From NCBI GenBank assembly GCA_001872625.1, contig MNXP01000029.1:19109-83108 (forward strand): 64,000 nucleotides of DNA. The letters run 5' to 3'. A program made the position numbers and the translations under genes. Source of the stretch: Bacteroidetes bacterium CG2_30_33_31. Lineage in GTDB: Bacteria; Bacteroidota; Bacteroidia; Bacteroidales; UBA1556. Under the pieces are notes generated by a model that was not told where the DNA came from, did not search any database, and saw only the letters and a list, made by a program, of their open reading frames with translations. Below, piece after piece: positions 1 through 64,000 of this stretch. Each line of letters starts with the position of its first letter. Positions within the stretch are counted from its first letter, which is position 1.

Positions 1-1200
1 GATATAAGCATGACAAATTTGTACATAGGAATTTTTCCATTAATATTAGCAAGCATTTATCCTTTTTATAAAAAGAAAATCTGGTATTTAATGGTAATAG
101 CATTATTGTTTTTAGCAGTTTCATTTGGCAATAAATTATTGATTCATAGATATTTATTCGAATTCTTTCCGGGTTTTAATCTTTTTAGATTTCCAGCTTT
201 ATTCAGATTTTTCTTTATGTCAATTTTTATTGCTTTAGCTGCAGCGTCTTTAGATTACTTTGTCAAAAAGAATGACTTTAAATTATTGAAAAACATTGTT
301 TTCGCTATCATTATAATTTTGATTTCAGTTATTTTTTATTTAGCGTTTCAAATAGATTTTTCAAAGTTTAAAGGTTCAAGTTTATATAATTTTGTTGTCA
401 ACTTAAATATTTCCGAACGTATATTTTTTCAATCAATTTTACAACTTATAATTCTAATCTTTGGTTATATTATTTTAAAGATTAAAACATCAAAAAATAT
501 TCTGCTGCCTGCAATAATTATTGTTGATTTGCTGATTTCATTTCAAATTTATGCTCCATTTTCCTTATATCAGCATCATTCAAAAGTTGCTAACAACCAA
601 GAAGTTTTAGAAAAATATTCGAAGTCATTTTCTTTAAAAAGCAACGATAATATTTTCAAAAACTCCGTAGCAGACATTAGTATATATCCATTTGATAAAG
701 CTTTTAATGTGTACGAAAGTATGATTTCGTATAAGGGAAACTACTCATTTATTTTAAAAAACACCTCAACTCTTATGGATTCGTTTCCCGATTTATTCCA
801 TGAATCTATTAATGGTTCTGTAATTTCTTTTGCAACATTAGAAAAAATAGATGCTAATAAAAACAGCAAACACAAGTTTAAAAGAATCTCCACTGGAGAA
901 ATTCAACTGTCCAATTTTTCTCCAAATTCTTTACGCTTTAAAGTTAAAAATCACAAGAGCGGATATTTATTTCTTGTTCAAAATTATTACCCAGGCTGGA
1001 AAGTAAAAGTCAATGGTATTTCGAGAAAAATAATTTTGGCAAATACATCTTTTATGGCTGTTTTTCTTGCTGCTGGTGCAAATGATGTAGAGTTTTATTA
1101 TCAGCCAAAAGCAGTAATTATTGGATTTTATATTTCAGTGTTGACATTAATTTCAGTCATAATTTTCTTTATAATTTCGAGCCTGAAAGCCAAAAAATAA
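1..1200 (+). CDS. C-terminal part of a YfhO-like polytopic membrane protein (putative GT-C glycosyltransferase); the 5' end lies outside the window
   Basis: The frame is open from base 1, with no stop before the ATG at 10. Many hydrophobic segments are followed by a soluble domain with a YYPGWKVKVNG motif, as in YfhO-family proteins, and a final TM helix. Confidence 0.55.
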   Translation, partial: DISMTNLYIGIFPLILASIYPFYKKKIWYLMVIALLFLAVSFGNKLLIHRYLFEFFPGFNLFRFPALFRFFFMSIFIALAAASLDYFVKKNDFKLLKNIVFAIIIILISVIFYLAFQIDFSKFKGSSLYNFVVNLNISERIFFQSILQLIILIFGYIILKIKTSKNILLPAIIIVDLLISFQIYAPFSLYQHHSKVANNQEVLEKYSKSFSLKSNDNIFKNSVADISIYPFDKAFNVYESMISYKGNYSFILKNTSTLMDSFPDLFHESINGSVISFATLEKIDANKNSKHKFKRISTGEIQLSNFSPNSLRFKVKNHKSGYLFLVQNYYPGWKVKVNGISRKIILANTSFMAVFLAAGANDVEFYYQPKAVIIGFYISVLTLISVIIFFIISSLKAKK

Positions 1201-1248
1201 ATTAAAATCAAATACAATTTTACACAATCACTTAGCTGAAAAATTAAA

Positions 1249-1256
1249 TACCTTTG
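1249..1256 (+). promoter_or_regulatory. -7 box TACCTTTG (TAnnTTTG) upstream of the lutB-like gene
   Basis: Exact consensus match 31 nt before the ATG at 1288. Confidence 0.45.
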
Positions 1257-1287
1257 CAGGTCATAATTTATTAAATTATATCTCTTT

Positions 1288-2667
1288 ATGAGTGAGCTAA
1301 AGCAAAAATTTCTTTTGGATTCGGAAGCTAAAGCTTTTGATTTGGAACATCGTAAAAAACTGAAATTCAATATAGGACGTTACGACAGCGCTGTATTAAA
1401 TGGCAAAAAACAGTATATAAACCTTGAATTGGCAAAAGAAAGAGCCGCTAGAATAAAAAGAAATGTCATCAATAATATGGAGTCTTTTTTAACAGAATTT
1501 GAGAGCAATTTCTTAAAAAATGGAGGCAAAATCATTTGGGCAGAGACAGCTGAGGAAGCCGTGCGCGAGGTTCTAAATTTAATGAGGAAATACGACGCCC
1601 GCACAGTGGTGAAAAGTAAGTCAATGGTAACCGAAGAAATTGAACTCAACAAATATTTAAGTGCTTATGGTGTTGAGTCTTTGGAAACGGATTTGGGCGA
1701 ATATATTGTTCAACTCGATGGCGATAGACCCTATCATATTGTTACTCCAGCAATGCATAAAAGCAAGGAAGATGTGGCCGAACTTTTTCATAATAAATTT
1801 AATATAAAACCAAATTCCACACCTGAAGAAATAACTCTTTTCGTTCGCAAATTGCTGAGAGACAAATTTATAAAGGCGGATATTGGTATTACTGGCGCGA
1901 ATTTTTTGGTGGCAGATGTTGGAGGAATTGCCCTTACAGAAAATGAGGGAAACGGAGTTTTAACTATGTCGATGCCTAAAATTCATATTGCAATCACAGG
2001 TTACGAAAAAATCATTCCTTCAATAAAAGATTTAGACCTTTTCTGGTCACTTCTTTCTACTTATGGTACTGGACAGAAAATAACAGTTTACAATTCGCTA
2101 ATTACTGGACCACGAAAGCCAAACGAGAAAAATGGACCTGATGAAATGTACCTCATTTTAATAGATAATGGCCGTTCTAAAGTGCTTGAAAAAGATCCAC
2201 AAAAAGAAGCAATGGCTTGTATCAGATGTGGTGCATGCTTAAATGTTTGTCCAATTTATAAAAATATTGGAGGACATACTTACGAAACAGTTTATTCTGG
2301 ACCAATTGGTTCAGTAATTAGCCCATTTATGAAGGGCTTAGAAGAATATAATCACCTGAGTTTTGCCTGTACTTTATGCGGAAAATGTACTTGGGAATGT
2401 CCTGTAAAAATTCCATTACATAAACTTTTGCTCTACAATCGCCGCGATGCTGTGGCCGCAGGATACACCGAAAAATCTTTTTCATACATTATGAAAGCGT
2501 ATAAATTGGTGATGAACCACCGCTGGATTATTGAAAGCCTGCCACCTTCTGTAAAAAACTATGGGATTCAATCGACTTTCAAAAATTTATGGGGTCCACG
2601 GCGAGAACTTCCTGTGTTTGAGAAATCTTTTTATTCCAGATGGAAAGAGCAGGAAAAAGGTAAATAA
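1288..2667 (+). CDS. lutB: LutB/LldF-like iron-sulfur protein (LUD domain plus 2x[4Fe-4S] ferredoxin motifs)
   Basis: 459 aa. Two Cys clusters, CIRCGACLNVCP and CTLCGKCTWECP, follow an N-terminal LUD-like domain (VKSKSMVTEE, GITGANFLVADVG). No lutA or lutC is adjacent. Confidence 0.75.
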   Translation: MSELKQKFLLDSEAKAFDLEHRKKLKFNIGRYDSAVLNGKKQYINLELAKERAARIKRNVINNMESFLTEFESNFLKNGGKIIWAETAEEAVREVLNLMRKYDARTVVKSKSMVTEEIELNKYLSAYGVESLETDLGEYIVQLDGDRPYHIVTPAMHKSKEDVAELFHNKFNIKPNSTPEEITLFVRKLLRDKFIKADIGITGANFLVADVGGIALTENEGNGVLTMSMPKIHIAITGYEKIIPSIKDLDLFWSLLSTYGTGQKITVYNSLITGPRKPNEKNGPDEMYLILIDNGRSKVLEKDPQKEAMACIRCGACLNVCPIYKNIGGHTYETVYSGPIGSVISPFMKGLEEYNHLSFACTLCGKCTWECPVKIPLHKLLLYNRRDAVAAGYTEKSFSYIMKAYKLVMNHRWIIESLPPSVKNYGIQSTFKNLWGPRRELPVFEKSFYSRWKEQEKGK

Positions 2668-2816
2668 TTTAAGAAAATTGTGCCTTAACACTTTTTGGAT
2701 GTTGGTATATTTGAAAACAATAAAAGTAGAAAAAACCAATTATTTGTTTGACTATTTAGCACGTTTACAAATTATTAAAGTATTATTTTAGCTGAAATTT
2801 TAAAACAACAAGAATT

Positions 2817-5165
2817 ATGAAAAAATCTATAATATTTTTATTGATAATATTTTTTCAAATAAATATTTATGCTCAACATACTATTTCGGGTTATGTGCAT
2901 GAAAGCGGAAGCGGAGAGCTTCTTTTGGGAGTAAATATTTATTTGAAAGGCACTCAAATAGGAACAGTAAGCAACAATTACGGATTTTATTCTTTGACTT
3001 TGCCTACTGGCGAAGCTGAAGTTGTTTACTCTTATGTAGGTTATACTGTTTTAACAAAAAAGATTGATTTACAGAAAGATATAAATATAAATGTAGAATT
3101 GGAATCAAGTCTTGAGCTAAGAGGAATTGAAGTTGTTGCCGAAAAATCGGAAAGAATAAGCGATGAAGTTAGAATGAGCGTTGTCAAAGTTCCAATAAAA
3201 CAAGTTACCGAAATTCCAGCGCTTTTGGGCGAGAGAGATGTTTTCAAAGTACTACAACTTATGCCAGGAGTAAGATCTGGTGGTGAAGGAAATTCAGGAT
3301 TATATGTTCGTGGCGGTGGTCCCGATCAAAACCTAATAATTCTTGATGATGCCCCGGTTTATAATGCTTATCATTTGTTTGGATTTTTCTCGGTTTTCAA
3401 TGGCGATGCGCTAAAAAGTGTGGAGCTTGTTAAGGGCGGTTTCCCTGCCAGATACGGAGGAAGACTTTCATCGGTTTTAGATATTAATATGAAAGATGGT
3501 AATAATCAAGAGTTTGGCGGAGAGGGCAGCATTGGAATTATTTCCTCACGATTGATGTTAGAAGGCCCTCTTAAAAAGAAAAAATCCTCTTTTATCATTT
3601 CTGGCAGACGAACTTATATTGACGCACTATTAAGACCAATAATTAAAGCTGCACAAAATGGCGATTATTTTGGCTACTATTTTTATGACCTTAATGCCAA
3701 AGTTAATTATGAGATTAATGAAAAAAACCACCTATATCTTAGCACTTATTCGGGGAAAGATAAATTTTATGCTGGTTATTCAGATAGAAACATATCCGAA
3801 GAATTTGGCTTAGACTGGCAAAATATTACAGCTACAGCCCGCTGGAATCATCTTTACAATAATAAGCTTTTTGCAAATACTTCATTGATATACAGCAGAT
3901 ACAGATTTAAAGTTGGCGTTGGTTATAAAGATAAAACTTCAGGAGATAATTATAATTTAGCTTATTACTCTGGTATAGAAGATTTTGGATTAAAACATGA
4001 TTTTACTTATGTGCCCAACTCCAAACATTTTGTTAGGTTCGGTGCCAATATTACACATCATCTTTTTACACCAAGCGCCATTGTTATAAAAGGTAGCGGA
4101 TTACCAACAGATTTAGAGTCTCATGCAAAAAAAATAAATAGTTTAGAATCAGCCGTTTATATAGAAGATGAAATTAAGCTCAACGACAAATCAAAATTAA
4201 ATGCTGGCTTACGATTAAGCGATTTTGGTGTAGAAAAGAGAAATTATTTTGGATTAGAGCCACGCATATTATATTCATATATGATAAACGAAAACTTATC
4301 TTTCAAAGCAGCCTATACCTATATGAATCAATATATTCATCTATTATCCACCACAGGAATAAGTTTGCCAATAGATTTATGGGTGCCGGCAACAAATATT
4401 GTAGGTCCCAAAAAGTCGCATCAAGGAGTTATTGGGTTAGCTAAGGATTTCAACAAACCCGCATTTTCTATTTCGTTGGAAGCGTATTATAAAACTATGG
4501 ATAATATAATTGCCTATAAAGACGGTGCAAGCTTTTTGTCGATTAGTAGTTTCGACCAAAATACAGAGTTTAACTATGAAGATGCCGTAACTGTTGGCAA
4601 CGGAAAATCTTATGGTGCAGAATTATTAGTTCAGCGCAAATTTGGTAAACTTACAGGTTGGGTGGGATATACTCTTAGCTGGACAAAATATAAATTCGCC
4701 GATATTAATTTTGGCAAAGAATTTTATGCACGTCACGACCGCCGGAATGATGTTTCGGTAGTGGTAATTTATAATCCTGGCGAAAAAATTACCTTTAGTG
4801 GAACATGGGTTTATGGCTCTGGTGATGCAATTACTCTACAAAGAGCATCTTATTCTGGCATTACTCATGATATTTTTGGCACAGGAACGTATACAAATTC
4901 AGTATATGATTATGGTGATAAAAATGATTTCAGAATGGCACCATATCATCGTCTCGATTTAGGCGTGCAATTTCATAAAACTTTAAAATGGGGAGGCCTC
5001 AGAACTATTGAAGTTTCTGTTTATAATGCTTATAATAGAGCAAATCCATTTTTCTATTATATCGGCGAAGATTACAACCAAACTACTCAAACTTCAAAAA
5101 CTGTACTGAAGCAAGTATCATTATTTCCATTTATTCCTAGTATTTCCTATTATCTAAAATTTTAA
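2817..5165 (+). CDS. TonB-dependent outer-membrane receptor with an N-terminal carboxypeptidase-regulatory-like domain
   Basis: Signal peptide, then ISGYV..ESGE.L.GVNIY (CarboxypepD_reg-like). Plug motifs are present (DVFKVLQLMPGV, GLYVRGGGPDQNLIILDDAPVYN). A long beta-barrel ends in an aromatic residue (YYLKF). Confidence 0.85.
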   Translation: MKKSIIFLLIIFFQINIYAQHTISGYVHESGSGELLLGVNIYLKGTQIGTVSNNYGFYSLTLPTGEAEVVYSYVGYTVLTKKIDLQKDININVELESSLELRGIEVVAEKSERISDEVRMSVVKVPIKQVTEIPALLGERDVFKVLQLMPGVRSGGEGNSGLYVRGGGPDQNLIILDDAPVYNAYHLFGFFSVFNGDALKSVELVKGGFPARYGGRLSSVLDINMKDGNNQEFGGEGSIGIISSRLMLEGPLKKKKSSFIISGRRTYIDALLRPIIKAAQNGDYFGYYFYDLNAKVNYEINEKNHLYLSTYSGKDKFYAGYSDRNISEEFGLDWQNITATARWNHLYNNKLFANTSLIYSRYRFKVGVGYKDKTSGDNYNLAYYSGIEDFGLKHDFTYVPNSKHFVRFGANITHHLFTPSAIVIKGSGLPTDLESHAKKINSLESAVYIEDEIKLNDKSKLNAGLRLSDFGVEKRNYFGLEPRILYSYMINENLSFKAAYTYMNQYIHLLSTTGISLPIDLWVPATNIVGPKKSHQGVIGLAKDFNKPAFSISLEAYYKTMDNIIAYKDGASFLSISSFDQNTEFNYEDAVTVGNGKSYGAELLVQRKFGKLTGWVGYTLSWTKYKFADINFGKEFYARHDRRNDVSVVVIYNPGEKITFSGTWVYGSGDAITLQRASYSGITHDIFGTGTYTNSVYDYGDKNDFRMAPYHRLDLGVQFHKTLKWGGLRTIEVSVYNAYNRANPFFYYIGEDYNQTTQTSKTVLKQVSLFPFIPSISYYLKF

Positions 5166-5170
5166 TTCTC

Positions 5171-6019
5171 ATGAAAAAAATATTATCCTTAATTTCAATT
5201 TTTACAATTTTTCTTGTTTCTTGCGAGAAAACTGTAAATAATGTCAATGTTCCTAATAATACACCAAAGCTTGTTTGCCAAGCCTTTATTAGTCCAAATG
5301 AATCAATACTGAAGCTCTATTTAACTTGGTCAAAACCGCTGTTTGGCAATTCATCTACTTTTGGATTTACACCCGAGAAAAATGCAAAAGTGGTGATTTC
5401 TAATAATAACAAACAAACACAATTGGTTTATTATGAAGATGTTAACAAGCAAATATTTTACTATTGGACAAACACATCAAGTTTGGATATAAAGCCCAAT
5501 GATGAGTTGAAACTTGAAGTTACAGCTGCAAATGGAGATGTGATAAGCTCGCAAACTATTGTTCCAGAAATGGCAAAGTTTACTTTAAAAATAGAATTAA
5601 TTGATTCCGTAGCAGATAATTGGGCATTCACGGGTTATAGCTACTCTTACACCTTAGGTATCACATCAAATAACACTTATGGTGATAGTTATTATTGTAT
5701 TGCTGCTCTTGGTTACGTTTCAATTAATGGACTTGATAGCAATGTTATATTTGAGAAAAACAATTATGGAAACGCTTATTATAAATTTGCTCCAGGAGAA
5801 ACTAAAATAATAACGCTTACTAATTATATTCCTGTCGATTCTATTAAGCTTTATGTGTTGAACACTGATGCGCCTTACTATTTTTATCATAAGTCGGTAA
5901 ATAATTTTAGCGGAGATAATCCTTTTGCAGAGCCTGTAATTATTTATTCGAATATAAAAAATGGCTTGGGTGTATTTTCTTCATACAATAAAACTCAGAA
6001 AGTAATAAAACTTAAATAA
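5171..6019 (+). CDS. DUF4249-like lipoprotein, the usual partner of this receptor class
   Basis: Starts 5 nt after the receptor stop. Lipoprotein signal (IFLVSCEK). The size and the position directly downstream of a CarboxypepD_reg-TBDR fit the Bacteroidota DUF4249 pairing. The family name is from memory. Confidence 0.55.
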   Translation: MKKILSLISIFTIFLVSCEKTVNNVNVPNNTPKLVCQAFISPNESILKLYLTWSKPLFGNSSTFGFTPEKNAKVVISNNNKQTQLVYYEDVNKQIFYYWTNTSSLDIKPNDELKLEVTAANGDVISSQTIVPEMAKFTLKIELIDSVADNWAFTGYSYSYTLGITSNNTYGDSYYCIAALGYVSINGLDSNVIFEKNNYGNAYYKFAPGETKIITLTNYIPVDSIKLYVLNTDAPYYFYHKSVNNFSGDNPFAEPVIIYSNIKNGLGVFSSYNKTQKVIKLK

Positions 6020-6044
6020 AAAAACCTGAAACATTTGCTTCAGG
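6018..6044 (-). terminator. Weak terminator between convergent DUF4249-like and adhesin-like genes
   Basis: CCTGAA-N8-TTCAGG hairpin (6025-6044). On the minus strand it is followed by a U7 run (the complement of A7 at 6018-6024). Confidence 0.4.
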
Positions 6045-6090
6045 CTTGGTGAAATAATATGGGTTTTATTATAGTTTAAAACTCTAACTA

Positions 6091-7581
6091 TTAACTAAAT
6101 GGCATTATCAATCCTATACTGAAAGGATAAAGCTCTGGACCTTTGCCAGCACGAAACATCTGCACCAAAGAATAATTGGCATACAAATTTAATGGACCCC
6201 AGCCGATTCTGGCTGTTGCATCTAAACTAAAAGGTTGAAGATAAAAATCATCAAAAACTTTAGGTTTGTTTTTTCCAGATCCATCGGAGTAGTAAAGTTG
6301 TTTTGTATGTGAAGAAAGTCGCACTCCGCCAATTACACCAGCACCCACATGAAAACTATTTGAATTATGTTTTGAGTTTGTTTGAAATTCAAATATCAAA
6401 GGTACAACAAGATACAAGGATGTCAATTTGCTTTTGGTGTATGTTCTACCCGCAGTTAAATCATAAATGCCATTAATGGTTGCCGAATCAGAATTAAGAA
6501 TAGTATTTTTTGAATTAAATTGATAGTTATTCCACTTAAGTCCCATTCCAGTAACTAATCCGAATTTATTTCCAATTAGGTTCACACTCTGTTGGAAGAA
6601 ATTGAAATTGAAGTTGGTAGATTTTGGGTAATTAAGTTCAAGAAACTGGTATCCTGTGGGCATATTTAAGTCAAAATTTCTTGTTGCGAAACCATTTATT
6701 CCTAACTCCAAGCCACTCCAATTGCCACTAAATTTTTGTTTTTGTTTTGCTTTGGTGGGTTCAATTTTTCTTTTTAGAACTCTTGTATTTTCGCCATCTT
6801 CAATAACTATAAGCTCGTTATTATTGAATTTTATTTTTACTGTATCCTTGCCATTTTCAACCGAAAAATCTTTACCATCAGCATCAATCCAGGTTGTTTG
6901 AACTTCCGAGGTGGCTGTACCATCAGCATCAATTTCCTTATGGGCTGGCTCTTTTGAGAATTTTATTGAGCTTGCTCCGCTAATGCTTGCCACAATAGTT
7001 GAGTCAGTATTCAGTTGAGCATCACTTGCCCCGCTGGCATTTATTTTGGCATAAGTGTTATTAAGTTCAAATGCTTTCAAATCGCTTGCCCCAGAAATAT
7101 TTGCAATAAGAGAATCAACTTTTCCAACAAGAGTAATATCACTCGCTCCGCTTGATTTTATTTTTGCCAAGTTATAATTAAGATTCAATTGAATATCCGA
7201 TGCACCCGAATTTTCTATGAAAATAATTTTGCCCGATAAAATATCCTTGTTGGTAATGTCGGATGCTCCATTTGCTGTGAGTGAGTTAAATTCGTGAGCA
7301 AAAACAAAAAGTACTGCATCTTCATCAATTCTGCCGTTATTGCTAATAAAAAGCACATTATTTTTAACATACATTTTTAGCTTTGTAATATCAGCAGATG
7401 ATGGAATTAGGCGTACATAATTTGAATCGCTTTGAATTAGAAGAATTTTGACTCCTGCGGAAGTTTTTACGCCAGAAAAGTTTTCTTCGAAGTTTATTTC
7501 GTTTGACTGAGAAAAAACACTGGAGTTTTCGAAGAGCAAGAAAATTAAAAATCCTGCTACAACTAACTTTAATTTATTCAT
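6091..7581 (-). CDS. Secreted protein: DUF2807-like (adhesin head GIN type) repeat domain fused to a C-terminal outer-membrane beta-barrel
   Basis: Signal peptide. Six to seven SGASD(I/L/A) repeats occur every ~19-22 aa. The C-terminal ~210 aa show alternating aromatic/Gly beta-strand patterning (GAGVIGGVRLS, ARIGWGPLNLYANYSL). Confidence 0.55.
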   Translation of the reverse strand: MNKLKLVVAGFLIFLLFENSSVFSQSNEINFEENFSGVKTSAGVKILLIQSDSNYVRLIPSSADITKLKMYVKNNVLFISNNGRIDEDAVLFVFAHEFNSLTANGASDITNKDILSGKIIFIENSGASDIQLNLNYNLAKIKSSGASDITLVGKVDSLIANISGASDLKAFELNNTYAKINASGASDAQLNTDSTIVASISGASSIKFSKEPAHKEIDADGTATSEVQTTWIDADGKDFSVENGKDTVKIKFNNNELIVIEDGENTRVLKRKIEPTKAKQKQKFSGNWSGLELGINGFATRNFDLNMPTGYQFLELNYPKSTNFNFNFFQQSVNLIGNKFGLVTGMGLKWNNYQFNSKNTILNSDSATINGIYDLTAGRTYTKSKLTSLYLVVPLIFEFQTNSKHNSNSFHVGAGVIGGVRLSSHTKQLYYSDGSGKNKPKVFDDFYLQPFSLDATARIGWGPLNLYANYSLVQMFRAGKGPELYPFSIGLIMPFS

Positions 7582-7661
7582 AATTTAACATTTAAAAATT
7601 TATTGATATGGCTCTATGACGCGGTCTTATATTTTTATGTTACAAAAGAAAGGTTTTAAAA

Positions 7662-7973
7662 AGATTGGTTGGAGATTGAAGAAAAGATTGGTTGGAAGAA
7701 GATTGATGAAAGATTGGTTGGAGATTGATGAAAAGATTGGTTGGAGATTGATGAAAAGATTGGTTGGAGATTGATGAAAGATTGGTTGGAGATTGAAGAA
7801 AAGATTGGTTGGAGATTGAAGAAAAGATTGGTTGGGAAAGATTAATGAAAGATTGGTTGGAGATTGATGAAAGATTGGTTGAAAAAGATTGATGAAAGAT
7901 TGGTTGAAGATTGATGAAAGATTGGATGAAGATTGAAAAAAAGATTGGATGAAGATTGAAAAAAAGATTGGTT
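7662..7973. repeat. Imperfect tandem array: 13 full units of 22-26 bp plus one partial unit, consensus AGATTGGTTGG-AGATTGATGAA(A)
   Basis: Counted by eye. There are 27 AGATT(G) cores spaced 11-12 bp apart. Unit length varies, so no reading frame is kept, and no ORF of 60 aa or more crosses it. The last unit overlaps the flippase stop codon at 7972-7974. Confidence 0.95.
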
Positions 7974-9450
7974 ATTCCTCAGTTTTTAAAATTGAAAAGA
8001 AGAGTCGTAAATTTAAGAGTTTTAAAACTAAGGCTACAAAGATTACTAAAATCGCCATTATTGCAAGTTGCCAATGCCATTGCACATTTATATAATTTGA
8101 AAAGAAGGCAGAAATTATTGTGAGAATTATAAATATAAAAAGTCGCATAAGGTACGAGCTTTCAAATTTTATTTTCAATAGTTTAAAGGCTAAATAAATT
8201 TGAAGCAGAGCAGTAATCCATTGAGCTGAAAGAGCCGCCCAAGCAGAACCTGGCGAGGAATATTTTGGGATTAGCCAAAAGTTTAAAACCAAAGAAATAA
8301 TTACTCCCACAAAAGCTACTTTATTTAATTTTGATAGCGAACCATTGGCAGTTAAAAGTGTTCCAAAAATGTATGTAAATGATGTGGCAATGTAGGTGAA
8401 CATTAGGATGACAAGCACTTTGGTGCTAAGTTGCGTGCGAGCTAAATATTGCGAAGCGCTTTCTTCTGCGTATGGATGATAAAGATAATTCATAATATTT
8501 TCACCATAAAAAGTAGCGGCTATGGCCATTCCAACAGAAACTATAAATAATAGAGTAAAAGGAAGTTTTATCATTTGGTTCAAATCCTTTTTTTGCTTTA
8601 TCATTTTCGAAAAAATAGGCAGTAGAAGAGCCGCAAAAAGAACTCCCGACATATTATTTGCCACGTCGAAAAGTCGAAAAGCTGAAGCGTAAATTCCAGC
8701 TTGAACGGCTCCATCAGGAAGGATACGCTCGATCAAAAAAGAATCAATGCGGCTGTACATACTCATTAAGAAGACAAGAACAGCATAAGGCCAACTCTTT
8801 TTTATCACCATGCTAAAAAATGCTGGGTTCCAATTTAATTTCAGATTTACGGTCTTGTTTATCACAATAAAAAATGCAATAAGTGCCGTAAGGCAATAAG
8901 CTAAAGTTTGCGCGTAAATAAACCACTTTATTGTAAATCTAAAGTTAGGTATGTTTCCCCATAAAAGGACGCTGCAAATAAGAATCATAAAAAGTCGGTC
9001 GAGCACCGAAAGCATACTATCAACTTTAAAAAGTAAAAGCGCCGAAATATTGCTTCGAAGGTATAAAATTAAAGCCAATAGGAATTGATTGATGCCAATA
9101 ATAAATAGAAACCAAAGTTGACGTGTTTGATAGCCAATAAGATAACCAATGCTCATAATTGTGAGCATATAAATTATGGCAAAAAGAAAACGCATGATTA
9201 TTATGGCAGAAAAATGTTTTGTAAGGAGATGTGTATTTTGGGCGATATTTCTATTGTTGAAATTGGTGATGCCCATATCAAGAAACATTTGCAAAATAAA
9301 AGTGAAGTTAAATATAGCGAAGTAAAAACCATACTCAGCAGGACCAACAACATTTTGAACCGTTCTATCAATTCCCAAAACCCAAAAAGGTTTTATCAGA
9401 AAATTGAGAGATAATAATAAAATAATATTTGTAATGAATTTTCTTCTCAT
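7972..9450 (-). CDS. Wzx-like oligosaccharide/polysaccharide flippase (MOP superfamily)
   Basis: 492 aa with roughly 12-14 hydrophobic helices. The N-terminal pattern (NIILLLSLNFLIKPFWVLGIDRTVQN) and overall layout are typical of polysaccharide biosynthesis/flippase proteins. Confidence 0.7.
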   Translation of the reverse strand: MRRKFITNIILLLSLNFLIKPFWVLGIDRTVQNVVGPAEYGFYFAIFNFTFILQMFLDMGITNFNNRNIAQNTHLLTKHFSAIIIMRFLFAIIYMLTIMSIGYLIGYQTRQLWFLFIIGINQFLLALILYLRSNISALLLFKVDSMLSVLDRLFMILICSVLLWGNIPNFRFTIKWFIYAQTLAYCLTALIAFFIVINKTVNLKLNWNPAFFSMVIKKSWPYAVLVFLMSMYSRIDSFLIERILPDGAVQAGIYASAFRLFDVANNMSGVLFAALLLPIFSKMIKQKKDLNQMIKLPFTLLFIVSVGMAIAATFYGENIMNYLYHPYAEESASQYLARTQLSTKVLVILMFTYIATSFTYIFGTLLTANGSLSKLNKVAFVGVIISLVLNFWLIPKYSSPGSAWAALSAQWITALLQIYLAFKLLKIKFESSYLMRLFIFIILTIISAFFSNYINVQWHWQLAIMAILVIFVALVLKLLNLRLFFSILKTEE

Positions 9451-9468
9451 GCAGTTTTAATGTACGAG

Positions 9469-9476
9469 CAAAGGTA
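9469..9476 (-). promoter_or_regulatory. -7 box TACCTTTG upstream of the flippase
   Basis: Exact match on the minus strand 18 nt before the ATG at 9450. Confidence 0.45.
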
Positions 9477-9517
9477 ATAAATTCTCGGATTGATAAATTT
9501 ACAACTCGTCAACAGAG

Positions 9518-9778
9518 TTATTTTGCATCGTACCAAGGACGACGTTTGAAATCTTTTTTCTTTTTGATATAATATGGTGATTCTACAGAAATGGTTTTCT
9601 TTCTCAGTTTCCTTTGGTATTCACCTTTATATCTACTTTTCTTCATAGTGCCAGCTCTTCTCTTTTTCACCATGTGCTTGTAGCGCGTCCTGCGACATGC
9701 CGAAAACATAAGTGTGCCAAAGATGACTAACACCAAAAAAATCGAAACCCGCTTAATTGTAATTATTTTAAAGCTCAT
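9518..9778 (-). CDS. Small membrane-anchored, very basic (Lys/Arg-rich) protein of unknown function
   Basis: 86 aa. One N-terminal TM helix (VSIFLVLVIFGTLMF) is followed by a K/R-rich tail. No recognisable family. Confidence 0.4.
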   Translation of the reverse strand: MSFKIITIKRVSIFLVLVIFGTLMFSACRRTRYKHMVKKRRAGTMKKSRYKGEYQRKLRKKTISVESPYYIKKKKDFKRRPWYDAK

Positions 9779-9900
9779 TATTGAGTTGATTCGACAAATA
9801 ATTTGTAAAACTAAGACAATTTTTCAAATACCACGTAAGTAATTGTTGAATTTTAGGCGAAACGAGAAAATACTTCTTAAGGTTACAAATAATTTTATCC

Positions 9901-9908
9901 TATTTTTG
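9901..9908 (+). promoter_or_regulatory. -7 box TATTTTTG upstream of the T9SS beta-helix / M23 operon
   Basis: Exact match 25 nt before the ATG at 9934. Confidence 0.45.
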
Positions 9909-9933
9909 CACTTTTTTCATATCAAATAAACTT

Positions 9934-12120
9934 ATGTTTCTAATGGGCATTAAACTAAAACTATTAACTTTTTTTGTAATAACATCATTTTGGGCGAAAG
10001 CACAGCTTTCAGGAAACTACACTATTGGAGGAAGTTCGCCAAATTATAGCACTTTTACTGCGGCAGTAAATTCACTTAATAACTTAGGAATTTCTGGAAA
10101 TGTGGTTTTTAACGTTGCTGCAGCTACCTATAACGAGAATATTGTAATAAATAATTTTGCAGGTAATTCTACTTATAGCGTTACTTTTAAGAGCACAAAC
10201 AATGATTCTACCTCCGTAATTCTGAGCTACCCTTCAGGAACGTCTGCTACAAATAATTATACTGTGAAATTTAATCAAGCAAAAAATATTTACTTCCAAT
10301 CTATGACTCTGCAAAGAGCCGGAGTTGACGATTATTCTACTGTGGTTGAAATTGCTAATTCTTCTACTAAACTCAATTTTAAATCTTTAATAATAAAAAA
10401 TAATTCTACTGCTAGCGCAGGCGATTATTCTTCTTTGGTAATTGGAAAAAACACCAACTTATCAAATCTGAGTAATTTTAATTTCTCGAATAATAGATTT
10501 GAAAATGGGACTTACGGAATTTTTCTTCAAGGCTTAAGCTCTGGAACTTTGGCCAATAATTTATCAATAAACAACAATCTTTTTTCAAATCAATACCGAA
10601 CCACAATTTATGCCGCCTACCAAAACTCACCAGTAATTAATAATAATCTAATATCTTCCTCATCAACATATTATAACTTCCACTCTATAGATTTTTTATA
10701 TTGTAATTCTGGTGTAGAAATAATAGGAAATCAGTTTAACCTCAATAGCGGAGAAGCTATTTACATAGTGAATTCGCAAGGCAGTGGAGGAGCTAATGGA
10801 ATGATTTTTAATAATTTTATAGCCTTATCGGGCAACAATTCAAATGCTATGACTCTTAGCAATTCAGGAAGTTTTCATATTTATTTTAATAGCATCAATA
10901 TGTATGGAGGCACAGCTACAGGATGTCTCTTTACTGGTTCAAATACTATGCACAATTATTTCGCCAACAATATTTTAAATTCGCCAACTTCTGCAAAGTT
11001 AATGCTGGTTTCTTCCACAACCACAACTCCTTTCGATTATTGTGATTATAATGATTATAAAACCGCTGGCTATATTGGAGATTGGAAAACATCAACAAAT
11101 ATTAGCAGCCTGGCAACATGGAAATCGACCTCAAATGTGGATGCTTTTTCAATTAGCGCCAATCCAAATTTTATTAGCAACACTAATTTACATATTCAAA
11201 GCTCAGCGGTTCAAAGAGCTGGTACTTCAGCTCTTACAAGCCCCTCAATTAGTGTAGATTTTGATGGAAAGAATAGACATTATATTAACCCCGATATGGG
11301 AGCACATGAATTAAGCTTTGATGATTTAAAAATTACTAAGAGCCTCTTAGAAGATCAAATGTGCATTTCAAAAAATTATAGTTTAAAAATAACCATTAAA
11401 AATATTAGTAATCACAATTTTAGCATAGTAAATCTACCAGTTTATTATAAATTTAAAGGCAACATTATTTCTGAATTAAAAAACATTTCAAATCTTTCGC
11501 CTAACGACAGCATAGAATATATTTTTTTAACAAAAATCAATGCCTCGCCAGTTGGAAATTATAATGTTAGCACTTGGCTTTCGCTTACTATGGATGCAAA
11601 CCCTAGCAATGACAGTAGTTTTAAAAACATTATGATTAGTCCTAATCCAGTTATAAATATGCCAATAGATACATCTATTTGCGCCGGAAACTCCGTAACT
11701 TTAAGTCCAGGAACTGCTTATGATGCTTTTTTATGGTCTACAGGTGATACGACTTCATTTATTACTCTCGATACTTCTGCTTATGGTATTGGTGGTAAGT
11801 TTATATCTGTAACAGTAACAAAATTTGGCTGTCAGAGCAAGGATTCTACACTTGTGGTTTTTAAAAATTGTACAGGTTTTGAGGAAAATTATAACTTTCA
11901 AAAAACACAAATTTATCCTAATCCCACAACAAATTTTATAAATATAAATTGTAATAATGGAATAAAGGAATTTGAAATAAGAGATATTAGCGGAAAAGTG
12001 TTGATTAACAAGTCAAAAATTCATGAAAATATTGATGTTTCGGCTCTTGAAAAAGGTATTTATTTCGTTATTCTTTACGGCAATAATTCAGTTTTCAATA
12101 GTATATTTATAAAACAATAG
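9934..12120 (+). CDS. Secreted right-handed beta-helix protein with a T9SS type-A C-terminal sorting domain
   Basis: Signal peptide. The body is Asn/Ser/Gly-rich with a periodic pattern consistent with parallel beta-helix repeats. The C terminus (IYPNPTTNFININ...GIYFVILYGNN...FIKQ) matches the Por/T9SS CTD pattern. Confidence 0.75.
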   Translation: MFLMGIKLKLLTFFVITSFWAKAQLSGNYTIGGSSPNYSTFTAAVNSLNNLGISGNVVFNVAAATYNENIVINNFAGNSTYSVTFKSTNNDSTSVILSYPSGTSATNNYTVKFNQAKNIYFQSMTLQRAGVDDYSTVVEIANSSTKLNFKSLIIKNNSTASAGDYSSLVIGKNTNLSNLSNFNFSNNRFENGTYGIFLQGLSSGTLANNLSINNNLFSNQYRTTIYAAYQNSPVINNNLISSSSTYYNFHSIDFLYCNSGVEIIGNQFNLNSGEAIYIVNSQGSGGANGMIFNNFIALSGNNSNAMTLSNSGSFHIYFNSINMYGGTATGCLFTGSNTMHNYFANNILNSPTSAKLMLVSSTTTTPFDYCDYNDYKTAGYIGDWKTSTNISSLATWKSTSNVDAFSISANPNFISNTNLHIQSSAVQRAGTSALTSPSISVDFDGKNRHYINPDMGAHELSFDDLKITKSLLEDQMCISKNYSLKITIKNISNHNFSIVNLPVYYKFKGNIISELKNISNLSPNDSIEYIFLTKINASPVGNYNVSTWLSLTMDANPSNDSSFKNIMISPNPVINMPIDTSICAGNSVTLSPGTAYDAFLWSTGDTTSFITLDTSAYGIGGKFISVTVTKFGCQSKDSTLVVFKNCTGFEENYNFQKTQIYPNPTTNFININCNNGIKEFEIRDISGKVLINKSKIHENIDVSALEKGIYFVILYGNNSVFNSIFIKQ

Positions 12121-12123
12121 AAT

Positions 12124-13011
12124 TTGAAGTCAATCATAATAAGTTTATTATTAGTGTTTTGTTTTATTTCTGTCTTTTCCCAACAGAAAATTGAGACTAA
12201 CGAATTTCTTTTTGAAAGCAGTAATGATAGCATTGATTTGATAAATAATTTTTACGATATTTATGAATCTTTAGGAAGTTTTGAATTGCCTTCCGATAAA
12301 TTATATCAAAGTTGGAATAACTACAAAATAAGGTATCAATATGGAGATGAAATTGTAAAAACTGATTCCACTGAAATCATTTTAATAGACACTGCTCATG
12401 GAGAAAGATTCGTTAAACCTATTGATGGACAATTAACCTCGCATTTTGGTTATCGTCATTCGCGGTTTCATTATGGTAGCGATATTGACCTCGAAACAGG
12501 AGATAATGTTCGTGCCGCTTTTGATGGTGTGGTGAGAGTAACTCTATATAATAAAGGCTATGGTAAAGTGGTGGTTATTAGACATAAAAACGGTTTGGAA
12601 ACTGTATATTCTCATCTCTCATTAATTTTGGTTGACAGCAATGTAATTGTAAAAGCTGGTGATATTATAGGCCTTGGCGGAGCAACGGGAAGAGCAACTG
12701 GAAGTCATTTGCATTTTGAAATTAGATATCTTGGCGCAGCCATAAATTCAGAAACGATAATAAATTATAAAAATTTTCAACTTTTTTCTGATACTATTTG
12801 GCTTACTCAGAAAAATTTTGCTCCAATAAAAAACGTTAACGAAATTTCAGAAGCACCTAAAACAAGAAACGAATATCACAATGTAAAAAAAGGTGAAAAT
12901 CTTTCGGTAATTGCAAAAAAACATCACACAACAATTAGCAATATTTGTAAGTTAAATGGCATAAAAGAATCGCATCTACTTCAGATAGACGAAAAATTGA
13001 GAGTCAAATAA
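12124..13011 (+). CDS. M23 family metallopeptidase with a C-terminal LysM domain
   Basis: TTG start 3 nt after the upstream stop. Signal peptide. M23 motifs HYGSDID and GSHLHFEIR are present. The LysM-like C terminus reads YHNVKKGENLSVIAKKHHTTISNICKLNGI. Confidence 0.85.
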   Translation: MKSIIISLLLVFCFISVFSQQKIETNEFLFESSNDSIDLINNFYDIYESLGSFELPSDKLYQSWNNYKIRYQYGDEIVKTDSTEIILIDTAHGERFVKPIDGQLTSHFGYRHSRFHYGSDIDLETGDNVRAAFDGVVRVTLYNKGYGKVVVIRHKNGLETVYSHLSLILVDSNVIVKAGDIIGLGGATGRATGSHLHFEIRYLGAAINSETIINYKNFQLFSDTIWLTQKNFAPIKNVNEISEAPKTRNEYHNVKKGENLSVIAKKHHTTISNICKLNGIKESHLLQIDEKLRVK

Positions 13012-13050
13012 ATCTTAATTCCCCAATTGATTTTCAAAGCGAAAACATTT

Positions 13051-13058
13051 TATATTTG
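13051..13058 (+). promoter_or_regulatory. -7 box TATATTTG upstream of the 522-aa hypothetical gene
   Basis: Exact match 25 nt before the ATG at 13084. Confidence 0.45.
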
Positions 13059-13083
13059 ACATTCGATAATAACATGAATTTCT

Positions 13084-14652
13084 ATGACCAAAAGCTTAAT
13101 ATTTTTTTTAATTTCAGCTTTTCTGTTTTTCCCTTTAATAGCTATTTTGCAAGATAATGCTTTGCTTCGAACTGAGATTGCTACTAAAGATTATAATTTT
13201 CTTTATTTTATTCCAGTAGAACAATCAGGAGTAATTTCTGTGCAGCACTTGACAAAATTCAATGGTAGCAACGATTCTTGGGAATTTCATGTTTACTCAA
13301 ATACTTTGCATCATATTCTGAGCAAAGATTTTAATGTTGGTTCTGGGCATAAACTTATTGAATATCATGATGATGGTGACAGTTTTATTTATTGTTTTTT
13401 TGCAGAAGATGGTGGCAGCAGAAAATATGAAATTTTGAAGTTCAATTATAAAAATGGCGATATCTCCAAGTATTCAGCTTCGGGCGATAGGCTTACAAGC
13501 TTTCAAAATTATGATGTATTAGGCAATGCCACTTTTGTTGCCGGCATACAAAATCCCTCATCATTTCAGTATCTTGGACAAGCAATATTTACTTTAACTC
13601 TTGTGCCAATTATTTGGGGAACAAAGATTTATAATTTAAAGCCACATATTTTTTATTCTAATATTGTCAGCAATAAATCTTTGGACATTGTGCCAATTTT
13701 AAAAGGTGAGTCGGAGATTCTTTGTACCAAAAACAATAATCTAAAAAATACTTATGCCATCATTATTAAGACGCTTAAGGGCAGAAAAACTAATCTGAAT
13801 TATTTTGAATATGATGAAAGTGGCAAAGAAATAAAGTCTTCACATCTTACTTTGTTGAACGAAAAAAACATTATTTCTGGGCAACTTATTGTAAATAGAG
13901 ATTCAAATTTTACTTTCGTTGGAACCTACAACCAAAATAATCGCCGCCGCTCCAATTTAGCAAATTCAGCTACTGGCATTTTTGTTTCGTCGCTAAAAAA
14001 TGGCAATGAAGAGTATGTTAAATTTCATCCTTTTGCTGATTTTAAAAATGCAAAATTGGGTTTAAATTTTAGAGATAGGAAGAAATTTGAAAACAGCAAA
14101 AGAAATGGTGAAAAAATAGATTTGGATTTTAAGTTGCTGCTGCATAAGGATATAATTAATATTGATAGTGTTCATATTCTACTTGCCGAAAGCTTTTTCC
14201 CAGAATATCACTACGAAACTTTTAATAATTTTTATGGCTCAATGTATAGCAATCAAGTTTTTGATGGATATAGATTTACCTCTGCAATTACTGCTGCTTT
14301 CGACGATAATGGCGATTTATTGTGGGATAATATTTTTGAAATAAACAATATTATTTCTTATAGTCTTGATGAAAATGTGATAGTGTATTATGATGGAATC
14401 ACCCAAGTAATGCTTTATTATCTCGATGGAAAAATTTATTCAAAGGTTATAAAAGGAAACGATATTTTATACAGAAAAGAAGCTACCGAAGTTAGCACCG
14501 TGAACAACGACGAAAAGGTATTGTTGGAAAATTATGGGAAAATTTATCATTGGTATGGACAGTATTTTTTGCTCACAGGATTTCAAATTGTGTTAAATAA
14601 AATGGGGGAAAAACGTAAAGTTTATTTTCTTTTAAAATTGAAGTTTGATTAA
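13084..14652 (+). CDS. Secreted/exported hypothetical protein (522 aa), no recognisable domain
   Basis: Long ORF with an N-terminal hydrophobic signal/anchor and its own TAnnTTTG box 25 nt upstream. Composition is typical of the neighbouring genes. Confidence 0.6.
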   Translation: MTKSLIFFLISAFLFFPLIAILQDNALLRTEIATKDYNFLYFIPVEQSGVISVQHLTKFNGSNDSWEFHVYSNTLHHILSKDFNVGSGHKLIEYHDDGDSFIYCFFAEDGGSRKYEILKFNYKNGDISKYSASGDRLTSFQNYDVLGNATFVAGIQNPSSFQYLGQAIFTLTLVPIIWGTKIYNLKPHIFYSNIVSNKSLDIVPILKGESEILCTKNNNLKNTYAIIIKTLKGRKTNLNYFEYDESGKEIKSSHLTLLNEKNIISGQLIVNRDSNFTFVGTYNQNNRRRSNLANSATGIFVSSLKNGNEEYVKFHPFADFKNAKLGLNFRDRKKFENSKRNGEKIDLDFKLLLHKDIINIDSVHILLAESFFPEYHYETFNNFYGSMYSNQVFDGYRFTSAITAAFDDNGDLLWDNIFEINNIISYSLDENVIVYYDGITQVMLYYLDGKIYSKVIKGNDILYRKEATEVSTVNNDEKVLLENYGKIYHWYGQYFLLTGFQIVLNKMGEKRKVYFLLKLKFD

Positions 14653-15698
14653 ATTATCACAGTATTTTCTTTCATTAAATTAGCCGTAAGACACGAATGT
14701 ACCGGAATAATATCAATCAAATCACCGATTTTATATTTTTCAAAATCAATATCTGTGCATTGAACAATACCATGTTCTTGCGAAAGTGAAGAAACAAAAG
14801 AATCGCTTAATATCCAGTTTTTCGTAGAAGTATCTACAACTCTTCCGTAAGATTTAGGACTTTCGATATCAATAATTTCTTTTGAAAAATGAACAGCGCC
14901 ACCATGTATGATAAGCTGCTTTTCTTTCGGGTTTTTATCTACCACTGGGCAACGCACAACTGCAGCAATTTGTGAAATATCACAGCTACCAATTTGCAAT
15001 TGCATCAGGTCGTAATAAACAAAATTGCCAGGGCGTATTTCGTCAATGCCATCAAATTTTGTAACAACCGAAGTTGTTGGCGTGTCGCCAATAGACAAAA
15101 ATATTACTGAACCTAATTCTTTTGCCAGTCGTTTTTGAAGCTCTATAAGGCGATGAGTGGAGCGATTATAAGTACCCTCAATTTGTTCTTTTCCTCTTGA
15201 TTGATAACTGTTTCCATAATGAGAAAGCAATCCCATAAAAAATAAATTTGGTTGAGCATAAATGTCCGTTATCAAGGATTTAACCTCTTCCATCTTTTTA
15301 AAATCTATGCCTGTGCGATGATAACCAGTATCAATTTCTATCATCACTCCTACCCTATTTTTGAGTGAACTTAGATGTTCAAGATGTGTTTTGTTGGTAA
15401 TCAATATTTGCAAATTAATTTTTTTTGCAAGTTGGTCAATCTCATTAATTTCGCCAATGTCCAATGGGAAAGCTATAGTGATATCATCCCAGCCATAATC
15501 AGAAAAAAATTTGGCCATATTAAGTGATGAAACAGTAATAAAACTAACTCCCTCTTTTAAAAAGAGTTTTCCTATTTCAATATTTTGGTGGGTTTTAAAA
15601 TGTGGTCTGAAAACCAAATTATTAGCTTTGGCTTTTTGAGCCATTGTATTAATATTTTTTTGTGCCCGTTTTTTAAAAACCACAAAAGAGTTACTCAT
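14649..15698 (-). CDS. PLP-dependent D-threonine aldolase / D-serine dehydratase-like enzyme (alanine racemase N-terminal fold)
   Basis: 349 aa. The RPHFKTHQ motif (PLP-Lys context of the DSD1/D-TA family) lies near the N terminus, and a C-terminal metal-site region is present (HGGAVHFS, PVHSC). Confidence 0.65.
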   Translation of the reverse strand: MSNSFVVFKKRAQKNINTMAQKAKANNLVFRPHFKTHQNIEIGKLFLKEGVSFITVSSLNMAKFFSDYGWDDITIAFPLDIGEINEIDQLAKKINLQILITNKTHLEHLSSLKNRVGVMIEIDTGYHRTGIDFKKMEEVKSLITDIYAQPNLFFMGLLSHYGNSYQSRGKEQIEGTYNRSTHRLIELQKRLAKELGSVIFLSIGDTPTTSVVTKFDGIDEIRPGNFVYYDLMQLQIGSCDISQIAAVVRCPVVDKNPKEKQLIIHGGAVHFSKEIIDIESPKSYGRVVDTSTKNWILSDSFVSSLSQEHGIVQCTDIDFEKYKIGDLIDIIPVHSCLTANLMKENTVII

Positions 15699-16089
15699 AT
15701 TTATTAAAAGTTGCGAGCTTATTTTCCTCTAAATCATGTATAAAACGGTCTTTTAAATCTATCACAAATTTATCAATTATTTTTTTCTCTTGAGGTACAA
15801 TGCCACCAAAAGCACCAGCAACCTGAGTCATAACTTCGAGCAAATATTTGTATTCTGGATTAGGGCCGTATTCCTTGCAAATATCTATGGCGTTGTTATA
15901 TGCACTTTCTACAGTATGTGCTTTTTGAAATTCGTAATCGAAGGACCATTTTATTTCTTTTGCCCATGGATGTTCGCTTAAAAGTTTTTCCAAAGCAGCT
16001 ATTTCTTCTTTTTGTATTTCACCGTCGGCAATAGCAATAGCATATAATAATTCACCAAAAGCATCGTAGAGTTTAGTTTTCTTTATCAT
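15691..16089 (-). CDS. TerB-like (tellurite-resistance TerB family) small protein
   Basis: The AIAIADGEIQKEEIAALEKLL helix pair is typical of TerB-like domains. I prefer the ATG at 16089 (MIKKTKLY) over the track's TTG at 16110, because a TAATTTTG box sits 23 nt upstream of it. Its stop overlaps the downstream start by 8 nt (ATGAGTAA). Confidence 0.5.
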   Translation of the reverse strand: MIKKTKLYDAFGELLYAIAIADGEIQKEEIAALEKLLSEHPWAKEIKWSFDYEFQKAHTVESAYNNAIDICKEYGPNPEYKYLLEVMTQVAGAFGGIVPQEKKIIDKFVIDLKDRFIHDLEENKLATFNKYE

Positions 16090-16112
16090 AATTAGGACAT
16101 AAGTTTGCAATA

Positions 16113-16120
16113 CAAAATTA
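16113..16120 (-). promoter_or_regulatory. -7 box TAATTTTG upstream of the TerB-like / PLP-enzyme pair
   Basis: Exact match on the minus strand 23 nt before the ATG at 16089. Confidence 0.45.
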
Positions 16121-16171
16121 ATATTTTTATTGATATTAAATTAATGAATGAGTAATTTCGTGTAAAAGATT

Positions 16172-16179
16172 TAATTTTG
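16172..16179 (+). promoter_or_regulatory. -7 box TAATTTTG upstream of the radical SAM gene
   Basis: Exact match. It overlaps the track's TTG start and lies 57 nt before the ATG at 16237. Confidence 0.4.
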
Positions 16180-16236
16180 GAAAATCATTCTGCAATAGAA
16201 GATGAAATTTATTTAGCAGAAAGAGAAGCTTTTAGT

Positions 16237-17166
16237 ATGAAAACATCTTTTAGTCAGCAGCTTTCGGACTGTAATTGTTGTCCACGGAAATGTGGTATTA
16301 ATCGTCTGCAGGAGAAAACGGCTTTTTGCGGTGTAGGAGCAGAAATTCAAATTGCTCATTATGGACTTCATTTCGGAGAGGAGCCGCCAATTTCTGGCAC
16401 AAAAGGCTCAGGAGCAATATTTTTTGCCGGTTGCAATTTGCACTGTGTTTTCTGCCAAAATTATCAGATAAGTCAAAAATTTCAGCCTAATTCTGTATCG
16501 AAAATTAGTGTGCAAGAGCTTGCCGAGGCAATGTTAAAACTTCAATCTGATGGCGCTCATAATATTAATTTTGTATCGCCTTCACATTATATTTTTCCAA
16601 TGGCCGACGCCATAATTAGTGCAAAAGAAAAGGGCTTGTCTCTGCCAATAGTTTATAATTCAAATGCTTATGATTCTTTAGAAGCTTTAAAACTAATTCG
16701 AGGGCTTATAGATATTTATCTTCCAGATATAAAATATTTGTATGATGAGCTTGGTAATAAATATTCGAAAGCACAAAATTATGCTTCAAATGTGAAAGGC
16801 GTGATTGAGGAGATGAGAAATCAAGTTGGCGATTTGAAAACTGATGAAAATGGAATTGCTACAAGTGGAATTTTGGTGCGGCATTTAGTTTTGCCTAATA
16901 ACTTAGAAAACAGTAAACAATGTTTGAAATTTTTAGCTGGAATTTCTTCTGATATGAATATCAGCCTTATGTCGCAATATTCTCCTTTATTCAAAGCCTG
17001 CAAATATCCCGAGATAAATAGAACTTTGACAGAAGCAGAATATAACGAAATTGTTGATTACGCAATTTCTCTGGATTTAGAGAATGTTTTTATTCAAGAA
17101 CTTGAAAGCCAAGAGAAGTGTTTGCCAGATTTTGATTTGGAAAAACCTTTTAATTTTGGTAAATAA
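16237..17166 (+). CDS. Radical SAM protein, PflX/PflA-like activase family
   Basis: CNLHCVFCQN is a CxxxCxxC radical-SAM cluster, and there is an extra N-terminal Cys cluster (CNCCPRKCG). The track start (TTG 16177) lies inside a TAATTTTG -7 box, so the in-frame ATG at 16237 is more likely. Confidence 0.7.
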   Translation: MKTSFSQQLSDCNCCPRKCGINRLQEKTAFCGVGAEIQIAHYGLHFGEEPPISGTKGSGAIFFAGCNLHCVFCQNYQISQKFQPNSVSKISVQELAEAMLKLQSDGAHNINFVSPSHYIFPMADAIISAKEKGLSLPIVYNSNAYDSLEALKLIRGLIDIYLPDIKYLYDELGNKYSKAQNYASNVKGVIEEMRNQVGDLKTDENGIATSGILVRHLVLPNNLENSKQCLKFLAGISSDMNISLMSQYSPLFKACKYPEINRTLTEAEYNEIVDYAISLDLENVFIQELESQEKCLPDFDLEKPFNFGK

Positions 17167-17193
17167 ATTCTTCAAAAATCATGAGCTATTTTT

Positions 17194-18192
17194 CTATTCA
17201 AGTATAATTTTTTTTGTTAATTTCGCTATGTTGGAGCTAATCTCTACAATATAAACACCACTATTACAATTGTTTAACGAAAACTTATTGACACAAAAAT
17301 CAATTGGTTTACTATGCATAATTTTCTGACCGAGAACATTATAAATACTTGCTTTTGCATTTTGCTTAGCTGAGCCAAATGAATGTATTATTACAGATTT
17401 TTCATCGGCAAAAATTTTATAATCTTTAGAAAGAGAGCTTTCTTCAAATCCACCAGTTTCAAAAAAGTTTCCCTCAACAATTATTTTTTTAATTGCCCAA
17501 CCAGGTTTTTGATTATTGATATTGTCGGAGTGAAAAGTTACTCTTATCAAAATGCTATCATAACCTGTTTTAACTCCCATCATACCCCAAGCAAGTCTCG
17601 AATAAATTAGACTATCACTTTTTCCGGAATTTATTAATTTATTAGTATTTGGAATAAATGTGTTTAAAGGCCAATTGATAGTACTGTCGTATCGATTAAA
17701 TAAGGCATTCCAATAAATTGACGAAGAATTGAATTGCCAAACTGCTTCAGACCATGTTAGTCCTCCATCTGTAGAGTTTTCGACTAAAAGCCCATCAACA
17801 GCTGAATCGGTATCATATTTATGTATAAAGCCTAATCCAAAACTTGAAAACCATTTGTAATTTCCGCTATTACCAATTTTCAATTTTAAAATGAATGAAG
17901 AAAATAAGGAAGTATCATAATTTCCGGTTTTGCCTGTTGTAAGAAAAATGCTATCTGAAACTATAAAATTGGGTTTTTTGATACTATCAAATACCCAAAC
18001 ATTATTAGGCTGAGTGCTATCAATAAATACATATTCTCTGTTTGCTGCATTATTGAAATCTATTGTAAGTGGATGATTTATAAAAGTATAAGTGCTTGAA
18101 TCAATCGTATAAAGCGAATCATAATATATTGTTTTTTGGCCGATAAGGTTGATAGATACAAGCATAAATAGAAGCACGAAATTTTTTTTCAT
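17194..18192 (-). CDS. Secreted protein with a T9SS type-A C-terminal sorting domain
   Basis: Signal peptide (MKKNFVLLFMLVSINLIGQ). The C terminus (ASIYNVLGQKI...SGVYIVEISSN...KKIILE) fits the T9SS CTD pattern. The body is unassigned. Confidence 0.65.
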   Translation of the reverse strand: MKKNFVLLFMLVSINLIGQKTIYYDSLYTIDSSTYTFINHPLTIDFNNAANREYVFIDSTQPNNVWVFDSIKKPNFIVSDSIFLTTGKTGNYDTSLFSSFILKLKIGNSGNYKWFSSFGLGFIHKYDTDSAVDGLLVENSTDGGLTWSEAVWQFNSSSIYWNALFNRYDSTINWPLNTFIPNTNKLINSGKSDSLIYSRLAWGMMGVKTGYDSILIRVTFHSDNINNQKPGWAIKKIIVEGNFFETGGFEESSLSKDYKIFADEKSVIIHSFGSAKQNAKASIYNVLGQKIMHSKPIDFCVNKFSLNNCNSGVYIVEISSNIAKLTKKIILE

Positions 18193-18287
18193 GATGTTTG
18201 GTGTTTTGGTGTTCTTTCAAAAGACAAATGAGATTTTATAAGGTTGTTTTATAAAATGGGAAAATAATTTGTGACAAAGAAAAAATT

Positions 18288-18848
18288 CTATTTAGTAAGT
18301 TCAATTGTTTTCAATATTTGATATTCTGGTCCATTTTTTTGGAGAATGCTTTCATAAAGAATGATTTTATTTACCAATACTGGAGAGCAATTTATCTGTC
18401 GGTTGTCGCTAATTACTTTTTGAAAATATTGTTTGCTTTCAATTTTATTTATTCGACCGATTGTTATATGCGGCACAAAATTTTGCCTGTCGTAGCTTAT
18501 TCCAAGCTTCACAAAATTGCTTTTAATATTTTCAGCAATTTCATTTAAAATATGGCATTCTTTAAATCCTATCCAAATTACTCTTGGATTGTATGAGCTT
18601 CCGAAAATTCCAATTTTATCAAATTCTAATAAGAAAGATTTCCTTTTATCAAGCGATTCTTCCATCAAATTTATCATATTTTCAATCTTTTCTGAAGGCA
18701 TTGAACCAATATATTTGATTGTCAAATGCATGTTTTCTGGCTTAATCCAAGCTATTTTATTGTTTTTTAATAAATTTTTTAGCTTCAGAAAATGTAAGTT
18801 AATATCTTGATTATCAGAAAAGTTAATTGCAATAAAAAGTCTTTTCAT
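18288..18848 (-). CDS. thpR: RNA 2',3'-cyclic phosphodiesterase (2H family, ThpR/LigT-like)
   Basis: Two HxT motifs (HLTIKYIG and HITIGRI) at the expected spacing. The ATG at 18848 (MKRLFIAINF) is preferred to the track's TTG at 18896. Confidence 0.8.
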   Translation of the reverse strand: MKRLFIAINFSDNQDINLHFLKLKNLLKNNKIAWIKPENMHLTIKYIGSMPSEKIENMINLMEESLDKRKSFLLEFDKIGIFGSSYNPRVIWIGFKECHILNEIAENIKSNFVKLGISYDRQNFVPHITIGRINKIESKQYFQKVISDNRQINCSPVLVNKIILYESILQKNGPEYQILKTIELTK

Positions 18849-18866
18849 AATGAAAATTTGCCGAAA

Positions 18867-18894
18867 GGAAACTTTAAAAACAAAAAAAGTTTCC
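18867..18894. promoter_or_regulatory. Perfect 9-bp inverted repeat GGAAACTTT-N10-AAAGTTTCC in the thpR/tetR divergent region (candidate TetR operator)
   Basis: Read directly. The arms are at 18867-18875 and 18886-18894. It sits just upstream of the tetR -7 box (18912-18919), about where a -33 element would lie. Confidence 0.35.
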
Positions 18895-18911
18895 AAGGTT
18901 TAAATAAATAA

Positions 18912-18919
18912 TATATTTG
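18912..18919 (+). promoter_or_regulatory. -7 box TATATTTG upstream of the tetR-RND operon
   Basis: Exact match 32 nt before the ATG at 18952. Confidence 0.5.
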
Positions 18920-18951
18920 CCGTCATTTTATTTAGCAAAAGTATAATTATT

Positions 18952-19572
18952 ATGGATGATAAAATCAACGATATAATAGAAGCTAGTGCAAAGCTTTTTC
19001 AGAGATGTGGAATAAAAAGCATTAGCATGGATGATATTGCTAAAGAATTGTCGATTTCCAAAAAAACTCTTTATCAATTTGTAAAAGATAAACGACAATT
19101 AGTGGAGCTTTCTGTTGAATATTTTTTGGTTGAAAATAAATTTCATCAAAACATATCTTGTGAAGGCTCAAATGCTGTAGAACAGTACTTTATGGTTTAT
19201 CAACAGGTAGTAAAAATGATAAGCACCGCCAATTTTTCGGTAGAATATGATTTGCAAAAATATTATCCCGATTTGCACAAAAGAGTAGTTGAGGTGAGGC
19301 AAAAAAGAATGTTTAATGGAATTAAATTAAATATTGAAAAAGGTATTACAGAGGGTTTATATCGATCAGAAATAGATGTAGAAATAATTTCAAAACTCAA
19401 TGTTCTATTGAGTGAAAGTATGCATAACTACGAATTTCTTTCAGACAACAAAGCTGAATTAATAAAAATAATGAAGATGAATTTTGATTATCATATTCAC
19501 GGAATTGCGAGTGAAAAAGGTTTAATAGAATACAATAGAATAAAAAATAATTTAAATAATCAAGCTAATTAA
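18952..19572 (+). CDS. TetR/AcrR family transcriptional regulator
   Basis: N-terminal HTH (ISMDDIAKELSISKKTLYQFVKDK). ~200 aa. First gene of the efflux operon. Confidence 0.85.
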   Translation: MDDKINDIIEASAKLFQRCGIKSISMDDIAKELSISKKTLYQFVKDKRQLVELSVEYFLVENKFHQNISCEGSNAVEQYFMVYQQVVKMISTANFSVEYDLQKYYPDLHKRVVEVRQKRMFNGIKLNIEKGITEGLYRSEIDVEIISKLNVLLSESMHNYEFLSDNKAELIKIMKMNFDYHIHGIASEKGLIEYNRIKNNLNNQAN

Positions 19573-19575
19573 ATA

Positions 19576-20928
19576 ATGAAAAATGTTAATATAACGATTT
19601 TGGCTTTTGTAATTTTAGTGTTTGCAGAGCCATTAAAGAGCCAAGAGCTTCACCGTTTGACGATTGCTTCGGCGGTAGATTTGGCAAAAAAGCATAACAC
19701 CAGCGTGCGTAATGCTGTGTATGATATGGATATTGCTCGACAGCAAGTAATTGAAACTACTGCCCAAGGACTTCCACAAATTAGTGCCAAGATTTCTTAT
19801 AATAACAATATCGATTTGCCAGTAACTCTTGTGCCTGCAATAATGTTTAATCCAAATGCAGCTGCTGGCGAGTTTATCGAACTTAAATTTGGCACAAAAC
19901 ACAATGCATCTTTCAATTTCCAAGTAAGCCAATTAATTTTCAACGGCTCGTATATTGTGGGTTTGCAAACTGCAAAAACCTTCAAACAACTTAGCGAAAG
20001 AAATTTTCAAAGATCGGAAAATGAAGTGGTTTTAACTGTAACTCAGACGTATAACACAATTTTATTTGCTCAGAAGAACAGACTTATTCTGAAAAATAAT
20101 CTTGAAGACATTACTAAAACATTGTACGAAAGCAGTAAAATATTTGAGGCTGGATTGATGGAAGAAACCAATGTAGATCAATTTAAGTTGAACAAATCAA
20201 TGGTCGAAAATGCAATAAAATCTTTAGATAGACAGATTGATATTCAGTATGATTTGCTAAAGATTCAAGCAGGTATCGACATCAAAGATTCTATAATAAT
20301 TACAGATTCTTTGGATTTAGTTTTCAATAATTCAAATGCAAGTAATGCCATGTTACAGTCATTCGATATAAGTAAAAACATTGATTATCAGCTGATGAGA
20401 ACTCAAGAAGAAATTTCTAAACAACAAGTGAATCTTGAAAAAAGCACTCTTCTTCCCTCATTAAATGGTTTTTATTCGCATACGCAAAGTGGGCAAAGTG
20501 ATGAATTTAACTATTTCAACAAAAGTCAAAAATGGTTTCCTTCAAATATTATTGGAGCTTCTTTGGTAATACCTATCACAACTTCTGGTGGCGCTATTTC
20601 AAGAATTAAACAAGCAGAATTGTCGTTAAGAAAAACTCAAAACAATATCAGTTTGTTGGAGCAAAACCTAACTTTGGGAGTCAATGGTGCTCGAAATAAA
20701 CTTATTAATGATTATGAAACTTATTTAACACAAAAGGAAAATGTAGCACTTGCGGAGAAAATTTATAAGAGAAATCTCGAAAAATTTAAACAAGGATTAA
20801 TCAGTAGTACTGAGCTTACCCAAGTTAATACACAATTTTATAACAGCCAAGCTACGCTTTATTCAGCAATGCTAAATGTGCTTAATGCCAAGGCTGAAAT
20901 GGACAAAATTTTAGGAAACAATTTATAA
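19576..20928 (+). CDS. TolC-family outer-membrane efflux protein
   Basis: Signal peptide and two repeated coiled-coil/beta halves, 450 aa, positioned in front of the MFP and RND genes. Confidence 0.8.
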   Translation: MKNVNITILAFVILVFAEPLKSQELHRLTIASAVDLAKKHNTSVRNAVYDMDIARQQVIETTAQGLPQISAKISYNNNIDLPVTLVPAIMFNPNAAAGEFIELKFGTKHNASFNFQVSQLIFNGSYIVGLQTAKTFKQLSERNFQRSENEVVLTVTQTYNTILFAQKNRLILKNNLEDITKTLYESSKIFEAGLMEETNVDQFKLNKSMVENAIKSLDRQIDIQYDLLKIQAGIDIKDSIIITDSLDLVFNNSNASNAMLQSFDISKNIDYQLMRTQEEISKQQVNLEKSTLLPSLNGFYSHTQSGQSDEFNYFNKSQKWFPSNIIGASLVIPITTSGGAISRIKQAELSLRKTQNNISLLEQNLTLGVNGARNKLINDYETYLTQKENVALAEKIYKRNLEKFKQGLISSTELTQVNTQFYNSQATLYSAMLNVLNAKAEMDKILGNNL

Positions 20929-20947
20929 ACAAAAATAATTTTACCAA

Positions 20948-22087
20948 ATGAAAAAGATAGTTTTAATAATAGCAGTAGTTTTTGGGTTGGCATCATGCAA
21001 ATCCAACGGAGATGATCCAAACGAAATAAAGAATCAGATTAGCGAATATAAACAGGAGATATCTAAAATTGAAGATAAAATTGCCAAACTTGAGAGCAAA
21101 CTTTCGGGCGATAGCACTAATTCAAATTCAAACAGCATACTTGTAGGCGTTACTAAATTAGCTGAGTCGGAATTTGTTAATTATGTGGATGTTACAGGAA
21201 GTGTGGAATCAAATATTGAGGCCTTAATAAGCCCAGAAATCAACGGTCAAATTGAAAAAGTTTACGTAAGTGATGGCGATTATGTGAAAAAAGGAACCAC
21301 ACTTTTCAAACTTAAAACTGAAATGACCAACAAATCCATAGAAGAATTAAAAACAAGTTTGACTTTAGCCAAAACAATTTTTAATAAACAAAAAGATTTA
21401 TGGGATCAAAAAATAGGTTCCGAAATGCAATATTTGCAAGCCAAAAACAACAAAGAATCTTTAGAAAGAAAATTGGAGACAATTAATACTCAGCTAAATA
21501 TGGCAAGCATCAGAGCTCCTTTTGATGGTTATGTGGAGGAAGTTTTTCAGAAAGAGGGAGAAATGGCAAGCCCAGGACGTCAGGTTTTGCAATTAGTAAA
21601 TCTTAAGGATTTGAAAGTTACCGCTGATGTTTCTGAAGCATATCTACCAAATATGAAAGTTGGAAATCTTGTAAGCATTAGCTTCCCTACATTTCCCGAT
21701 TTAATTATAAAAGCTCCCATTACAAGTATTGGCTCTATCATTAATCCCAACAATCGAACTTTCAAAATTCAAATTAAAATTCCAAATCAATCTAATGTAT
21801 TGAAGCCAAACATTATATCGAATATAAAATTGATAGAAAATACTTATAAAACAGCCTTCGTAATTCCATCTATTGTTATCAAAAATGATGCTTCAAAACA
21901 AAAATATATTTATTTGATTAAGGAGAAAGCTGGCAAATTAATAGCCACAAAAACATTTATTGAAACCGGAGCAAGTTATGGTAATAATTCAATGGTTATA
22001 AGCGGACTAAAGGCTGGAGATCAAGTAATTTATCAAGGATATAATCTTGTAAAAAACGGCAGTAATGTTAGAATAAACAAAATTTAA
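20948..22087 (+). CDS. RND efflux periplasmic adaptor (membrane fusion protein)
   Basis: Lipoprotein signal (LASCKS), a coiled-coil hairpin and lipoyl/beta-barrel motifs (VESNIEALISPEINGQIEKVYVSDGDYVKKGTTLFKL). Confidence 0.85.
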   Translation: MKKIVLIIAVVFGLASCKSNGDDPNEIKNQISEYKQEISKIEDKIAKLESKLSGDSTNSNSNSILVGVTKLAESEFVNYVDVTGSVESNIEALISPEINGQIEKVYVSDGDYVKKGTTLFKLKTEMTNKSIEELKTSLTLAKTIFNKQKDLWDQKIGSEMQYLQAKNNKESLERKLETINTQLNMASIRAPFDGYVEEVFQKEGEMASPGRQVLQLVNLKDLKVTADVSEAYLPNMKVGNLVSISFPTFPDLIIKAPITSIGSIINPNNRTFKIQIKIPNQSNVLKPNIISNIKLIENTYKTAFVIPSIVIKNDASKQKYIYLIKEKAGKLIATKTFIETGASYGNNSMVISGLKAGDQVIYQGYNLVKNGSNVRINKI

Positions 22088-22097
22088 TTTTACAATC

Positions 22098-25000
22098 GTG
22101 GAAAACAAGAAACACAAAAAGGATTCAGTTGTCAGAAATTTTAAATTAACGACGGCTGCCGTTCACAACAGAAATACAATTCTACTTCTAACAATTATTC
22201 TGGCTATTTATGGATTGTACACTTATGTACAGTTGCCTAAGGAATCTTTTCCTGACATTAAAATACCAAAAATATTTGTTAAAACAGTTTATCCTGGAAA
22301 TCCGCCAATAGATATTGAGAACCTTATTACCAGACCAATAGAGAAAGAACTTCATACAATAAAAGGCATTAAATCTTTATCATCAACCTCCTCGCAAGAC
22401 AATAGCGATATTGTTGTTGAGTTTAAAAGTGATTACGATATCAAGCAAGCACTTCAGGATGTAAAAGATGCTTTGGATAAATCAAAAAGCCAATTGCCAG
22501 ATGATTTAAAGGTAGAGCCTATGGCTTTGGAATTAGATGCAAGTGAATTCCCAATTTTAAGCGTCAATCTCTCTGGCGACTTCAGCACGGAGGAATTAAG
22601 AAAAATTTCAGACGATTTAAAAGATGAAATTGAAGCAGTTCCCGAGATTTCAAAAGTAAATATCAAAGGACTGAATGATAGACAGATAAATATAAATATT
22701 GACCAAGACAAACTTACTGCCAACAACATTGGTTTCAAAGCTGTGGAAGATGCTATAAGTTTTGAAAATATGTCCATTTCTGGTGGAGATTTGGTGTCGG
22801 ACAATACCAGAAGAGCTGTTAGAATTGATGGTGAATTTAATGCCATTAATCAAATGGATGACATAATCATTAAGTACGAAAAAGGCGATATAGTTTATTT
22901 AAGAGATGTTATCGAAAACGGCAAAGTAGAAGACGGATATGTAGATCCTTTGACTTATGCTCGCCTTGATGGTCAATCTGTTGTATCTCTTCAGATAATA
23001 AAGAAAAGCGGAGAAAATTTGATTGATGCCACAGATAAAATAAACAAAGTTCTTTCAAATTCAAAAGTAAAAGGAATTATCCCTGAGGATATGAAAGTGA
23101 TAATTACTAATGACATGTCGGAGAGCGTAAAAGGGCAAGTTAACAATTTGGAAAACAGCATAATCATGGGAATGATTTTGGTAATTGCTGTATTGTTTTT
23201 CTTTCTTGGCTTGAAGAACGCTCTTTTTGTTGGTTTGGCAATTCCAATGTCGATGCTTATTTCCTTTATTGTATTGGCTTTTCTGGGTTATACAGTAAAC
23301 ATGATGATACTTTTTGGACTGGTGCTTGCTCTTGGAATGCTTGTGGACAATTCTATTGTTGTGGTCGAAAATATTTATCGATTTATTGGCAAAGGTTACA
23401 CAGTTAGGGAAGCTGCAAAGCAGGCTGTTGGCGAGATTGCATGGCCAATTATTGCATCTACACTTACTACTCTTGCTGCATTTTTCCCATTAATATTTTG
23501 GCCAGGAATGGTTGGAAGTTTTATGAGTATTTTACCAGTAACTCTAATTGTTGTACTTACAGCATCTCTCTTTGTAGCTTTAATAATCGTGCCTTCATTT
23601 ATAGTTATGTATGTAAAAGAAGGCAATGAAGAAAAACCACCAGTAAAAAGGAAAGTTATTAGATCGCTTATAATATTAGCCGTAATAATGGTTTTGGGCT
23701 ATTCAACAGGAGTTATTTGGTTGGCAAATTTCATCCTTATAATGGCAATTCTTGTTTGGGCAAACTACGCATTTCTTTACCGATGGGGATTCAAATTTCA
23801 ATATGGATTCCTTAGCTGGCTCGAAAAATACTATCTTAGAATTCTTAAATGGGCATTAGCCGGGAGAAGACCATTTTGGCTTCTTGGAAGTTTGTTTGGC
23901 CTTTTAATAGCTACAATATTTTTCTATAAAGTTGCTGGCGGAGAGGTTCTGTTTTTCCCGAAAAGTGAAGCTAAATATTTAAATGTAAGTATGAAATTGC
24001 CAATAGGAACTGATATTGATTCCACAAACAATTTTGCTTATTATATTGATAATAAATTAAATAGCATCTTAAAACAAGATTCCTCGATACTAAAATCTGT
24101 GCTCACCACTGTTGGAAAAGGTGCGGTTGGCGAAAGAGAACAAGCATTCGGAAATACTCCTGAGAAAGCCATTACAACAATCACTTTTATCGATTACGAC
24201 GAAAGAGGCAATCATCGATCTACTAATGAAATCATGAAAGAAATATCCGACTCTTTAGTTGGGCAATATCCTGGAGTTCAGATTTCTGTAGAAAAAAACA
24301 TAATGGGACCTCCAACGGGAAAACCAATAAATATTGAAGTTTCGGGACCAGATTATCCTACTTTGATAAAATGGAGTGACTCATTAATGGCATTTATTGA
24401 AAATTCTGATATTCAAGGAATAGAAGAACTTAAGCGCGATTTGGATAACGGAAAACCTGAATTAATTGTTAATATTGATAGAGATAAAGCTCGAAGATTT
24501 GGACTTTCGACAGCTCAAATTGCAACTTCTATTAGAACTTCTCTATTTGGCAAGGAGGTATCAGATTTTAAAGATGGTGAGGATAAATATCCCATCAGGC
24601 TTAGATTTTCTAAAAAATATCGTGATGATATAAATGCACTGATGAACCAACTTATTTCTTTCAGAAATAATAGCGGAACATTGCTCGAAGTGCCTGTATC
24701 GGCCGTTGCAACTATTGAATATAGCAATACTTATGGCTCTGTAAATAGGAAGGATATGGAAAAAGTTATTACGGTGTATTCTAATATGCTTGAGGGCTAT
24801 AATGCAAATAATATTAACGAAAAACTTAAAGTTTTTTTAACAGGATTCAATTTGCCAGAGGGTTATACTGCCAAATTTACTGGCGAACAACAAGACCAAA
24901 ACGAAGCATCAACTTTTCTAATTAGGGCTCTTACAATAGCTATTTCCCTTATATTTTTGATTCTTGTGGCACAATTTAATTCTTTTGTTAAACCTTTTAT

Positions 25001-25517
25001 AATTATGGTTAGCGTGCTTTTTAGTACCATTGGAGTTTTTGGTGGATTGGCAACTTTCCACATGGATTTTATTATAATTATGACTGGAATTGGAATAATT
25101 TCACTTGCTGGAGTGGTAGTGAATAATGCTATTGTGTTGATAGACTTTACAGACCTACTGAAAGATAGAAAAAGAAAAGATCTTGGTTTGGATAAAGAAG
25201 ACGACCTCACCATTGAAGATACCATTGAATGTGTTGTTATTGCTGGAAAGACAAGACTTCGCCCAGTATTGCTAACTGCAATAACCACAGTTTTAGGATT
25301 AGTTCCTATGGCAATTGGTATGAATATTAGTCTCGGTGATATGCTAACTAAATTTAAACCCAATTTTTATATTGGAGGAGAAAATGCCGACTTCTGGGGA
25401 AATATGTCGTGGACGGTAATTTTCGGACTTACTTTCGCTACCTTTCTAACATTGATTTTAGTACCAGTTATGTATGTAGTGGGCAACGAGGTTAAAATTA
25501 ACTTTAAGAAGAAGTAA
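22098..25517 (+). CDS. RND (AcrB/HAE1-like) efflux transporter permease
   Basis: 1139 aa with a GTG start. The 12-TM layout has two large periplasmic loops and conserved TM4-type segments (GLVLALGMLVDNSIVVVENI, GVVVNNAIVLIDF). Confidence 0.9.
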   Translation: MENKKHKKDSVVRNFKLTTAAVHNRNTILLLTIILAIYGLYTYVQLPKESFPDIKIPKIFVKTVYPGNPPIDIENLITRPIEKELHTIKGIKSLSSTSSQDNSDIVVEFKSDYDIKQALQDVKDALDKSKSQLPDDLKVEPMALELDASEFPILSVNLSGDFSTEELRKISDDLKDEIEAVPEISKVNIKGLNDRQININIDQDKLTANNIGFKAVEDAISFENMSISGGDLVSDNTRRAVRIDGEFNAINQMDDIIIKYEKGDIVYLRDVIENGKVEDGYVDPLTYARLDGQSVVSLQIIKKSGENLIDATDKINKVLSNSKVKGIIPEDMKVIITNDMSESVKGQVNNLENSIIMGMILVIAVLFFFLGLKNALFVGLAIPMSMLISFIVLAFLGYTVNMMILFGLVLALGMLVDNSIVVVENIYRFIGKGYTVREAAKQAVGEIAWPIIASTLTTLAAFFPLIFWPGMVGSFMSILPVTLIVVLTASLFVALIIVPSFIVMYVKEGNEEKPPVKRKVIRSLIILAVIMVLGYSTGVIWLANFILIMAILVWANYAFLYRWGFKFQYGFLSWLEKYYLRILKWALAGRRPFWLLGSLFGLLIATIFFYKVAGGEVLFFPKSEAKYLNVSMKLPIGTDIDSTNNFAYYIDNKLNSILKQDSSILKSVLTTVGKGAVGEREQAFGNTPEKAITTITFIDYDERGNHRSTNEIMKEISDSLVGQYPGVQISVEKNIMGPPTGKPINIEVSGPDYPTLIKWSDSLMAFIENSDIQGIEELKRDLDNGKPELIVNIDRDKARRFGLSTAQIATSIRTSLFGKEVSDFKDGEDKYPIRLRFSKKYRDDINALMNQLISFRNNSGTLLEVPVSAVATIEYSNTYGSVNRKDMEKVITVYSNMLEGYNANNINEKLKVFLTGFNLPEGYTAKFTGEQQDQNEASTFLIRALTIAISLIFLILVAQFNSFVKPFIIMVSVLFSTIGVFGGLATFHMDFIIIMTGIGIISLAGVVVNNAIVLIDFTDLLKDRKRKDLGLDKEDDLTIEDTIECVVIAGKTRLRPVLLTAITTVLGLVPMAIGMNISLGDMLTKFKPNFYIGGENADFWGNMSWTVIFGLTFATFLTLILVPVMYVVGNEVKINFKKK

Positions 25518-25526
25518 TAAAAAAAA

Positions 25527-25556
25527 GGGAGCGTTTGTTTGCTCCCTTAAATTTTT
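25527..25556 (+). terminator. Rho-independent terminator of the efflux operon
   Basis: GGGAGC-gtttgttt-GCTCCC hairpin (25527-25546) 10 nt after the RND stop, followed by TTAAATTTTT. Confidence 0.65.
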
Positions 25557-25577
25557 CTGTTTCTACTACGTCTGCTA

Positions 25578-25670
25578 TTACCTATTTGCTAATATTGTAA
25601 GTATTGCAACAATCGCCATAGCAGCTGCATAAATTATATACAGATAGTATTGTTTGATTTTTTGAACCAT
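25578..25670 (-). CDS. Possible 30-aa hydrophobic peptide (MVQKIKQYYLYIIYAAAMAIVAILTILANR)
   Basis: An ATG-initiated ORF in an otherwise empty 227-bp gap, with a single predicted TM helix. It is below the track cutoff and has no other support. Confidence 0.2.
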   Translation of the reverse strand: MVQKIKQYYLYIIYAAAMAIVAILTILANR

Positions 25671-25744
25671 GGCTTTAATATTTAATTGTTATATTTATAT
25701 TAATCATTTACTATTGGCAACATTATTTTATAGACGATAATAAT

Positions 25745-26590
25745 ATGCAAATACTTGGTTACCATAATCATAATTTTTATTGCGATGGAATTGAATCGCC
25801 AGAAAAATATATACAAAGCGCAGTATATCAAAACTTTAAAGCCTTTGGATTCTCAAGCCATGCGCCATTTAATTTTTTTAACAAATGGAGCATTTCTTAC
25901 GAAAAATTAAACAATTATTGCTCCGATATTGATTATTTGAAGGCAAAATACTCAAATGAAATTTCAATTTTTAAAGCCTTAGAGATTGATTTTGCACCAG
26001 AATTTATAAAAGAGTTTGATTTTTTTAGAGAAAATTATGAACTCGATTATATAATTGGCTCAATTCATTATGTGATAAATCCTAAGTCAAAGGAATTGCT
26101 ATTTATTGACGGTTCAAAAGAAGCTTTTATAAAAAATCTTAAGTTGTTCTTTGGTGGTGATGTAGAGTATGCAGTAAAATCATATTTTGCTCAAACTGCT
26201 CAAATGATAACTTCGCAAAAGCCTGATATTATTGGACATATCGACAAAATCATTATGAATGCCTCCGATTTAATTTTGGTAAATGGCGAATATCCGCCGT
26301 GGTATTTAAATGAAATTAGTAATATCTTAGATGTTGTGGCAGCAAATAAAAGCATTTTAGAACTTAATATGCGAGGGATTTACAAAGGAAAATGGCACAC
26401 ATCTTTTCTCGACAGAAAATTTCTTCCTCTTTGCAAAAAAAAGAAAATTGATTTTGTAGTTAGCACCGACGCGCATTCACCAGATGAAGTCGCGCTGGCT
26501 TATGAAAATGGTATAAAATATCTTACTGATTTTGGCATTCAGCACACAATGGAATTCAATAATGGACGTTGGTTAGTATTAAATCAATAA
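25745..26590 (+). CDS. PHP-domain phosphoesterase, HisJ-type histidinol-phosphatase family
   Basis: Metal-binding motifs occur in PHP order: HNHNFYCDG, FSSHAP, GSIHY, GHIDK, STDAHSP. Confidence 0.65.
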   Translation: MQILGYHNHNFYCDGIESPEKYIQSAVYQNFKAFGFSSHAPFNFFNKWSISYEKLNNYCSDIDYLKAKYSNEISIFKALEIDFAPEFIKEFDFFRENYELDYIIGSIHYVINPKSKELLFIDGSKEAFIKNLKLFFGGDVEYAVKSYFAQTAQMITSQKPDIIGHIDKIIMNASDLILVNGEYPPWYLNEISNILDVVAANKSILELNMRGIYKGKWHTSFLDRKFLPLCKKKKIDFVVSTDAHSPDEVALAYENGIKYLTDFGIQHTMEFNNGRWLVLNQ

Positions 26591-26618
26591 TCATAAGTTT
26601 TTTGTTATCAATATTATG

Positions 26619-26626
26619 TAGCTTTG
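26619..26626 (+). promoter_or_regulatory. -7 box TAGCTTTG upstream of the lipoprotein-ABC-FtsX module
   Basis: Exact match 51 nt before the ATG at 26678. Confidence 0.4.
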
Positions 26627-26677
26627 CTTCAAATATTAAGTCAAATCGAAATTCAAACATTTTAAAATCAGATTTAT

Positions 26678-28357
26678 ATGAAAAAAATTTTTAATTTACT
26701 AAAATTATCCTTCTTTGCTTTAATGATTATTAGTGTAGCATCTTGCTCAAAATCAGGCAATTTATACAACGTTATTCCTAAAAATGCCACAATAGTGGCT
26801 GTGTTTAATGGAAAGACTTTATCAAAGAAATCGGGCATAGAAAATTTTGCAAGCACCAATGCTTATAAGAAAATAAAAGAAAATTTGACTGGCGACGAAC
26901 TTGCGAATTTTACAATTTTGGACCCTATTTTCAATAATTCCAAAGAAAGTGGAATCGATTTCAATAGCGACTATATTTTTTATTCTTACAAAAAGGAAGC
27001 GTCTAATTATATGGTATTTACATTCAGTCTTTTGGACAAAAGCAAATTTGCTGAGATGGTTGAAAAGGTGAACAAAACCAATGGAAATAAATTGAAAATC
27101 GAATCTGATGGAGATTATTCATACTTCAAACTCGAAGATCAAAATAGTCCGATACTTATATGGGATAAATCGAAATTACTTTTTATAATAGCATCGAATA
27201 AAGAAATGACAAAAGAAGCTTATTTGGCTGAAGGCAAAATACTTCTGGAGCAGAAACCTAAAATGTCGATTAATGAAAATAAAAATTTTTCAAAATTTTT
27301 GAAAGATCAAAAGGATATAAGTCTTTGGATAGATTATGCTGCATTTATGGATAATTTGCCTCCAATGCAAAAGATGATAGTTCAAAATAAAGTGCCTTAT
27401 GATATGACAGGAACTGTAATGAAAGTTTTTGCCGATTTTCAAAATGGCAAACTTGTATTCGATTTCAAAGTAGATATGAGCAAAGAACTTGAGTCGTTTT
27501 TTGGCAAAAATAAAATAATGAAAGATAAATTTAATACAGATTTAATTTCTGTATTACCTATAAAATCTTATGCTAACTTATCTACTGCTATAGATTTTAT
27601 GGCTCTTTATCAGATGGTTAGCAGCGCTATGAATCAAAATCAGCAAGATATGCAACAGTTAGATACTCAAGTAGAATCTATGACCGGCATGACTTTAAAG
27701 GAAGCTCTTAATGAATTTTCTGGCGAGCTAACTTTTAATATTCATGGAATCGGTTTGGAAGATGTGGAAGTAACTGATTATATGGCTTATGAGATGGCAA
27801 AAAGCAAAGGCGATATTAAAAATTATACTAAGAAAGTGAAATCGCCAATATTATATTACACCATTGGAGCCACATTAAATAGTGACAAATTTATAAATGT
27901 TGTTATTAAAAACTTGGAAGGAATGGTTAAAAAAACAGGCGATTTTTATTCTTTAAATGCAGGTTCAATGACAGGATATTTTGGGCTTTATGGCACAAAG
28001 TTTATTTATACAAATGATAAAATTTTGATTGAGAAAATTGCCAACAAAAAAACTGATGATAATAATCTGAAAAATAGTAATATAGGTAAGACTCTAGAAA
28101 GCGCATCAAGCTATGCATTTATAGATTTGAATCTGGATAATTATCCACCAGAAGTAGTTCAATACTTCAAATCTCAAATTGGCGATGACTTGAGTGATGT
28201 ATTAATAAAATCTCTTGGAATTTACAATAAGCTGGAGTTTATTAGCAAATCATCCAAAGAATCACAGATTGTACTTTGGCTAAAAGATAATAAAACAAAC
28301 AGTTTAGAGGTCTTAATTAATAGCTTCGACGAAAATATAGAAGCTATAATGAATTAG
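26678..28357 (+). CDS. Large lipoprotein of unknown function (possibly DUF4836 family)
   Basis: Lipoprotein signal (MIISVASCSKSG). 559 aa, hydrophilic. Its stop lies 9 nt before the ABC ATPase start. The family name is from memory only. Confidence 0.45.
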   Translation: MKKIFNLLKLSFFALMIISVASCSKSGNLYNVIPKNATIVAVFNGKTLSKKSGIENFASTNAYKKIKENLTGDELANFTILDPIFNNSKESGIDFNSDYIFYSYKKEASNYMVFTFSLLDKSKFAEMVEKVNKTNGNKLKIESDGDYSYFKLEDQNSPILIWDKSKLLFIIASNKEMTKEAYLAEGKILLEQKPKMSINENKNFSKFLKDQKDISLWIDYAAFMDNLPPMQKMIVQNKVPYDMTGTVMKVFADFQNGKLVFDFKVDMSKELESFFGKNKIMKDKFNTDLISVLPIKSYANLSTAIDFMALYQMVSSAMNQNQQDMQQLDTQVESMTGMTLKEALNEFSGELTFNIHGIGLEDVEVTDYMAYEMAKSKGDIKNYTKKVKSPILYYTIGATLNSDKFINVVIKNLEGMVKKTGDFYSLNAGSMTGYFGLYGTKFIYTNDKILIEKIANKKTDDNNLKNSNIGKTLESASSYAFIDLNLDNYPPEVVQYFKSQIGDDLSDVLIKSLGIYNKLEFISKSSKESQIVLWLKDNKTNSLEVLINSFDENIEAIMN

Positions 28358-28366
28358 AAATTTAAT

Positions 28367-29011
28367 ATGAACATACGCGTTGAAAAGTTAGTGCCTGAGC
28401 CATTAAGCGATTTGCAAAATTTAAATTCAGAAATTTGGCATGCCGAAAAACAAGAGTTCCTAAGTGGAAACAATTATCTTGTGTATTCTGCCTCTGGCAA
28501 AGGAAAGACCTCATTATTATCATTTATTTATGGTCTTAGAACAGATTATTTTGGAGAAATCATGATTGATAATCGAAATATTAAGGATTTGAAATATAAT
28601 GATTGGCTTGATATGAAGCGAGGGAAAATGTCAATGGTTTTTCAAGGATTGAATTTGTTTAACGGATTAAGTGTTATGGAAAATATTCAGTTGAAAAACA
28701 AACTCACAAATCATGTAAGTAAAGAGGAAATCACAAATATGCTTGATGTTCTTCATGTTGGAGAACTTGCTAAAAAGAAAGTAGAAGAGATTTCTTATGG
28801 ACAGAAGCAAAGGGTTGCAATTGTAAGAGCTTTGTGTCAGCCTTTTGAAATTATTTTGCTCGACGAACCATTTAGTCATTTAGATGAAGAAAACGCAAAT
28901 ATTGCTATGAATCTCATTTCAAAAAGAGTGGAACATGAAAATGCGAGCTTGATAATTACAAGCCTTAAAATGATAAATTTTGATTGTAAACTCCTAAGTA
29001 TAAGAATGTAA
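28367..29011 (+). CDS. ABC transporter ATP-binding protein with degenerate catalytic motifs
   Basis: Walker A is SASGKGKTS, the Q-loop MVFQG and Walker B IILLDEP. The signature is ISYGQKQR instead of LSGGQ. The H-loop position reads IITSLK, so Ser stands where His is expected. Confidence 0.8.
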   Translation: MNIRVEKLVPEPLSDLQNLNSEIWHAEKQEFLSGNNYLVYSASGKGKTSLLSFIYGLRTDYFGEIMIDNRNIKDLKYNDWLDMKRGKMSMVFQGLNLFNGLSVMENIQLKNKLTNHVSKEEITNMLDVLHVGELAKKKVEEISYGQKQRVAIVRALCQPFEIILLDEPFSHLDEENANIAMNLISKRVEHENASLIITSLKMINFDCKLLSIRM

Positions 29012-29015
29012 AAAA

Positions 29016-30212
29016 ATGCAAAAATCGGTCGTTAAATTAATTTGGAGCAAAAATAAAAAGACCTCAATTATAATGTCATTTTTTGGCCTTTTGATGGGAT
29101 ATTTTATAGTACTCATTTCCTTCAATGTTTATTTTATTGTTACTGGCGCAATTGATAGAGATGACAATTTGTTTTCCAAAGATTATATTGTTATCAATAA
29201 AAAGGTTTCGATATTGAACACCATTAAATTTTCATCTACAGATTTTACCAAAGAGGAATTACAAGATATTAATAGTCAGCCATTTGTTGAAAAATCGTCA
29301 GCCTTTGTTTCCAACACTTTCAAAATTGGAGCATATTCAAATCAATCTCAAAATATTCCCTCATTTTATACTGAGTTGTTTTTTCAGGCAATACCAGATA
29401 ATTTTATTGACGTTTCCGATTCGCGTTGGAATTGGAATGAGCATAAGGACGAAATACCAATTATTTTTCCTGGAGATTATTTGAAACTTTACAATTTTGG
29501 ATTTGCTCAGAGCCAAGGTTTGCCACAAATTTCAGATAAAATAATCGGTAAAGTTGCTTTCAACGTTGCTATAGAAGGCAACGGAAAGAAAAAAGTATTT
29601 AAAGCCCGAATCATTGGACTTACCGATAAATTAAATTCAATTTTAGTTCCTTTGGATTTTATGAATTGGGCGAATAAGGAATTTGGAAATTCAGCAATCT
29701 CTTTGCGAACGTCAATGCTTCTCATTGAAACTAATAATCCATCGGATCCTAAGATTTTTAAATATCTTAGCGCCAAAAACTACGAAACTAATAAAGAGAG
29801 AATAAAGAACAGTAAAACCACTTTGTTCTTGAACTTATTATTTGGACTTGCAATTAGCATAGGTTTGATAATCACTACATTATCCCTACTTTTGTTTATT
29901 TTAAGTTTCCATCTTTTAATAGCAAAATCTAGCAATGAAATAAGTCTTTTGTATAATATTGGATATAGTTTTAGACAACTTTTGAGGTATTATTTGGTTG
30001 TGATTTTAGCAATATTAGTTTTGCTAAATATATTCGCCTATATATTAATTATGGTTTCAAATCAATATATAATAGAGTATTTTGCATCTGCGGGTTTCTC
30101 ATTTGCAAGCCCCAATTTAATTTATAATCTTTTTGTTGGATTGATTATTACTTCATTAATTTTTCTGATTAATATTATAAGTTTAAGACATCAATTAAGA
30201 AGAATTAAGTAA
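29016..30212 (+). CDS. FtsX/MacB-type (type VII) ABC transporter permease
   Basis: TM1, a ~230-aa extracytoplasmic domain and three C-terminal TMs, with the FtsX-family motif region NEISLLYNIGYSFRQLLRYY between TM2 and TM3. Confidence 0.7.
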   Translation: MQKSVVKLIWSKNKKTSIIMSFFGLLMGYFIVLISFNVYFIVTGAIDRDDNLFSKDYIVINKKVSILNTIKFSSTDFTKEELQDINSQPFVEKSSAFVSNTFKIGAYSNQSQNIPSFYTELFFQAIPDNFIDVSDSRWNWNEHKDEIPIIFPGDYLKLYNFGFAQSQGLPQISDKIIGKVAFNVAIEGNGKKKVFKARIIGLTDKLNSILVPLDFMNWANKEFGNSAISLRTSMLLIETNNPSDPKIFKYLSAKNYETNKERIKNSKTTLFLNLLFGLAISIGLIITTLSLLLFILSFHLLIAKSSNEISLLYNIGYSFRQLLRYYLVVILAILVLLNIFAYILIMVSNQYIIEYFASAGFSFASPNLIYNLFVGLIITSLIFLINIISLRHQLRRIK

Positions 30213-30231
30213 TATCTGCTTGGTAAAAATG

Positions 30232-30239
30232 TAATTTTG
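30232..30239 (+). promoter_or_regulatory. -7 box TAATTTTG immediately upstream of the 1125-aa protein gene
   Basis: Exact match only 7 nt before the ATG at 30247. If used, it implies a leaderless or near-leaderless mRNA. Confidence 0.35.
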
Positions 30240-30246
30240 CCATTCT

Positions 30247-33200
30247 ATGCAAAACCAATATTCAAAATTAATCGACAATTTAAATGCATTCATCAAGAAG
30301 CATTATTATAATCAGCTGATTAGGGGATTATTATATACGTTTGCCATTATTCTATTTTTCTTTCTTGCCTTCGACATAGCAGAATATTTTTTTTACTTTA
30401 ATAAGGGTTGGAGAATATTTGTAACCACTCTATATATCACCATATCTCTCTTGTCTTTTTCATATTTTATTGCAATTCCACTTTTGCGATTGCTCGGAAT
30501 TATTTCTGGGATAACTCATGAAAAAGCTGCAGTAATTATTGGTAAACACTTCCCAGAAATCAATGACAAACTATTGAATACATTGCAGTTATATCACTTA
30601 AAAACGAACGAGCAAAATTTTAATATAGAGCTGTTAAATGCTTCAATTGAGCAAAAAGCTCTAAAATTAAGTCCCTTTAGATTTAAATTGGCAATAGATT
30701 TTTCTTTGAACCGAAAATATATTAAATTCGTTATTCCACCTCTCATGGTTTTGATAATTCTACTTATATCAGCACCATCTGTAATTATTAACTCCACCAA
30801 AAGATTAATTAATTTTGACAGCACTTTTGTCCCTGACGCCCCTTTTAAATTCGTGCTTTTAAATAAAAATCTAAAAGTAGAAGAGAATAAAGATTTTATG
30901 ATACGGTTGAGGATTGATGGAAAAACAGTTCCTGAGGAATTACAAATTAATATTGATGGCTTTGAATATTTGATGCAGAAGGAAAACAATACGGAGTTTT
31001 CTTTTATGTTGAAGCATGTGAAAAAGAATAAATTATTTTACTTTGTTGGCGACAAGTATTTTAGTCAAAATTATGAGCTAAATTTACTGCATTCACCAGT
31101 AATTACTAAAATAAAAATTATTGCCGAATTTCCTAAATATCTTCACAAAGCAAGTGAAATATTCGACAACGTATCTGATATTTCTGTTCCAGAAGGTACA
31201 TCATTCAAATGGAACATAAATACAAGTGATGTGAGCTCTATAGACATTATTGTCAATAAAAAAACACATCAAGTGCTTTCACAAAAATCTGCCGGTAATT
31301 ATATGTTCTTAGCAAATAAAATTAGGAACAATGTGGAATATCAATTAATTCCAAAGAATAGTGAAATTAATTATTTTGATACTTTAGATTATTATATAGC
31401 GGTAATTAAAGATGAATTTCCGCGAATTAAAATCGATGAGCAAAAGGATAGTATTTATGAAAATATTAGATATTTTAAAGGATTTATTAGAGATGATTAT
31501 GGGTTTAGCAATCTATTTTTTAATGCAAAATTTAAAAATTTAAGAAATCAAGATACAAGTGTAAATATCAGAATATCAATAGATAATAACCAGCAAAGTC
31601 AAGAGTTTTTTTATTATTTTGATGTAAATAGATTAAATTATTTGCCCGGCAGTTCTATTGAATATTCATTTGTGGTTCATGATAATGACGGAATTAATGG
31701 TCCTAAAAGAAGTAGTTCTGAAATTCAAATTATTAGCACTAAGACGAAAGACCAACAAATTGAAGAATCTGATAAAAGAGAGGAGGAAACACAGAAATCA
31801 ATTAGCTCTAATATGAAACAAGCCAAAGACTTGACAAACAAATTAGAAAAGATTAGTAGTAAATTAAAAGGACAAAAAACTCTTTCATGGCAAGATAAAC
31901 AAGAGATTAAGGAAGCTGTAAACAAGTACGAGAAATTACAAAAGGAAATTGAAGAGGATATAAATAAAAACAAACTTGATAATCTTCGCGATAAAGAATC
32001 TCTAAAACTCGATGAAGATATTATGAAGAAGAAGGAGGAATTGGATAAGCTTTTTGATGAACTCATAACTCCAGAAATGAAGCAACTTATTGAAGAGATG
32101 AAAAAGATGCTTGAGAATAATGCAGAAAAGGAAAAGGTTCAAAACGCTCTTGATAAGTTTAAAATGGATTCGGAATATTTAAAAGATCAGCTTGAAAGAG
32201 ATTTGGAGATTATGAAGCAATTGAAATTGGACCAACAATTACAGCAATCCATTGATAAAATTGAAGAAATTCAGAAAAAACAAGAAGACCTAGCGAATAA
32301 ATCTGATTCAAAAAGCACCAATAATGCAAAAAATAAATTGTTCCAAGATAGCTTAAACAAAGAGTTTGATAAGTTTAAAGAGATGATGAAAGAAGTGAGA
32401 GATAATAATTCCGAGCTTGAAAACCCAAATAAACTCGAGAACACAGAAGTTAAAGAAAATGATATTTCCAAAGAAATGGGAAAAAGTAGCGATAATCTTT
32501 CCAAAGGGAATAGCAAGTCTGCCTCTCAAAAACAAAAGTCTGCTTCAGACAAAATGAAAGATTTAGAATCTCAACTTAAAGATATTCAGGCCTCTATGGA
32601 AAGCGAGTCTAATTCGGAGGACATGCAAAACCTAAAAAACATCCTACAAAATTTTATTGAAATTTCATTTAATCAAGAAGCTTTAATGTATGAAGTAAAT
32701 CGTACTTCAAGCCAAGACCCAAAATTTCCAAAATTTGTTGATAATCAAAAGCGAATTTCAAATGATATAGAAATGGTGGCCGATTCATTGACAAAATTAG
32801 CAAAAAGAAATCCTTCTATATCTCCGTTTATAAGCAAAGAGATAGCAAAAGTGAATACTTATTCAAATAAAACATTTTTAGCCCTAAAAGAGCTTAATAC
32901 TATTGGACCAACATCAAAAAATCAGTTCAATTCCGCTGTTCTTGATCAGCAATATATTATGACGTCTGTTAACAATTTGTCGTTGATGCTTAATGAGGTT
33001 TTAGATGATATGCAAAAACAGCAGAATAAAAAAAGTGGAAAAGGAGCATGCAAAAAGCCGAAACCTGGTTCAGGAAATGGGAGCAAATCGATGAGACAAA
33101 TGCAAGAAGATTTGCAGAAACAAATGGAAGAGATGAAAAGCAAGTTGGATAAACAAGGAAAAAAAGGTGAAAATGATGGGAAAGGAAATGCCTCTGGGGA

Positions 33201-33624
33201 AAAAATGAGTGAAGAATTTGCAAAAATGGCGGCCCAGCAAGAAGCAATAAGAAAAAAATTACAAGAGTATAAAGAAAAATTAGGTAAAGAAGGTAGGGGT
33301 GAAGAAGCCAAAGAAATGGGAAAATTGGGAAAGGAAATGGAAAAAAATGAAACTGATTTGGTAAATAAAATACTTACAGCTGAGAGTTTAAAACGCCAAA
33401 AAGAAATTCTGACACGCCTACTTGAATCAGAAAAATCCGATTTTGAAAGAGACGAAAAGGAAGAAAGAGAATCGAAGAGTGGAAAAGATAAAAATAATGG
33501 TAACAAAAATGCAATAATTAAGTATAAGGAGCGTCCGTCAGAGGATTTAGAATTGTTAAAATCTATTCCTCCTAATTTGAAACCGTTTTATAGAAATATG
33601 GTTGAGAATTTTTTTAATAATTAA
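30247..33624 (+). CDS. 1125-aa membrane protein with a very long Lys/Glu/Asp/Gln-rich coiled-coil/low-complexity region (possibly DUF4175-like)
   Basis: Three N-terminal TM helices are followed by a beta-rich middle region. About 600 aa of charged heptad-like sequence follows (KEEL.., QKQMEEMKSKLDKQGKKGE..). The family name is from memory. Confidence 0.6.
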   Translation: MQNQYSKLIDNLNAFIKKHYYNQLIRGLLYTFAIILFFFLAFDIAEYFFYFNKGWRIFVTTLYITISLLSFSYFIAIPLLRLLGIISGITHEKAAVIIGKHFPEINDKLLNTLQLYHLKTNEQNFNIELLNASIEQKALKLSPFRFKLAIDFSLNRKYIKFVIPPLMVLIILLISAPSVIINSTKRLINFDSTFVPDAPFKFVLLNKNLKVEENKDFMIRLRIDGKTVPEELQINIDGFEYLMQKENNTEFSFMLKHVKKNKLFYFVGDKYFSQNYELNLLHSPVITKIKIIAEFPKYLHKASEIFDNVSDISVPEGTSFKWNINTSDVSSIDIIVNKKTHQVLSQKSAGNYMFLANKIRNNVEYQLIPKNSEINYFDTLDYYIAVIKDEFPRIKIDEQKDSIYENIRYFKGFIRDDYGFSNLFFNAKFKNLRNQDTSVNIRISIDNNQQSQEFFYYFDVNRLNYLPGSSIEYSFVVHDNDGINGPKRSSSEIQIISTKTKDQQIEESDKREEETQKSISSNMKQAKDLTNKLEKISSKLKGQKTLSWQDKQEIKEAVNKYEKLQKEIEEDINKNKLDNLRDKESLKLDEDIMKKKEELDKLFDELITPEMKQLIEEMKKMLENNAEKEKVQNALDKFKMDSEYLKDQLERDLEIMKQLKLDQQLQQSIDKIEEIQKKQEDLANKSDSKSTNNAKNKLFQDSLNKEFDKFKEMMKEVRDNNSELENPNKLENTEVKENDISKEMGKSSDNLSKGNSKSASQKQKSASDKMKDLESQLKDIQASMESESNSEDMQNLKNILQNFIEISFNQEALMYEVNRTSSQDPKFPKFVDNQKRISNDIEMVADSLTKLAKRNPSISPFISKEIAKVNTYSNKTFLALKELNTIGPTSKNQFNSAVLDQQYIMTSVNNLSLMLNEVLDDMQKQQNKKSGKGACKKPKPGSGNGSKSMRQMQEDLQKQMEEMKSKLDKQGKKGENDGKGNASGEKMSEEFAKMAAQQEAIRKKLQEYKEKLGKEGRGEEAKEMGKLGKEMEKNETDLVNKILTAESLKRQKEILTRLLESEKSDFERDEKEERESKSGKDKNNGNKNAIIKYKERPSEDLELLKSIPPNLKPFYRNMVENFFNN

Positions 33625-33665
33625 TAATAAAATTTTGCAAAGCAAAATGTTAAATTCATGATTGC

Positions 33666-34154
33666 ATGAACACGATTAATCATAATATTTCTTTAAGCAG
33701 CAACGCTGGTGAAATATACAAAATTGAATCTTTCGTCGAAAGTATTTGCGACGAACTTGGAATTTATAGTAACTATTTCGGAAACATAATAGTTAGTCTA
33801 TCAACGGTATTCGAAGAATGTCTTAGGTTAAATTCTACAGGATTTGACCTATTGGATATTAGTTTTTACAATGATTCTGAAGGACTTGTATTTCGAATAG
33901 AACCTAAAAGCACACAGATTATTGAAGAAATTAACTCAATTCGCAGCCAAAATAATTTGATATGGGAGAAAGAAGAATTTAATTGGTTTCTGATAATTAG
34001 TAAACTTGCAGACAGCATTACTATTGAAGAAAACAAAATTATTATACAATTTGCCATCGCAAGTATTAATCAAGAACTTGCTTCTACACGAGTAGAAATT
34101 TTACTTTCCTATTATAGTGGAAACATGATTGAAGATAAAAAATATTTGAATTAA
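33666..34154 (+). CDS. Small cytoplasmic protein of unknown function; faint resemblance to RsbW/SpoIIAB-type HATPase folds with a degenerate N-box
   Basis: 162 aa. The pattern IYKIESFVESICDELGI...IIVSLSTVFEECLRLNS resembles the first helices of anti-sigma kinase-like proteins, but lacks the canonical Asn context. Its stop overlaps the ybeY start (TAATG). Confidence 0.3.
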   Translation: MNTINHNISLSSNAGEIYKIESFVESICDELGIYSNYFGNIIVSLSTVFEECLRLNSTGFDLLDISFYNDSEGLVFRIEPKSTQIIEEINSIRSQNNLIWEKEEFNWFLIISKLADSITIEENKIIIQFAIASINQELASTRVEILLSYYSGNMIEDKKYLN

Positions 34155-34585
34155 TGCCAATACATTTTTATTCGCAGGACACAAAATTTGTATTAAAAAA
34201 GAAACGCATAATTTCTACATGGCTCAATTCGGCAGCTACTAAAGAAGGCAATCAGATTATTGAATTATCCTATATTTTTTGTTCCGATGATTATCTTCAT
34301 AAAATCAATATCGAATATTTAAATCATGATAGCCTGACAGATGTAATAACTTTTCCTTATGAAATTGAAGGAGGAATTAAATCGGATATATTTATTAGCT
34401 ATGATCGTTGTAAAGATAATTCTCATGAATTTAAAGTTGCTATTTCTCATGAAATTCACAGAGTGATGATTCACGGCCTTTTACATTTGCTAGGCTACAA
34501 TGACAAGAATAAAACTGACAAATCAATTATGACTTCTAAGGAAGATTATTATTTATCTTTGCTGCCTGAAAATATTCATTTATAG
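34154..34585 (+). CDS. ybeY: Endoribonuclease YbeY (rRNA maturation factor)
   Basis: Zinc motif HRVMIHGLLHLLGYND (HxxxHxxxxxH). ~140 aa. Confidence 0.9.
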   Translation: MPIHFYSQDTKFVLKKKRIISTWLNSAATKEGNQIIELSYIFCSDDYLHKINIEYLNHDSLTDVITFPYEIEGGIKSDIFISYDRCKDNSHEFKVAISHEIHRVMIHGLLHLLGYNDKNKTDKSIMTSKEDYYLSLLPENIHL

Positions 34586-34743
34586 GAATAATATTTAGCA
34601 ATATTCTCCATTTCTATTTACCCAATTTGTTTTATTACAATTAGTTAAAATATTTAATTAGTAAATAGGGGAGTTTAAAATCGAAGTTAGACAGAATATT
34701 TTTAAATAAATCAATTGACAGTGTTTCACGTGGAACCAAGAAT

Positions 34744-36618
34744 ATGTTTGAAAAATATGATATAATTGTTGTTGGAGGAGGTCATGCAGGCGGTGAAGCC
34801 GCTGCAGCAGCTGCTAAATTGGGCTCCAGAGTTTTATTAATTACATTAAGTAGAATTTCTATTGGTCAGATGTCTTGCAATCCTGCAATGGGTGGCATTG
34901 CCAAAGGTCAACTTGTGCGAGAAATTGATGCTTTAGGTGGTCTTTCTGGAATAATTACAGACAAAACTATGATTCAATTTCGAATGCTCAATATATCAAA
35001 AGGCCCTGCAATGTGGAGTCCACGAGCTCAATGCGACAGAAGACTTTATAGTTATGAGTGGCTAAATCAGTTAGAAAAGATTCCTAATGTTGACTTTTGG
35101 GAAGATATGGTTGTTGGGTTAATTATTAAAAACAATAAAATTTCTGGCGTTAAAACAAGAATGGGAATTGATATTTTTTCAAAAGCTGTAATATTAACAA
35201 ATGGAACTTTCTTAAATGGTAAGATTTTTATTGGTGAAAAGAACTTTGTTGGAGGACGAATAGGAGAAAAAGCGTCAACAGGAATCACCGAACAACTTAT
35301 AGAATTGGGTTTTGAATCGCGAAGAATGAAGACAGGAACGCCCGTTAGAGTTGATGGTAGAAGTCTGGATTTTGATAAAATGATTGAGCAAAAAGGAGAT
35401 GAAAACCCAAAGAAATTCTCATTCTCAGATACAAAACCATTGAAGTCTCAACGCAGTTGTTACCTGACTTATACTAATGAAAATGTTCACGAAGCTCTAA
35501 AAACTGGCTTTGATAAAAGTCCGTTATTTGTGGGCAGAATCAAAGGAGTTGGTCCACGATATTGTCCCTCTATTGAAGATAAAATCGAAAGATTTAGTGA
35601 TAAAACAAGACATCAACTCTTTATTGAGCCTGAAGGTTGGGATACTCATGAAATTTATGTGAATGGCTTTTCCTCGAGTCTTCCCGAAGATGTTCAATTT
35701 AAAGCATTAAGATTAGTCCCAGGATTCGAAAAGGCAAAAATATTCCGTCCCGGATATGCCATTGAATATGACTTTTTTCCACCAACTCAATTAAAATATT
35801 CTCTTGAAACAAAACTTTTTGATAATCTATATTTTGCTGGACAAATAAATGGAACCACCGGATACGAAGAAGCGGCTGCTCAAGGAATAATGGCTGGTAT
35901 TAATGCTTCTTTAAAAATTCGCGAAAAAGAGGAATTTGTTTTGAAAAGATCACAGGCATATATTGGTGTTCTAATCGACGATTTGATAACAAAAGGTACT
36001 GAAGAACCTTATAGAATGTTCACTTCAAGAGCAGAATTTCGAACTTTGCTCCGACAAGATAATGCTGACTTACGACTTACTCCTTTATCTTTTGCTATAG
36101 GATTGGCTACTCAAGAAAGTTTAAAAAGAACAGATAACAAGTATAAAAAGGTAGCCTTAATTACTGATTTTTTAAACTCTCAGAGTGTTTCTCCTGATAT
36201 TTTAGATAATTATTTGGAAAATTCAAGCTCCAATATTCTCAAACAAAAAGTAAAAATATCAACGGTTTTGCTAAGACCGCAAATAAGTTTAAAAGGCTTA
36301 ATTGATAATGTACCCGATTTAAAACAGTTTGTTAATAGCATTGATGCCGATAATGAGGAGATAATTGAAGAAACCGATATTGCCGTCAAATATAAATCTT
36401 ATATTGAAAAGGAGCAGATTAATGCCGAGAGAATTTTAAAATACGAATATATAAAATTGGATAAAGATTTTGCTTATAATAATATTCAAGCATTATCATG
36501 GGAAGCCCGAGAAAAATTATCGAAACAACTTCCAGAAACTATCGGACAAGCTTCAAGAATTAGTGGAGTTTCTCCAGCAGATGTTTCCGTTTTGCTAATT
36601 TATCTAAATCGGTCATAA
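34744..36618 (+). CDS. mnmG: tRNA uridine-5-carboxymethylaminomethyl synthesis enzyme MnmG (GidA)
   Basis: YDIIVVGGGHAGGEAAAAAAKLG FAD motif, GQMSCNPAMGG, PRYCPSIEDK, and C-terminal GQASRISGVSPADVSVLLIYL. Confidence 0.95.
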   Translation: MFEKYDIIVVGGGHAGGEAAAAAAKLGSRVLLITLSRISIGQMSCNPAMGGIAKGQLVREIDALGGLSGIITDKTMIQFRMLNISKGPAMWSPRAQCDRRLYSYEWLNQLEKIPNVDFWEDMVVGLIIKNNKISGVKTRMGIDIFSKAVILTNGTFLNGKIFIGEKNFVGGRIGEKASTGITEQLIELGFESRRMKTGTPVRVDGRSLDFDKMIEQKGDENPKKFSFSDTKPLKSQRSCYLTYTNENVHEALKTGFDKSPLFVGRIKGVGPRYCPSIEDKIERFSDKTRHQLFIEPEGWDTHEIYVNGFSSSLPEDVQFKALRLVPGFEKAKIFRPGYAIEYDFFPPTQLKYSLETKLFDNLYFAGQINGTTGYEEAAAQGIMAGINASLKIREKEEFVLKRSQAYIGVLIDDLITKGTEEPYRMFTSRAEFRTLLRQDNADLRLTPLSFAIGLATQESLKRTDNKYKKVALITDFLNSQSVSPDILDNYLENSSSNILKQKVKISTVLLRPQISLKGLIDNVPDLKQFVNSIDADNEEIIEETDIAVKYKSYIEKEQINAERILKYEYIKLDKDFAYNNIQALSWEAREKLSKQLPETIGQASRISGVSPADVSVLLIYLNRS

Positions 36619-36802
36619 TTTCACGTGAAACCACATAAAAATATTTTTCGTTTAATTTTAAATGATTTTAGCGCCTAAGATGCAATTTTAATAAAACCCC
36701 CTAAATGATGTCCGAAAGTCTTTTATAAGGCGGCTAATGAGGTCAAATTTTATAACAAATAAATATCTATTTTACAACATGTTATGAAAAAATATCCTAA
36801 AA

Positions 36803-36828
36803 TGGGCTTATTATAGCCCACATTTTTT
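36803..36828 (+). terminator. Rho-independent terminator about 185 nt downstream of the mnmG stop
   Basis: TGGGCT-tattat-AGCCCA hairpin followed by CATTTTTTG. Confidence 0.5.
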
Positions 36829-36849
36829 GTCTTATCTCGTATTTTCAAC

Positions 36850-36857
36850 TATTTTTG
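36850..36857 (+). promoter_or_regulatory. -7 box TATTTTTG upstream of the sensor kinase
   Basis: Exact match 25 nt before the ATG at 36883, downstream of the terminator at 36803-36828. Confidence 0.5.
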
Positions 36858-36882
36858 TTTCTATGAACTTGAAAACAAAAAT

Positions 36883-39800
36883 ATGAAGGCGTTATTTTTA
36901 AAAAAAATAAAATTATGGATTTCAGCTTTTCTCTTTCTGTTTTTCATTCTATATATTTCCATTATTAATTTTTCCATAAGCAAAAAGTTTTATCAAGCAA
37001 AACTTCAAAAACTTATAAATTCTGTTGAAATAAAATTCGAAAAATTTCCCTTAAGAAATATTGATGACATAAATAGCAAGACTAATCTTTTAGCAGACAA
37101 AAATTTTATTTTGCTCAAATATAAGAATGATTCTTTGTTTTTTTGGAACACTAATAAATTTCCTCAGAATAATTCTTCAACGCAAAAGAATAATGAAATT
37201 TCAATTGACTATAATTCTTTCGGAATTTTTATCAAAAAAGTAACCATTAAAGATGGAACAAAGACAATCTTTCTTTATAAAATAAAAGACAATTACTCTC
37301 TGGAGAACGAATATTTAGAAAATGATTTTGTGGATAAAGTAAAACTGCCAAAAGGTGTTGAAATTTCGAAAAGCAAGACCAAATATTCACTTTTTAATTC
37401 CTCAAAAAAAACCATTGCATATCTAACTTTCAATAAAGTTGAGCCTTCCGATGCGAGCATTATTATTATGTATATAACTCTTCTACTTGCAGTTATATAT
37501 TTTATTTCGTATTTAATTATTGTTTTTAAGGAGAAGAATATTTCTCCAATAGTTCAGAGAATTATTATTTATAGCATTATTCTGGTTTATTATATACTGG
37601 TTATTTACTCCAATTCTTTATCATTTTTACGAGAATCTGAGGTTTTTTTGCCTTCGTCATTTGCCTACACTCAAGCTATTACTTCAATTGGTTCGCTTTT
37701 GACTTTACTTTGGTCACTATTCATTTTAATTATGGTTGAAATTGAAATAGAGAAGTCAAGTAATAATAAACACAACAAAATTGGACATTTATACCCGTAT
37801 TTGGCAATTTTTTTAGAATCACTTTTATTCATTTGGCTAATTGGTACTTTGAGAATAGCCGTAATTAATACTTCGCCCGATATTGATTTAACAAATATAA
37901 CATCTCTTGGCATTATTGGGCTTTTTGGGCTTTTGAGTTTAATAATTTTAGCCATTAATTTTATTGTTTTAAGCAATTTTATATTTAATAAAATCAAGGA
38001 TTTATACATAAAGAATAAGCTATTTTTCTATTTTTTCTTAATTATTAATTTAGCATTTGTTTATTGGATTTTGAGTTCTGGCGGCAACAGTTTTATTAAT
38101 GTGCTGTTATTATTAGTAATTTTTGTTTTATATATACCTAAACTTAAGTGGAAAATTTTTAACTCAGCAAGTTTTTTTATCATCATTGTTATAATTATTT
38201 CGTTTATAATTAATTATAATCTTGTAGAAATTAATACAATTAAAGAGCAGAATAGACGAGAATCTTTAATTCAAACATTAGCCATCAATCAAGATCCTGA
38301 AGCCGAATATTTATTTTCTAATATCGAAGCTAAAATATATAATGATAGCACTTTAAAAAAAATTATTCATGAACAGAAAGAAACCAATAGTGAAATTACA
38401 GATTATATATTATTAAAATATTTTAAGCAGAATAGCCATTGGTCAAAATACGATTTTCAAATAACTCTTTGCGATCAGAAGACAAACTTACTTATAAAAC
38501 CAAAAAATCAGGAGATAAACTGTGCCGATTTCTTTTATCAAAGCCTATTATCTCTGGGTTCCATTACATCTAACAATAACCTATACAGAATGGAATATGG
38601 AACTGGTCAAATAAATTATTTGGGAATATTAAAATTCAAAAAATCAAAAGAAATTAATTACACTTTTTATGTAGAAATTAATTCCAAAATTAAGAGAAAG
38701 GGTTTTACAAAACTTCTTAGTCCCTCGGGTTTAGACCCATTCGAAAGGCTTAGAAACTATTCATTAGCAAAATACGTAAATGATACATTAGCAGAATCTT
38801 ATGGAAATTATGAATATAAATCTGTTATCGTAGATACCATAAAAATAGATGATTTGATATTTATAAATCAAAATGGAGACAATCATCTTTTTTATAAATT
38901 GAACAAAAAAGAAGTTTTTATTTTAAGCAAGCCAAACGTTTCTTTATTAAGTCAAATTGCACCTTTTGCCTACCTTTTTACCTTGATATTAATACTTACT
39001 TTTATTCTTTTAATTCAGTTTAATAAAGACTTCATATTTTGGAAAATTTCTCAAAGTTTTTCATTCAGGCTTCAAGTTAGTTTTATAGTACTTATTGGAA
39101 TTTCAATAATATTAATAACATGGATTTCAATATTTTATATTAAAGGATTAAATTCCGACAAAGATTTGAAAACCATAAAATCTACTGCAATTTCACTTCA
39201 AACGGAATTTGAACATAAATTAGCAAATACAGTTACTGAAAATACAAACATGCGCGATTATTTAAATGAGTTATCAAGCAAATTTGCAATTGTTTTTAGT
39301 GTCGATATTAATTTGTATAGCCTTGATGGAGAGCTACTAACGACTACCAGACCAGAGCTTTTTGCTTATAATTTATTATCTAATAAAATTTCACCAGATG
39401 CGCTTTATTTCCTCGACAAGAAAAAAGAAATCTATATAGTTCAGGCAGAAAATATAGGAAAACTTGATTATTTTTCGGCATATATGCCATTTCATGATGC
39501 AAATAATAGAGTGGTTGCATATTTGAATATTCCATATTTTGCACAACAAGATAAGCTTAGCCAAGAGGTTTCAAGCTTTATAATGACGCTTATTAATGCC
39601 TATATTTTTATTATTTTCTTCTCTATTTTAGCCATAATACTTTTATCAAGTTATATTATAAGACCATTAAAAATGATAAAAGAAAAGATGCAAAAAATAA
39701 GAGTTGGAAAACAAAATGATTACATAAATTGGAATAAAAATGATGAAATTGGAGACTTAATTGAGCAATATAACAAAATGGTTGATAAGCTTGCTGTTAG

Positions 39801-40500
39801 CGCCGAATTGCTTGCAAAATCGGAGCGAGAAAGTGCATGGCAGCAAATGGCACAACAAGTTGCTCACGAAATTAAAAATCCATTAACTCCTATGAAACTG
39901 AGCCTTCAATATCTTATGAAAGCAATAGATGATGGCGCAGTAGATTGGGAAGACAGGTTGCGTAAACTGAGCCGTACTTTGATAGAACAAATCGACACCT
40001 TGGCTGATATTGCCACAGCTTTTTCAGATTTTGCAAAAATGCCAACAAACCATTTAGAAATCTTTGATTTGAAAGAGGCTTTGGAATCTTCTGCCAAAAT
40101 ATTTCAAGACTTAGAAAACGTCGAAATAAATATTGATGAATTGCCTCAAAAATACTGGGTTAACGCAGACAAAAACCAAATGATTAGAGTATATAATAAT
40201 CTGATAAAGAATGCAATACAATCGTATAACTTTAATGAAAAAGCAAAGATTAACATTAAAATAATTGATGAAAACGAAAATTGGAAAACCATTATTAGTG
40301 ATTATGGTATTGGAATTTCAGAGGACGAAATTGACAAAATCTTTATACCAAATTTCACTACCAAAAGTGGTGGAATGGGTTTAGGTCTCGCTATGGTAAA
40401 AAACATTATTTCAAACAATAATGGAAGAATTGAATTTGAAACTGAGATAGGAAAAGGAACATCTTTTTTTGTGTATCTAAAAAAAGCTGAAAATGAGTAA
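36883..40500 (+). CDS. Large polytopic sensor histidine kinase (HAMP-HisKA-HATPase_c), with no cognate response regulator in the window
   Basis: 1205 aa with more than 10 predicted TM helices in two blocks. The H-box is QVAHEIKNPLTPM, the N-box NLIKNAIQS, and the G-boxes DYGIGI and GGMGLGL. Confidence 0.85.
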   Translation: MKALFLKKIKLWISAFLFLFFILYISIINFSISKKFYQAKLQKLINSVEIKFEKFPLRNIDDINSKTNLLADKNFILLKYKNDSLFFWNTNKFPQNNSSTQKNNEISIDYNSFGIFIKKVTIKDGTKTIFLYKIKDNYSLENEYLENDFVDKVKLPKGVEISKSKTKYSLFNSSKKTIAYLTFNKVEPSDASIIIMYITLLLAVIYFISYLIIVFKEKNISPIVQRIIIYSIILVYYILVIYSNSLSFLRESEVFLPSSFAYTQAITSIGSLLTLLWSLFILIMVEIEIEKSSNNKHNKIGHLYPYLAIFLESLLFIWLIGTLRIAVINTSPDIDLTNITSLGIIGLFGLLSLIILAINFIVLSNFIFNKIKDLYIKNKLFFYFFLIINLAFVYWILSSGGNSFINVLLLLVIFVLYIPKLKWKIFNSASFFIIIVIIISFIINYNLVEINTIKEQNRRESLIQTLAINQDPEAEYLFSNIEAKIYNDSTLKKIIHEQKETNSEITDYILLKYFKQNSHWSKYDFQITLCDQKTNLLIKPKNQEINCADFFYQSLLSLGSITSNNNLYRMEYGTGQINYLGILKFKKSKEINYTFYVEINSKIKRKGFTKLLSPSGLDPFERLRNYSLAKYVNDTLAESYGNYEYKSVIVDTIKIDDLIFINQNGDNHLFYKLNKKEVFILSKPNVSLLSQIAPFAYLFTLILILTFILLIQFNKDFIFWKISQSFSFRLQVSFIVLIGISIILITWISIFYIKGLNSDKDLKTIKSTAISLQTEFEHKLANTVTENTNMRDYLNELSSKFAIVFSVDINLYSLDGELLTTTRPELFAYNLLSNKISPDALYFLDKKKEIYIVQAENIGKLDYFSAYMPFHDANNRVVAYLNIPYFAQQDKLSQEVSSFIMTLINAYIFIIFFSILAIILLSSYIIRPLKMIKEKMQKIRVGKQNDYINWNKNDEIGDLIEQYNKMVDKLAVSAELLAKSERESAWQQMAQQVAHEIKNPLTPMKLSLQYLMKAIDDGAVDWEDRLRKLSRTLIEQIDTLADIATAFSDFAKMPTNHLEIFDLKEALESSAKIFQDLENVEINIDELPQKYWVNADKNQMIRVYNNLIKNAIQSYNFNEKAKINIKIIDENENWKTIISDYGIGISEDEIDKIFIPNFTTKSGGMGLGLAMVKNIISNNNGRIEFETEIGKGTSFFVYLKKAENE

Positions 40501-40930
40501 AATAATTACTTTTGGAATAGATGATATTTTCCACCATGCTAAAGCCTTGGAAATCAGGAAAAAAGTATTTGTTGAAGAGCAAAATGTGAATTTAGAACTT
40601 GAAATTGAAAATGAAGATGAATCCAAGCATTTTTTACTTTTTTATAATGAAAACGCCGTAGCAACAGCACGTTACAGAATTACTGAAAAAGGAGTTAAGC
40701 TGGAAAGATTTGCTATGCTCAAAGAATTTAGAGGTTTAGGCCTTGGCAACGATTTATTAGAATTTGTGATAAAAGATGCAAAAAAATTGAACAAGCATAT
40801 TTATTTAAATGCTCAAATTCAAGTAGTTGGTTATTACAAAAAATTTGGCTTTGTTGCTGTTGGAGAGAGCTTTTTTGAAGCTAATATCGAACATTATCTT
40901 ATGGAATATCAAGAAATCATACAAGAATAA
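40493..40930 (+). CDS. GNAT family N-acetyltransferase
   Basis: 145 aa. Acetyl-CoA motif A (FRGLGLGNDLLEFVI). Its start overlaps the kinase stop by 8 nt (ATGAGTAA). Confidence 0.8.
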   Translation: MSKIITFGIDDIFHHAKALEIRKKVFVEEQNVNLELEIENEDESKHFLLFYNENAVATARYRITEKGVKLERFAMLKEFRGLGLGNDLLEFVIKDAKKLNKHIYLNAQIQVVGYYKKFGFVAVGESFFEANIEHYLMEYQEIIQE

Positions 40931-41057
40931 TTAGAAAAATAAAACACTAAACTCTTTCCATAAACTGGAAAAAACAGAAATTGAACTTCTAATTCATCTC
41001 TGTATTAAAGTCTAAACATCACTTAAACTGCTATTTATATAATTTAATGGATTTTTT

Positions 41058-41089
41058 TTTGACATCCATTCGAGCATGCTATACTTTAG
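41058..41089 (+). promoter_or_regulatory. Candidate Bacteroidota promoter TTTG-N20-TACTTTAG with no ORF behind it
   Basis: A -33-like TTTG (41058-61) and a -7-like TACTTTAG (41082-89, one mismatch to TAnnTTTG) at consensus-like spacing. It also reads as TTGACA...TATACT. Confidence 0.35.
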
Positions 41090-41094
41090 CGTCA

Positions 41095-41251
41095 ATATTA
41101 ATTGAATTCGCTGGGAAAACACCCAACATATTTTAAAACGATCTTATCAAATTGTGTAATAGTTTCCCAAATCCCGCCAAAAATTTATAGGTTAATTTGT
41201 TTGTCATTTGCTTGAAAAGACCCCTGAAGCCCTTCAGGGGTCTCTTTATTT
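41095..41251 (+). ncRNA. Candidate ~155-nt small RNA, or the long 3' UTR end of the kinase/GNAT operon
   Basis: Bounded by the promoter-like element above and the strongest hairpin terminator in the window. It has no ATG-initiated ORF, and no known RNA family is recognised. Confidence 0.25.
41218..41251 (+). terminator. Strong Rho-independent terminator, orphan (about 290 nt from the nearest upstream stop)
   Basis: AGACCCCTGAAG-cc-CTTCAGGGGTCT forms an 11-12 bp GC-rich stem, followed by CTTTATTTA. Confidence 0.75.
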
Positions 41252-41297
41252 ATAGCTATTTTAATAATGATTTATCTATTTGTTAGATTTTTTTTAA

Positions 41298-41305
41298 TAA
41301 TTTTG
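41298..41305 (+). promoter_or_regulatory. -7 box TAATTTTG upstream of the small lipoprotein / SprT-like pair
   Basis: Exact match 25 nt before the ATG at 41331. Confidence 0.45.
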
Positions 41306-41330
41306 CCAGCTATCAAGACTAATATATATA

Positions 41331-41495
41331 ATGAGAAAAATATTGTTTTATGTTTTTATATCGGTGATATTCACATCATTATTGGAATCTTCATGTTCCA
41401 AAAAAGGATATTTACCTCATAAAAAGCGTCCAAAAAAAGATTGTGGGTGTGGGTCTTTTGGTTTACAACAGCAAAAGACAGTTTCCTATGAATGA
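41331..41495 (+). CDS. 54-aa putative lipoprotein, missing from the ORF track
   Basis: MRKILFYVFISVIFTSLLESSCSKK is a signal peptide plus Cys lipobox, followed by a basic tail with a CGCG motif. An exact TAATTTTG box lies 25 nt upstream. Its stop overlaps the next ATG by 8 nt (ATGAATGA). Confidence 0.45.
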   Translation: MRKILFYVFISVIFTSLLESSCSKKGYLPHKKRPKKDCGCGSFGLQQQKTVSYE

Positions 41496-42111
41496 AAAAG
41501 ATTATAGCGAAAACCTAAAAATATATTTGCCCCCACAAACTGCCGATATTATTGCAAAATGGATGGTTAATCTGGCGTTAAGAATCACACTTTGGAAAAA
41601 TCGCAAAACCAAACTTGGCGACTTTAGATCTCCAAGAAAACCAGGTGAAAAAGCTGCTATTTCTGTCAATGTTAGCCTTAACCCTTATGCTTTTCTTATA
41701 ACCATTGTTCATGAAATTGCACATGCTCATATTTATAAAATTTATGGTCGAAAAGTAAAACCTCATGGTATAGAATGGAAAGATGAGTACCGAAAAAGAA
41801 TGTTGGTTTTTCTAAACAATAGAATCTTTCCCGATGATTTAGAAAGGGAAATAGCTCATCATCTAAAGAATCCCAAAGCCTCCGCTTCCGCAGATTTGAA
41901 TTTGGAAAAACTGCTTAGAAATTATAATGTAAGCAAAATTAAACCAACGTTTATCGATGATTTAAAGGTGGGAGATGTCTTTATTGTACAAGGCGGACGC
42001 CAGTTTATTAAAGGCGAAAAAATTAGAACAAGACATAAATGTGTGGAGAGGGGAACTAATAGAGTTTATCTGATTTCTGGGCTTATGGAATGCGTTAATT
42101 TATTGGCATAA
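41488..42111 (+). CDS. SprT-like zinc metallopeptidase domain protein
   Basis: HEIAHAH (HExxH) in an SprT-like context (FLITIVHEIAHAHIYKIYG...HG.EW). The ATG at 41488 (MNEKDY) is preferred over the track's GTG at 41443, which lies inside the small lipoprotein ORF. Confidence 0.6.
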   Translation: MNEKDYSENLKIYLPPQTADIIAKWMVNLALRITLWKNRKTKLGDFRSPRKPGEKAAISVNVSLNPYAFLITIVHEIAHAHIYKIYGRKVKPHGIEWKDEYRKRMLVFLNNRIFPDDLEREIAHHLKNPKASASADLNLEKLLRNYNVSKIKPTFIDDLKVGDVFIVQGGRQFIKGEKIRTRHKCVERGTNRVYLISGLMECVNLLA

Positions 42112-42120
42112 ATTGTAATA

Positions 42121-43494
42121 TTATTCCAAAATCCACGAAAGAAGCTTTTTCTTAAAATCAGAATAAGGTGGATATTTGACAAAAGGGTCAAACCATCTGC
42201 CCTTTTTTAAAATACTTTTTTTATGACTAAAAGTTTTAAATCCATCAACTCCATGATAGGAGCCAATACCGCTATTTCCAACACCGCCAAATGGTAGCAT
42301 GGGATTTGCAAAATGAACAACCGTGTCATTAATTACACCTCCTCCGAAGCTAAGCTCATCAATTATCTTTTGATATTTGGTTTTCAAATTTGTAAAAACA
42401 TAAAGAGCCAAAGGTTTTTCTCTGTCTTTTAATATTGGAATAAAGTCTTCCTCTGACTCAAATTCGATTATTGGCAGCAGCGGACCAAATATTTCTTGTT
42501 GCATAATTTCATCGTCGAAAGTTGTTGGACAAATAATTGTTGGCGCAATAAATGAGTCATCTTTATCAATATTTCCCCCATAAAATATATTTCCACTATT
42601 CAATAGAAGTCTCAATCTTTCAAAATTTTTATTATTGATGATTGAGGTGAAAGCATCACTTTTTGAGGGATTTTCACCATAATTATTTTTGATTTCTGAA
42701 ATTAATAATTCCAAAAAATTGTCTTTAATTTTTGTGCTAACAAGCAAATAATCAGGCGCTATACAAGTTTGGCCAGCATTAAGAAATTTGCCCCAGCATA
42801 TTCGTTTTGCCGCCATTTTCAAATTAGCATCTTCAAAAACTATAGCTGGGCTTTTCCCTCCCAATTCAAGAGTTACAGGAGTAATATTTTTAGCTGCCGC
42901 TTGATATACTATTTTCCCAACTTGTGGGCTTCCAGTAAAGAAAATATAATTCCATCTCTCGTCGAGCAAAGCCGTACTAATTTCCACACCGCCCTCAAAA
43001 ACATGAATATATTCTGCTGCAAAAGTTTCATTTAGTAAGTTTGCCATTACATGAGAAGAATTTATGGATATTTCGGAAGGTTTTAGAATAACCGTATTGC
43101 CAGCTGCAATTGCAGACACTAAGGGAGAGAGACTTAGCAAGAAGGGATAATTCCATGCACCAATAACAAGAGTGTTACCATAGGGTTCCAGAAATATATA
43201 ACTGCGCCCTGGAAAATTCGCCAAATTGGTTTTAACTTTCTTGGGCTTTGACCAAGTTTTGATTTTCTTAATAGCAGTATTTATTTCGCCATAAAGTACT
43301 GCTAATTCTGTTTCATAAGTTTCAAATTCTGACTTACGAAAATCCATAAAAATAGCCTTAAAAAGCGATTTTTCATTTGTTTTTAAAAGAGTTTTCAGTT
43401 TTTTTAGTTGGCTTATTCTGAAGTCTAAATTTTTTGATTTGTTGCTCTTAAAAAATTCGTCTTGAAGCTTTAGAATTTGATGTATTTCGTTCAT
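42121..43494 (-). CDS. NAD(P)-dependent aldehyde dehydrogenase (class-3-like)
   Basis: 457 aa. ELGGKSP with the catalytic Glu, GQTCIAPDY with the catalytic Cys, and FTGS. Confidence 0.85.
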   Translation of the reverse strand: MNEIHQILKLQDEFFKSNKSKNLDFRISQLKKLKTLLKTNEKSLFKAIFMDFRKSEFETYETELAVLYGEINTAIKKIKTWSKPKKVKTNLANFPGRSYIFLEPYGNTLVIGAWNYPFLLSLSPLVSAIAAGNTVILKPSEISINSSHVMANLLNETFAAEYIHVFEGGVEISTALLDERWNYIFFTGSPQVGKIVYQAAAKNITPVTLELGGKSPAIVFEDANLKMAAKRICWGKFLNAGQTCIAPDYLLVSTKIKDNFLELLISEIKNNYGENPSKSDAFTSIINNKNFERLRLLLNSGNIFYGGNIDKDDSFIAPTIICPTTFDDEIMQQEIFGPLLPIIEFESEEDFIPILKDREKPLALYVFTNLKTKYQKIIDELSFGGGVINDTVVHFANPMLPFGGVGNSGIGSYHGVDGFKTFSHKKSILKKGRWFDPFVKYPPYSDFKKKLLSWILE

Positions 43495-43574
43495 ACTATT
43501 TGATTTTTACACAGTAAAACATAAATATTTTTAGACCTGCTGTTACAAAAAACAATTAAGAATGAGGCAAATAA

Positions 43575-44810
43575 CTACTCAAATCTTAAGGATTCTATTG
43601 GGCTGAGTTTTGCCGCTTTAACCGCTGGGTATAAGCCGCTAATAAGCCCCACACTGAGGCTTACAAAGAGAGAGACTAAAATCCAAATCCAAGGAACAAC
43701 AAAACTACCTCCTGTAAAATGTGAAACAAGGTTACCAAGAGAAATTCCAAAAATAATTCCTAAAATTCCGCCAAGTTCTGTGATAACCACGGACTCTATA
43801 AGAAATTGATTTTTAATGGTTTTATTGTTTGCTCCAAGTGCTTTTCTAACGCCAATTTCTCTGGTTCGCTCACTCACCGAAACGAGCATAATATTCATCA
43901 GACCTACCGATGCGCCAAGCAAAGTAATTAAAGCAATAATTATTGCTGCCAATGTTACATATTTCAGATTTTCTATCAGAAGTTGGGCAATGCTATCGCT
44001 TTTGGTAATGGTAAAATTATCTTCTTCGCCGAGAGTAAGCCTACGAATAACCCTAAAAAGCCCCTGAGCTTCGTCCAAAGCTGGGCTCATAATATCCTGA
44101 TTGCTAACCATATAATTTATGGTAAAGTTCATTTGAGGTCTATAGTATTTTTGCCTAAGGTGGCTTAATGAAATAAAACAATTTCTGTCGCCACCAAAGC
44201 CCATAGAAGAGCCTTTAGCTTTTAAAACTCCGACGACTTTATATTTGGTTGCATTAAGTGTAATAATTTTTCCTACTGGATCGGTTTTCCCAAAAAGAGT
44301 AGTGGCAATTTCAGAACCTATGATAAGGGCGTTACTTCCAAAGGTCATTTCATGCGGAGTAAAATTTCTGCCCTTTTCAATTTCCATTCCCGAAGTACGC
44401 AAATAATTGTTGTCGATACCAAGCAGGCCAATATTTGGATTTGTCTTTTTTTCTCTATATTTTAACGTGGCAGCTCCTTTTGCCCAAGCATTTAGAGAGC
44501 AAATGCCAGGGAAAGAAAATCTTTTTTTGAATTCCAAAGCTTCATTGTAAGAAATAGACAAATAATTTTTTGAATTATGCCCGCCTTCTCCAAGAACTAT
44601 CATTTGTCTGTTAGTAATTGAAAAAGTGTTGGAGCCCATCATTTGAAAATTTTCATTTATTGAGCCTTTTATGCTGTCTATAGCGGTTAAAATTCCCACC
44701 AAAGCCATTATGCCAAAGGCAATAATCAGCATGGTGAGTATGGTTCTTAGCCGATGACTTTTTATGCTTTCGGTAGCAATTTTGACGTTTTCTAAAAGTA
44801 GAGAATTCAT
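43575..44810 (-). CDS. MacB/LolCE-like ABC transporter permease (FtsX family), with no adjacent ATPase
   Basis: The N terminus MNSLLLENVKIATESIKSHRLRTILTMLIIAFGI is typical of this family. It has a periplasmic domain and three C-terminal TMs with TREIGVRKALGA. The ATG at 44810 is preferred because a TATCTTTG box lies 5 nt upstream, suggesting a leaderless mRNA. Confidence 0.8.
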   Translation of the reverse strand: MNSLLLENVKIATESIKSHRLRTILTMLIIAFGIMALVGILTAIDSIKGSINENFQMMGSNTFSITNRQMIVLGEGGHNSKNYLSISYNEALEFKKRFSFPGICSLNAWAKGAATLKYREKKTNPNIGLLGIDNNYLRTSGMEIEKGRNFTPHEMTFGSNALIIGSEIATTLFGKTDPVGKIITLNATKYKVVGVLKAKGSSMGFGGDRNCFISLSHLRQKYYRPQMNFTINYMVSNQDIMSPALDEAQGLFRVIRRLTLGEEDNFTITKSDSIAQLLIENLKYVTLAAIIIALITLLGASVGLMNIMLVSVSERTREIGVRKALGANNKTIKNQFLIESVVITELGGILGIIFGISLGNLVSHFTGGSFVVPWIWILVSLFVSLSVGLISGLYPAVKAAKLSPIESLRFE

Positions 44811-44815
44811 ATTGG

Positions 44816-44823
44816 CAAAGATA
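44816..44823 (-). promoter_or_regulatory. -7 box TATCTTTG upstream of the MacB-like permease
   Basis: Exact match on the minus strand 5 nt before the ATG at 44810, suggesting leaderless initiation. Confidence 0.4.
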
Positions 44824-44905
44824 TAGAAAATGTTGTTTGACAAAAGAAAAACACCAATTCAAAAGCTTAATTATTATCTACGGTTTTTTATATAAATGGC
44901 GAAAC

Positions 44906-45472
44906 TCAGCCTATAATTTTTTTGATTTCAGCAAGCAAAAGATGATACCATGCAGATCCATATTTTCGTATAAGTGGTTCTTTCAGTGTTATATATAGCG
45001 GTTCACCTTTTTTGTGGCCTAAAATTAATGCAGCATCACAAACTGGCCATCGGTGATAATTTACAGCGTCGTAATCTTTATATTTGGTAATTCTTATAGG
45101 ATAAAGATGACATGATATTGGTTTACGGAAATCAATTTTACCCTGTAAAAATGCTTTTTCAATTGCGCAAAAACTTATTCCATTTTCAAAATATACAAAA
45201 GCACATTCTCTATCATTAACCAAAGGAGTTACGTATTCACCGTCCATTCCATAATCAAATGTTCCATTTTTCTCAACTATTTTTATGCCTTCCTCTACCA
45301 TAAATGGTTTAATATCATCGAGATAATCTTCAATAATTCCAATTTCATAATCTTCTAATGGAGCGCCTTCATCGCCTTCCACACAGCAATCGCCATGGCA
45401 AGATTTAAGGTCGCAATTGAACTCAACAAAAGCCACATCTTCCGACACAATAACATTTTCTACTACAATCAT
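44906..45472 (-). CDS. Cys-rich protein of unknown function (DUF3109-like)
   Basis: 188 aa with eight Cys, including [11 protein letters not shown]. Its start overlaps the tdk stop by 4 nt (ATGA). The family name is from memory. Confidence 0.45.
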
Positions 45473-46086
45473 TTATGGGGGTTTTCTTGAATGTTTTTAT
45501 CTGGATTAACTTCCGATTTTGCAGCATTAAAACAATTGCGACACAAAGGCTCATAAGAATCTGTTTCTCCAAGCATTACCAGTTTTTCGTTAACTACAGT
45601 TCGATGTGAAACATGGGCTAAATCGCCACAGCGCATACAAATTGCGTGAACTTTAGTAACATATTCGGCTTGAGCCATCAAATTTGGCATGGGGCCAAAA
45701 GGATTGCCTTTGAAATCCATATCTAAACCAGCAATAATTACACGTATTCCACTGTCGGCAAGTTGTTTACAAACGGAGGGAAGTTCATCATCAAAAAATT
45801 GAGCCTCATCAATGCCAATGACATCAACATTATTTGCCATAAGCAAAATATTCGATGAGTTGGTTACAGGAGTAGAACGAATTTTATTGGCATCATGCGA
45901 CACTACATCTTGAACATCATAGCGAACATCAATGGCTGGTTTAAAAATTTCAACCCTTTGCTTTGCTATTTTTGCACGTTTCAATCGTCTGATAAGCTCT
46001 TCAGTTTTGCCAGAAAACATTGAACCACAGACTACTTCTATCCAACCTCGCTGTTGTTTATTATTTGTTGAATTTTCTAAAAACAT
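45469..46086 (-). CDS. tdk: Thymidine kinase
   Basis: P-loop [19 protein letters not shown], and zinc-ribbon Cys pairs (CMRCG...CRNC). Confidence 0.95.
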
Positions 46087-46238
46087 TTGTAAAAATTGAA
46101 AAAATACTTTACTAATTTTACGCAGTGTAAGAAATTATAGAAAACAATAAATTCTCAAAAATCCGATTTGTAAAAATATAAAAACAAATTGATTTCAACA
46201 CTCGAATTATTAACCTTATAAAAATAATACGAAGCAAC

Positions 46239-46988
46239 ATGAAAAGAAGTAAAAATCAAACAGTTAGCTCGCTGCTCATAAGTATTAATGAACAGCTTGC
46301 CGAAGTATTATCATCTGACAAGGATATTTCTCAAATTGAAATTGATTTGATGAAAGATTATATTAGAAGACTTTATGATGAAGTTTGTACTTTGAAAAGA
46401 AACGATGATTTTGATGCTGAATCAGATGCTATTGCTGCAAACAGCGTTATAAATAGGAACTTGGATTTGGAAACAGAAGAACTTTTGAATGTTGCCAGCA
46501 ATCAATTTGAAGACAAAAAAGAGGTATTCAAAGAGATTTCAAACAGCGTTTTTGCTGAAAAAACAGTTGAGCATATTGTTGAATCTACTTCTGAAAATAT
46601 TGTAATTGATGGCAGAAAAGTTAAGTTAGTTGATGAAGCCCAATCTATTACTATCACTGAGGTATCGATGCCGAAAGTTGTCAAATCGGTAAATGATGTA
46701 GCTATGTTTGGAAAAGGCGAGAAAACTTTAGGCGATGAAATAAGAAAAAATCCGATAAGTAGCCTTAAGAATAATATTGGAATTAATGATAAATTTCAGT
46801 TTATCAATGATTTATTTAATGGAAAAATGAAAAATTACAATGAATCTATATTGATTTTTGATACACTTCAATCAAAAGATAAAGCAATAGAATATATGAT
46901 GAAATTAGCCGAAGAAAATAAATGGGATATGAAGTCCGATTCGGTTGCTCAATTCAACAACTATATTTCGAGACGTTTTAATTACTAA
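46239..46988 (+). CDS. Hypothetical cytoplasmic protein (249 aa)
   Basis: Long ATG ORF with an acidic central region and a structured-looking C-terminal part (FQFINDLFNGKMKNYNESI). No family recognised. Confidence 0.5.
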   Translation: MKRSKNQTVSSLLISINEQLAEVLSSDKDISQIEIDLMKDYIRRLYDEVCTLKRNDDFDAESDAIAANSVINRNLDLETEELLNVASNQFEDKKEVFKEISNSVFAEKTVEHIVESTSENIVIDGRKVKLVDEAQSITITEVSMPKVVKSVNDVAMFGKGEKTLGDEIRKNPISSLKNNIGINDKFQFINDLFNGKMKNYNESILIFDTLQSKDKAIEYMMKLAEENKWDMKSDSVAQFNNYISRRFNY

Positions 46989-47044
46989 TATTTTAGAAAA
47001 TTATCATATTTTTATTAAAGCATCACTTACATAAAACTCAATTA

Positions 47045-48334
47045 ATGAGCTCAATAAAGACCAAATCGACAATATTTATTATCTTTATAATTGTTGCTTG
47101 GGTAGGCATGAATACTAAATGGAGAGCTAATGCTTGGGAGCGAATTATTGCAGCTGATGGTCGGGGTTATTATAGCTATTTGCCTGCTATTTTTATTTAT
47201 CATGACCTGAATTTCAATTTTTTTAATAGTGTGGAATGCAAAGTTTTAAGTTATAAAGATCAGTATAATTATCTAACCTATAATTCAGGGGCAATAATTA
47301 ATAAATACTACTGCGGTGTAGCGGTTTTGGAATCTCCTTTTTTTCTGATGGGACATGCGGCGTCCTATTTATTTGATAAGCCAATGAACGGGTATTCAAA
47401 GCTTTATTTCAAATTTATTCATATTGGTGGTTGGATATATTTTGCTTTCGGTTTGTGGTTTCTTTCACAATTTTTAGCAAGTTATGGTTTTAAAGAAACT
47501 TTAATTTGCTTAGTGCTTTTAATTACTGTTTTTGGCACCAATCTTTTTTATTATTCAGTTCATGAGTCTGGGCTGTCGCATGTATTTTCCTTTTTCCTTT
47601 TTAGTGTTTTCATCTATTTTACAAGAATATTTTTCTCAAAAAAACCAAAATGGTTAGTAGTTTTTATTCCGGCTTTGCTAGGGTTAATAATTTTGGTAAG
47701 GCCAGCAAATGGACTTGTTCTACTTGCAATACCATTTATTGCTGGCTCTAAAAGCGTTTTTTTGAATGGATTTCGGTTTTTGCTTTCTAATTATAAACGT
47801 CTGATAGTAGGAATTTTAATTGCAGCTTTTATAGTTTCAATTCAATTAATAATGTATAAGATTGCCTCTGGTAAATTTTTTCTTTATTCCTACGGAAATG
47901 AGACTTTTGTATTTAGCAAATTTAACCTAATCAACTTTTTATTTTCCTATAAAAAAGGCTTGTTTTTATATACACCAGTTTATTTATTCATGCTTTTCGG
48001 ATTTATTTCATTGTGGAAGAAAAGTCGTTTTCAATTTTACACAGGATTATCATTTATTATTTTGGTTTTCTACGTGCTTTCTTCTTGGTGGAATTGGTGG
48101 TATGGTGGAAGTTTCTCATCGAGAGTGATGGTTGAATATCTTCCTTTTTTCGCCTTTTTATTGACATCGGCTTTGGCAAATATCAAACCCAAATCTATAA
48201 AAATAGCCTATATTTCAATCCTTATAATTTTTTCATATTTTTGTCAAATACAGACATATCAATACTATAAAGGCACTATTCATTGGGATAGTATGACGAA
48301 AGAAAAATATTGGGATGTATTTATGAAGACATAA
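47045..48334 (+). CDS. Polytopic membrane protein, possibly a GT-C-type glycosyltransferase
   Basis: 429 aa with ~11 hydrophobic helices. The first loop (AADGRGYYSYLP) resembles the Asp-containing loop of ArnT/PMT-like enzymes. The assignment is weak. Confidence 0.35.
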   Translation: MSSIKTKSTIFIIFIIVAWVGMNTKWRANAWERIIAADGRGYYSYLPAIFIYHDLNFNFFNSVECKVLSYKDQYNYLTYNSGAIINKYYCGVAVLESPFFLMGHAASYLFDKPMNGYSKLYFKFIHIGGWIYFAFGLWFLSQFLASYGFKETLICLVLLITVFGTNLFYYSVHESGLSHVFSFFLFSVFIYFTRIFFSKKPKWLVVFIPALLGLIILVRPANGLVLLAIPFIAGSKSVFLNGFRFLLSNYKRLIVGILIAAFIVSIQLIMYKIASGKFFLYSYGNETFVFSKFNLINFLFSYKKGLFLYTPVYLFMLFGFISLWKKSRFQFYTGLSFIILVFYVLSSWWNWWYGGSFSSRVMVEYLPFFAFLLTSALANIKPKSIKIAYISILIIFSYFCQIQTYQYYKGTIHWDSMTKEKYWDVFMKT

Positions 48335-48388
48335 TATCTAAAATAATTAAGCTAAATTTCCGAAAGCGATTAAAAAAAACTGACATCA

Positions 48389-50176
48389 TTAATCTAGTTT
48401 CAGAACAGCTAAAAAAGCCGATTGCGGCACTTGCACATTTCCAACTTGACGCATACGTTTTTTCCCTTTCTTTTGCTTTTCAAGAAGTTTACGCTTGCGA
48501 GTGATGTCTCCACCATAACATTTGGCAGTAACATCTTTTCTCACAGCTTTCACGGTTTCACGGGAAATTATTTTGGCGCCAATTGCAGCCTGAATTGCTA
48601 TATCAAATTGTTGGCGTGGTATTAATTCTTTGAGTTTTACACAAATACGTTTTCCAAAATCGTAAGCATTATCAACATGAATTAAAGCAGAAAGAGCATC
48701 AACTTGATCTCCATTTAGCAAAATTTCTAACCTAACCAATTTAGCTGGTCTGAATCCGTTTTGATGGTAATCGAATGAAGCATATCCTTTCGAAATGGAT
48801 TTTAATTTATCATAAAAATCGAAAACAATTTCTCCCAAAGGCATATCAAAAGAAAGCTCAACTCTATTACTGGTAAGATAAACCGTGTTTTTCAAAGAGC
48901 CTCTTTTATCGAGACAAAGTTTCATCACAGCACCCATAAAATCTACTTGCAAGATTATTTGGGCAACAATAAAAGGCTCGTCGATATAGTCGATTTGGCT
49001 AATATCTGGAAGCCCCGAAGGATTATAAACATCAATAATTTCACCTTTGCGCGTGTGAACTTTATAAGAAACGTTTGGTACCGTGGTAATTACGTTCATA
49101 TCGAATTCTCTTTCGAGTCTTTCTTGAATAATTTCCATGTGCAAAAGTCCAAGAAATCCACAACGAAAACCAAAGCCCAAAGCCACCGAAGATTCGGGTT
49201 GAAAGGTAAGTGAGGCATCATTAAGTTGCAATTTTTCAACTGCCGAGCGAAGGTCTTCATAATCTTCAGGATCAATTGGATAAACCCCAGCATAAACCAT
49301 TGGTTTTACATCTTCAAAACCGCCAATAGCTTTTAAGCAAGGATTTTCGGTATGAGTAATTGTGTCACCAACTTTGACCTCAGAGGAGGTTTTTATTCCC
49401 GATATAATGTATCCAACATCGCCAGAGTACATTACATTTTTCTCTTCTTGAGTAAGTCGCAAGACGCCAATTTCGTCAGCTTTATATTCTTTTTTTGTAT
49501 TGAAGAATTTTACATTATCGCCTTTTTTTAATGTACCATTAAAAATCCGAAAATATGCTACAATACCTCTAAAATTATTGAAAACCGAGTCGAAAATCAA
49601 AGCCTGAAGAGGAGCATTGATATCACCTTTTGGGGCAGGGATTTTTAGGATAATTTCTTCCAAAATTTTTTCCACCCCATAGCCAGTTTTGCCGCTGGCT
49701 TCAATAATATCTTCCTCTTTACAACCAATTAAATCAATAATTTGATCTTTTACTTCGTCGGGCATTGCATTGGGCAAATCCATTTTGTTAAGCACTGGAA
49801 TAATTTCTAAATCATGTTCAATAGCAAGATATAAATTAGAAATTGTTTGAGCTTGAATCCCTTGAGTAGCATCAACAATAAGCAAAGCTCCTTCGCAAGC
49901 AGCAATGGAACGAGAAACCTCATAAGAGAAATCGACATGGCCAGGAGTGTCTATCAGGTTTAATTTATATTTCACACCTTCTTTTGCATAATCCATCTGT
50001 ATAGCATGACTTTTTATGGTTATTCCGCGTTCACGTTCAATATCCATATCATCGAGAACCTGATTTTGTTGATCCCTTTCGCTTACAGTTCCTGTAACTT
50101 GTAAAAGGCGGTCGGCAATGGTACTTTTGCCATGATCTATATGTGCAATTATGCAAAAATTTCGAATATTCTCCAT
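48389..50176 (-). CDS. lepA: Elongation factor 4 (LepA)
   Basis: [26 protein letters not shown] and NKMD motifs, and the LepA-specific C-terminal domain ([21 protein letters not shown]). Confidence 0.97.
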
Positions 50177-50213
50177 GAAAAATTTATTAGTCTTCTTAAT
50201 TTTAGAAGGATTG

Positions 50214-50221
50214 CAAAACTA
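50214..50221 (-). promoter_or_regulatory. -7 box TAGTTTTG upstream of lepA
   Basis: Exact match on the minus strand 37 nt before the ATG at 50176. Confidence 0.45.
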
Positions 50222-50343
50222 CAATTTTAAATCTACTCTTCAACAAACTTAATCAAGAGATTGATAGCTTTTTAATAAATAATTCTTGATTGTTTTCATA
50301 GAATTTTATCACAAAAAAACATAGCATTAAAGGGAAATGTTAT

Positions 50344-50379
50344 AAAAAAACCGCTATCAGAAATTATTTCCAATAGCGG
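50344..50379 (-). terminator. Terminator of the DUF2892-like gene
   Basis: CCGCTAT...ATAGCGG hairpin with an inner GAAA/TTTC extension. On the minus strand it is followed by a T7 run (the complement of the A-run at 50344-50350). Confidence 0.55.
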
Positions 50380-50403
50380 CATTTAGTTAAAGGGAAAGTA
50401 CAA

Positions 50404-50583
50404 TTATTTATTGGTCTTAATACCAATAATTGGATACAATGGGCAGAAGCTAATGATTGCAGTTAGCAAAGGAACTATTCCTACCAAACCCCACCACGAT
50501 TTGAAATAAAGTCCTAAAACCCCAATTATTAATCCAAGAAAAACTCTAATAATTTTGTCTATTTTACCCACGTTTTTGCTCAT
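50404..50583 (-). CDS. DUF2892/YgaP-like small membrane protein (59 aa), missing from the ORF track
   Basis: MSKNVGKIDKIIRVFLGLIIGVLGLYFKSWWGLVGIVPLLTAIISFCPLYPIIGIKTNK. The DxxxR...G..P..T...FCP.Y motif is typical of this family, and the gene has its own terminator. One residue below the track cutoff. Confidence 0.7.
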   Translation of the reverse strand: MSKNVGKIDKIIRVFLGLIIGVLGLYFKSWWGLVGIVPLLTAIISFCPLYPIIGIKTNK

Positions 50584-50610
50584 ATCAAATATATTTATTG
50601 TTTATAATTG

Positions 50611-50618
50611 CAAAACTA
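50611..50618 (-). promoter_or_regulatory. -7 box TAGTTTTG upstream of the DUF2892-like gene
   Basis: Exact match 27 nt before the ATG at 50583. Two further TAnnTTTG matches are nearby, so the choice is uncertain. Confidence 0.3.
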
Positions 50619-50750
50619 AAGTTAATAGCAAAAATAGTTTGTAATTAAAGTCACATTCAAAAAATGATTTTTATTAGTCTTATAAAATTTCGCCATCACC
50701 ATCTAAATTGAAATTTAAATGAATTAAATATCATAATAAATTAACTGCAA

Positions 50751-50758
50751 TATCTTTG
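50751..50758 (+). promoter_or_regulatory. -7 box TATCTTTG upstream of the EF-G paralogue
   Basis: The only exact match in the upstream gap. It lies 126 nt before the ATG at 50885, which would give an unusually long leader for this window. Confidence 0.3.
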
Positions 50759-50884
50759 TATATTGCTGTTATTCAAGGTAATTAAAATTAATTTATTGAA
50801 AGCAGGCTGATTAAGCAAAAATTACTATTTTTACGGTTTTTATAATTTATATTCAAAACATAAACATATTTTAAATTATTAAAG

Positions 50885-53011
50885 ATGAAAGTATTTCAAA
50901 CAAACGAAGTTAAAAACATAGCGCTTATCGGCGGGTCTGGTTCAGGAAAAACCATTCTCGCCGAATCTATGCTATTCGACGGTAATATAATAAGCCGTCG
51001 CGGAAGTATTGAGGATAAAAATACAGTTTCGGATTATAGAGATATCGAAATTGAAAAAGGACATTCAATTACTTCAACATTGATGTACACCATATTAGAT
51101 GGCAAAAAAATTAATATTATAGATACTCCTGGCACTTCAGATTATGTAGGTGAGGTTACCTCTGCTATGCATGTTGCTGATACAGCTCTTTTAGTTGTAA
51201 ATGCACAACAAGGAGTGGATGTGGGTTCGGAAATTGCATGGCGAAATGCCACAAAATACCATTGCCCAGTTGTCTTTGTTATCAATCAGCTCGACCACGA
51301 AAAGTCGAGATTTAAAGAATCTATTGCCGAATTACGTGATTTCTTTGGCGACAAAATTACTCTTGCTCAATATCCTATTTCTGAAGGCGATGGTTTCAAT
51401 GCCATTATAGATTTAGTATTAATGAAAATGCTAAAATATGGTCCAGATGGCGGTGAAGCCGAAATTATGGATATTCCTGAATCGGAAAAAGCACAAGCCG
51501 ATGAACTTCATAAATCTCTTATAGAATCTGCAGCAGAAGCCTCAGAAGAGCTCATGGAAAAATATTTCGAAAATGATACCTTATCATTAGAAGATCTTCG
51601 CTTAGGCATTCGTCTTGGCATAGCCAACAGAGCTTATTTCCCCGTTTTTTGTATTTCTGCCAAAAAAAATATTGGCATCGCTAGATTAATGGAATTTGTT
51701 AATATGACATGCCCAAGTCCCGATGCACGACACTTTAAAACCGATGATGGAAAAGAACTTTATTGCAACCCCAGCGACCCAACATCAGTCTTTGTTTTCA
51801 AAACGTCCATAGAACCCCATTTAGGTGAAGTCTCATACTTTAAAGTTTACGGTGGACACGTAGAAGAAGGAATGGACTTAATAAATGGGCGCACTGGAAA
51901 CAAAGAAAGACTATCGCAACTTCTTGTAATTGCAGGAAAAAATCGTGAAAAAGTAGATAAATTTTTTGCTGGAGATATTGGCGCATCAATAAAATTAAAA
52001 GATACTCATACCAACGACACACTTAATGACCATGCTGTCAAATCTATGCAACTCGAAAAAATTGTTTACCCAGATCCAATTTTCTTTATTGCTGTTAAAG
52101 CAAAAGACTCAGCCGATGATGAAAAAGTTGGATTAATTCTCAATGAAACCAGCAAAATGGATCCATCATTCAGGGTTGGATATTCAAGAGAGCTAAAACA
52201 ATTGATTATTAGCGCAATGGGAGAAACTCATGTAAATACTGCAAAATGGTTTTTTGATAAAGTTCATAAAATTGACATAGAATTTATGCCAACAAAAATA
52301 CCATATCGCGAAACAATCACCAAATCTGCAAAAGCTGATTATCGACACAAAAAACAATCAGGAGGTTCTGGCCAATTTGGCGAAGTTCATCTTATGATTC
52401 AGCCTTATTTTGAGGGTTATAAAGACCCATCAGATTTAAATGTAAGAGGCAGCGAAACCCATGAACTCCCTTGGGGAGGAAAACTTATTTACAATAATTG
52501 TATTGTTGGAGGAGCAATTGATGCACGTTTTATGCCCGCAATTTTTAAAGGCATCATGGAGCGCATGGATACTGGTCCATTAACGGGCTCTTACGCTCGC
52601 GATATTATTGTGTATGTTTATGATGGGAAAATGCACCCTGTAGATTCCAATGAAATTTCTTTTAGACTCGCCGGAAGACATGCTTTCAGTGCAGCTTTCA
52701 AAAATGCTGGCCCAAAAATTATGGAACCAATTTACAATATGGAAATTATTGTTCCCGAAGATTATATGGGTGCTGTAATGACAGATTTACAAGGCCGAAG
52801 GGGTGTGATAATGGGAATGGATACCATTGGAAAAGCTCAACGAATTAAGGCAAAAGTTCCTTTGGCTGAACTCAATAAATATTCCACTTCACTAAGCTCA
52901 TCAACCTCTGGAAGAGGAACTTATAGTATGAGTTTTGACGAATATTCTCAGGTGCCAACAGAAATTCAAGCAACTTTACTTAAAAAGTACGAAGAAGAAG
53001 AAGAGGATTAA
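50885..53011 (+). CDS. Divergent elongation factor G paralogue (five-domain translational GTPase) with non-canonical G motifs
   Basis: 708 aa with EF-G domain order. G1 is GGSGSGKT. G3 is DTPGTSDY, where His is expected after DTPG. G4 is NQLD instead of NKxD. The domain IV/V regions are recognisable (HKKQSGGSGQFGEV, EPIYNMEIIVPEDYMGAVMTDLQGRRG). Confidence 0.8.
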   Translation: MKVFQTNEVKNIALIGGSGSGKTILAESMLFDGNIISRRGSIEDKNTVSDYRDIEIEKGHSITSTLMYTILDGKKINIIDTPGTSDYVGEVTSAMHVADTALLVVNAQQGVDVGSEIAWRNATKYHCPVVFVINQLDHEKSRFKESIAELRDFFGDKITLAQYPISEGDGFNAIIDLVLMKMLKYGPDGGEAEIMDIPESEKAQADELHKSLIESAAEASEELMEKYFENDTLSLEDLRLGIRLGIANRAYFPVFCISAKKNIGIARLMEFVNMTCPSPDARHFKTDDGKELYCNPSDPTSVFVFKTSIEPHLGEVSYFKVYGGHVEEGMDLINGRTGNKERLSQLLVIAGKNREKVDKFFAGDIGASIKLKDTHTNDTLNDHAVKSMQLEKIVYPDPIFFIAVKAKDSADDEKVGLILNETSKMDPSFRVGYSRELKQLIISAMGETHVNTAKWFFDKVHKIDIEFMPTKIPYRETITKSAKADYRHKKQSGGSGQFGEVHLMIQPYFEGYKDPSDLNVRGSETHELPWGGKLIYNNCIVGGAIDARFMPAIFKGIMERMDTGPLTGSYARDIIVYVYDGKMHPVDSNEISFRLAGRHAFSAAFKNAGPKIMEPIYNMEIIVPEDYMGAVMTDLQGRRGVIMGMDTIGKAQRIKAKVPLAELNKYSTSLSSSTSGRGTYSMSFDEYSQVPTEIQATLLKKYEEEEED

Positions 53012-53034
53012 TTTCTACAGTAATTAATTAAAAG

Positions 53035-53071
53035 CCCGATTTAATATTTTTTTTAAATCGGGGTTTTTTTT
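53035..53071 (+). terminator. Rho-independent terminator after the EF-G paralogue
   Basis: CCCGATTTA-N10-TAAATCGGG hairpin followed by a T8 run. The 3' arm plus T-run is partly duplicated immediately downstream (TAAATCGGGTTT). Confidence 0.7.
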
Positions 53072-53135
53072 AAATCGGGTTTAGTAAGTAGAGATTTAAT
53101 TTTGGCATTCATCTTTATGAAAGCGATTTTTTCTA

Positions 53136-53143
53136 TACTTTTG
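53136..53143 (+). promoter_or_regulatory. -7 box TACTTTTG upstream of kbl
   Basis: Exact match 40 nt before the ATG at 53184, downstream of the terminator at 53035-53071. Confidence 0.5.
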
Positions 53144-53183
53144 AGCAGATAAACTGAGTATTAATTTTCAAAATTTAAATAGC

Positions 53184-54374
53184 ATGTACAATCATTATCA
53201 GGAATTTTTAACCAATGCGATAGACAATATAAAAACCGCTGGTTTGTATAAAGGAGAGAGAATTATTGTTTCTCCACAACAAGCCGAAATAACTCTTTCA
53301 TCAGGGCAAAAAGTGCTAAACTTTTGCATGAATAATTATCTCGGACTTTCTAATAATAAAGAATTAATTGAAGCTGCAAAAGAAGCTCTCAATACTCATG
53401 GTTATGGAATGTCGTCAGTTAGATTTATTTGCGGAACTCAAGATTTACACAAAACTTTGGAGAAAAAAATTGCAGAATTTTTTGGTACCGAGGATACCAT
53501 ACTTTATGCTGCCGCCTTTGATGCCAATGGTGGAGTTTTTGAACCACTTTTGGATACAGAAGACGCCATAATTTCCGATTCCTTAAATCATGCTTCCATA
53601 ATTGACGGAGTTAGACTTTGCAAAGCTGAGCGCTATAGATACGAAAATGCTGATATGGAAGACCTTGAAAATCAATTGAAAGCAGCTCAAAAAAATCGTT
53701 TCCGTTTGATTGTTTCTGACGGAGTATTTTCTATGGATGGAAATGTAGCCTCGCTTGATAAAATGTTGCTCCTTGCAGAAAAGTATGACGCTATGATTAT
53801 GCTTGACGAGAGTCATTCGGCAGGTGTGGTTGGCAAAACTGGTAGAGGTGTTACTGAATTATATAATGCTAAGGGAAAAGTGGAAATTATTACCGGTACT
53901 TTGGGAAAAGCTTTTGGTGGCGCAGTTGGTGGATTTACCACTGGCAAGAAGGAGATTATTGAATTTTTACGACAGCGCTCAAGGCCATATTTATTTTCTA
54001 ATAGCCTTCCACCCATGATTGTAAATGCTGGAATAAAGACTTTTGATATGGTTTCTAAAACGACAACTCATCAAGACAAACTCCATAAAAACACCAATTA
54101 TTTTATGGAAAAAATGAGCTCGCTGGGTTTTGATTTAAAACCCACAAAATCAGCTATTTGCGCTGTGATGCTTTATGATGCTAAGCTTGCACAGACTTTT
54201 GCTGCTAAACTTTTAGAAGAGGGAATTTACGTTATTGGATTTTCTTTTCCTGTTGTTGCAAATGGTCAGGCGCGTATTCGTGTTCAACTTTCAGCAGCTC
54301 ACCAAACGGAACATATTGATAAATGCGTGAAAGCATTTGCTAAAGTTGGTAAAGATTTAGGAGTTTTAAAATAG
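53184..54374 (+). CDS. kbl: Glycine C-acetyltransferase (2-amino-3-ketobutyrate CoA ligase)
   Basis: 396 aa alpha-oxoamine synthase. VLNFCMNNYLGL, SDSLNHASIIDG, DESHSAGVVG and TLGKAFGG (PLP-Lys). The N-terminal context (AGLYKGERII.SPQ) is typical of Kbl. Confidence 0.88.
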   Translation: MYNHYQEFLTNAIDNIKTAGLYKGERIIVSPQQAEITLSSGQKVLNFCMNNYLGLSNNKELIEAAKEALNTHGYGMSSVRFICGTQDLHKTLEKKIAEFFGTEDTILYAAAFDANGGVFEPLLDTEDAIISDSLNHASIIDGVRLCKAERYRYENADMEDLENQLKAAQKNRFRLIVSDGVFSMDGNVASLDKMLLLAEKYDAMIMLDESHSAGVVGKTGRGVTELYNAKGKVEIITGTLGKAFGGAVGGFTTGKKEIIEFLRQRSRPYLFSNSLPPMIVNAGIKTFDMVSKTTTHQDKLHKNTNYFMEKMSSLGFDLKPTKSAICAVMLYDAKLAQTFAAKLLEEGIYVIGFSFPVVANGQARIRVQLSAAHQTEHIDKCVKAFAKVGKDLGVLK

Positions 54375-54390
54375 GATTTCATTTTAAATT

Positions 54391-54429
54391 AAAAAGGCAG
54401 AATAATCTAATTGATATTCTGCCTTTTTT
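54391..54429. terminator. Bidirectional terminator between convergent kbl and the membrane-protein gene
   Basis: A5-GGCAGAATA-N10-TATTCTGCC-T6, a perfect 9-bp stem flanked by A and T runs. Confidence 0.7.
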
Positions 54430-54457
54430 GTATAAAATTATTACAAATAAATCTAAA

Positions 54458-54955
54458 TCATTGTTCTTCTTCGGTATGAGAGTGATGATGATGCCGATTT
54501 GCTGAGCGGCTATTTACTTCTTTGTAAGCATCTTCTCTTTTCATAAATGTAAGATCTTTTGGCCTCACATCTTTAACCTTTGATGATTTTACATGACGGA
54601 AATGTCGGCTAAGATAATATATTGAAACAGATATAAGCAGAAAGTAATCTGCAAGATCTATAATATCTAAAACTCTAAAAACTACCTGAGATATAAATAT
54701 TAAAATTTTAAAAGTGCTTCCAACAATAATAGTGGCAAAAGCAGCAATTTTAAAGATATTTTTTTCCAGCACAGAAAGCGCCAAACTGTAGATTAATATT
54801 AGAATTATTTTAACCAAAAACCCCAAATTTAATCCACCTACGCTGCCTAAAGTATTGACAATAAACTCTTCAAAAAACATTGAAGCTACAAAAATTATTA
54901 CTGCTGCTTTTAAGAGCCACTCTGTTATAACCGAATTTTTATCTCTAATGTCCAT
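54458..54955 (-). CDS. Membrane protein (4-5 TM) with a C-terminal His-rich tail
   Basis: 165 aa. Hydrophobic helices are followed by ...SANRHHHHSHTEEEQ at the C terminus. Confidence 0.5.
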   Translation of the reverse strand: MDIRDKNSVITEWLLKAAVIIFVASMFFEEFIVNTLGSVGGLNLGFLVKIILILIYSLALSVLEKNIFKIAAFATIIVGSTFKILIFISQVVFRVLDIIDLADYFLLISVSIYYLSRHFRHVKSSKVKDVRPKDLTFMKREDAYKEVNSRSANRHHHHSHTEEEQ

Positions 54956-55009
54956 AATTGTAGTTTTAAAAGATTAAAAGTAAATTTTTTTTTTAATATA
55001 CCAGCAAAA

Positions 55010-56431
55010 TTATCTAACTAAAATTCTTGGTTCCATCATCTCCAAAATGGAATATTTAACACCCTCTCTTCCGAGACCTGAGTTTTTTATGCCGCCGTAT
55101 GGCGCATGGTCAACTCTGAATGTGGGAACGTCATTTATTATTACACCACCAACTTCAATGTTTTTGTGAGCGTAGTCCATTTCCGAAATTATATTAGTGA
55201 AAACACCAGCTTGCAATCCAAAGTCGCTTTCATTTATTTCATCAACGGCAGATTCAAAGGATGTCACTGATTCTAAAGTTACAACGGGGCCAAACACTTC
55301 CAAGGCACAAACTTTCATTTTCGAATTTGTTTTAGTCAAAACCGTTGGTTCATAATAATTTCCCTCGCGATGACCACCGCAAAGCAATTTTGCATCCTCA
55401 GAAATAGCCTCATTTACCCAGCTTTCAACCCTTTGAGAATTATTTTCGTCAATCATAGAAGATATTTCGGTAGTTTCTTCATTAGGAGATCCGCGTTTTA
55501 GACGTTTTACTTTTTCAACAAATTTATTTGAAAATTCTTCGAAAATTTCTTCCAACACAAAAATACGTTGAGCATGAATGCAAACCTGTCCACTATAAGC
55601 AAAAGCACCAATTAAACAGCGTTCCACAGCATGATTAATATCTGCAGAACCAGTAACTATAACTCCTGCATTGCCACCTAATTCCAAAAGAACTTTTTTC
55701 TTTCCAGCTTGCGACTTCATTTTCCAACCCACTTGCGGAGAACCAGTGAATGAGAGCATTTTTATTCTTTCATCTTGAACCATGAGATTTCCAATAATTC
55801 TGTTCATTGGCAAAATGGAAACAGCTCCTTTGGGCAAATTACATTTATCAATAATTCGTGCCAAGGCGAGGGTTGAAAGAGGAGTAGAAGAAGAGGGCTT
55901 TAGAATTATTGGACAAGCAGAAGCTATTGCTGGAGCTATTTTGTGTACAGCCAAATTCAACGGAAAATTAAAAGGAGAAATGCCTGCTACAACTCCAATT
56001 GGAAAATATTTTACTAAGCCTTGCTTCCCCTGGCCAGCTTTTGTCCAATCTAAACTCAAAGATTCACTTGGCAATCTTTTGGATTCTTCGGCGGCAACAA
56101 TAAAAGTTTGGATGGCTCTTTCAACTTCACCTTTTGCATAGCGCATCGGCTTGGCAGATTCATAAGAAAGCGTTTTTGCAAAATAATCTTTGAAATTTTT
56201 TAGTTCCTTAGCGATTAGCATTAATGCTTCATAACGAACGAAAGATGGCAATTCTGATAGAGGTTTTCTTGCTTGTAAAGCTAAAGTAATTGCGGTTTCA
56301 AGTTCTTGATTACCAGCCAAAAAAGTGTTAGCGATTACTTCTCCAGAAAATGGATTCTTTACTTCTAATATTTCTTTGGTGGAGATAAATTCACCGGCTA
56401 AATAAATTTTATAATCTTCATTCTCTTTCAT
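55010..56431 (-). CDS. Aldehyde dehydrogenase family protein (GapN/lactaldehyde-DH-like)
   Basis: 473 aa. ELGGNAG and GQVCIHAQR (catalytic Cys), SFTGS. The C terminus ends ...EPRILVR. Confidence 0.8.
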   Translation of the reverse strand: MKENEDYKIYLAGEFISTKEILEVKNPFSGEVIANTFLAGNQELETAITLALQARKPLSELPSFVRYEALMLIAKELKNFKDYFAKTLSYESAKPMRYAKGEVERAIQTFIVAAEESKRLPSESLSLDWTKAGQGKQGLVKYFPIGVVAGISPFNFPLNLAVHKIAPAIASACPIILKPSSSTPLSTLALARIIDKCNLPKGAVSILPMNRIIGNLMVQDERIKMLSFTGSPQVGWKMKSQAGKKKVLLELGGNAGVIVTGSADINHAVERCLIGAFAYSGQVCIHAQRIFVLEEIFEEFSNKFVEKVKRLKRGSPNEETTEISSMIDENNSQRVESWVNEAISEDAKLLCGGHREGNYYEPTVLTKTNSKMKVCALEVFGPVVTLESVTSFESAVDEINESDFGLQAGVFTNIISEMDYAHKNIEVGGVIINDVPTFRVDHAPYGGIKNSGLGREGVKYSILEMMEPRILVR

Positions 56432-56449
56432 TTTATTCTCTTATAGATT

Positions 56450-57541
56450 TTATAATTTATCGTCGTTCATAATTTTTGTTTGAATTTGTATAGATTCCTT
56501 GTGAACAAGTTGTAATAATTTTAGCAAAAATTTATTGTCGAGACCTAACTCGTTACCAGTTTTCAATCTCGATTTTATCATTTTGCGGAGTCTATCAATT
56601 TGCAAAATTGTGATATTATTTTCTTTTTTATAACGACCTATTTCTTCGATTTTGCCCATGCGTCGATAGAGAATTTGCAATAATTCGCTGTCGATATCAT
56701 CGACTTCTCTTCTAATATTTTCGAGCATTATTTCGAAGTCGTTACTGCCATATTCTTTTCTGATTATCAGATTGTTGAGAAGAGTTTTCAAATCAGCAGG
56801 TTTGAGTTGTTGGGCAGCATCAGTTTTTGCATTCGATGGATTTATATGCGATTCAATCATCAGTCCATCCATAGCTAAATCGAAAGATTTTTGAGCAATT
56901 TCGAACAGCAATTCTCTTCTTCCACTAATATGAGAGGGATCACAAATAATAGGCAAATTGGGAATCAAGCGCTTTAATTCAATAGGAATTTCCCACATAG
57001 GTAAATTTCGATATGGCCCATTATCATAATTAAAAAAACCGCGATGAACGGCTGCAATTTTTGTAATACCCACAGCATTAATTCTTTCCAGAGCACCTAT
57101 CCAAAGTTTTATATCGGGATGCAGAGGATTTTTAACCAAAACAGGAATTTTTACTCCACGCAGAGCTTCTGCCAATTCTTGAACAGAGAAAGGGTTGGCT
57201 GTAGTGCGAGCTCCAATCCAAACCATGTCGATGCCAGCGCCTAAGCATTTCTCTATATGTTTTGGTTTAGCAACCTCAACAACCATTTTAAGTCCTGTTT
57301 CTTTTTTTGCCTCTTCAAGCCACGGCAGAGCAGCAGAGCCTACTCCTTCGAAACCGTCGGGGCGAGTTCGAGGCTTCCAAAGGCCAGCTCTGTAATATTT
57401 TACTTTCGATATTTTAGCTAATTCTATTGCCGTTTGCATCACTTGTTCTTGGCTTTCGGCACTACATGGACCGGCTATTACCAACGGGAAATCGGAACTT
57501 TTAAAATCTTCAATTGTGGAAATATCTATATTTGTGCTCAT
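56450..57541 (-). CDS. Bifunctional 3-deoxy-7-phosphoheptulonate (DAHP) synthase / chorismate mutase type II
   Basis: The N-terminal KDO8P/DAHP-synthase Ib barrel shows AGPCSAES, WKPRT and CDPSH. The C-terminal ~90 aa CM_2 helices show IRREVDDIDSELLQILYRRM. Confidence 0.85.
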   Translation of the reverse strand: MSTNIDISTIEDFKSSDFPLVIAGPCSAESQEQVMQTAIELAKISKVKYYRAGLWKPRTRPDGFEGVGSAALPWLEEAKKETGLKMVVEVAKPKHIEKCLGAGIDMVWIGARTTANPFSVQELAEALRGVKIPVLVKNPLHPDIKLWIGALERINAVGITKIAAVHRGFFNYDNGPYRNLPMWEIPIELKRLIPNLPIICDPSHISGRRELLFEIAQKSFDLAMDGLMIESHINPSNAKTDAAQQLKPADLKTLLNNLIIRKEYGSNDFEIMLENIRREVDDIDSELLQILYRRMGKIEEIGRYKKENNITILQIDRLRKMIKSRLKTGNELGLDNKFLLKLLQLVHKESIQIQTKIMNDDKL

Positions 57542-57576
57542 CTTTTAAATTTGAATAATTCAATATATTGAACTCA

Positions 57577-57584
57577 CAAAATTA
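57577..57584 (-). promoter_or_regulatory. -7 box TAATTTTG upstream of the DAHP synthase / ALDH operon
   Basis: Exact match on the minus strand 35 nt before the ATG at 57541. Confidence 0.45.
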
Positions 57585-57726
57585 GTTTATTATCAGTAAA
57601 ACCAAATTTTAAAGTTTTTAGCTTTAAGATTTTGAATCCATAATTAAAAGGCATTTAATTTTTTTTATAAAAGAAGTTTTAAATACAAATATTTTGTAAT
57701 ATTCCGGTCTAATAAATATATGAAAT

Positions 57727-58527
57727 ATGAACAATTTTTTTGATTTTAATGGTGGCAAAATACATTATACCTGCAATGGTGAAGGCAAGCCAGTAGTGCT
57801 TTTGCACGGTTTTTTGGAGAGTCTTAATATCTGGAAAGATTTTGAAGAAAAGCTATCGAAAACTTATAAAGTTGTTGCCATCGACTTGCCAGGACATGGA
57901 GAGTCTTCAAATTATGGCAGCCGAGTTACTATGGAGATTATGGCAGATGCTGTGAAGCAGCTTTTGCAGCTGCTTAATATTGAAAAATCTGTTATAATTG
58001 GGCATTCAATGGGAGGTTATGTGAGTTTGGCATTTGTGCGCGATTATCCAAATATGGCTGTGGGGCTTGGTTTGTTTCATTCGCATGCTGCCTCAGATTC
58101 CGCCGAGGCAAAAATAAATAGAGGTAGAGCAATAAAAGTTGTGGAAGAAAACCATATAGATTTCATTGCAGCATTTATTCCAGACCTTTTCTGTGCAAAA
58201 TATCGACAGGATTTCAATGCTGAGATTTTGCTTCTTCAAGATGATGCAAAAAAAATGAAAAAAAATGGAATTATTGGAGCATTGTCAGGAATGAGAGAAA
58301 GACATGACTGCACTAACTTACTAAAATCCACGCAATTGCCAGTAATGTTTATTATTGGTAAAAATGATATAAGAAGCCCAAAAGAGGCAATAATGAACCA
58401 AATTTTTATGCCGAAAAACTCACACATTTTAATTCTTGAAGACGTGGCTCACATGGGATTTATTGAAGCTTTTGATGAGACATCGAATTTTTTAAATTCG
58501 TTTATAAATGAATGTTATTTAACATAA
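57727..58527 (+). CDS. Alpha/beta-fold hydrolase
   Basis: HGF oxyanion region (VVLLHGFLES), the nucleophile elbow GHSMGG, and a C-terminal His (VAHMG). Confidence 0.85.
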   Translation: MNNFFDFNGGKIHYTCNGEGKPVVLLHGFLESLNIWKDFEEKLSKTYKVVAIDLPGHGESSNYGSRVTMEIMADAVKQLLQLLNIEKSVIIGHSMGGYVSLAFVRDYPNMAVGLGLFHSHAASDSAEAKINRGRAIKVVEENHIDFIAAFIPDLFCAKYRQDFNAEILLLQDDAKKMKKNGIIGALSGMRERHDCTNLLKSTQLPVMFIIGKNDIRSPKEAIMNQIFMPKNSHILILEDVAHMGFIEAFDETSNFLNSFINECYLT

Positions 58528-58582
58528 ATGAATATTATGTAACAAATTCTAAAATATTCATCAAATATATTAATAATTTAAT

Positions 58583-58590
58583 TATTTTTG
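58583..58590 (+). promoter_or_regulatory. -7 box TATTTTTG upstream of the ACT-domain gene
   Basis: Exact match 28 nt before the ATG at 58619. Confidence 0.45.
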
Positions 58591-58618
58591 TTCTTTAATT
58601 ATTTAAGAAAAATGAAAT

Positions 58619-59284
58619 ATGACAACAATTAGCGAGTCTGTTAATGAAATTGTAAGTAGAAAACCTTTTTTGGAAGAAACTCTTGCCACTGGATTGATAA
58701 ATTTATCTTCTTTGGCTCGCGAAATTCAGCCAGAAGTTTGCGAAAAACTTAATAAAGATGTTAAGCATGGTGCGATAGTTATGGCACTAAAAAGGCTGAA
58801 ACCCACAATAAATTTTCAGATTAACCGACGTGTAAAAAAAATTATTGGTCTTATGGGGGATATAATTGTGAGGTCGAACCTTGCTGATTACACCTACAGA
58901 AATTCGCCCAATCTTATAAAAGCACAAACAAAATTGTTGGAATTTATTAGCAAGCGCGACGAAGTATTTTTCACTTTCTCAAAGGGGATTTATGAATCTA
59001 CATTGATTTTGAGTGATAGCATTGAAAATGAAGTTTATAGCATCTTTAAAGAAGAAACTTTGAGTTATCATTTTAAGAATTTGTCTTCAATTACTATTAA
59101 ATTGCCTGAAGAAAATTCCCAAGTTTATGGCGTTTATTATCATATTTTGAAAAAGCTTGCTTACGAAGGCATTAATATCTTGGAAATTGTCTCAACCACT
59201 CATGAATTTACTGTAATTGTGCACGATGATGATGTTGATTCTGCTTTCTCTGTTTTAAAAAACCTTAAAAACGAAAAAATTTAG
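58619..59284 (+). CDS. ACT-domain-containing protein (aspartokinase regulatory-domain-like), function unknown
   Basis: 221 aa. The C-terminal VYGVYYHILKKLAYEGINILEIVSTTHEFTVIVHDDDVDSAFSVLKNL resembles an ACT fold. Confidence 0.4.
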   Translation: MTTISESVNEIVSRKPFLEETLATGLINLSSLAREIQPEVCEKLNKDVKHGAIVMALKRLKPTINFQINRRVKKIIGLMGDIIVRSNLADYTYRNSPNLIKAQTKLLEFISKRDEVFFTFSKGIYESTLILSDSIENEVYSIFKEETLSYHFKNLSSITIKLPEENSQVYGVYYHILKKLAYEGINILEIVSTTHEFTVIVHDDDVDSAFSVLKNLKNEKI

Positions 59285-59362
59285 GTCAGTATTAAATATT
59301 TTAAATCCTTATGGCTACTGGAAATTAAGATAAAGGCTTATTTTGGCTAAGGGAAAGAATTT

Positions 59363-61918
59363 CTAATTATTTGCTGTGCTATCTTCGTCCCATTCGATTA
59401 TAAACTTGCCGTCTAATTGTTTATTCATTTTTTGAATTTCTGCTTCTTTTACTTTTCTTTTTTCAAGGCGGATATTTTTCTTTTCTTCATTAATAAAATC
59501 TTCCTTTATAGCTTGTTTCAGCGCAACACCCTCTTTTTTAACATCTTCCTTAATTTTTGCGGAAACTTCTTTTTTGTCGTATTTCACTTCAAATTTATCG
59601 CCTTTGCCAATAATATTTAAGAAAATTCGGGTTTTACCAAAGCCATCATCTCTGATAATTCCAAATTCATTTTCCTTTTCAGGCTTTAATTTTTTGCCTA
59701 AAATATCTGAAAGCAAAATGTTCAAATGATAGTTATATTCATTTTCGAAATTATGAGTTCCAAACACATCCATATCCATTTTGTCGGAGCTAACGTGCAT
59801 TTTTGGAATAACGATTTTTTGATCGGCAATGGTGAAATTATTTGTCAGAGTTGAGAATTTAATATGCGAAAAATCGTCAATTTTTGTGTAGTTAGATAAA
59901 GCATTAAGTTCTTTAACATTAAGCAGTTCGCCATTTTCTATTTTAATATTTGCCTCACTTTTTATACTTTTGGGAATAACATTCATTTTAGCATCAAAAG
60001 TAAAATTTGTTGAAATATCGCCACTAATTTTACCTTTAATATTATTAGATTTTATCATTTCTTGGCCAAAATTATTAAAAGCATCGAACAAGCCAGTTAC
60101 ATCAATATTTTGAACATGATTGTTAGTGCTTACTGCTGCCTTTTTACCAGTCAAATACCGGTAATTTAAATCGCCATTTACTTTGCCACCAAGGCAATTG
60201 AGGGAATATTTATCTATCGACCATTCATCGTCAAAGAGGCGGAAAGAGCCTTTTGCTTGATTCATTATTAATTTTTCCCAAGTAAATTTATCAATATCAA
60301 AATTTATCAAAGCAATCCATTTATTTGGTGAGCTTTCTTCATCGCCAAAGGAAATAATTTTCATCAGCTGTTCGAAAGAAATTTCGTTGGCAGCGATATC
60401 AGCCTTTAAATAAAATGGCAATTTATTTAAATTATAAGCAAGATTTAAGTAATTTACAAACTGTGCCTGAATTTTCATGGAGGAATTGGCTGATTTCAAA
60501 TTTACATCCCACAGCTGCAATTTTTCCTTATCAAATTGGATTTTTCCGTTTATTTCAGAGTAAGAAACGGATTGAGATTTTAATTTAAGCATGCAATTTT
60601 GCAAATTGGCCTCGCCTATAATGTTAATAGAATTCAAATCGGCATCTTGCAAATTCTTAATATTACCAGCCAATGAAATACTCACATTAGCTTTCCCTTC
60701 AAGGGTTTCAAGAGATTCTAATTTAAAGAGTTTTTGCACTATTTCGAGCTTTAGATTGGCATTAATTTTTGATTGAACATATAAATTATTGAGGTTATTC
60801 AAATAAATATATCCGCTTAAGTTTCCCATATTAGAACTCCCTTTAAAGGAATTAATTTTGAGATAAGAAGATCTCAAATTTCTTAATGAGCCATTAGAAA
60901 ATGAACCTGAAAGCGACAGATTATTAAATTTTATGCCCGAATTTGGGTCTTCAAGAGAAGCTTTTGAAAGCACAAAATTGGAATTTACTGCAGGCATCAC
61001 AGCGCCACCAATTTCGCCAGCAATATTAAGGTCGATGTCCATAAAACCTTTGATTTTGTATGTCTCAACTTTTTCTAAAATCTTAGGTGGCAGTAATGCT
61101 ACAAGCTGATTTAAGTCGATAGCTTTGGAAGAAATATCGATATCTACCAAGGGAATTTCTGGTTTAAAATTTAAATATCCATCAATATTCAAAGCTATAT
61201 TGGAAAAAACAATTTGTGATTTTTCAAAAACGAGTTTCTCAGTAAGATTTTCATAATTAATTAAAGCGTCGATACTTACATCATGATTTTTAATAATATT
61301 TAAGCCTTCGACAATATATGAATTAATAACAAAATCGCCTTTTATTTTACATTTGAAACCTTGGTTTGAAAATTCCAATGGTAGTTTAAGTTTTTTTAAA
61401 TCAATCAGATAGCTTTGTCGTGAACTTTGATTTTCGAAGCTGAAAAGTATATTTTTCAAAGAGAAATCTTCTACCGAAAGAAAATATTTGGAAGTATCAG
61501 AGCCATCGTTAAAGATATTGAAATTGTTTTGTCCATTTTTATAGATGAGCATATTTATCTTCCCATTTTCGGTGTCAACTTTTTTAAGTATATATTTATG
61601 TCGTAAAATATCGTAGATGCTAAATTGTAGATATAAATTTTTTGCCAAGAAAAATTCCTGATTTTCGTGAATATGAGCATCTTTCACAGAGATGTTTACA
61701 AATCGAAGGCTTGCATTAGGAAATTTGCGCCAGAAACTGAGTTCTATTTTTTTTACATTAATTTCTGCTGAAAATTTTTCGTCTATTTTTTTTATCACAT
61801 AAGCTTTCAATTCATCTTCATAAATATTAGAAAGAACAAGAGCCAAGCCAGCAAGCAGAAGAATGGCGGTGAAGCCAATCAGTAAAGTTCTCCTAATAAT
61901 TCTTATGGTCTTTGTCAT
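59363..61918 (-). CDS. AsmA-like large envelope protein (N-terminal anchor plus long beta-rich periplasmic domain)
   Basis: 851 aa with a single N-terminal TM (LLIGFTAILLLAGLALVL), repetitive beta-strand-like sequence and a K/E-rich C-terminal tail. The architecture is that of AsmA/TamB-like proteins. Confidence 0.45.
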   Translation of the reverse strand: MTKTIRIIRRTLLIGFTAILLLAGLALVLSNIYEDELKAYVIKKIDEKFSAEINVKKIELSFWRKFPNASLRFVNISVKDAHIHENQEFFLAKNLYLQFSIYDILRHKYILKKVDTENGKINMLIYKNGQNNFNIFNDGSDTSKYFLSVEDFSLKNILFSFENQSSRQSYLIDLKKLKLPLEFSNQGFKCKIKGDFVINSYIVEGLNIIKNHDVSIDALINYENLTEKLVFEKSQIVFSNIALNIDGYLNFKPEIPLVDIDISSKAIDLNQLVALLPPKILEKVETYKIKGFMDIDLNIAGEIGGAVMPAVNSNFVLSKASLEDPNSGIKFNNLSLSGSFSNGSLRNLRSSYLKINSFKGSSNMGNLSGYIYLNNLNNLYVQSKINANLKLEIVQKLFKLESLETLEGKANVSISLAGNIKNLQDADLNSINIIGEANLQNCMLKLKSQSVSYSEINGKIQFDKEKLQLWDVNLKSANSSMKIQAQFVNYLNLAYNLNKLPFYLKADIAANEISFEQLMKIISFGDEESSPNKWIALINFDIDKFTWEKLIMNQAKGSFRLFDDEWSIDKYSLNCLGGKVNGDLNYRYLTGKKAAVSTNNHVQNIDVTGLFDAFNNFGQEMIKSNNIKGKISGDISTNFTFDAKMNVIPKSIKSEANIKIENGELLNVKELNALSNYTKIDDFSHIKFSTLTNNFTIADQKIVIPKMHVSSDKMDMDVFGTHNFENEYNYHLNILLSDILGKKLKPEKENEFGIIRDDGFGKTRIFLNIIGKGDKFEVKYDKKEVSAKIKEDVKKEGVALKQAIKEDFINEEKKNIRLEKRKVKEAEIQKMNKQLDGKFIIEWDEDSTANN

Positions 61919-61965
61919 TTTAGCAATAAAATAAAAATCATTAACGCTAATGATTAGCTTTTAGC

Positions 61966-63024
61966 TTATAGAATTTTTAGAAAATTTATTTCTTTAGCAG
62001 AAAGGTAGCGCCATTTGCCGCGAGGCAAATCCTTTTTAGTAAGGCCGCCAAAAATTACTCTATCAAGTTTAACAACTTTATATTCAAGATTTTCAAAAAT
62101 TCTTCTAACAATTCTATTTTTGCCAGAATGAATTTCGATTCCTACATTATTTTTCCCTTTATCATCGACATAAGAAGCTTTATCGGCGGAAATTTTTCCA
62201 TCTTCCAGTTCAATTCCTTCAATGATTTTAAGCAAATCTTTTTTACTCACATCTTTGTCAAGAACAACATGATAAAGCTTGCGAATATTATGTTTTGGGT
62301 GAGTGAGTTTTTTTGCCAAATCGCCATCATTAGTGAAAAGCAAAACTCCTGTGGTATTTTTATCAAGGCGTCCAATAGGATAAATTCTTTCCTTACAAGC
62401 TTTTTCTACCAGCGACATCACTGTTTTTCTTTCTTCAGGATCTTCTGTAGTTGTTATAAATCCTTTGGGTTTATTGAGCAAAACATATTGCAAATTCTCT
62501 GCTTTGAGAGTTTGTCCGTCCATAGAAACCTTGTCTTTTTGGCTCACTTTATAACCCAATTCAGTAATGGTTTTGCCATTTACAGTTATAACGCCAGTTT
62601 CGATAAGAGAATCGGCTTCGCGACGTGAACAAACGCCAGCATGAGCAATATATTTGTTGAGTCTCATGGTTCCGTCGTTGCTGAAAGTTGGTGAAACAGC
62701 GGCGGTTTCTGTTTTTTTATCGCGACCGATTTCTTTTTTAAATCCAGTTTTCACAAATTTACCTTTTTTCTTGTCGCCGATTTCGTCCTTAGAGGAAGAT
62801 TTTACAAAGGTGCTTTTTGGTTTCCCAAATTTACCTTTTCTCTCTTCTCCAATTTCACTTTTAGAAGTAGATTTTACAAATTTGCTTTTTGGTTTCACAA
62901 ATTTACCTTTAGGTTTATCTGAATTGGTTTTAGGCTTATCAGCAGATTTCTTATCTTTATAAAATTTGGTATAACTACCTGATTTTTTAGTGTCTTTCTT
63001 TTCTCCTGGAGTAGATTTGGCCAT
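61966..63024 (-). CDS. rluB: RluB/RsuA-family pseudouridine synthase with an S4 domain and a Lys-rich repeated N-terminal extension
   Basis: S4 domain MRLNKYIAHAGVCSRREADSLI. Catalytic motif GRLDKNTTGVLLFTNDG. KHNIRKLYHVV. The first ~110 aa are Lys-rich with 24-aa tandem repeats. Confidence 0.85.
   Translation of the reverse strand: MAKSTPGEKKDTKKSGSYTKFYKDKKSADKPKTNSDKPKGKFVKPKSKFVKSTSKSEIGEERKGKFGKPKSTFVKSSSKDEIGDKKKGKFVKTGFKKEIGRDKKTETAAVSPTFSNDGTMRLNKYIAHAGVCSRREADSLIETGVITVNGKTITELGYKVSQKDKVSMDGQTLKAENLQYVLLNKPKGFITTTEDPEERKTVMSLVEKACKERIYPIGRLDKNTTGVLLFTNDGDLAKKLTHPKHNIRKLYHVVLDKDVSKKDLLKIIEGIELEDGKISADKASYVDDKGKNNVGIEIHSGKNRIVRRIFENLEYKVVKLDRVIFGGLTKKDLPRGKWRYLSAKEINFLKIL
62713..62910 (-). 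repeat. Intragenic 72-bp (24-aa) tandem repeat, about 2.75 copies, in the N-terminal extension of the pseudouridine synthase
   Basis: KGKFVKPKSKFVKSTSKSEIGEER / KGKFGKPKSTFVKSSSKDEIGDKK / KGKFVKTGFKKEIGRDKK. AAATTTACCTTT recurs on the plus strand at about 72-nt spacing. Confidence 0.85.
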
Positions 63025-63059
63025 ATATTTAAATTTAAACTTATTTCGATTTCAGGCTG

Positions 63060-63067
63060 CAAAAGTA
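63060..63067 (-). promoter_or_regulatory. -7 box TACTTTTG upstream of the rluB-like gene
   Basis: Exact match on the minus strand 35 nt before the ATG at 63024. Confidence 0.45.
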
Positions 63068-63340
63068 AGCTAATAAATTTTGATTAATTTAAATCATTTT
63101 TGGAAATATCCGTAATCTGCGTTCTGAATTAATTGAAATGTTAAGAAACACGGGATAATAAAAGCTAATGTTACTGTTATGAATAACATCTTTGTGGTAG
63201 CACAGGATGATTAAAACTTGTAAATGTAATTTTTTTGATGCAGCCACTTAACAAAATGATTCCTATTATTTATCCAAACACTGGGAAAACTGCAAACTAA
63301 AAACCATAATAGACTCAACAGAATCAATATATTTTAAAGA

Positions 63341-63376
63341 CCGTAAGTGATACATATTTTCAAGTATAGCTTACGG
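63341..63376. terminator. Hairpin downstream of the partial OMP gene (probable terminator)
   Basis: CCGTAAGTGATAC...GTATAGCTTACGG forms a 13-bp stem with a 2-nt internal mismatch. Both sides are T-rich. It lies 69 nt past the stop at 63445 in the minus direction. Confidence 0.4.
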
Positions 63377-63444
63377 ACTTTATTGTTTTATAGAAGATTA
63401 AATATTAGAAAATCGAAATCTTATTTTTTAATTCGCAAAATCGA

Positions 63445-64000
63445 TTAAAACTCAAAAAGCTTTAATCTATATATGACTCCTAGAGTAAAATTGAATTTAA
63501 AACCTACTGTATTTCCTGAAGTAGAACTCATATAATATGGGAAACGAGGATGAAAGAAATTGGTAGTATGAGTATCCATTCTAAACTCAAATTCAAAATT
63601 ATTCACTTCTTTTTGAATTGCTGCGGTAATTATATAGCCCAAATCTAAATATGGGTTGAGTGTGTAAAATAAATCTATATCTTCAGAAACTGGCCCTAAT
63701 CCTAAGCTAATTTTAAAAGGAAAGTTTTTAATCTTTTTAATTTTGTAATTTACTTCTGCAAAGCCAATAAACCAATGATTAGCAAACAAATTGACAGGTG
63801 TTGTTAAATAAAAATTTTGATATTTCAGTCTGGCATTTAATCCAAATTTTTGGTTTTTGGACTGCAAATTTAATCCCGCAACTGCACCAAATATTTTCTT
63901 GTTAACACTAAAATATCCGCCTCCATCAAGACTTAAAGAATATTTATTATTGATGGAGTCTGACTGACAAATTCCTTGATTGATAAATCCGGCAAAAATG
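63445..64000 (-). CDS. Outer-membrane beta-barrel-like protein, 5' end outside the window
   Basis: The frame stays open upstream of the track's TTG (63867) to base 64000 (..IFAGFINQGICQSDSINNKYSLSLDGGGYFSV..). The beta-strand pattern alternates and the protein ends in F. Confidence 0.4.
   Translation of the reverse strand, partial: IFAGFINQGICQSDSINNKYSLSLDGGGYFSVNKKIFGAVAGLNLQSKNQKFGLNARLKYQNFYLTTPVNLFANHWFIGFAEVNYKIKKIKNFPFKISLGLGPVSEDIDLFYTLNPYLDLGYIITAAIQKEVNNFEFEFRMDTHTTNFFHPRFPYYMSSTSGNTVGFKFNFTLGVIYRLKLFEF

Follow-up and report, generated by a model that had tools for sequence, protein, structure and literature searches.

The flippase-DUF2807 junction

The window, a 64-kb stretch (64,000 nucleotides) of contig MNXP01000029.1 from the Bacteroidetes MAG CG2_30_33_31, carries a tandem array of AGATTG repeats between two genes encoded on the minus strand. 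The features of this junction are listed below; neither gene belongs to the repeat element.

6091..7581, minus strand: DUF2807 (GIN-domain, putative adhesin-like) gene, 496 aa, AUJ98_03500; downstream neighbor
7618..7644, minus strand: ECF-sigma-like promoter motif TGTAAC-N17-CGTC, 36-63 nt upstream of the DUF2807 ATG
7645..7661, minus strand: unique 17-bp spacer, TTTTAAAACCTTTCTTT on the minus strand, from the last repeat core to the -35-like element
7662..7973, plus strand: AGATTG minisatellite, 13 units of 22-26 bp and a partial unit, with 27 AGATT cores
7965..7975, plus strand: last unit, partial and degenerate, AGATTGGTTAT, holding the flippase stop codon
7972..9450, minus strand: Wzx-like polysaccharide flippase (Polysacc_synt, PF01943) gene, OIP01672.1/AUJ98_03505; upstream neighbor

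The array begins right at the end of the flippase coding sequence, where it overlaps the stop codon at 7972-7974 (TTA on the plus strand, TAA on the minus strand), and it fills the gap up to 80 bp from the DUF2807 ATG at 7581. These coordinates agree with those of an earlier sequence-only reading of the window. The flippase gene has not been truncated by the array: its product is 492 aa long in the window as it is among orthologues. Homologues of the DUF2807 protein additionally carry an OMP_b-brl_2 match. The locus is a chromosomal setting common to relatives, in which the flippase and DUF2807 genes are also adjacent.

The TGTAAC-N17-CGTC motif was found only once in the window by motif search, and it is kept upstream of array-less DUF2807 orthologues (55-66% identity). 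Since the distance from motif to ATG differs among the orthologues, a MAFFT alignment of the upstream regions was uninformative, and conservation of the promoter was assessed by motif search in its place. We treat the motif as a predicted promoter. The array would then occupy roughly -45 to -360 relative to it and lie clear of the spacer between -35 and -10. A scan for sigma-70-type promoters gave nothing above shuffled expectation, and no intrinsic terminator was predicted between 7300 and 8300.

Structure of the array

Direct parsing confirmed the earlier count of 13 units plus a partial unit (AGATTGGTT), with 27 cores for the most part 11-12 bp apart. The unit consensus is AGATTGGTTGG-AGATTGATGAA(A), AGATTG is intact in 26 of the 27 AGATT cores, and successive cores are spaced by 11 bp (15 cases), 12 bp (8), 14 bp (2), or 15 bp (1). 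Tandem Repeats Finder reported a single array at 7659-7973, with a period of 23, 13.5 copies, 88% matches, and a score of 400, and it detected a further periodicity of higher order at 140 bp (2.3 copies, score 514). C is absent from the plus strand across the 312 bp (A 122, G 102, T 88). Both neighboring genes have the minus strand as their sense strand; it is correspondingly G-free and reads (CAATCT-N5-6)n.

Allowing up to 3 mismatches, the 22-mer consensus matched eight times, always within the array, where shuffles predict 0 matches. Outside the array, AGATTG is not enriched in the 64-kb window (13 plus-strand and 19 minus-strand copies), and repeat and consensus searches revealed no second array resembling it anywhere in the window, as the sequence-only reading had stated. 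There is also no CAATCT array on the plus strand of the window. No open reading frame of at least 60 aa crosses the array in the list of open reading frames, again as read earlier. A coding array was rejected: on the plus strand, nearly every unit holds a TGA, and the minus strand lacks G and thus a start codon; the 52-aa open reading frame annotated by some pipelines is a translation of the repeat. An Rfam covariance-model scan of the whole window gave 0 matches at the gathering score, and neither strand of the array folded better than shuffled sequence. A thrombin-aptamer-like G-quadruplex (GGTTGG...GGTTGG) was judged too weak, with window loops of ~17 nt and two tetrads only.

Related arrays elsewhere in the genome

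The sequence-only reading had suggested that the array could be a device for its own locus, and had named a generic satellite dispersed genome-wide as the finding that would speak against this. Such dispersal is what we observed. At least 10 further arrays of the same units lie at at least eight other intergenic sites of the MAG, next to genes for a tricorn-like protease, a histidine kinase, a T9SS cargo protein, an MFS transporter, a CAAX protease, ribH, and LexA-like plus Y-family polymerase genes, which are unrelated to one another. The array-flanking proteins at loci L116, L123, L032, L068/L141, and L142 correspond exactly to NCBI proteins of the source MAG (OIP02211, OIP01628/01629, OIO99956, OIP01941, and OIP00709), to which the OIP01672 of the window also belongs. 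The sister arrays span 134-830 bp with 11-63 cores, and they occur in both orientations relative to transcription. Two arrays stand head to head in L068, so that no single polarity exists and a replication-strand bias was rejected.

Units of the sister arrays follow the pattern of the window, AGATTG[GA]TTG[GA] plus 0-4 A, and AGATTGATGAA or AAGAAA. The exact 23-mers AGATTGGTTGGAGATTGAAGAAA and AAGATTGGTTGGAGATTGAAGAA are common to the window array and L141, L142, L146, and L148. In the comparison with the rest of the genome and with relatives that the sequence-only reading had suggested, exact 23-mers thus recurred at other loci of the MAG, and the orthologous loci of relatives had no array. 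Core spacing in the sister arrays and in the gene-flanking arrays described below is 9, 10, 11, 12, 14, or 15 bp. A hairpin module of ~75 bp is found in the L064/L123 and L116 arrays only, and is absent from the window and all other loci. With many sites in one genome and none at the orthologous sites of relatives, the arrays form a dispersed intergenic tandem-repeat family. A strict search for the unit in 185,579 representative genomes, among which the source MAG is evidently not included, returned two isolated single matches, one inside a coding region (L001) and one at a contig end (L002), indicating that the exact di-unit is not a common satellite.

Linkage of the repeat family to IVP genes

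In the source MAG, AGATTG arrays bracket a small, apparently mobile 23S_rRNA_IVP gene of 122 aa, whose product is a four-helix-bundle, Avd-like protein. The cassette is 100% identical at the nucleotide level over 585-815 bp in three genomic contexts of the MAG, with the IVP gene sitting between two direct G-arrays. At L068:3177-3545, the gene product matches PF05635 (E = 1.7e-12) and arrays lie on both sides; L146 is an IVP context with no upstream array. IVP orthologues 57-68% identical in L026, L076, L095, L100, and L129 are flanked by arrays as well.

We also examined five IVP homologues picked solely on protein similarity, with no DNA pattern used, from Draconibacterium mangrovi, Maribellus sediminis, a Chlorobi MAG, and two long metagenomic contigs. 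All five had (AGATTG-N3-5)n upstream and CAATCT downstream. In the 200 bp upstream of the gene, AGATTG was the commonest 6-mer for three homologues and the second or third commonest for the other two, with 3-17 copies there versus 1-5 in the remaining 5.7-7.7 kb; CAATCT was present downstream in 3-5 copies for four of the homologues and in a single copy for L140. A second, 2RLD-like IVP subfamily instead has inverted arrays of AATTGAC/AATTGTC heptamers on its flanks. In every case examined, the repeat motif switched with the IVP subfamily, and in most it was inverted on the two sides of the gene. Folding of the L138 cassette paired the upstream and downstream arrays around the open reading frame (z = -4.25). 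Host transcription units carry the IVP gene as a sense insertion, including cas4-IVP-cas1, cas1-IVP-cas2, and an ara operon.

The units of the window array are identical to those flanking the PF05635 gene in the same genome, and its link to the cassette rests on this sequence kinship and the shared genome. A tblastn search with four IVP proteins found no IVP gene or remnant in the 64-kb window, and the array has neither an adjacent PF05635 gene nor an inverted partner array. As both the IVP gene and a plus-strand CAATCT array are missing from the window, the window array is a solo copy.

Avd acts with nucleic acid in diversity-generating retroelements, and we know of no role outside these retroelements for the PF05635 proteins, which are abundant in Bacteroidota. 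PF05635 proteins are homologues of Avd (PMC10053308) and have been listed as associated with CRISPR adaptation modules (PMC10910872). No description of a repeat-bracketed IVP cassette was found in the searchable literature, and literature searches with the unit sequence returned chance primer matches or nothing.

Copy number and presence in relatives

The array was identical base for base in two independent assemblies (L003 and L004), and the adjacency of its neighbors recurs in relatives; an assembly artefact, one of the outcomes that would have undone the earlier account, is thereby contradicted, with the exact copy number less certain. A further assembly (L005) has a 100-N gap within the array. 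The contig ends in the array in 7 of 10 contigs, and the frequent shortness of cassette-bearing contigs is explained by the repeat and cassette pattern. Another assembly (L010) has 28 cores, in an internal order that differs from that of the 27 in the window, three loci vary in core number from one assembly to another, and sister arrays in the same genome have 25 versus 49 cores and 63, 41, 35, and 17 cores; these are all comparisons of short-read metagenome assemblies, which may collapse, expand, or mis-join repeats, and strains may differ by sample. The copy number of the array in the assembly should be treated as approximate. The orthologous flippase-DUF2807 loci of relatives are without the array, which is thus lineage-restricted at this locus.

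The earlier proposal of slippage or unequal exchange with a variable copy number was upheld by the 27 versus 28 cores, with a rearranged interior, and by the differences among sister arrays. This polymorphism, as seen in short-read assemblies, is also what a phase-variable contingency repeat would display. A repeat of that kind would sit within an open reading frame or between -35 and -10, its copy number altering the frame or the promoter spacing; the array is instead intergenic and wholly upstream of the predicted -35.

Origin of the window array

We interpret the window array as an orphan, or "solo," member of a genome-wide, IVP-linked AGATTG family with no dedicated role for the DUF2807 gene, and assign this reading a probability of roughly 0.6. 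The observations that carry it are the dispersal, the shared 23-mers, the link between family and IVP gene, the differing core counts, and the absence of the array from orthologous loci. Arrays with this core border the cassette in the MAG and in Bacteroidota- and Chlorobi-labelled relatives, with AGATTG repeats upstream of the IVP gene and CAATCT downstream. In the source MAG, such arrays have grown to hundreds of base pairs, and gene-less arrays occupy several further intergenic gaps, the flippase-DUF2807 gap among them. Arrays probably grow, shrink, and reshuffle through replication slippage and unequal recombination, which the 140-bp higher-order period of the window array fits. Solo arrays may arise or spread through recombination among arrays; exchange between two direct G-arrays, for example, would delete the IVP gene and leave a solo array behind. 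The DUF2807 gene would have its own conserved ECF-type promoter just downstream of the array, and the array is likely to have no dedicated control role. The CA-rich repeat RNA considered in the earlier reading for minus-strand transcription fits, as the sense transcript would consist of C, A, and U only. A transcript running out of the flippase gene would pass through 312 nt of G-free, unstructured RNA with 33% C and one YC dimer per 11-12 nt, a composition expected of an efficient Rho loading site. The array therefore probably terminates transcription of the flippase gene and shields the promoter, most likely as an incidental consequence of how it is oriented at this junction.

At this locus, the outcome is a deflationary one: annotation of the array as operator, iteron, or switch of the DUF2807 gene is not advised. 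The wider pattern is that of a multi-copy cassette in one genome, whose arrays have spread to other intergenic gaps, and it yields testable hypotheses on what IVP proteins recognize and how the cassettes move.

A broader and tentative interpretation, possible though on balance improbable, is that the AGATTG arrays, and the AATTGAC arrays of a sister clade, are the cis borders of an unrecognized mobile or self-propagating cassette. The product of its only gene, an Avd-like PF05635 protein, would recognize its own arrays, as DNA or RNA, and the cassette would insert into operons, CRISPR adaptation modules included, much as an rRNA intervening sequence does; solo arrays would be non-autonomous derivatives, or landing pads that serve in array-to-array recombination. 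If true, this would provide the first functional handle on a very large protein family. For the wider pattern, Bacteroides thetaiotaomicron, with a 2RLD-type gene in an arabinose operon, is a genetically tractable test system.

Other explanations for the array

Among the alternatives, the likeliest is that the arrays are functional platforms for a genome-wide factor, most plausibly the IVP protein recognizing AGATTG on DNA or RNA, an account we find rather doubtful. The core is conserved from Bacteroidota to a Chlorobi MAG with spacers as different as AAGG, GAG, ATGAA, AGGAT, and GTTGG, and in the window AGATT is kept in 27 of 27 cores while the spacers vary, a comparison biased by the definition of units through their cores. 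The near-invariance of the core against variable spacers, also across distant taxa, hints at selection on the sequence, and across those taxa it is not explained by a purely neutral satellite, which weighs against our main interpretation. The motif moreover follows the IVP subfamily, one having AGATTG-N3-5 and the second AATTGAC, the IVP gene is the only one consistently linked to arrays, and its homology to Avd points the same way (PMC10053308). However, conservation of the core could also stem from pairing of two inverted arrays or from slippage-driven concerted evolution, and if the arrays work by forming an RNA stem around the IVP open reading frame, it is hard to see what a lone array of a single orientation would do. 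Protein loading onto the array, as suggested in the sequence-only reading, is possible, and the sole candidate to which the data point is the genome-wide linked IVP protein, not a local regulator. Platform and solo-array interpretations overlap in what they take the array to be, and differ on whether it is used.

A second alternative, which we consider quite unlikely, holds that selection retains the array for a Rho-dependent effect, as terminator or insulator, that separates the flippase gene from a DUF2807 promoter under its own regulation. A Rut site is described as unstructured RNA, rich in C and poor in G, that runs for at least 60-80 nt and has YC dimers separated by 9-13 nt (PMC6144790), and the predicted 312 nt of sense RNA have all of these features. 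The array sense strand, G-free with 33% C, shows the strongest C>G bias in the window; its C minus G fraction is 0.327, compared with 0.003 +/- 0.046 (maximum 0.192) for random 312-nt windows. It contains 90 YC dimers, including a chain of 27 with 9-13-nt linkers, and the array transcript is unstructured (minimum free energy -3 kcal/mol for 351 nt). In favor of selection, the region from 7300 to 8300 offers no predicted intrinsic terminator, and the G-free orientation recurs between two co-directional genes at L123 9171-9480. Against it, the opposite orientation, giving G-rich RNA, is found between co-directional genes at L032, L068 2301-3130, and L068 10-204, and the arrays at L116 and L123 2655-3169 lie between divergent genes, where no transcript needs an end. 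Relatives have no array at the flippase-DUF2807 junction at all, and ~80 nt suffices for a Rut site, far below 312 nt. Natural Rut sites also differ in not being exact tandem repeats, while the sister arrays here include opposite-oriented ones and ones in divergent promoter regions. As the purpose of the whole family, Rho-dependent termination was rejected on account of the mixed orientations.

OmpR/PhoB operators, iterons, and the 11-bp centromere repeats of R1 parC are head-to-tail repeats at about one helical turn, in 2-10 copies. The sequence-only reading suggested such a layout, with helically phased OmpR/PhoB- or iteron-type sites that could form a copy-number-variable, locus-specific switch or loading platform for the DUF2807 protein. 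This model was largely refuted by the dispersal of arrays to at least eight unrelated intergenic sites of the same genome, and we now regard it as very unlikely. The likeness lies in direct repeats 11-12 bp apart, close to a helical turn, just upstream of a promoter-like motif; a copy number variable between assemblies and a histidine kinase gene adjoining one sister array are further points for the switch. An OmpR/PhoB operator would keep a fixed center-to-center distance of 10-11 bp. Phasing does not appear to be conserved in the family, whose arrays show distances of 9 to 15 bp, and the 11.5 bp per core here drifts by ~1 bp per core against the 10.5-bp helical repeat. Where an operator would have few sites at the -35, the window has 27 cores, far above any known response-regulator operator, the last of which ends 17 bp upstream of TGTAAC; with the array wholly upstream of the -35, a change in copy number leaves the promoter geometry unaltered. 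An OmpR/PhoB platform is further contradicted by orthologous promoters that keep the same motif with no array. For iterons, a rep gene, an AT-rich unwinding element, and DnaA boxes on a replicon would be expected; the neighbors here are flippase and DUF2807 genes in the chromosome, neither rep nor par genes adjoin the array, and the locus shows no features of an origin or a plasmid.

It is similarly improbable that the array is a neutral, self-seeded micro- or minisatellite, a generic 11-bp repeat that expanded with no IVP connection: a pattern scan did find four AGATTG cores at 11-bp spacing at >118 metagenomic and 17 viral loci, most of them plain four-copy 11-bp repeats of arbitrary sequence on unrelated, often high-GC or eukaryote-like contigs, but the long, low-GC, C-free arrays are concentrated in the source MAG, the 23-mers are common to the window and IVP-flanking arrays, independent origin of the same di-unit at at least eight sites is very unlikely, and the IVP association in 5/5 homologues was found with no DNA pattern. 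The 17 generic 11-bp repeats on viral contigs had no IVP gene with them, and thus give no phage link.

Comparison with known repeat systems

Long simple sequence repeats, reportedly described by Mrazek et al. in 2007, are comparable dispersed intergenic tandem repeats. TAACTGA heptamer repeats occupy many intergenic sites in Beggiatoaceae, Cyanobacteria, and five Bacteroidetes (PMC4679880), and resemble the AGATTG family as tandem direct repeats in sporadic taxa with tens of copies in some Bacteroidetes. Here, in contrast, the unit is 11-15 bp with a conserved hexamer core, its orientation to start codons is inconsistent, and an IVP gene is linked, whereas PMC4679880 mentions no linked gene. 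BrickBuilt, a minisatellite in a MITE of Porphyromonas gingivalis (PMC4596501), is likewise intergenic, multi-copy, copy-number variable, and from Bacteroidota, but has no sequence similarity to our array, around which MITE-type terminal inverted repeats were not seen. The 23S rRNA intervening sequences (PMC10053308) share the PF05635 protein, inverted RNA-pairing borders, and sense insertion in transcription units; the cassettes described here lie outside rRNA, their borders are short-tandem-repeat arrays, and the window is one-sided with no IVP gene. REP/REPIN elements with their RAYT genes (PMC3116915, PMC3337134) differ in being palindromic hairpins or doublets associated with a Y1 transposase, where we see long, non-palindromic tandem arrays of a 6-bp core plus spacer, a four-helix-bundle IVP as the flanked gene, and no evident transposition chemistry; they are alike in being dispersed, intergenic, and lineage-specific, with a small gene flanked by inverted repeats and many orphans.

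Structure of the window array and its neighborhood

The array occupies the gap between two co-directional genes, with a candidate promoter between it and the downstream gene:

6091-7581, minus strand: gene for a 496-aa DUF2807 protein
7618-7644, minus strand: TGTAAC-N17-CGTC motif, occurring once in the window
7662-7973: AGATTG-core array
7972-9450, minus strand: Polysacc_synt flippase gene

Tandem Repeats Finder reported a period of 23, 13.5 copies, 88% matches, and a score of 400, and listed no other strong repeat of this type across the 64 kb. Parsing resolved the array into 13 complete units (22-26 bp each) and one partial unit, with 27 AGATT cores (26 of them AGATTG) spaced at 11 (15 times), 12 (8 times), 14 (twice), and 15 bp (once). 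At ≤3 mismatches, the consensus 22-mer had eight matches in the window, all within the array, and none in shuffled sequences. The last partial unit contains the flippase stop codon, and the DUF2807 ATG lies 80 bp beyond the array end. Every detail of the sequence-only reading that we checked by repeat finding, parsing, and ORF positions was correct; absent from it was that the 312 bp contain 122 A, 102 G, 88 T, and no C on the plus strand, leaving the sense strand of both adjacent genes wholly G-free.

The DUF2807 protein matches, without any difference, one encoded by the MAG "Bacteroidetes bacterium CG2_30_33_31", and the identical gene was found in ten further assemblies. Two contigs (L003 and L004) reproduced the array base for base, a third (L010) spanned it with 28 cores in an altered internal order and a gap of 403 bp vs 390, and a fourth (L005) had a 100-N scaffold gap within it. 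The remaining six contigs began inside the array (7 of 10 when L010 is counted). The array is real, though its exact length is only as sure as short-read assembly of a repeat. Copy number also differed elsewhere: L064 and L123, which represent one locus with flanks 97-99% identical, had 49 vs 25 cores, and the array preceding this MAG's IVP gene (described below) varied across four assemblies, with 63, 41, 35, and 17 cores. Subject to the limits of short-read assembly, the differences support the earlier proposal of slippage or unequal exchange, and a 140-bp higher-order period detected in the window array by Tandem Repeats Finder fits block duplication via unequal exchange.

Orthologous loci and a conserved predicted promoter

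At the loci of DUF2807 orthologues with 55-66% identity (L013, L014, and L016/L017), the flippase gene was still nearby and no AGATTG array was found. In the closest relatives, the array's position between flippase and DUF2807 is taken by a gene for a 566/567-aa protein with a C-terminal NTPase_1 domain (PF03266; L013 2068-3771, L014 2105-3805), and in L017 by only a 172-bp unique spacer. L013, the closest relative, also has a 146-bp tandem repeat (5510-5842; 2.3 copies, 99% identical) just downstream of its DUF2807 orthologue, without sequence kinship to the AGATTG array.

Promoters recognized by ECF sigma factors carry AAC at -35 and CGT at -10. TGTAAC-N16-17-CGTC was present upstream of the DUF2807 ATG in the window (-63) and in every orthologue examined (-86 in L013 and L014, -145 in L017), and it looks like the DUF2807 gene's own ECF-type promoter. 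This ECF-like motif suggests that DUF2807, a GIN-domain protein, is under envelope-stress-type control. The array lies wholly upstream of this conserved predicted promoter, outside the -35/-10 spacer, and is therefore a lineage-specific addition beside it.

The same units are dispersed through the MAG

A scan of metagenome contigs for AGATTG, with four cores spaced as in the window array, yielded more than 118 loci. Among the listed matches, most were simple four-copy repeats of an arbitrary 11-bp sequence, and a subset were long, low-GC, nearly C-free arrays built from the window array's units. Exact 23-mers are common to the window array and several of these sister arrays. Exact-sequence look-up assigned the array-flanking proteins OIP02211, OIP01628/01629, OIO99956, OIP01941, and OIP00709 to the window's MAG.

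Arrays with window-type units and their orientation relative to transcription
Window, 7662-7973: G-free RNA, co-directional genes
L123, 9171-9480 (310 bp): G-free RNA, co-directional genes
L032, 316 bp: G-rich RNA, co-directional genes
L068, 2301-3130 (830 bp): G-rich RNA, co-directional genes
L068, 10-204 (195 bp): G-rich RNA, co-directional genes
L116, 446 bp, 38 cores: divergent promoter region
L123, 2655-3169 (515 bp): divergent promoter region
L068, 3549-3682 (134 bp) and 3691-3958 (268 bp): abutting head to head
L064, 611 bp, 49 cores

Orientation relative to transcription is thus mixed. The neighbors of sister arrays are functionally unconnected, comprising genes for a tricorn-like S41 protease, a histidine kinase, a 1812-aa T9SS cargo protein, a ferredoxin-domain protein, an MFS transporter, a UvrD-like endonuclease, and a CAAX protease, along with LexA-like and Y-family polymerase genes, an RNase T/GIY-YIG gene, and ribH. 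The sequence-only reading suggested that the array, with its OmpR/PhoB-like or iteron-like phasing, could be a protein-loading platform or switch controlling the DUF2807 surface protein. Finding the same units at unrelated loci of the MAG, as a genome-dispersed satellite, contradicts such a locus-specific role.

Several minor features accompany these arrays. A module of ~75 bp, consisting of a hairpin (ACATTTCCAAAGT...ACTTTGGAAATGT) and then AGATTGGTT, ends two arrays at unrelated MAG loci (L064 2240-2319 and L123 9097-9176; L116 2562-2635), and was found neither in the window nor at any other fetched locus. At L032 3371-3377 and L068 2301-2308, the stop codon of the preceding ORF overlaps the first repeat unit or is provided by it; in L032, ...GAA GAT TGA terminates a UvrD_C_2 ORF, itself a fragment of a 476-aa MAG protein split in that assembly. 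The end of a contig binned as Candidatus Korarchaeum (L002 6925-6950) reads AGATTGGATGAAGATTGAAGAATTGA, a unit also present where the window array adjoins the flippase gene; the match may be due to chance, or the contig may be a mis-binned fragment broken at an AGATTG array.

AGATTG arrays are linked to an IVP gene

On L068, from the same MAG and equal to contig L141, a 122-aa ORF between arrays belongs to the 23S_rRNA_IVP family (PF05635, E = 1.7e-12), with 2RLD as the nearest solved structure (E = 2e-15). PF05635 proteins share homology with Avd (PMC10053308). Orthologues of this IVP with 57-68% identity lie between AGATTG and CAATCT arrays in L026, L076, L095, L100, and L129, contigs of other environments where the cassettes sit within cas4/cas1/cas2 modules; IVP has been listed among newly reported associates of CRISPR adaptation modules (PMC10910872). 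In two of them (L129 1612-2079, L095 3053-3505), the IVP ORFs extend into the arrays, and their low-complexity tails, such as SPQPSQSPQ... or SPKSPKSPKS, are translated repeat.

As these five loci had been found via the DNA pattern, the link was retested without it, through a protein search with the L068 IVP followed by inspection of five homologues on long contigs: Draconibacterium mangrovi (L136), Maribellus sediminis (L137), a Chlorobi MAG (L138), and two long metagenomic contigs (L139, L140), with IVP at 4001-4369 or 3001-3369. AGATTG was among the top three 6-mers in the 200 bp upstream of IVP in 5/5, and the commonest in L136, L137, and L140, with 3-17 copies there vs 1-5 in the rest of the locus (5.7-7.7 kb). 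CAATCT occurred within 120 bp downstream in 3-5 copies in 4/5, and once in L140. Spacers of the IVP-flanking arrays vary by genome (AAGG, GAG/AAGAA, ATGAA, AGGAT, GTTGG), as does the period (9-15 bp), while the AGATTG hexamer is constant. When the L138 cassette was folded as RNA, the upstream and downstream arrays paired with each other, enclosing the ORF (z = -4.25). In both D. mangrovi and M. sediminis, IVP lies between yceG and an ODP/flavodoxin gene, but its orientation relative to these neighbors is reversed from one species to the other, a difference that inversion between inverted flanking arrays would produce. Contigs of the IVP subfamily among the protein-search matches are very often <1.5 kb, as expected if flanking arrays routinely break short-read assemblies, and IVP cassettes are probably under-represented in MAGs.

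Homologues of 2RLD, which form a second IVP subfamily, were also found in a Bacteroides arabinose operon (L166-L168, 2435-2932) and between aminotransferase and DAHP synthase genes (L169-L171, 2470-2958). These are flanked by inverted arrays of 7-bp period, (AATTGAC)n upstream and its reverse complement (AATTGTC)n downstream, with copy number differing between L166 and L167. In general, then, an IVP gene is bracketed by inverted short-repeat arrays whose motif depends on the subfamily. The searchable literature yielded nothing on IVP-flanking arrays, and the unit sequences were unmatched. The window array offers a way into this IVP-repeat association, which that literature leaves undescribed.

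By its repeats' relation to the flanked gene, this family resembles REP sequences around RAYT genes (PMC3116915, PMC3337134), and by its inverted borders around a gene, rRNA intervening sequences; the differences lie in the repeat architecture and in the linked gene, which is non-enzymatic. The window array itself fits the same broad class of dispersed intergenic tandem repeats as the TAACTGA repeats (PMC4679880) and BrickBuilt (PMC4596501).

A multi-copy cassette and a possible origin of solo arrays

An identical IVP protein is encoded in three genomic contexts of the window's MAG: after a LexA-like gene (L141, L143, L145, L147), beside ribH (L142, L148), and after a 352-aa ORF (L146). The products of ribH and of the RNase T/GIY-YIG gene match MAG proteins exactly. 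Any two contexts compared are 100% identical in nucleotide sequence over 585-815 bp, flanking arrays included (L141 2928-3742 = L142 4752-5566; L141 3158-3869 = L146 1860-2571). This identity points to recent duplication or mobility, with short-read mis-joins at the repeat also possible. On L141 (215-2308), the cassette directly adjoins a divergent LexA-like (HTH_3 and Peptidase_S24) gene and a Y-family polymerase (IMS) gene, a pair that looks like an SOS-mutagenesis-type module.

The MAG's IVP gene has direct AGATTG-reading arrays on both sides, then a CAATCT-reading array. If the two direct arrays recombined, the IVP gene would be lost and a single array would stay behind. Solo LTRs provide the analogy from which we infer that solo arrays may have arisen in this way. 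No IVP homologue or remnant was found in the window.

Probable local effects of the window array

The window array has neither an IVP gene nor an inverted partner array, matched no Rfam family, and on neither strand outdid shuffled sequence in folding (minus, -3 kcal/mol over 351 nt; plus, z = -0.71). Together with its position outside the -35/-10 spacer, these results leave no basis for a dedicated regulatory role; as a DUF2807 regulator, the array is an ordinary finding whose proposed mechanism is unsupported. Compared overall with an OmpR/PhoB operator, an iteron set, a contingency repeat, a REP element, and a structured RNA, it fitted none of them.

No intrinsic terminator was predicted near the array. 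Sense RNA beyond the flippase would run through 312 nt with no G and 33% C, giving a C minus G fraction of 0.327 vs 0.003 ± 0.046 in random windows, and 90 YC dimers, 27 of which form a chain with linkers of 9-13 nt. Features of this kind serve to define Rho loading sites (PMC6144790), and such a site in the flippase read-through RNA would be a likely consequence of the array's orientation. As sister arrays lie in the opposite orientation, any Rho effect would be incidental and local rather than the family's raison d'être.

One other repeat was noted in the window, a 72-bp tandem repeat (62749-62910; 2.2 copies, 83% matches) within the lysine-rich N-terminal tail of a 352-aa ORF (61966-63024, minus strand). 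We take the C-terminal part of this ORF, by sequence reading alone, to resemble a pseudouridine synthase, and the repeat appears to be an ordinary coding repeat.
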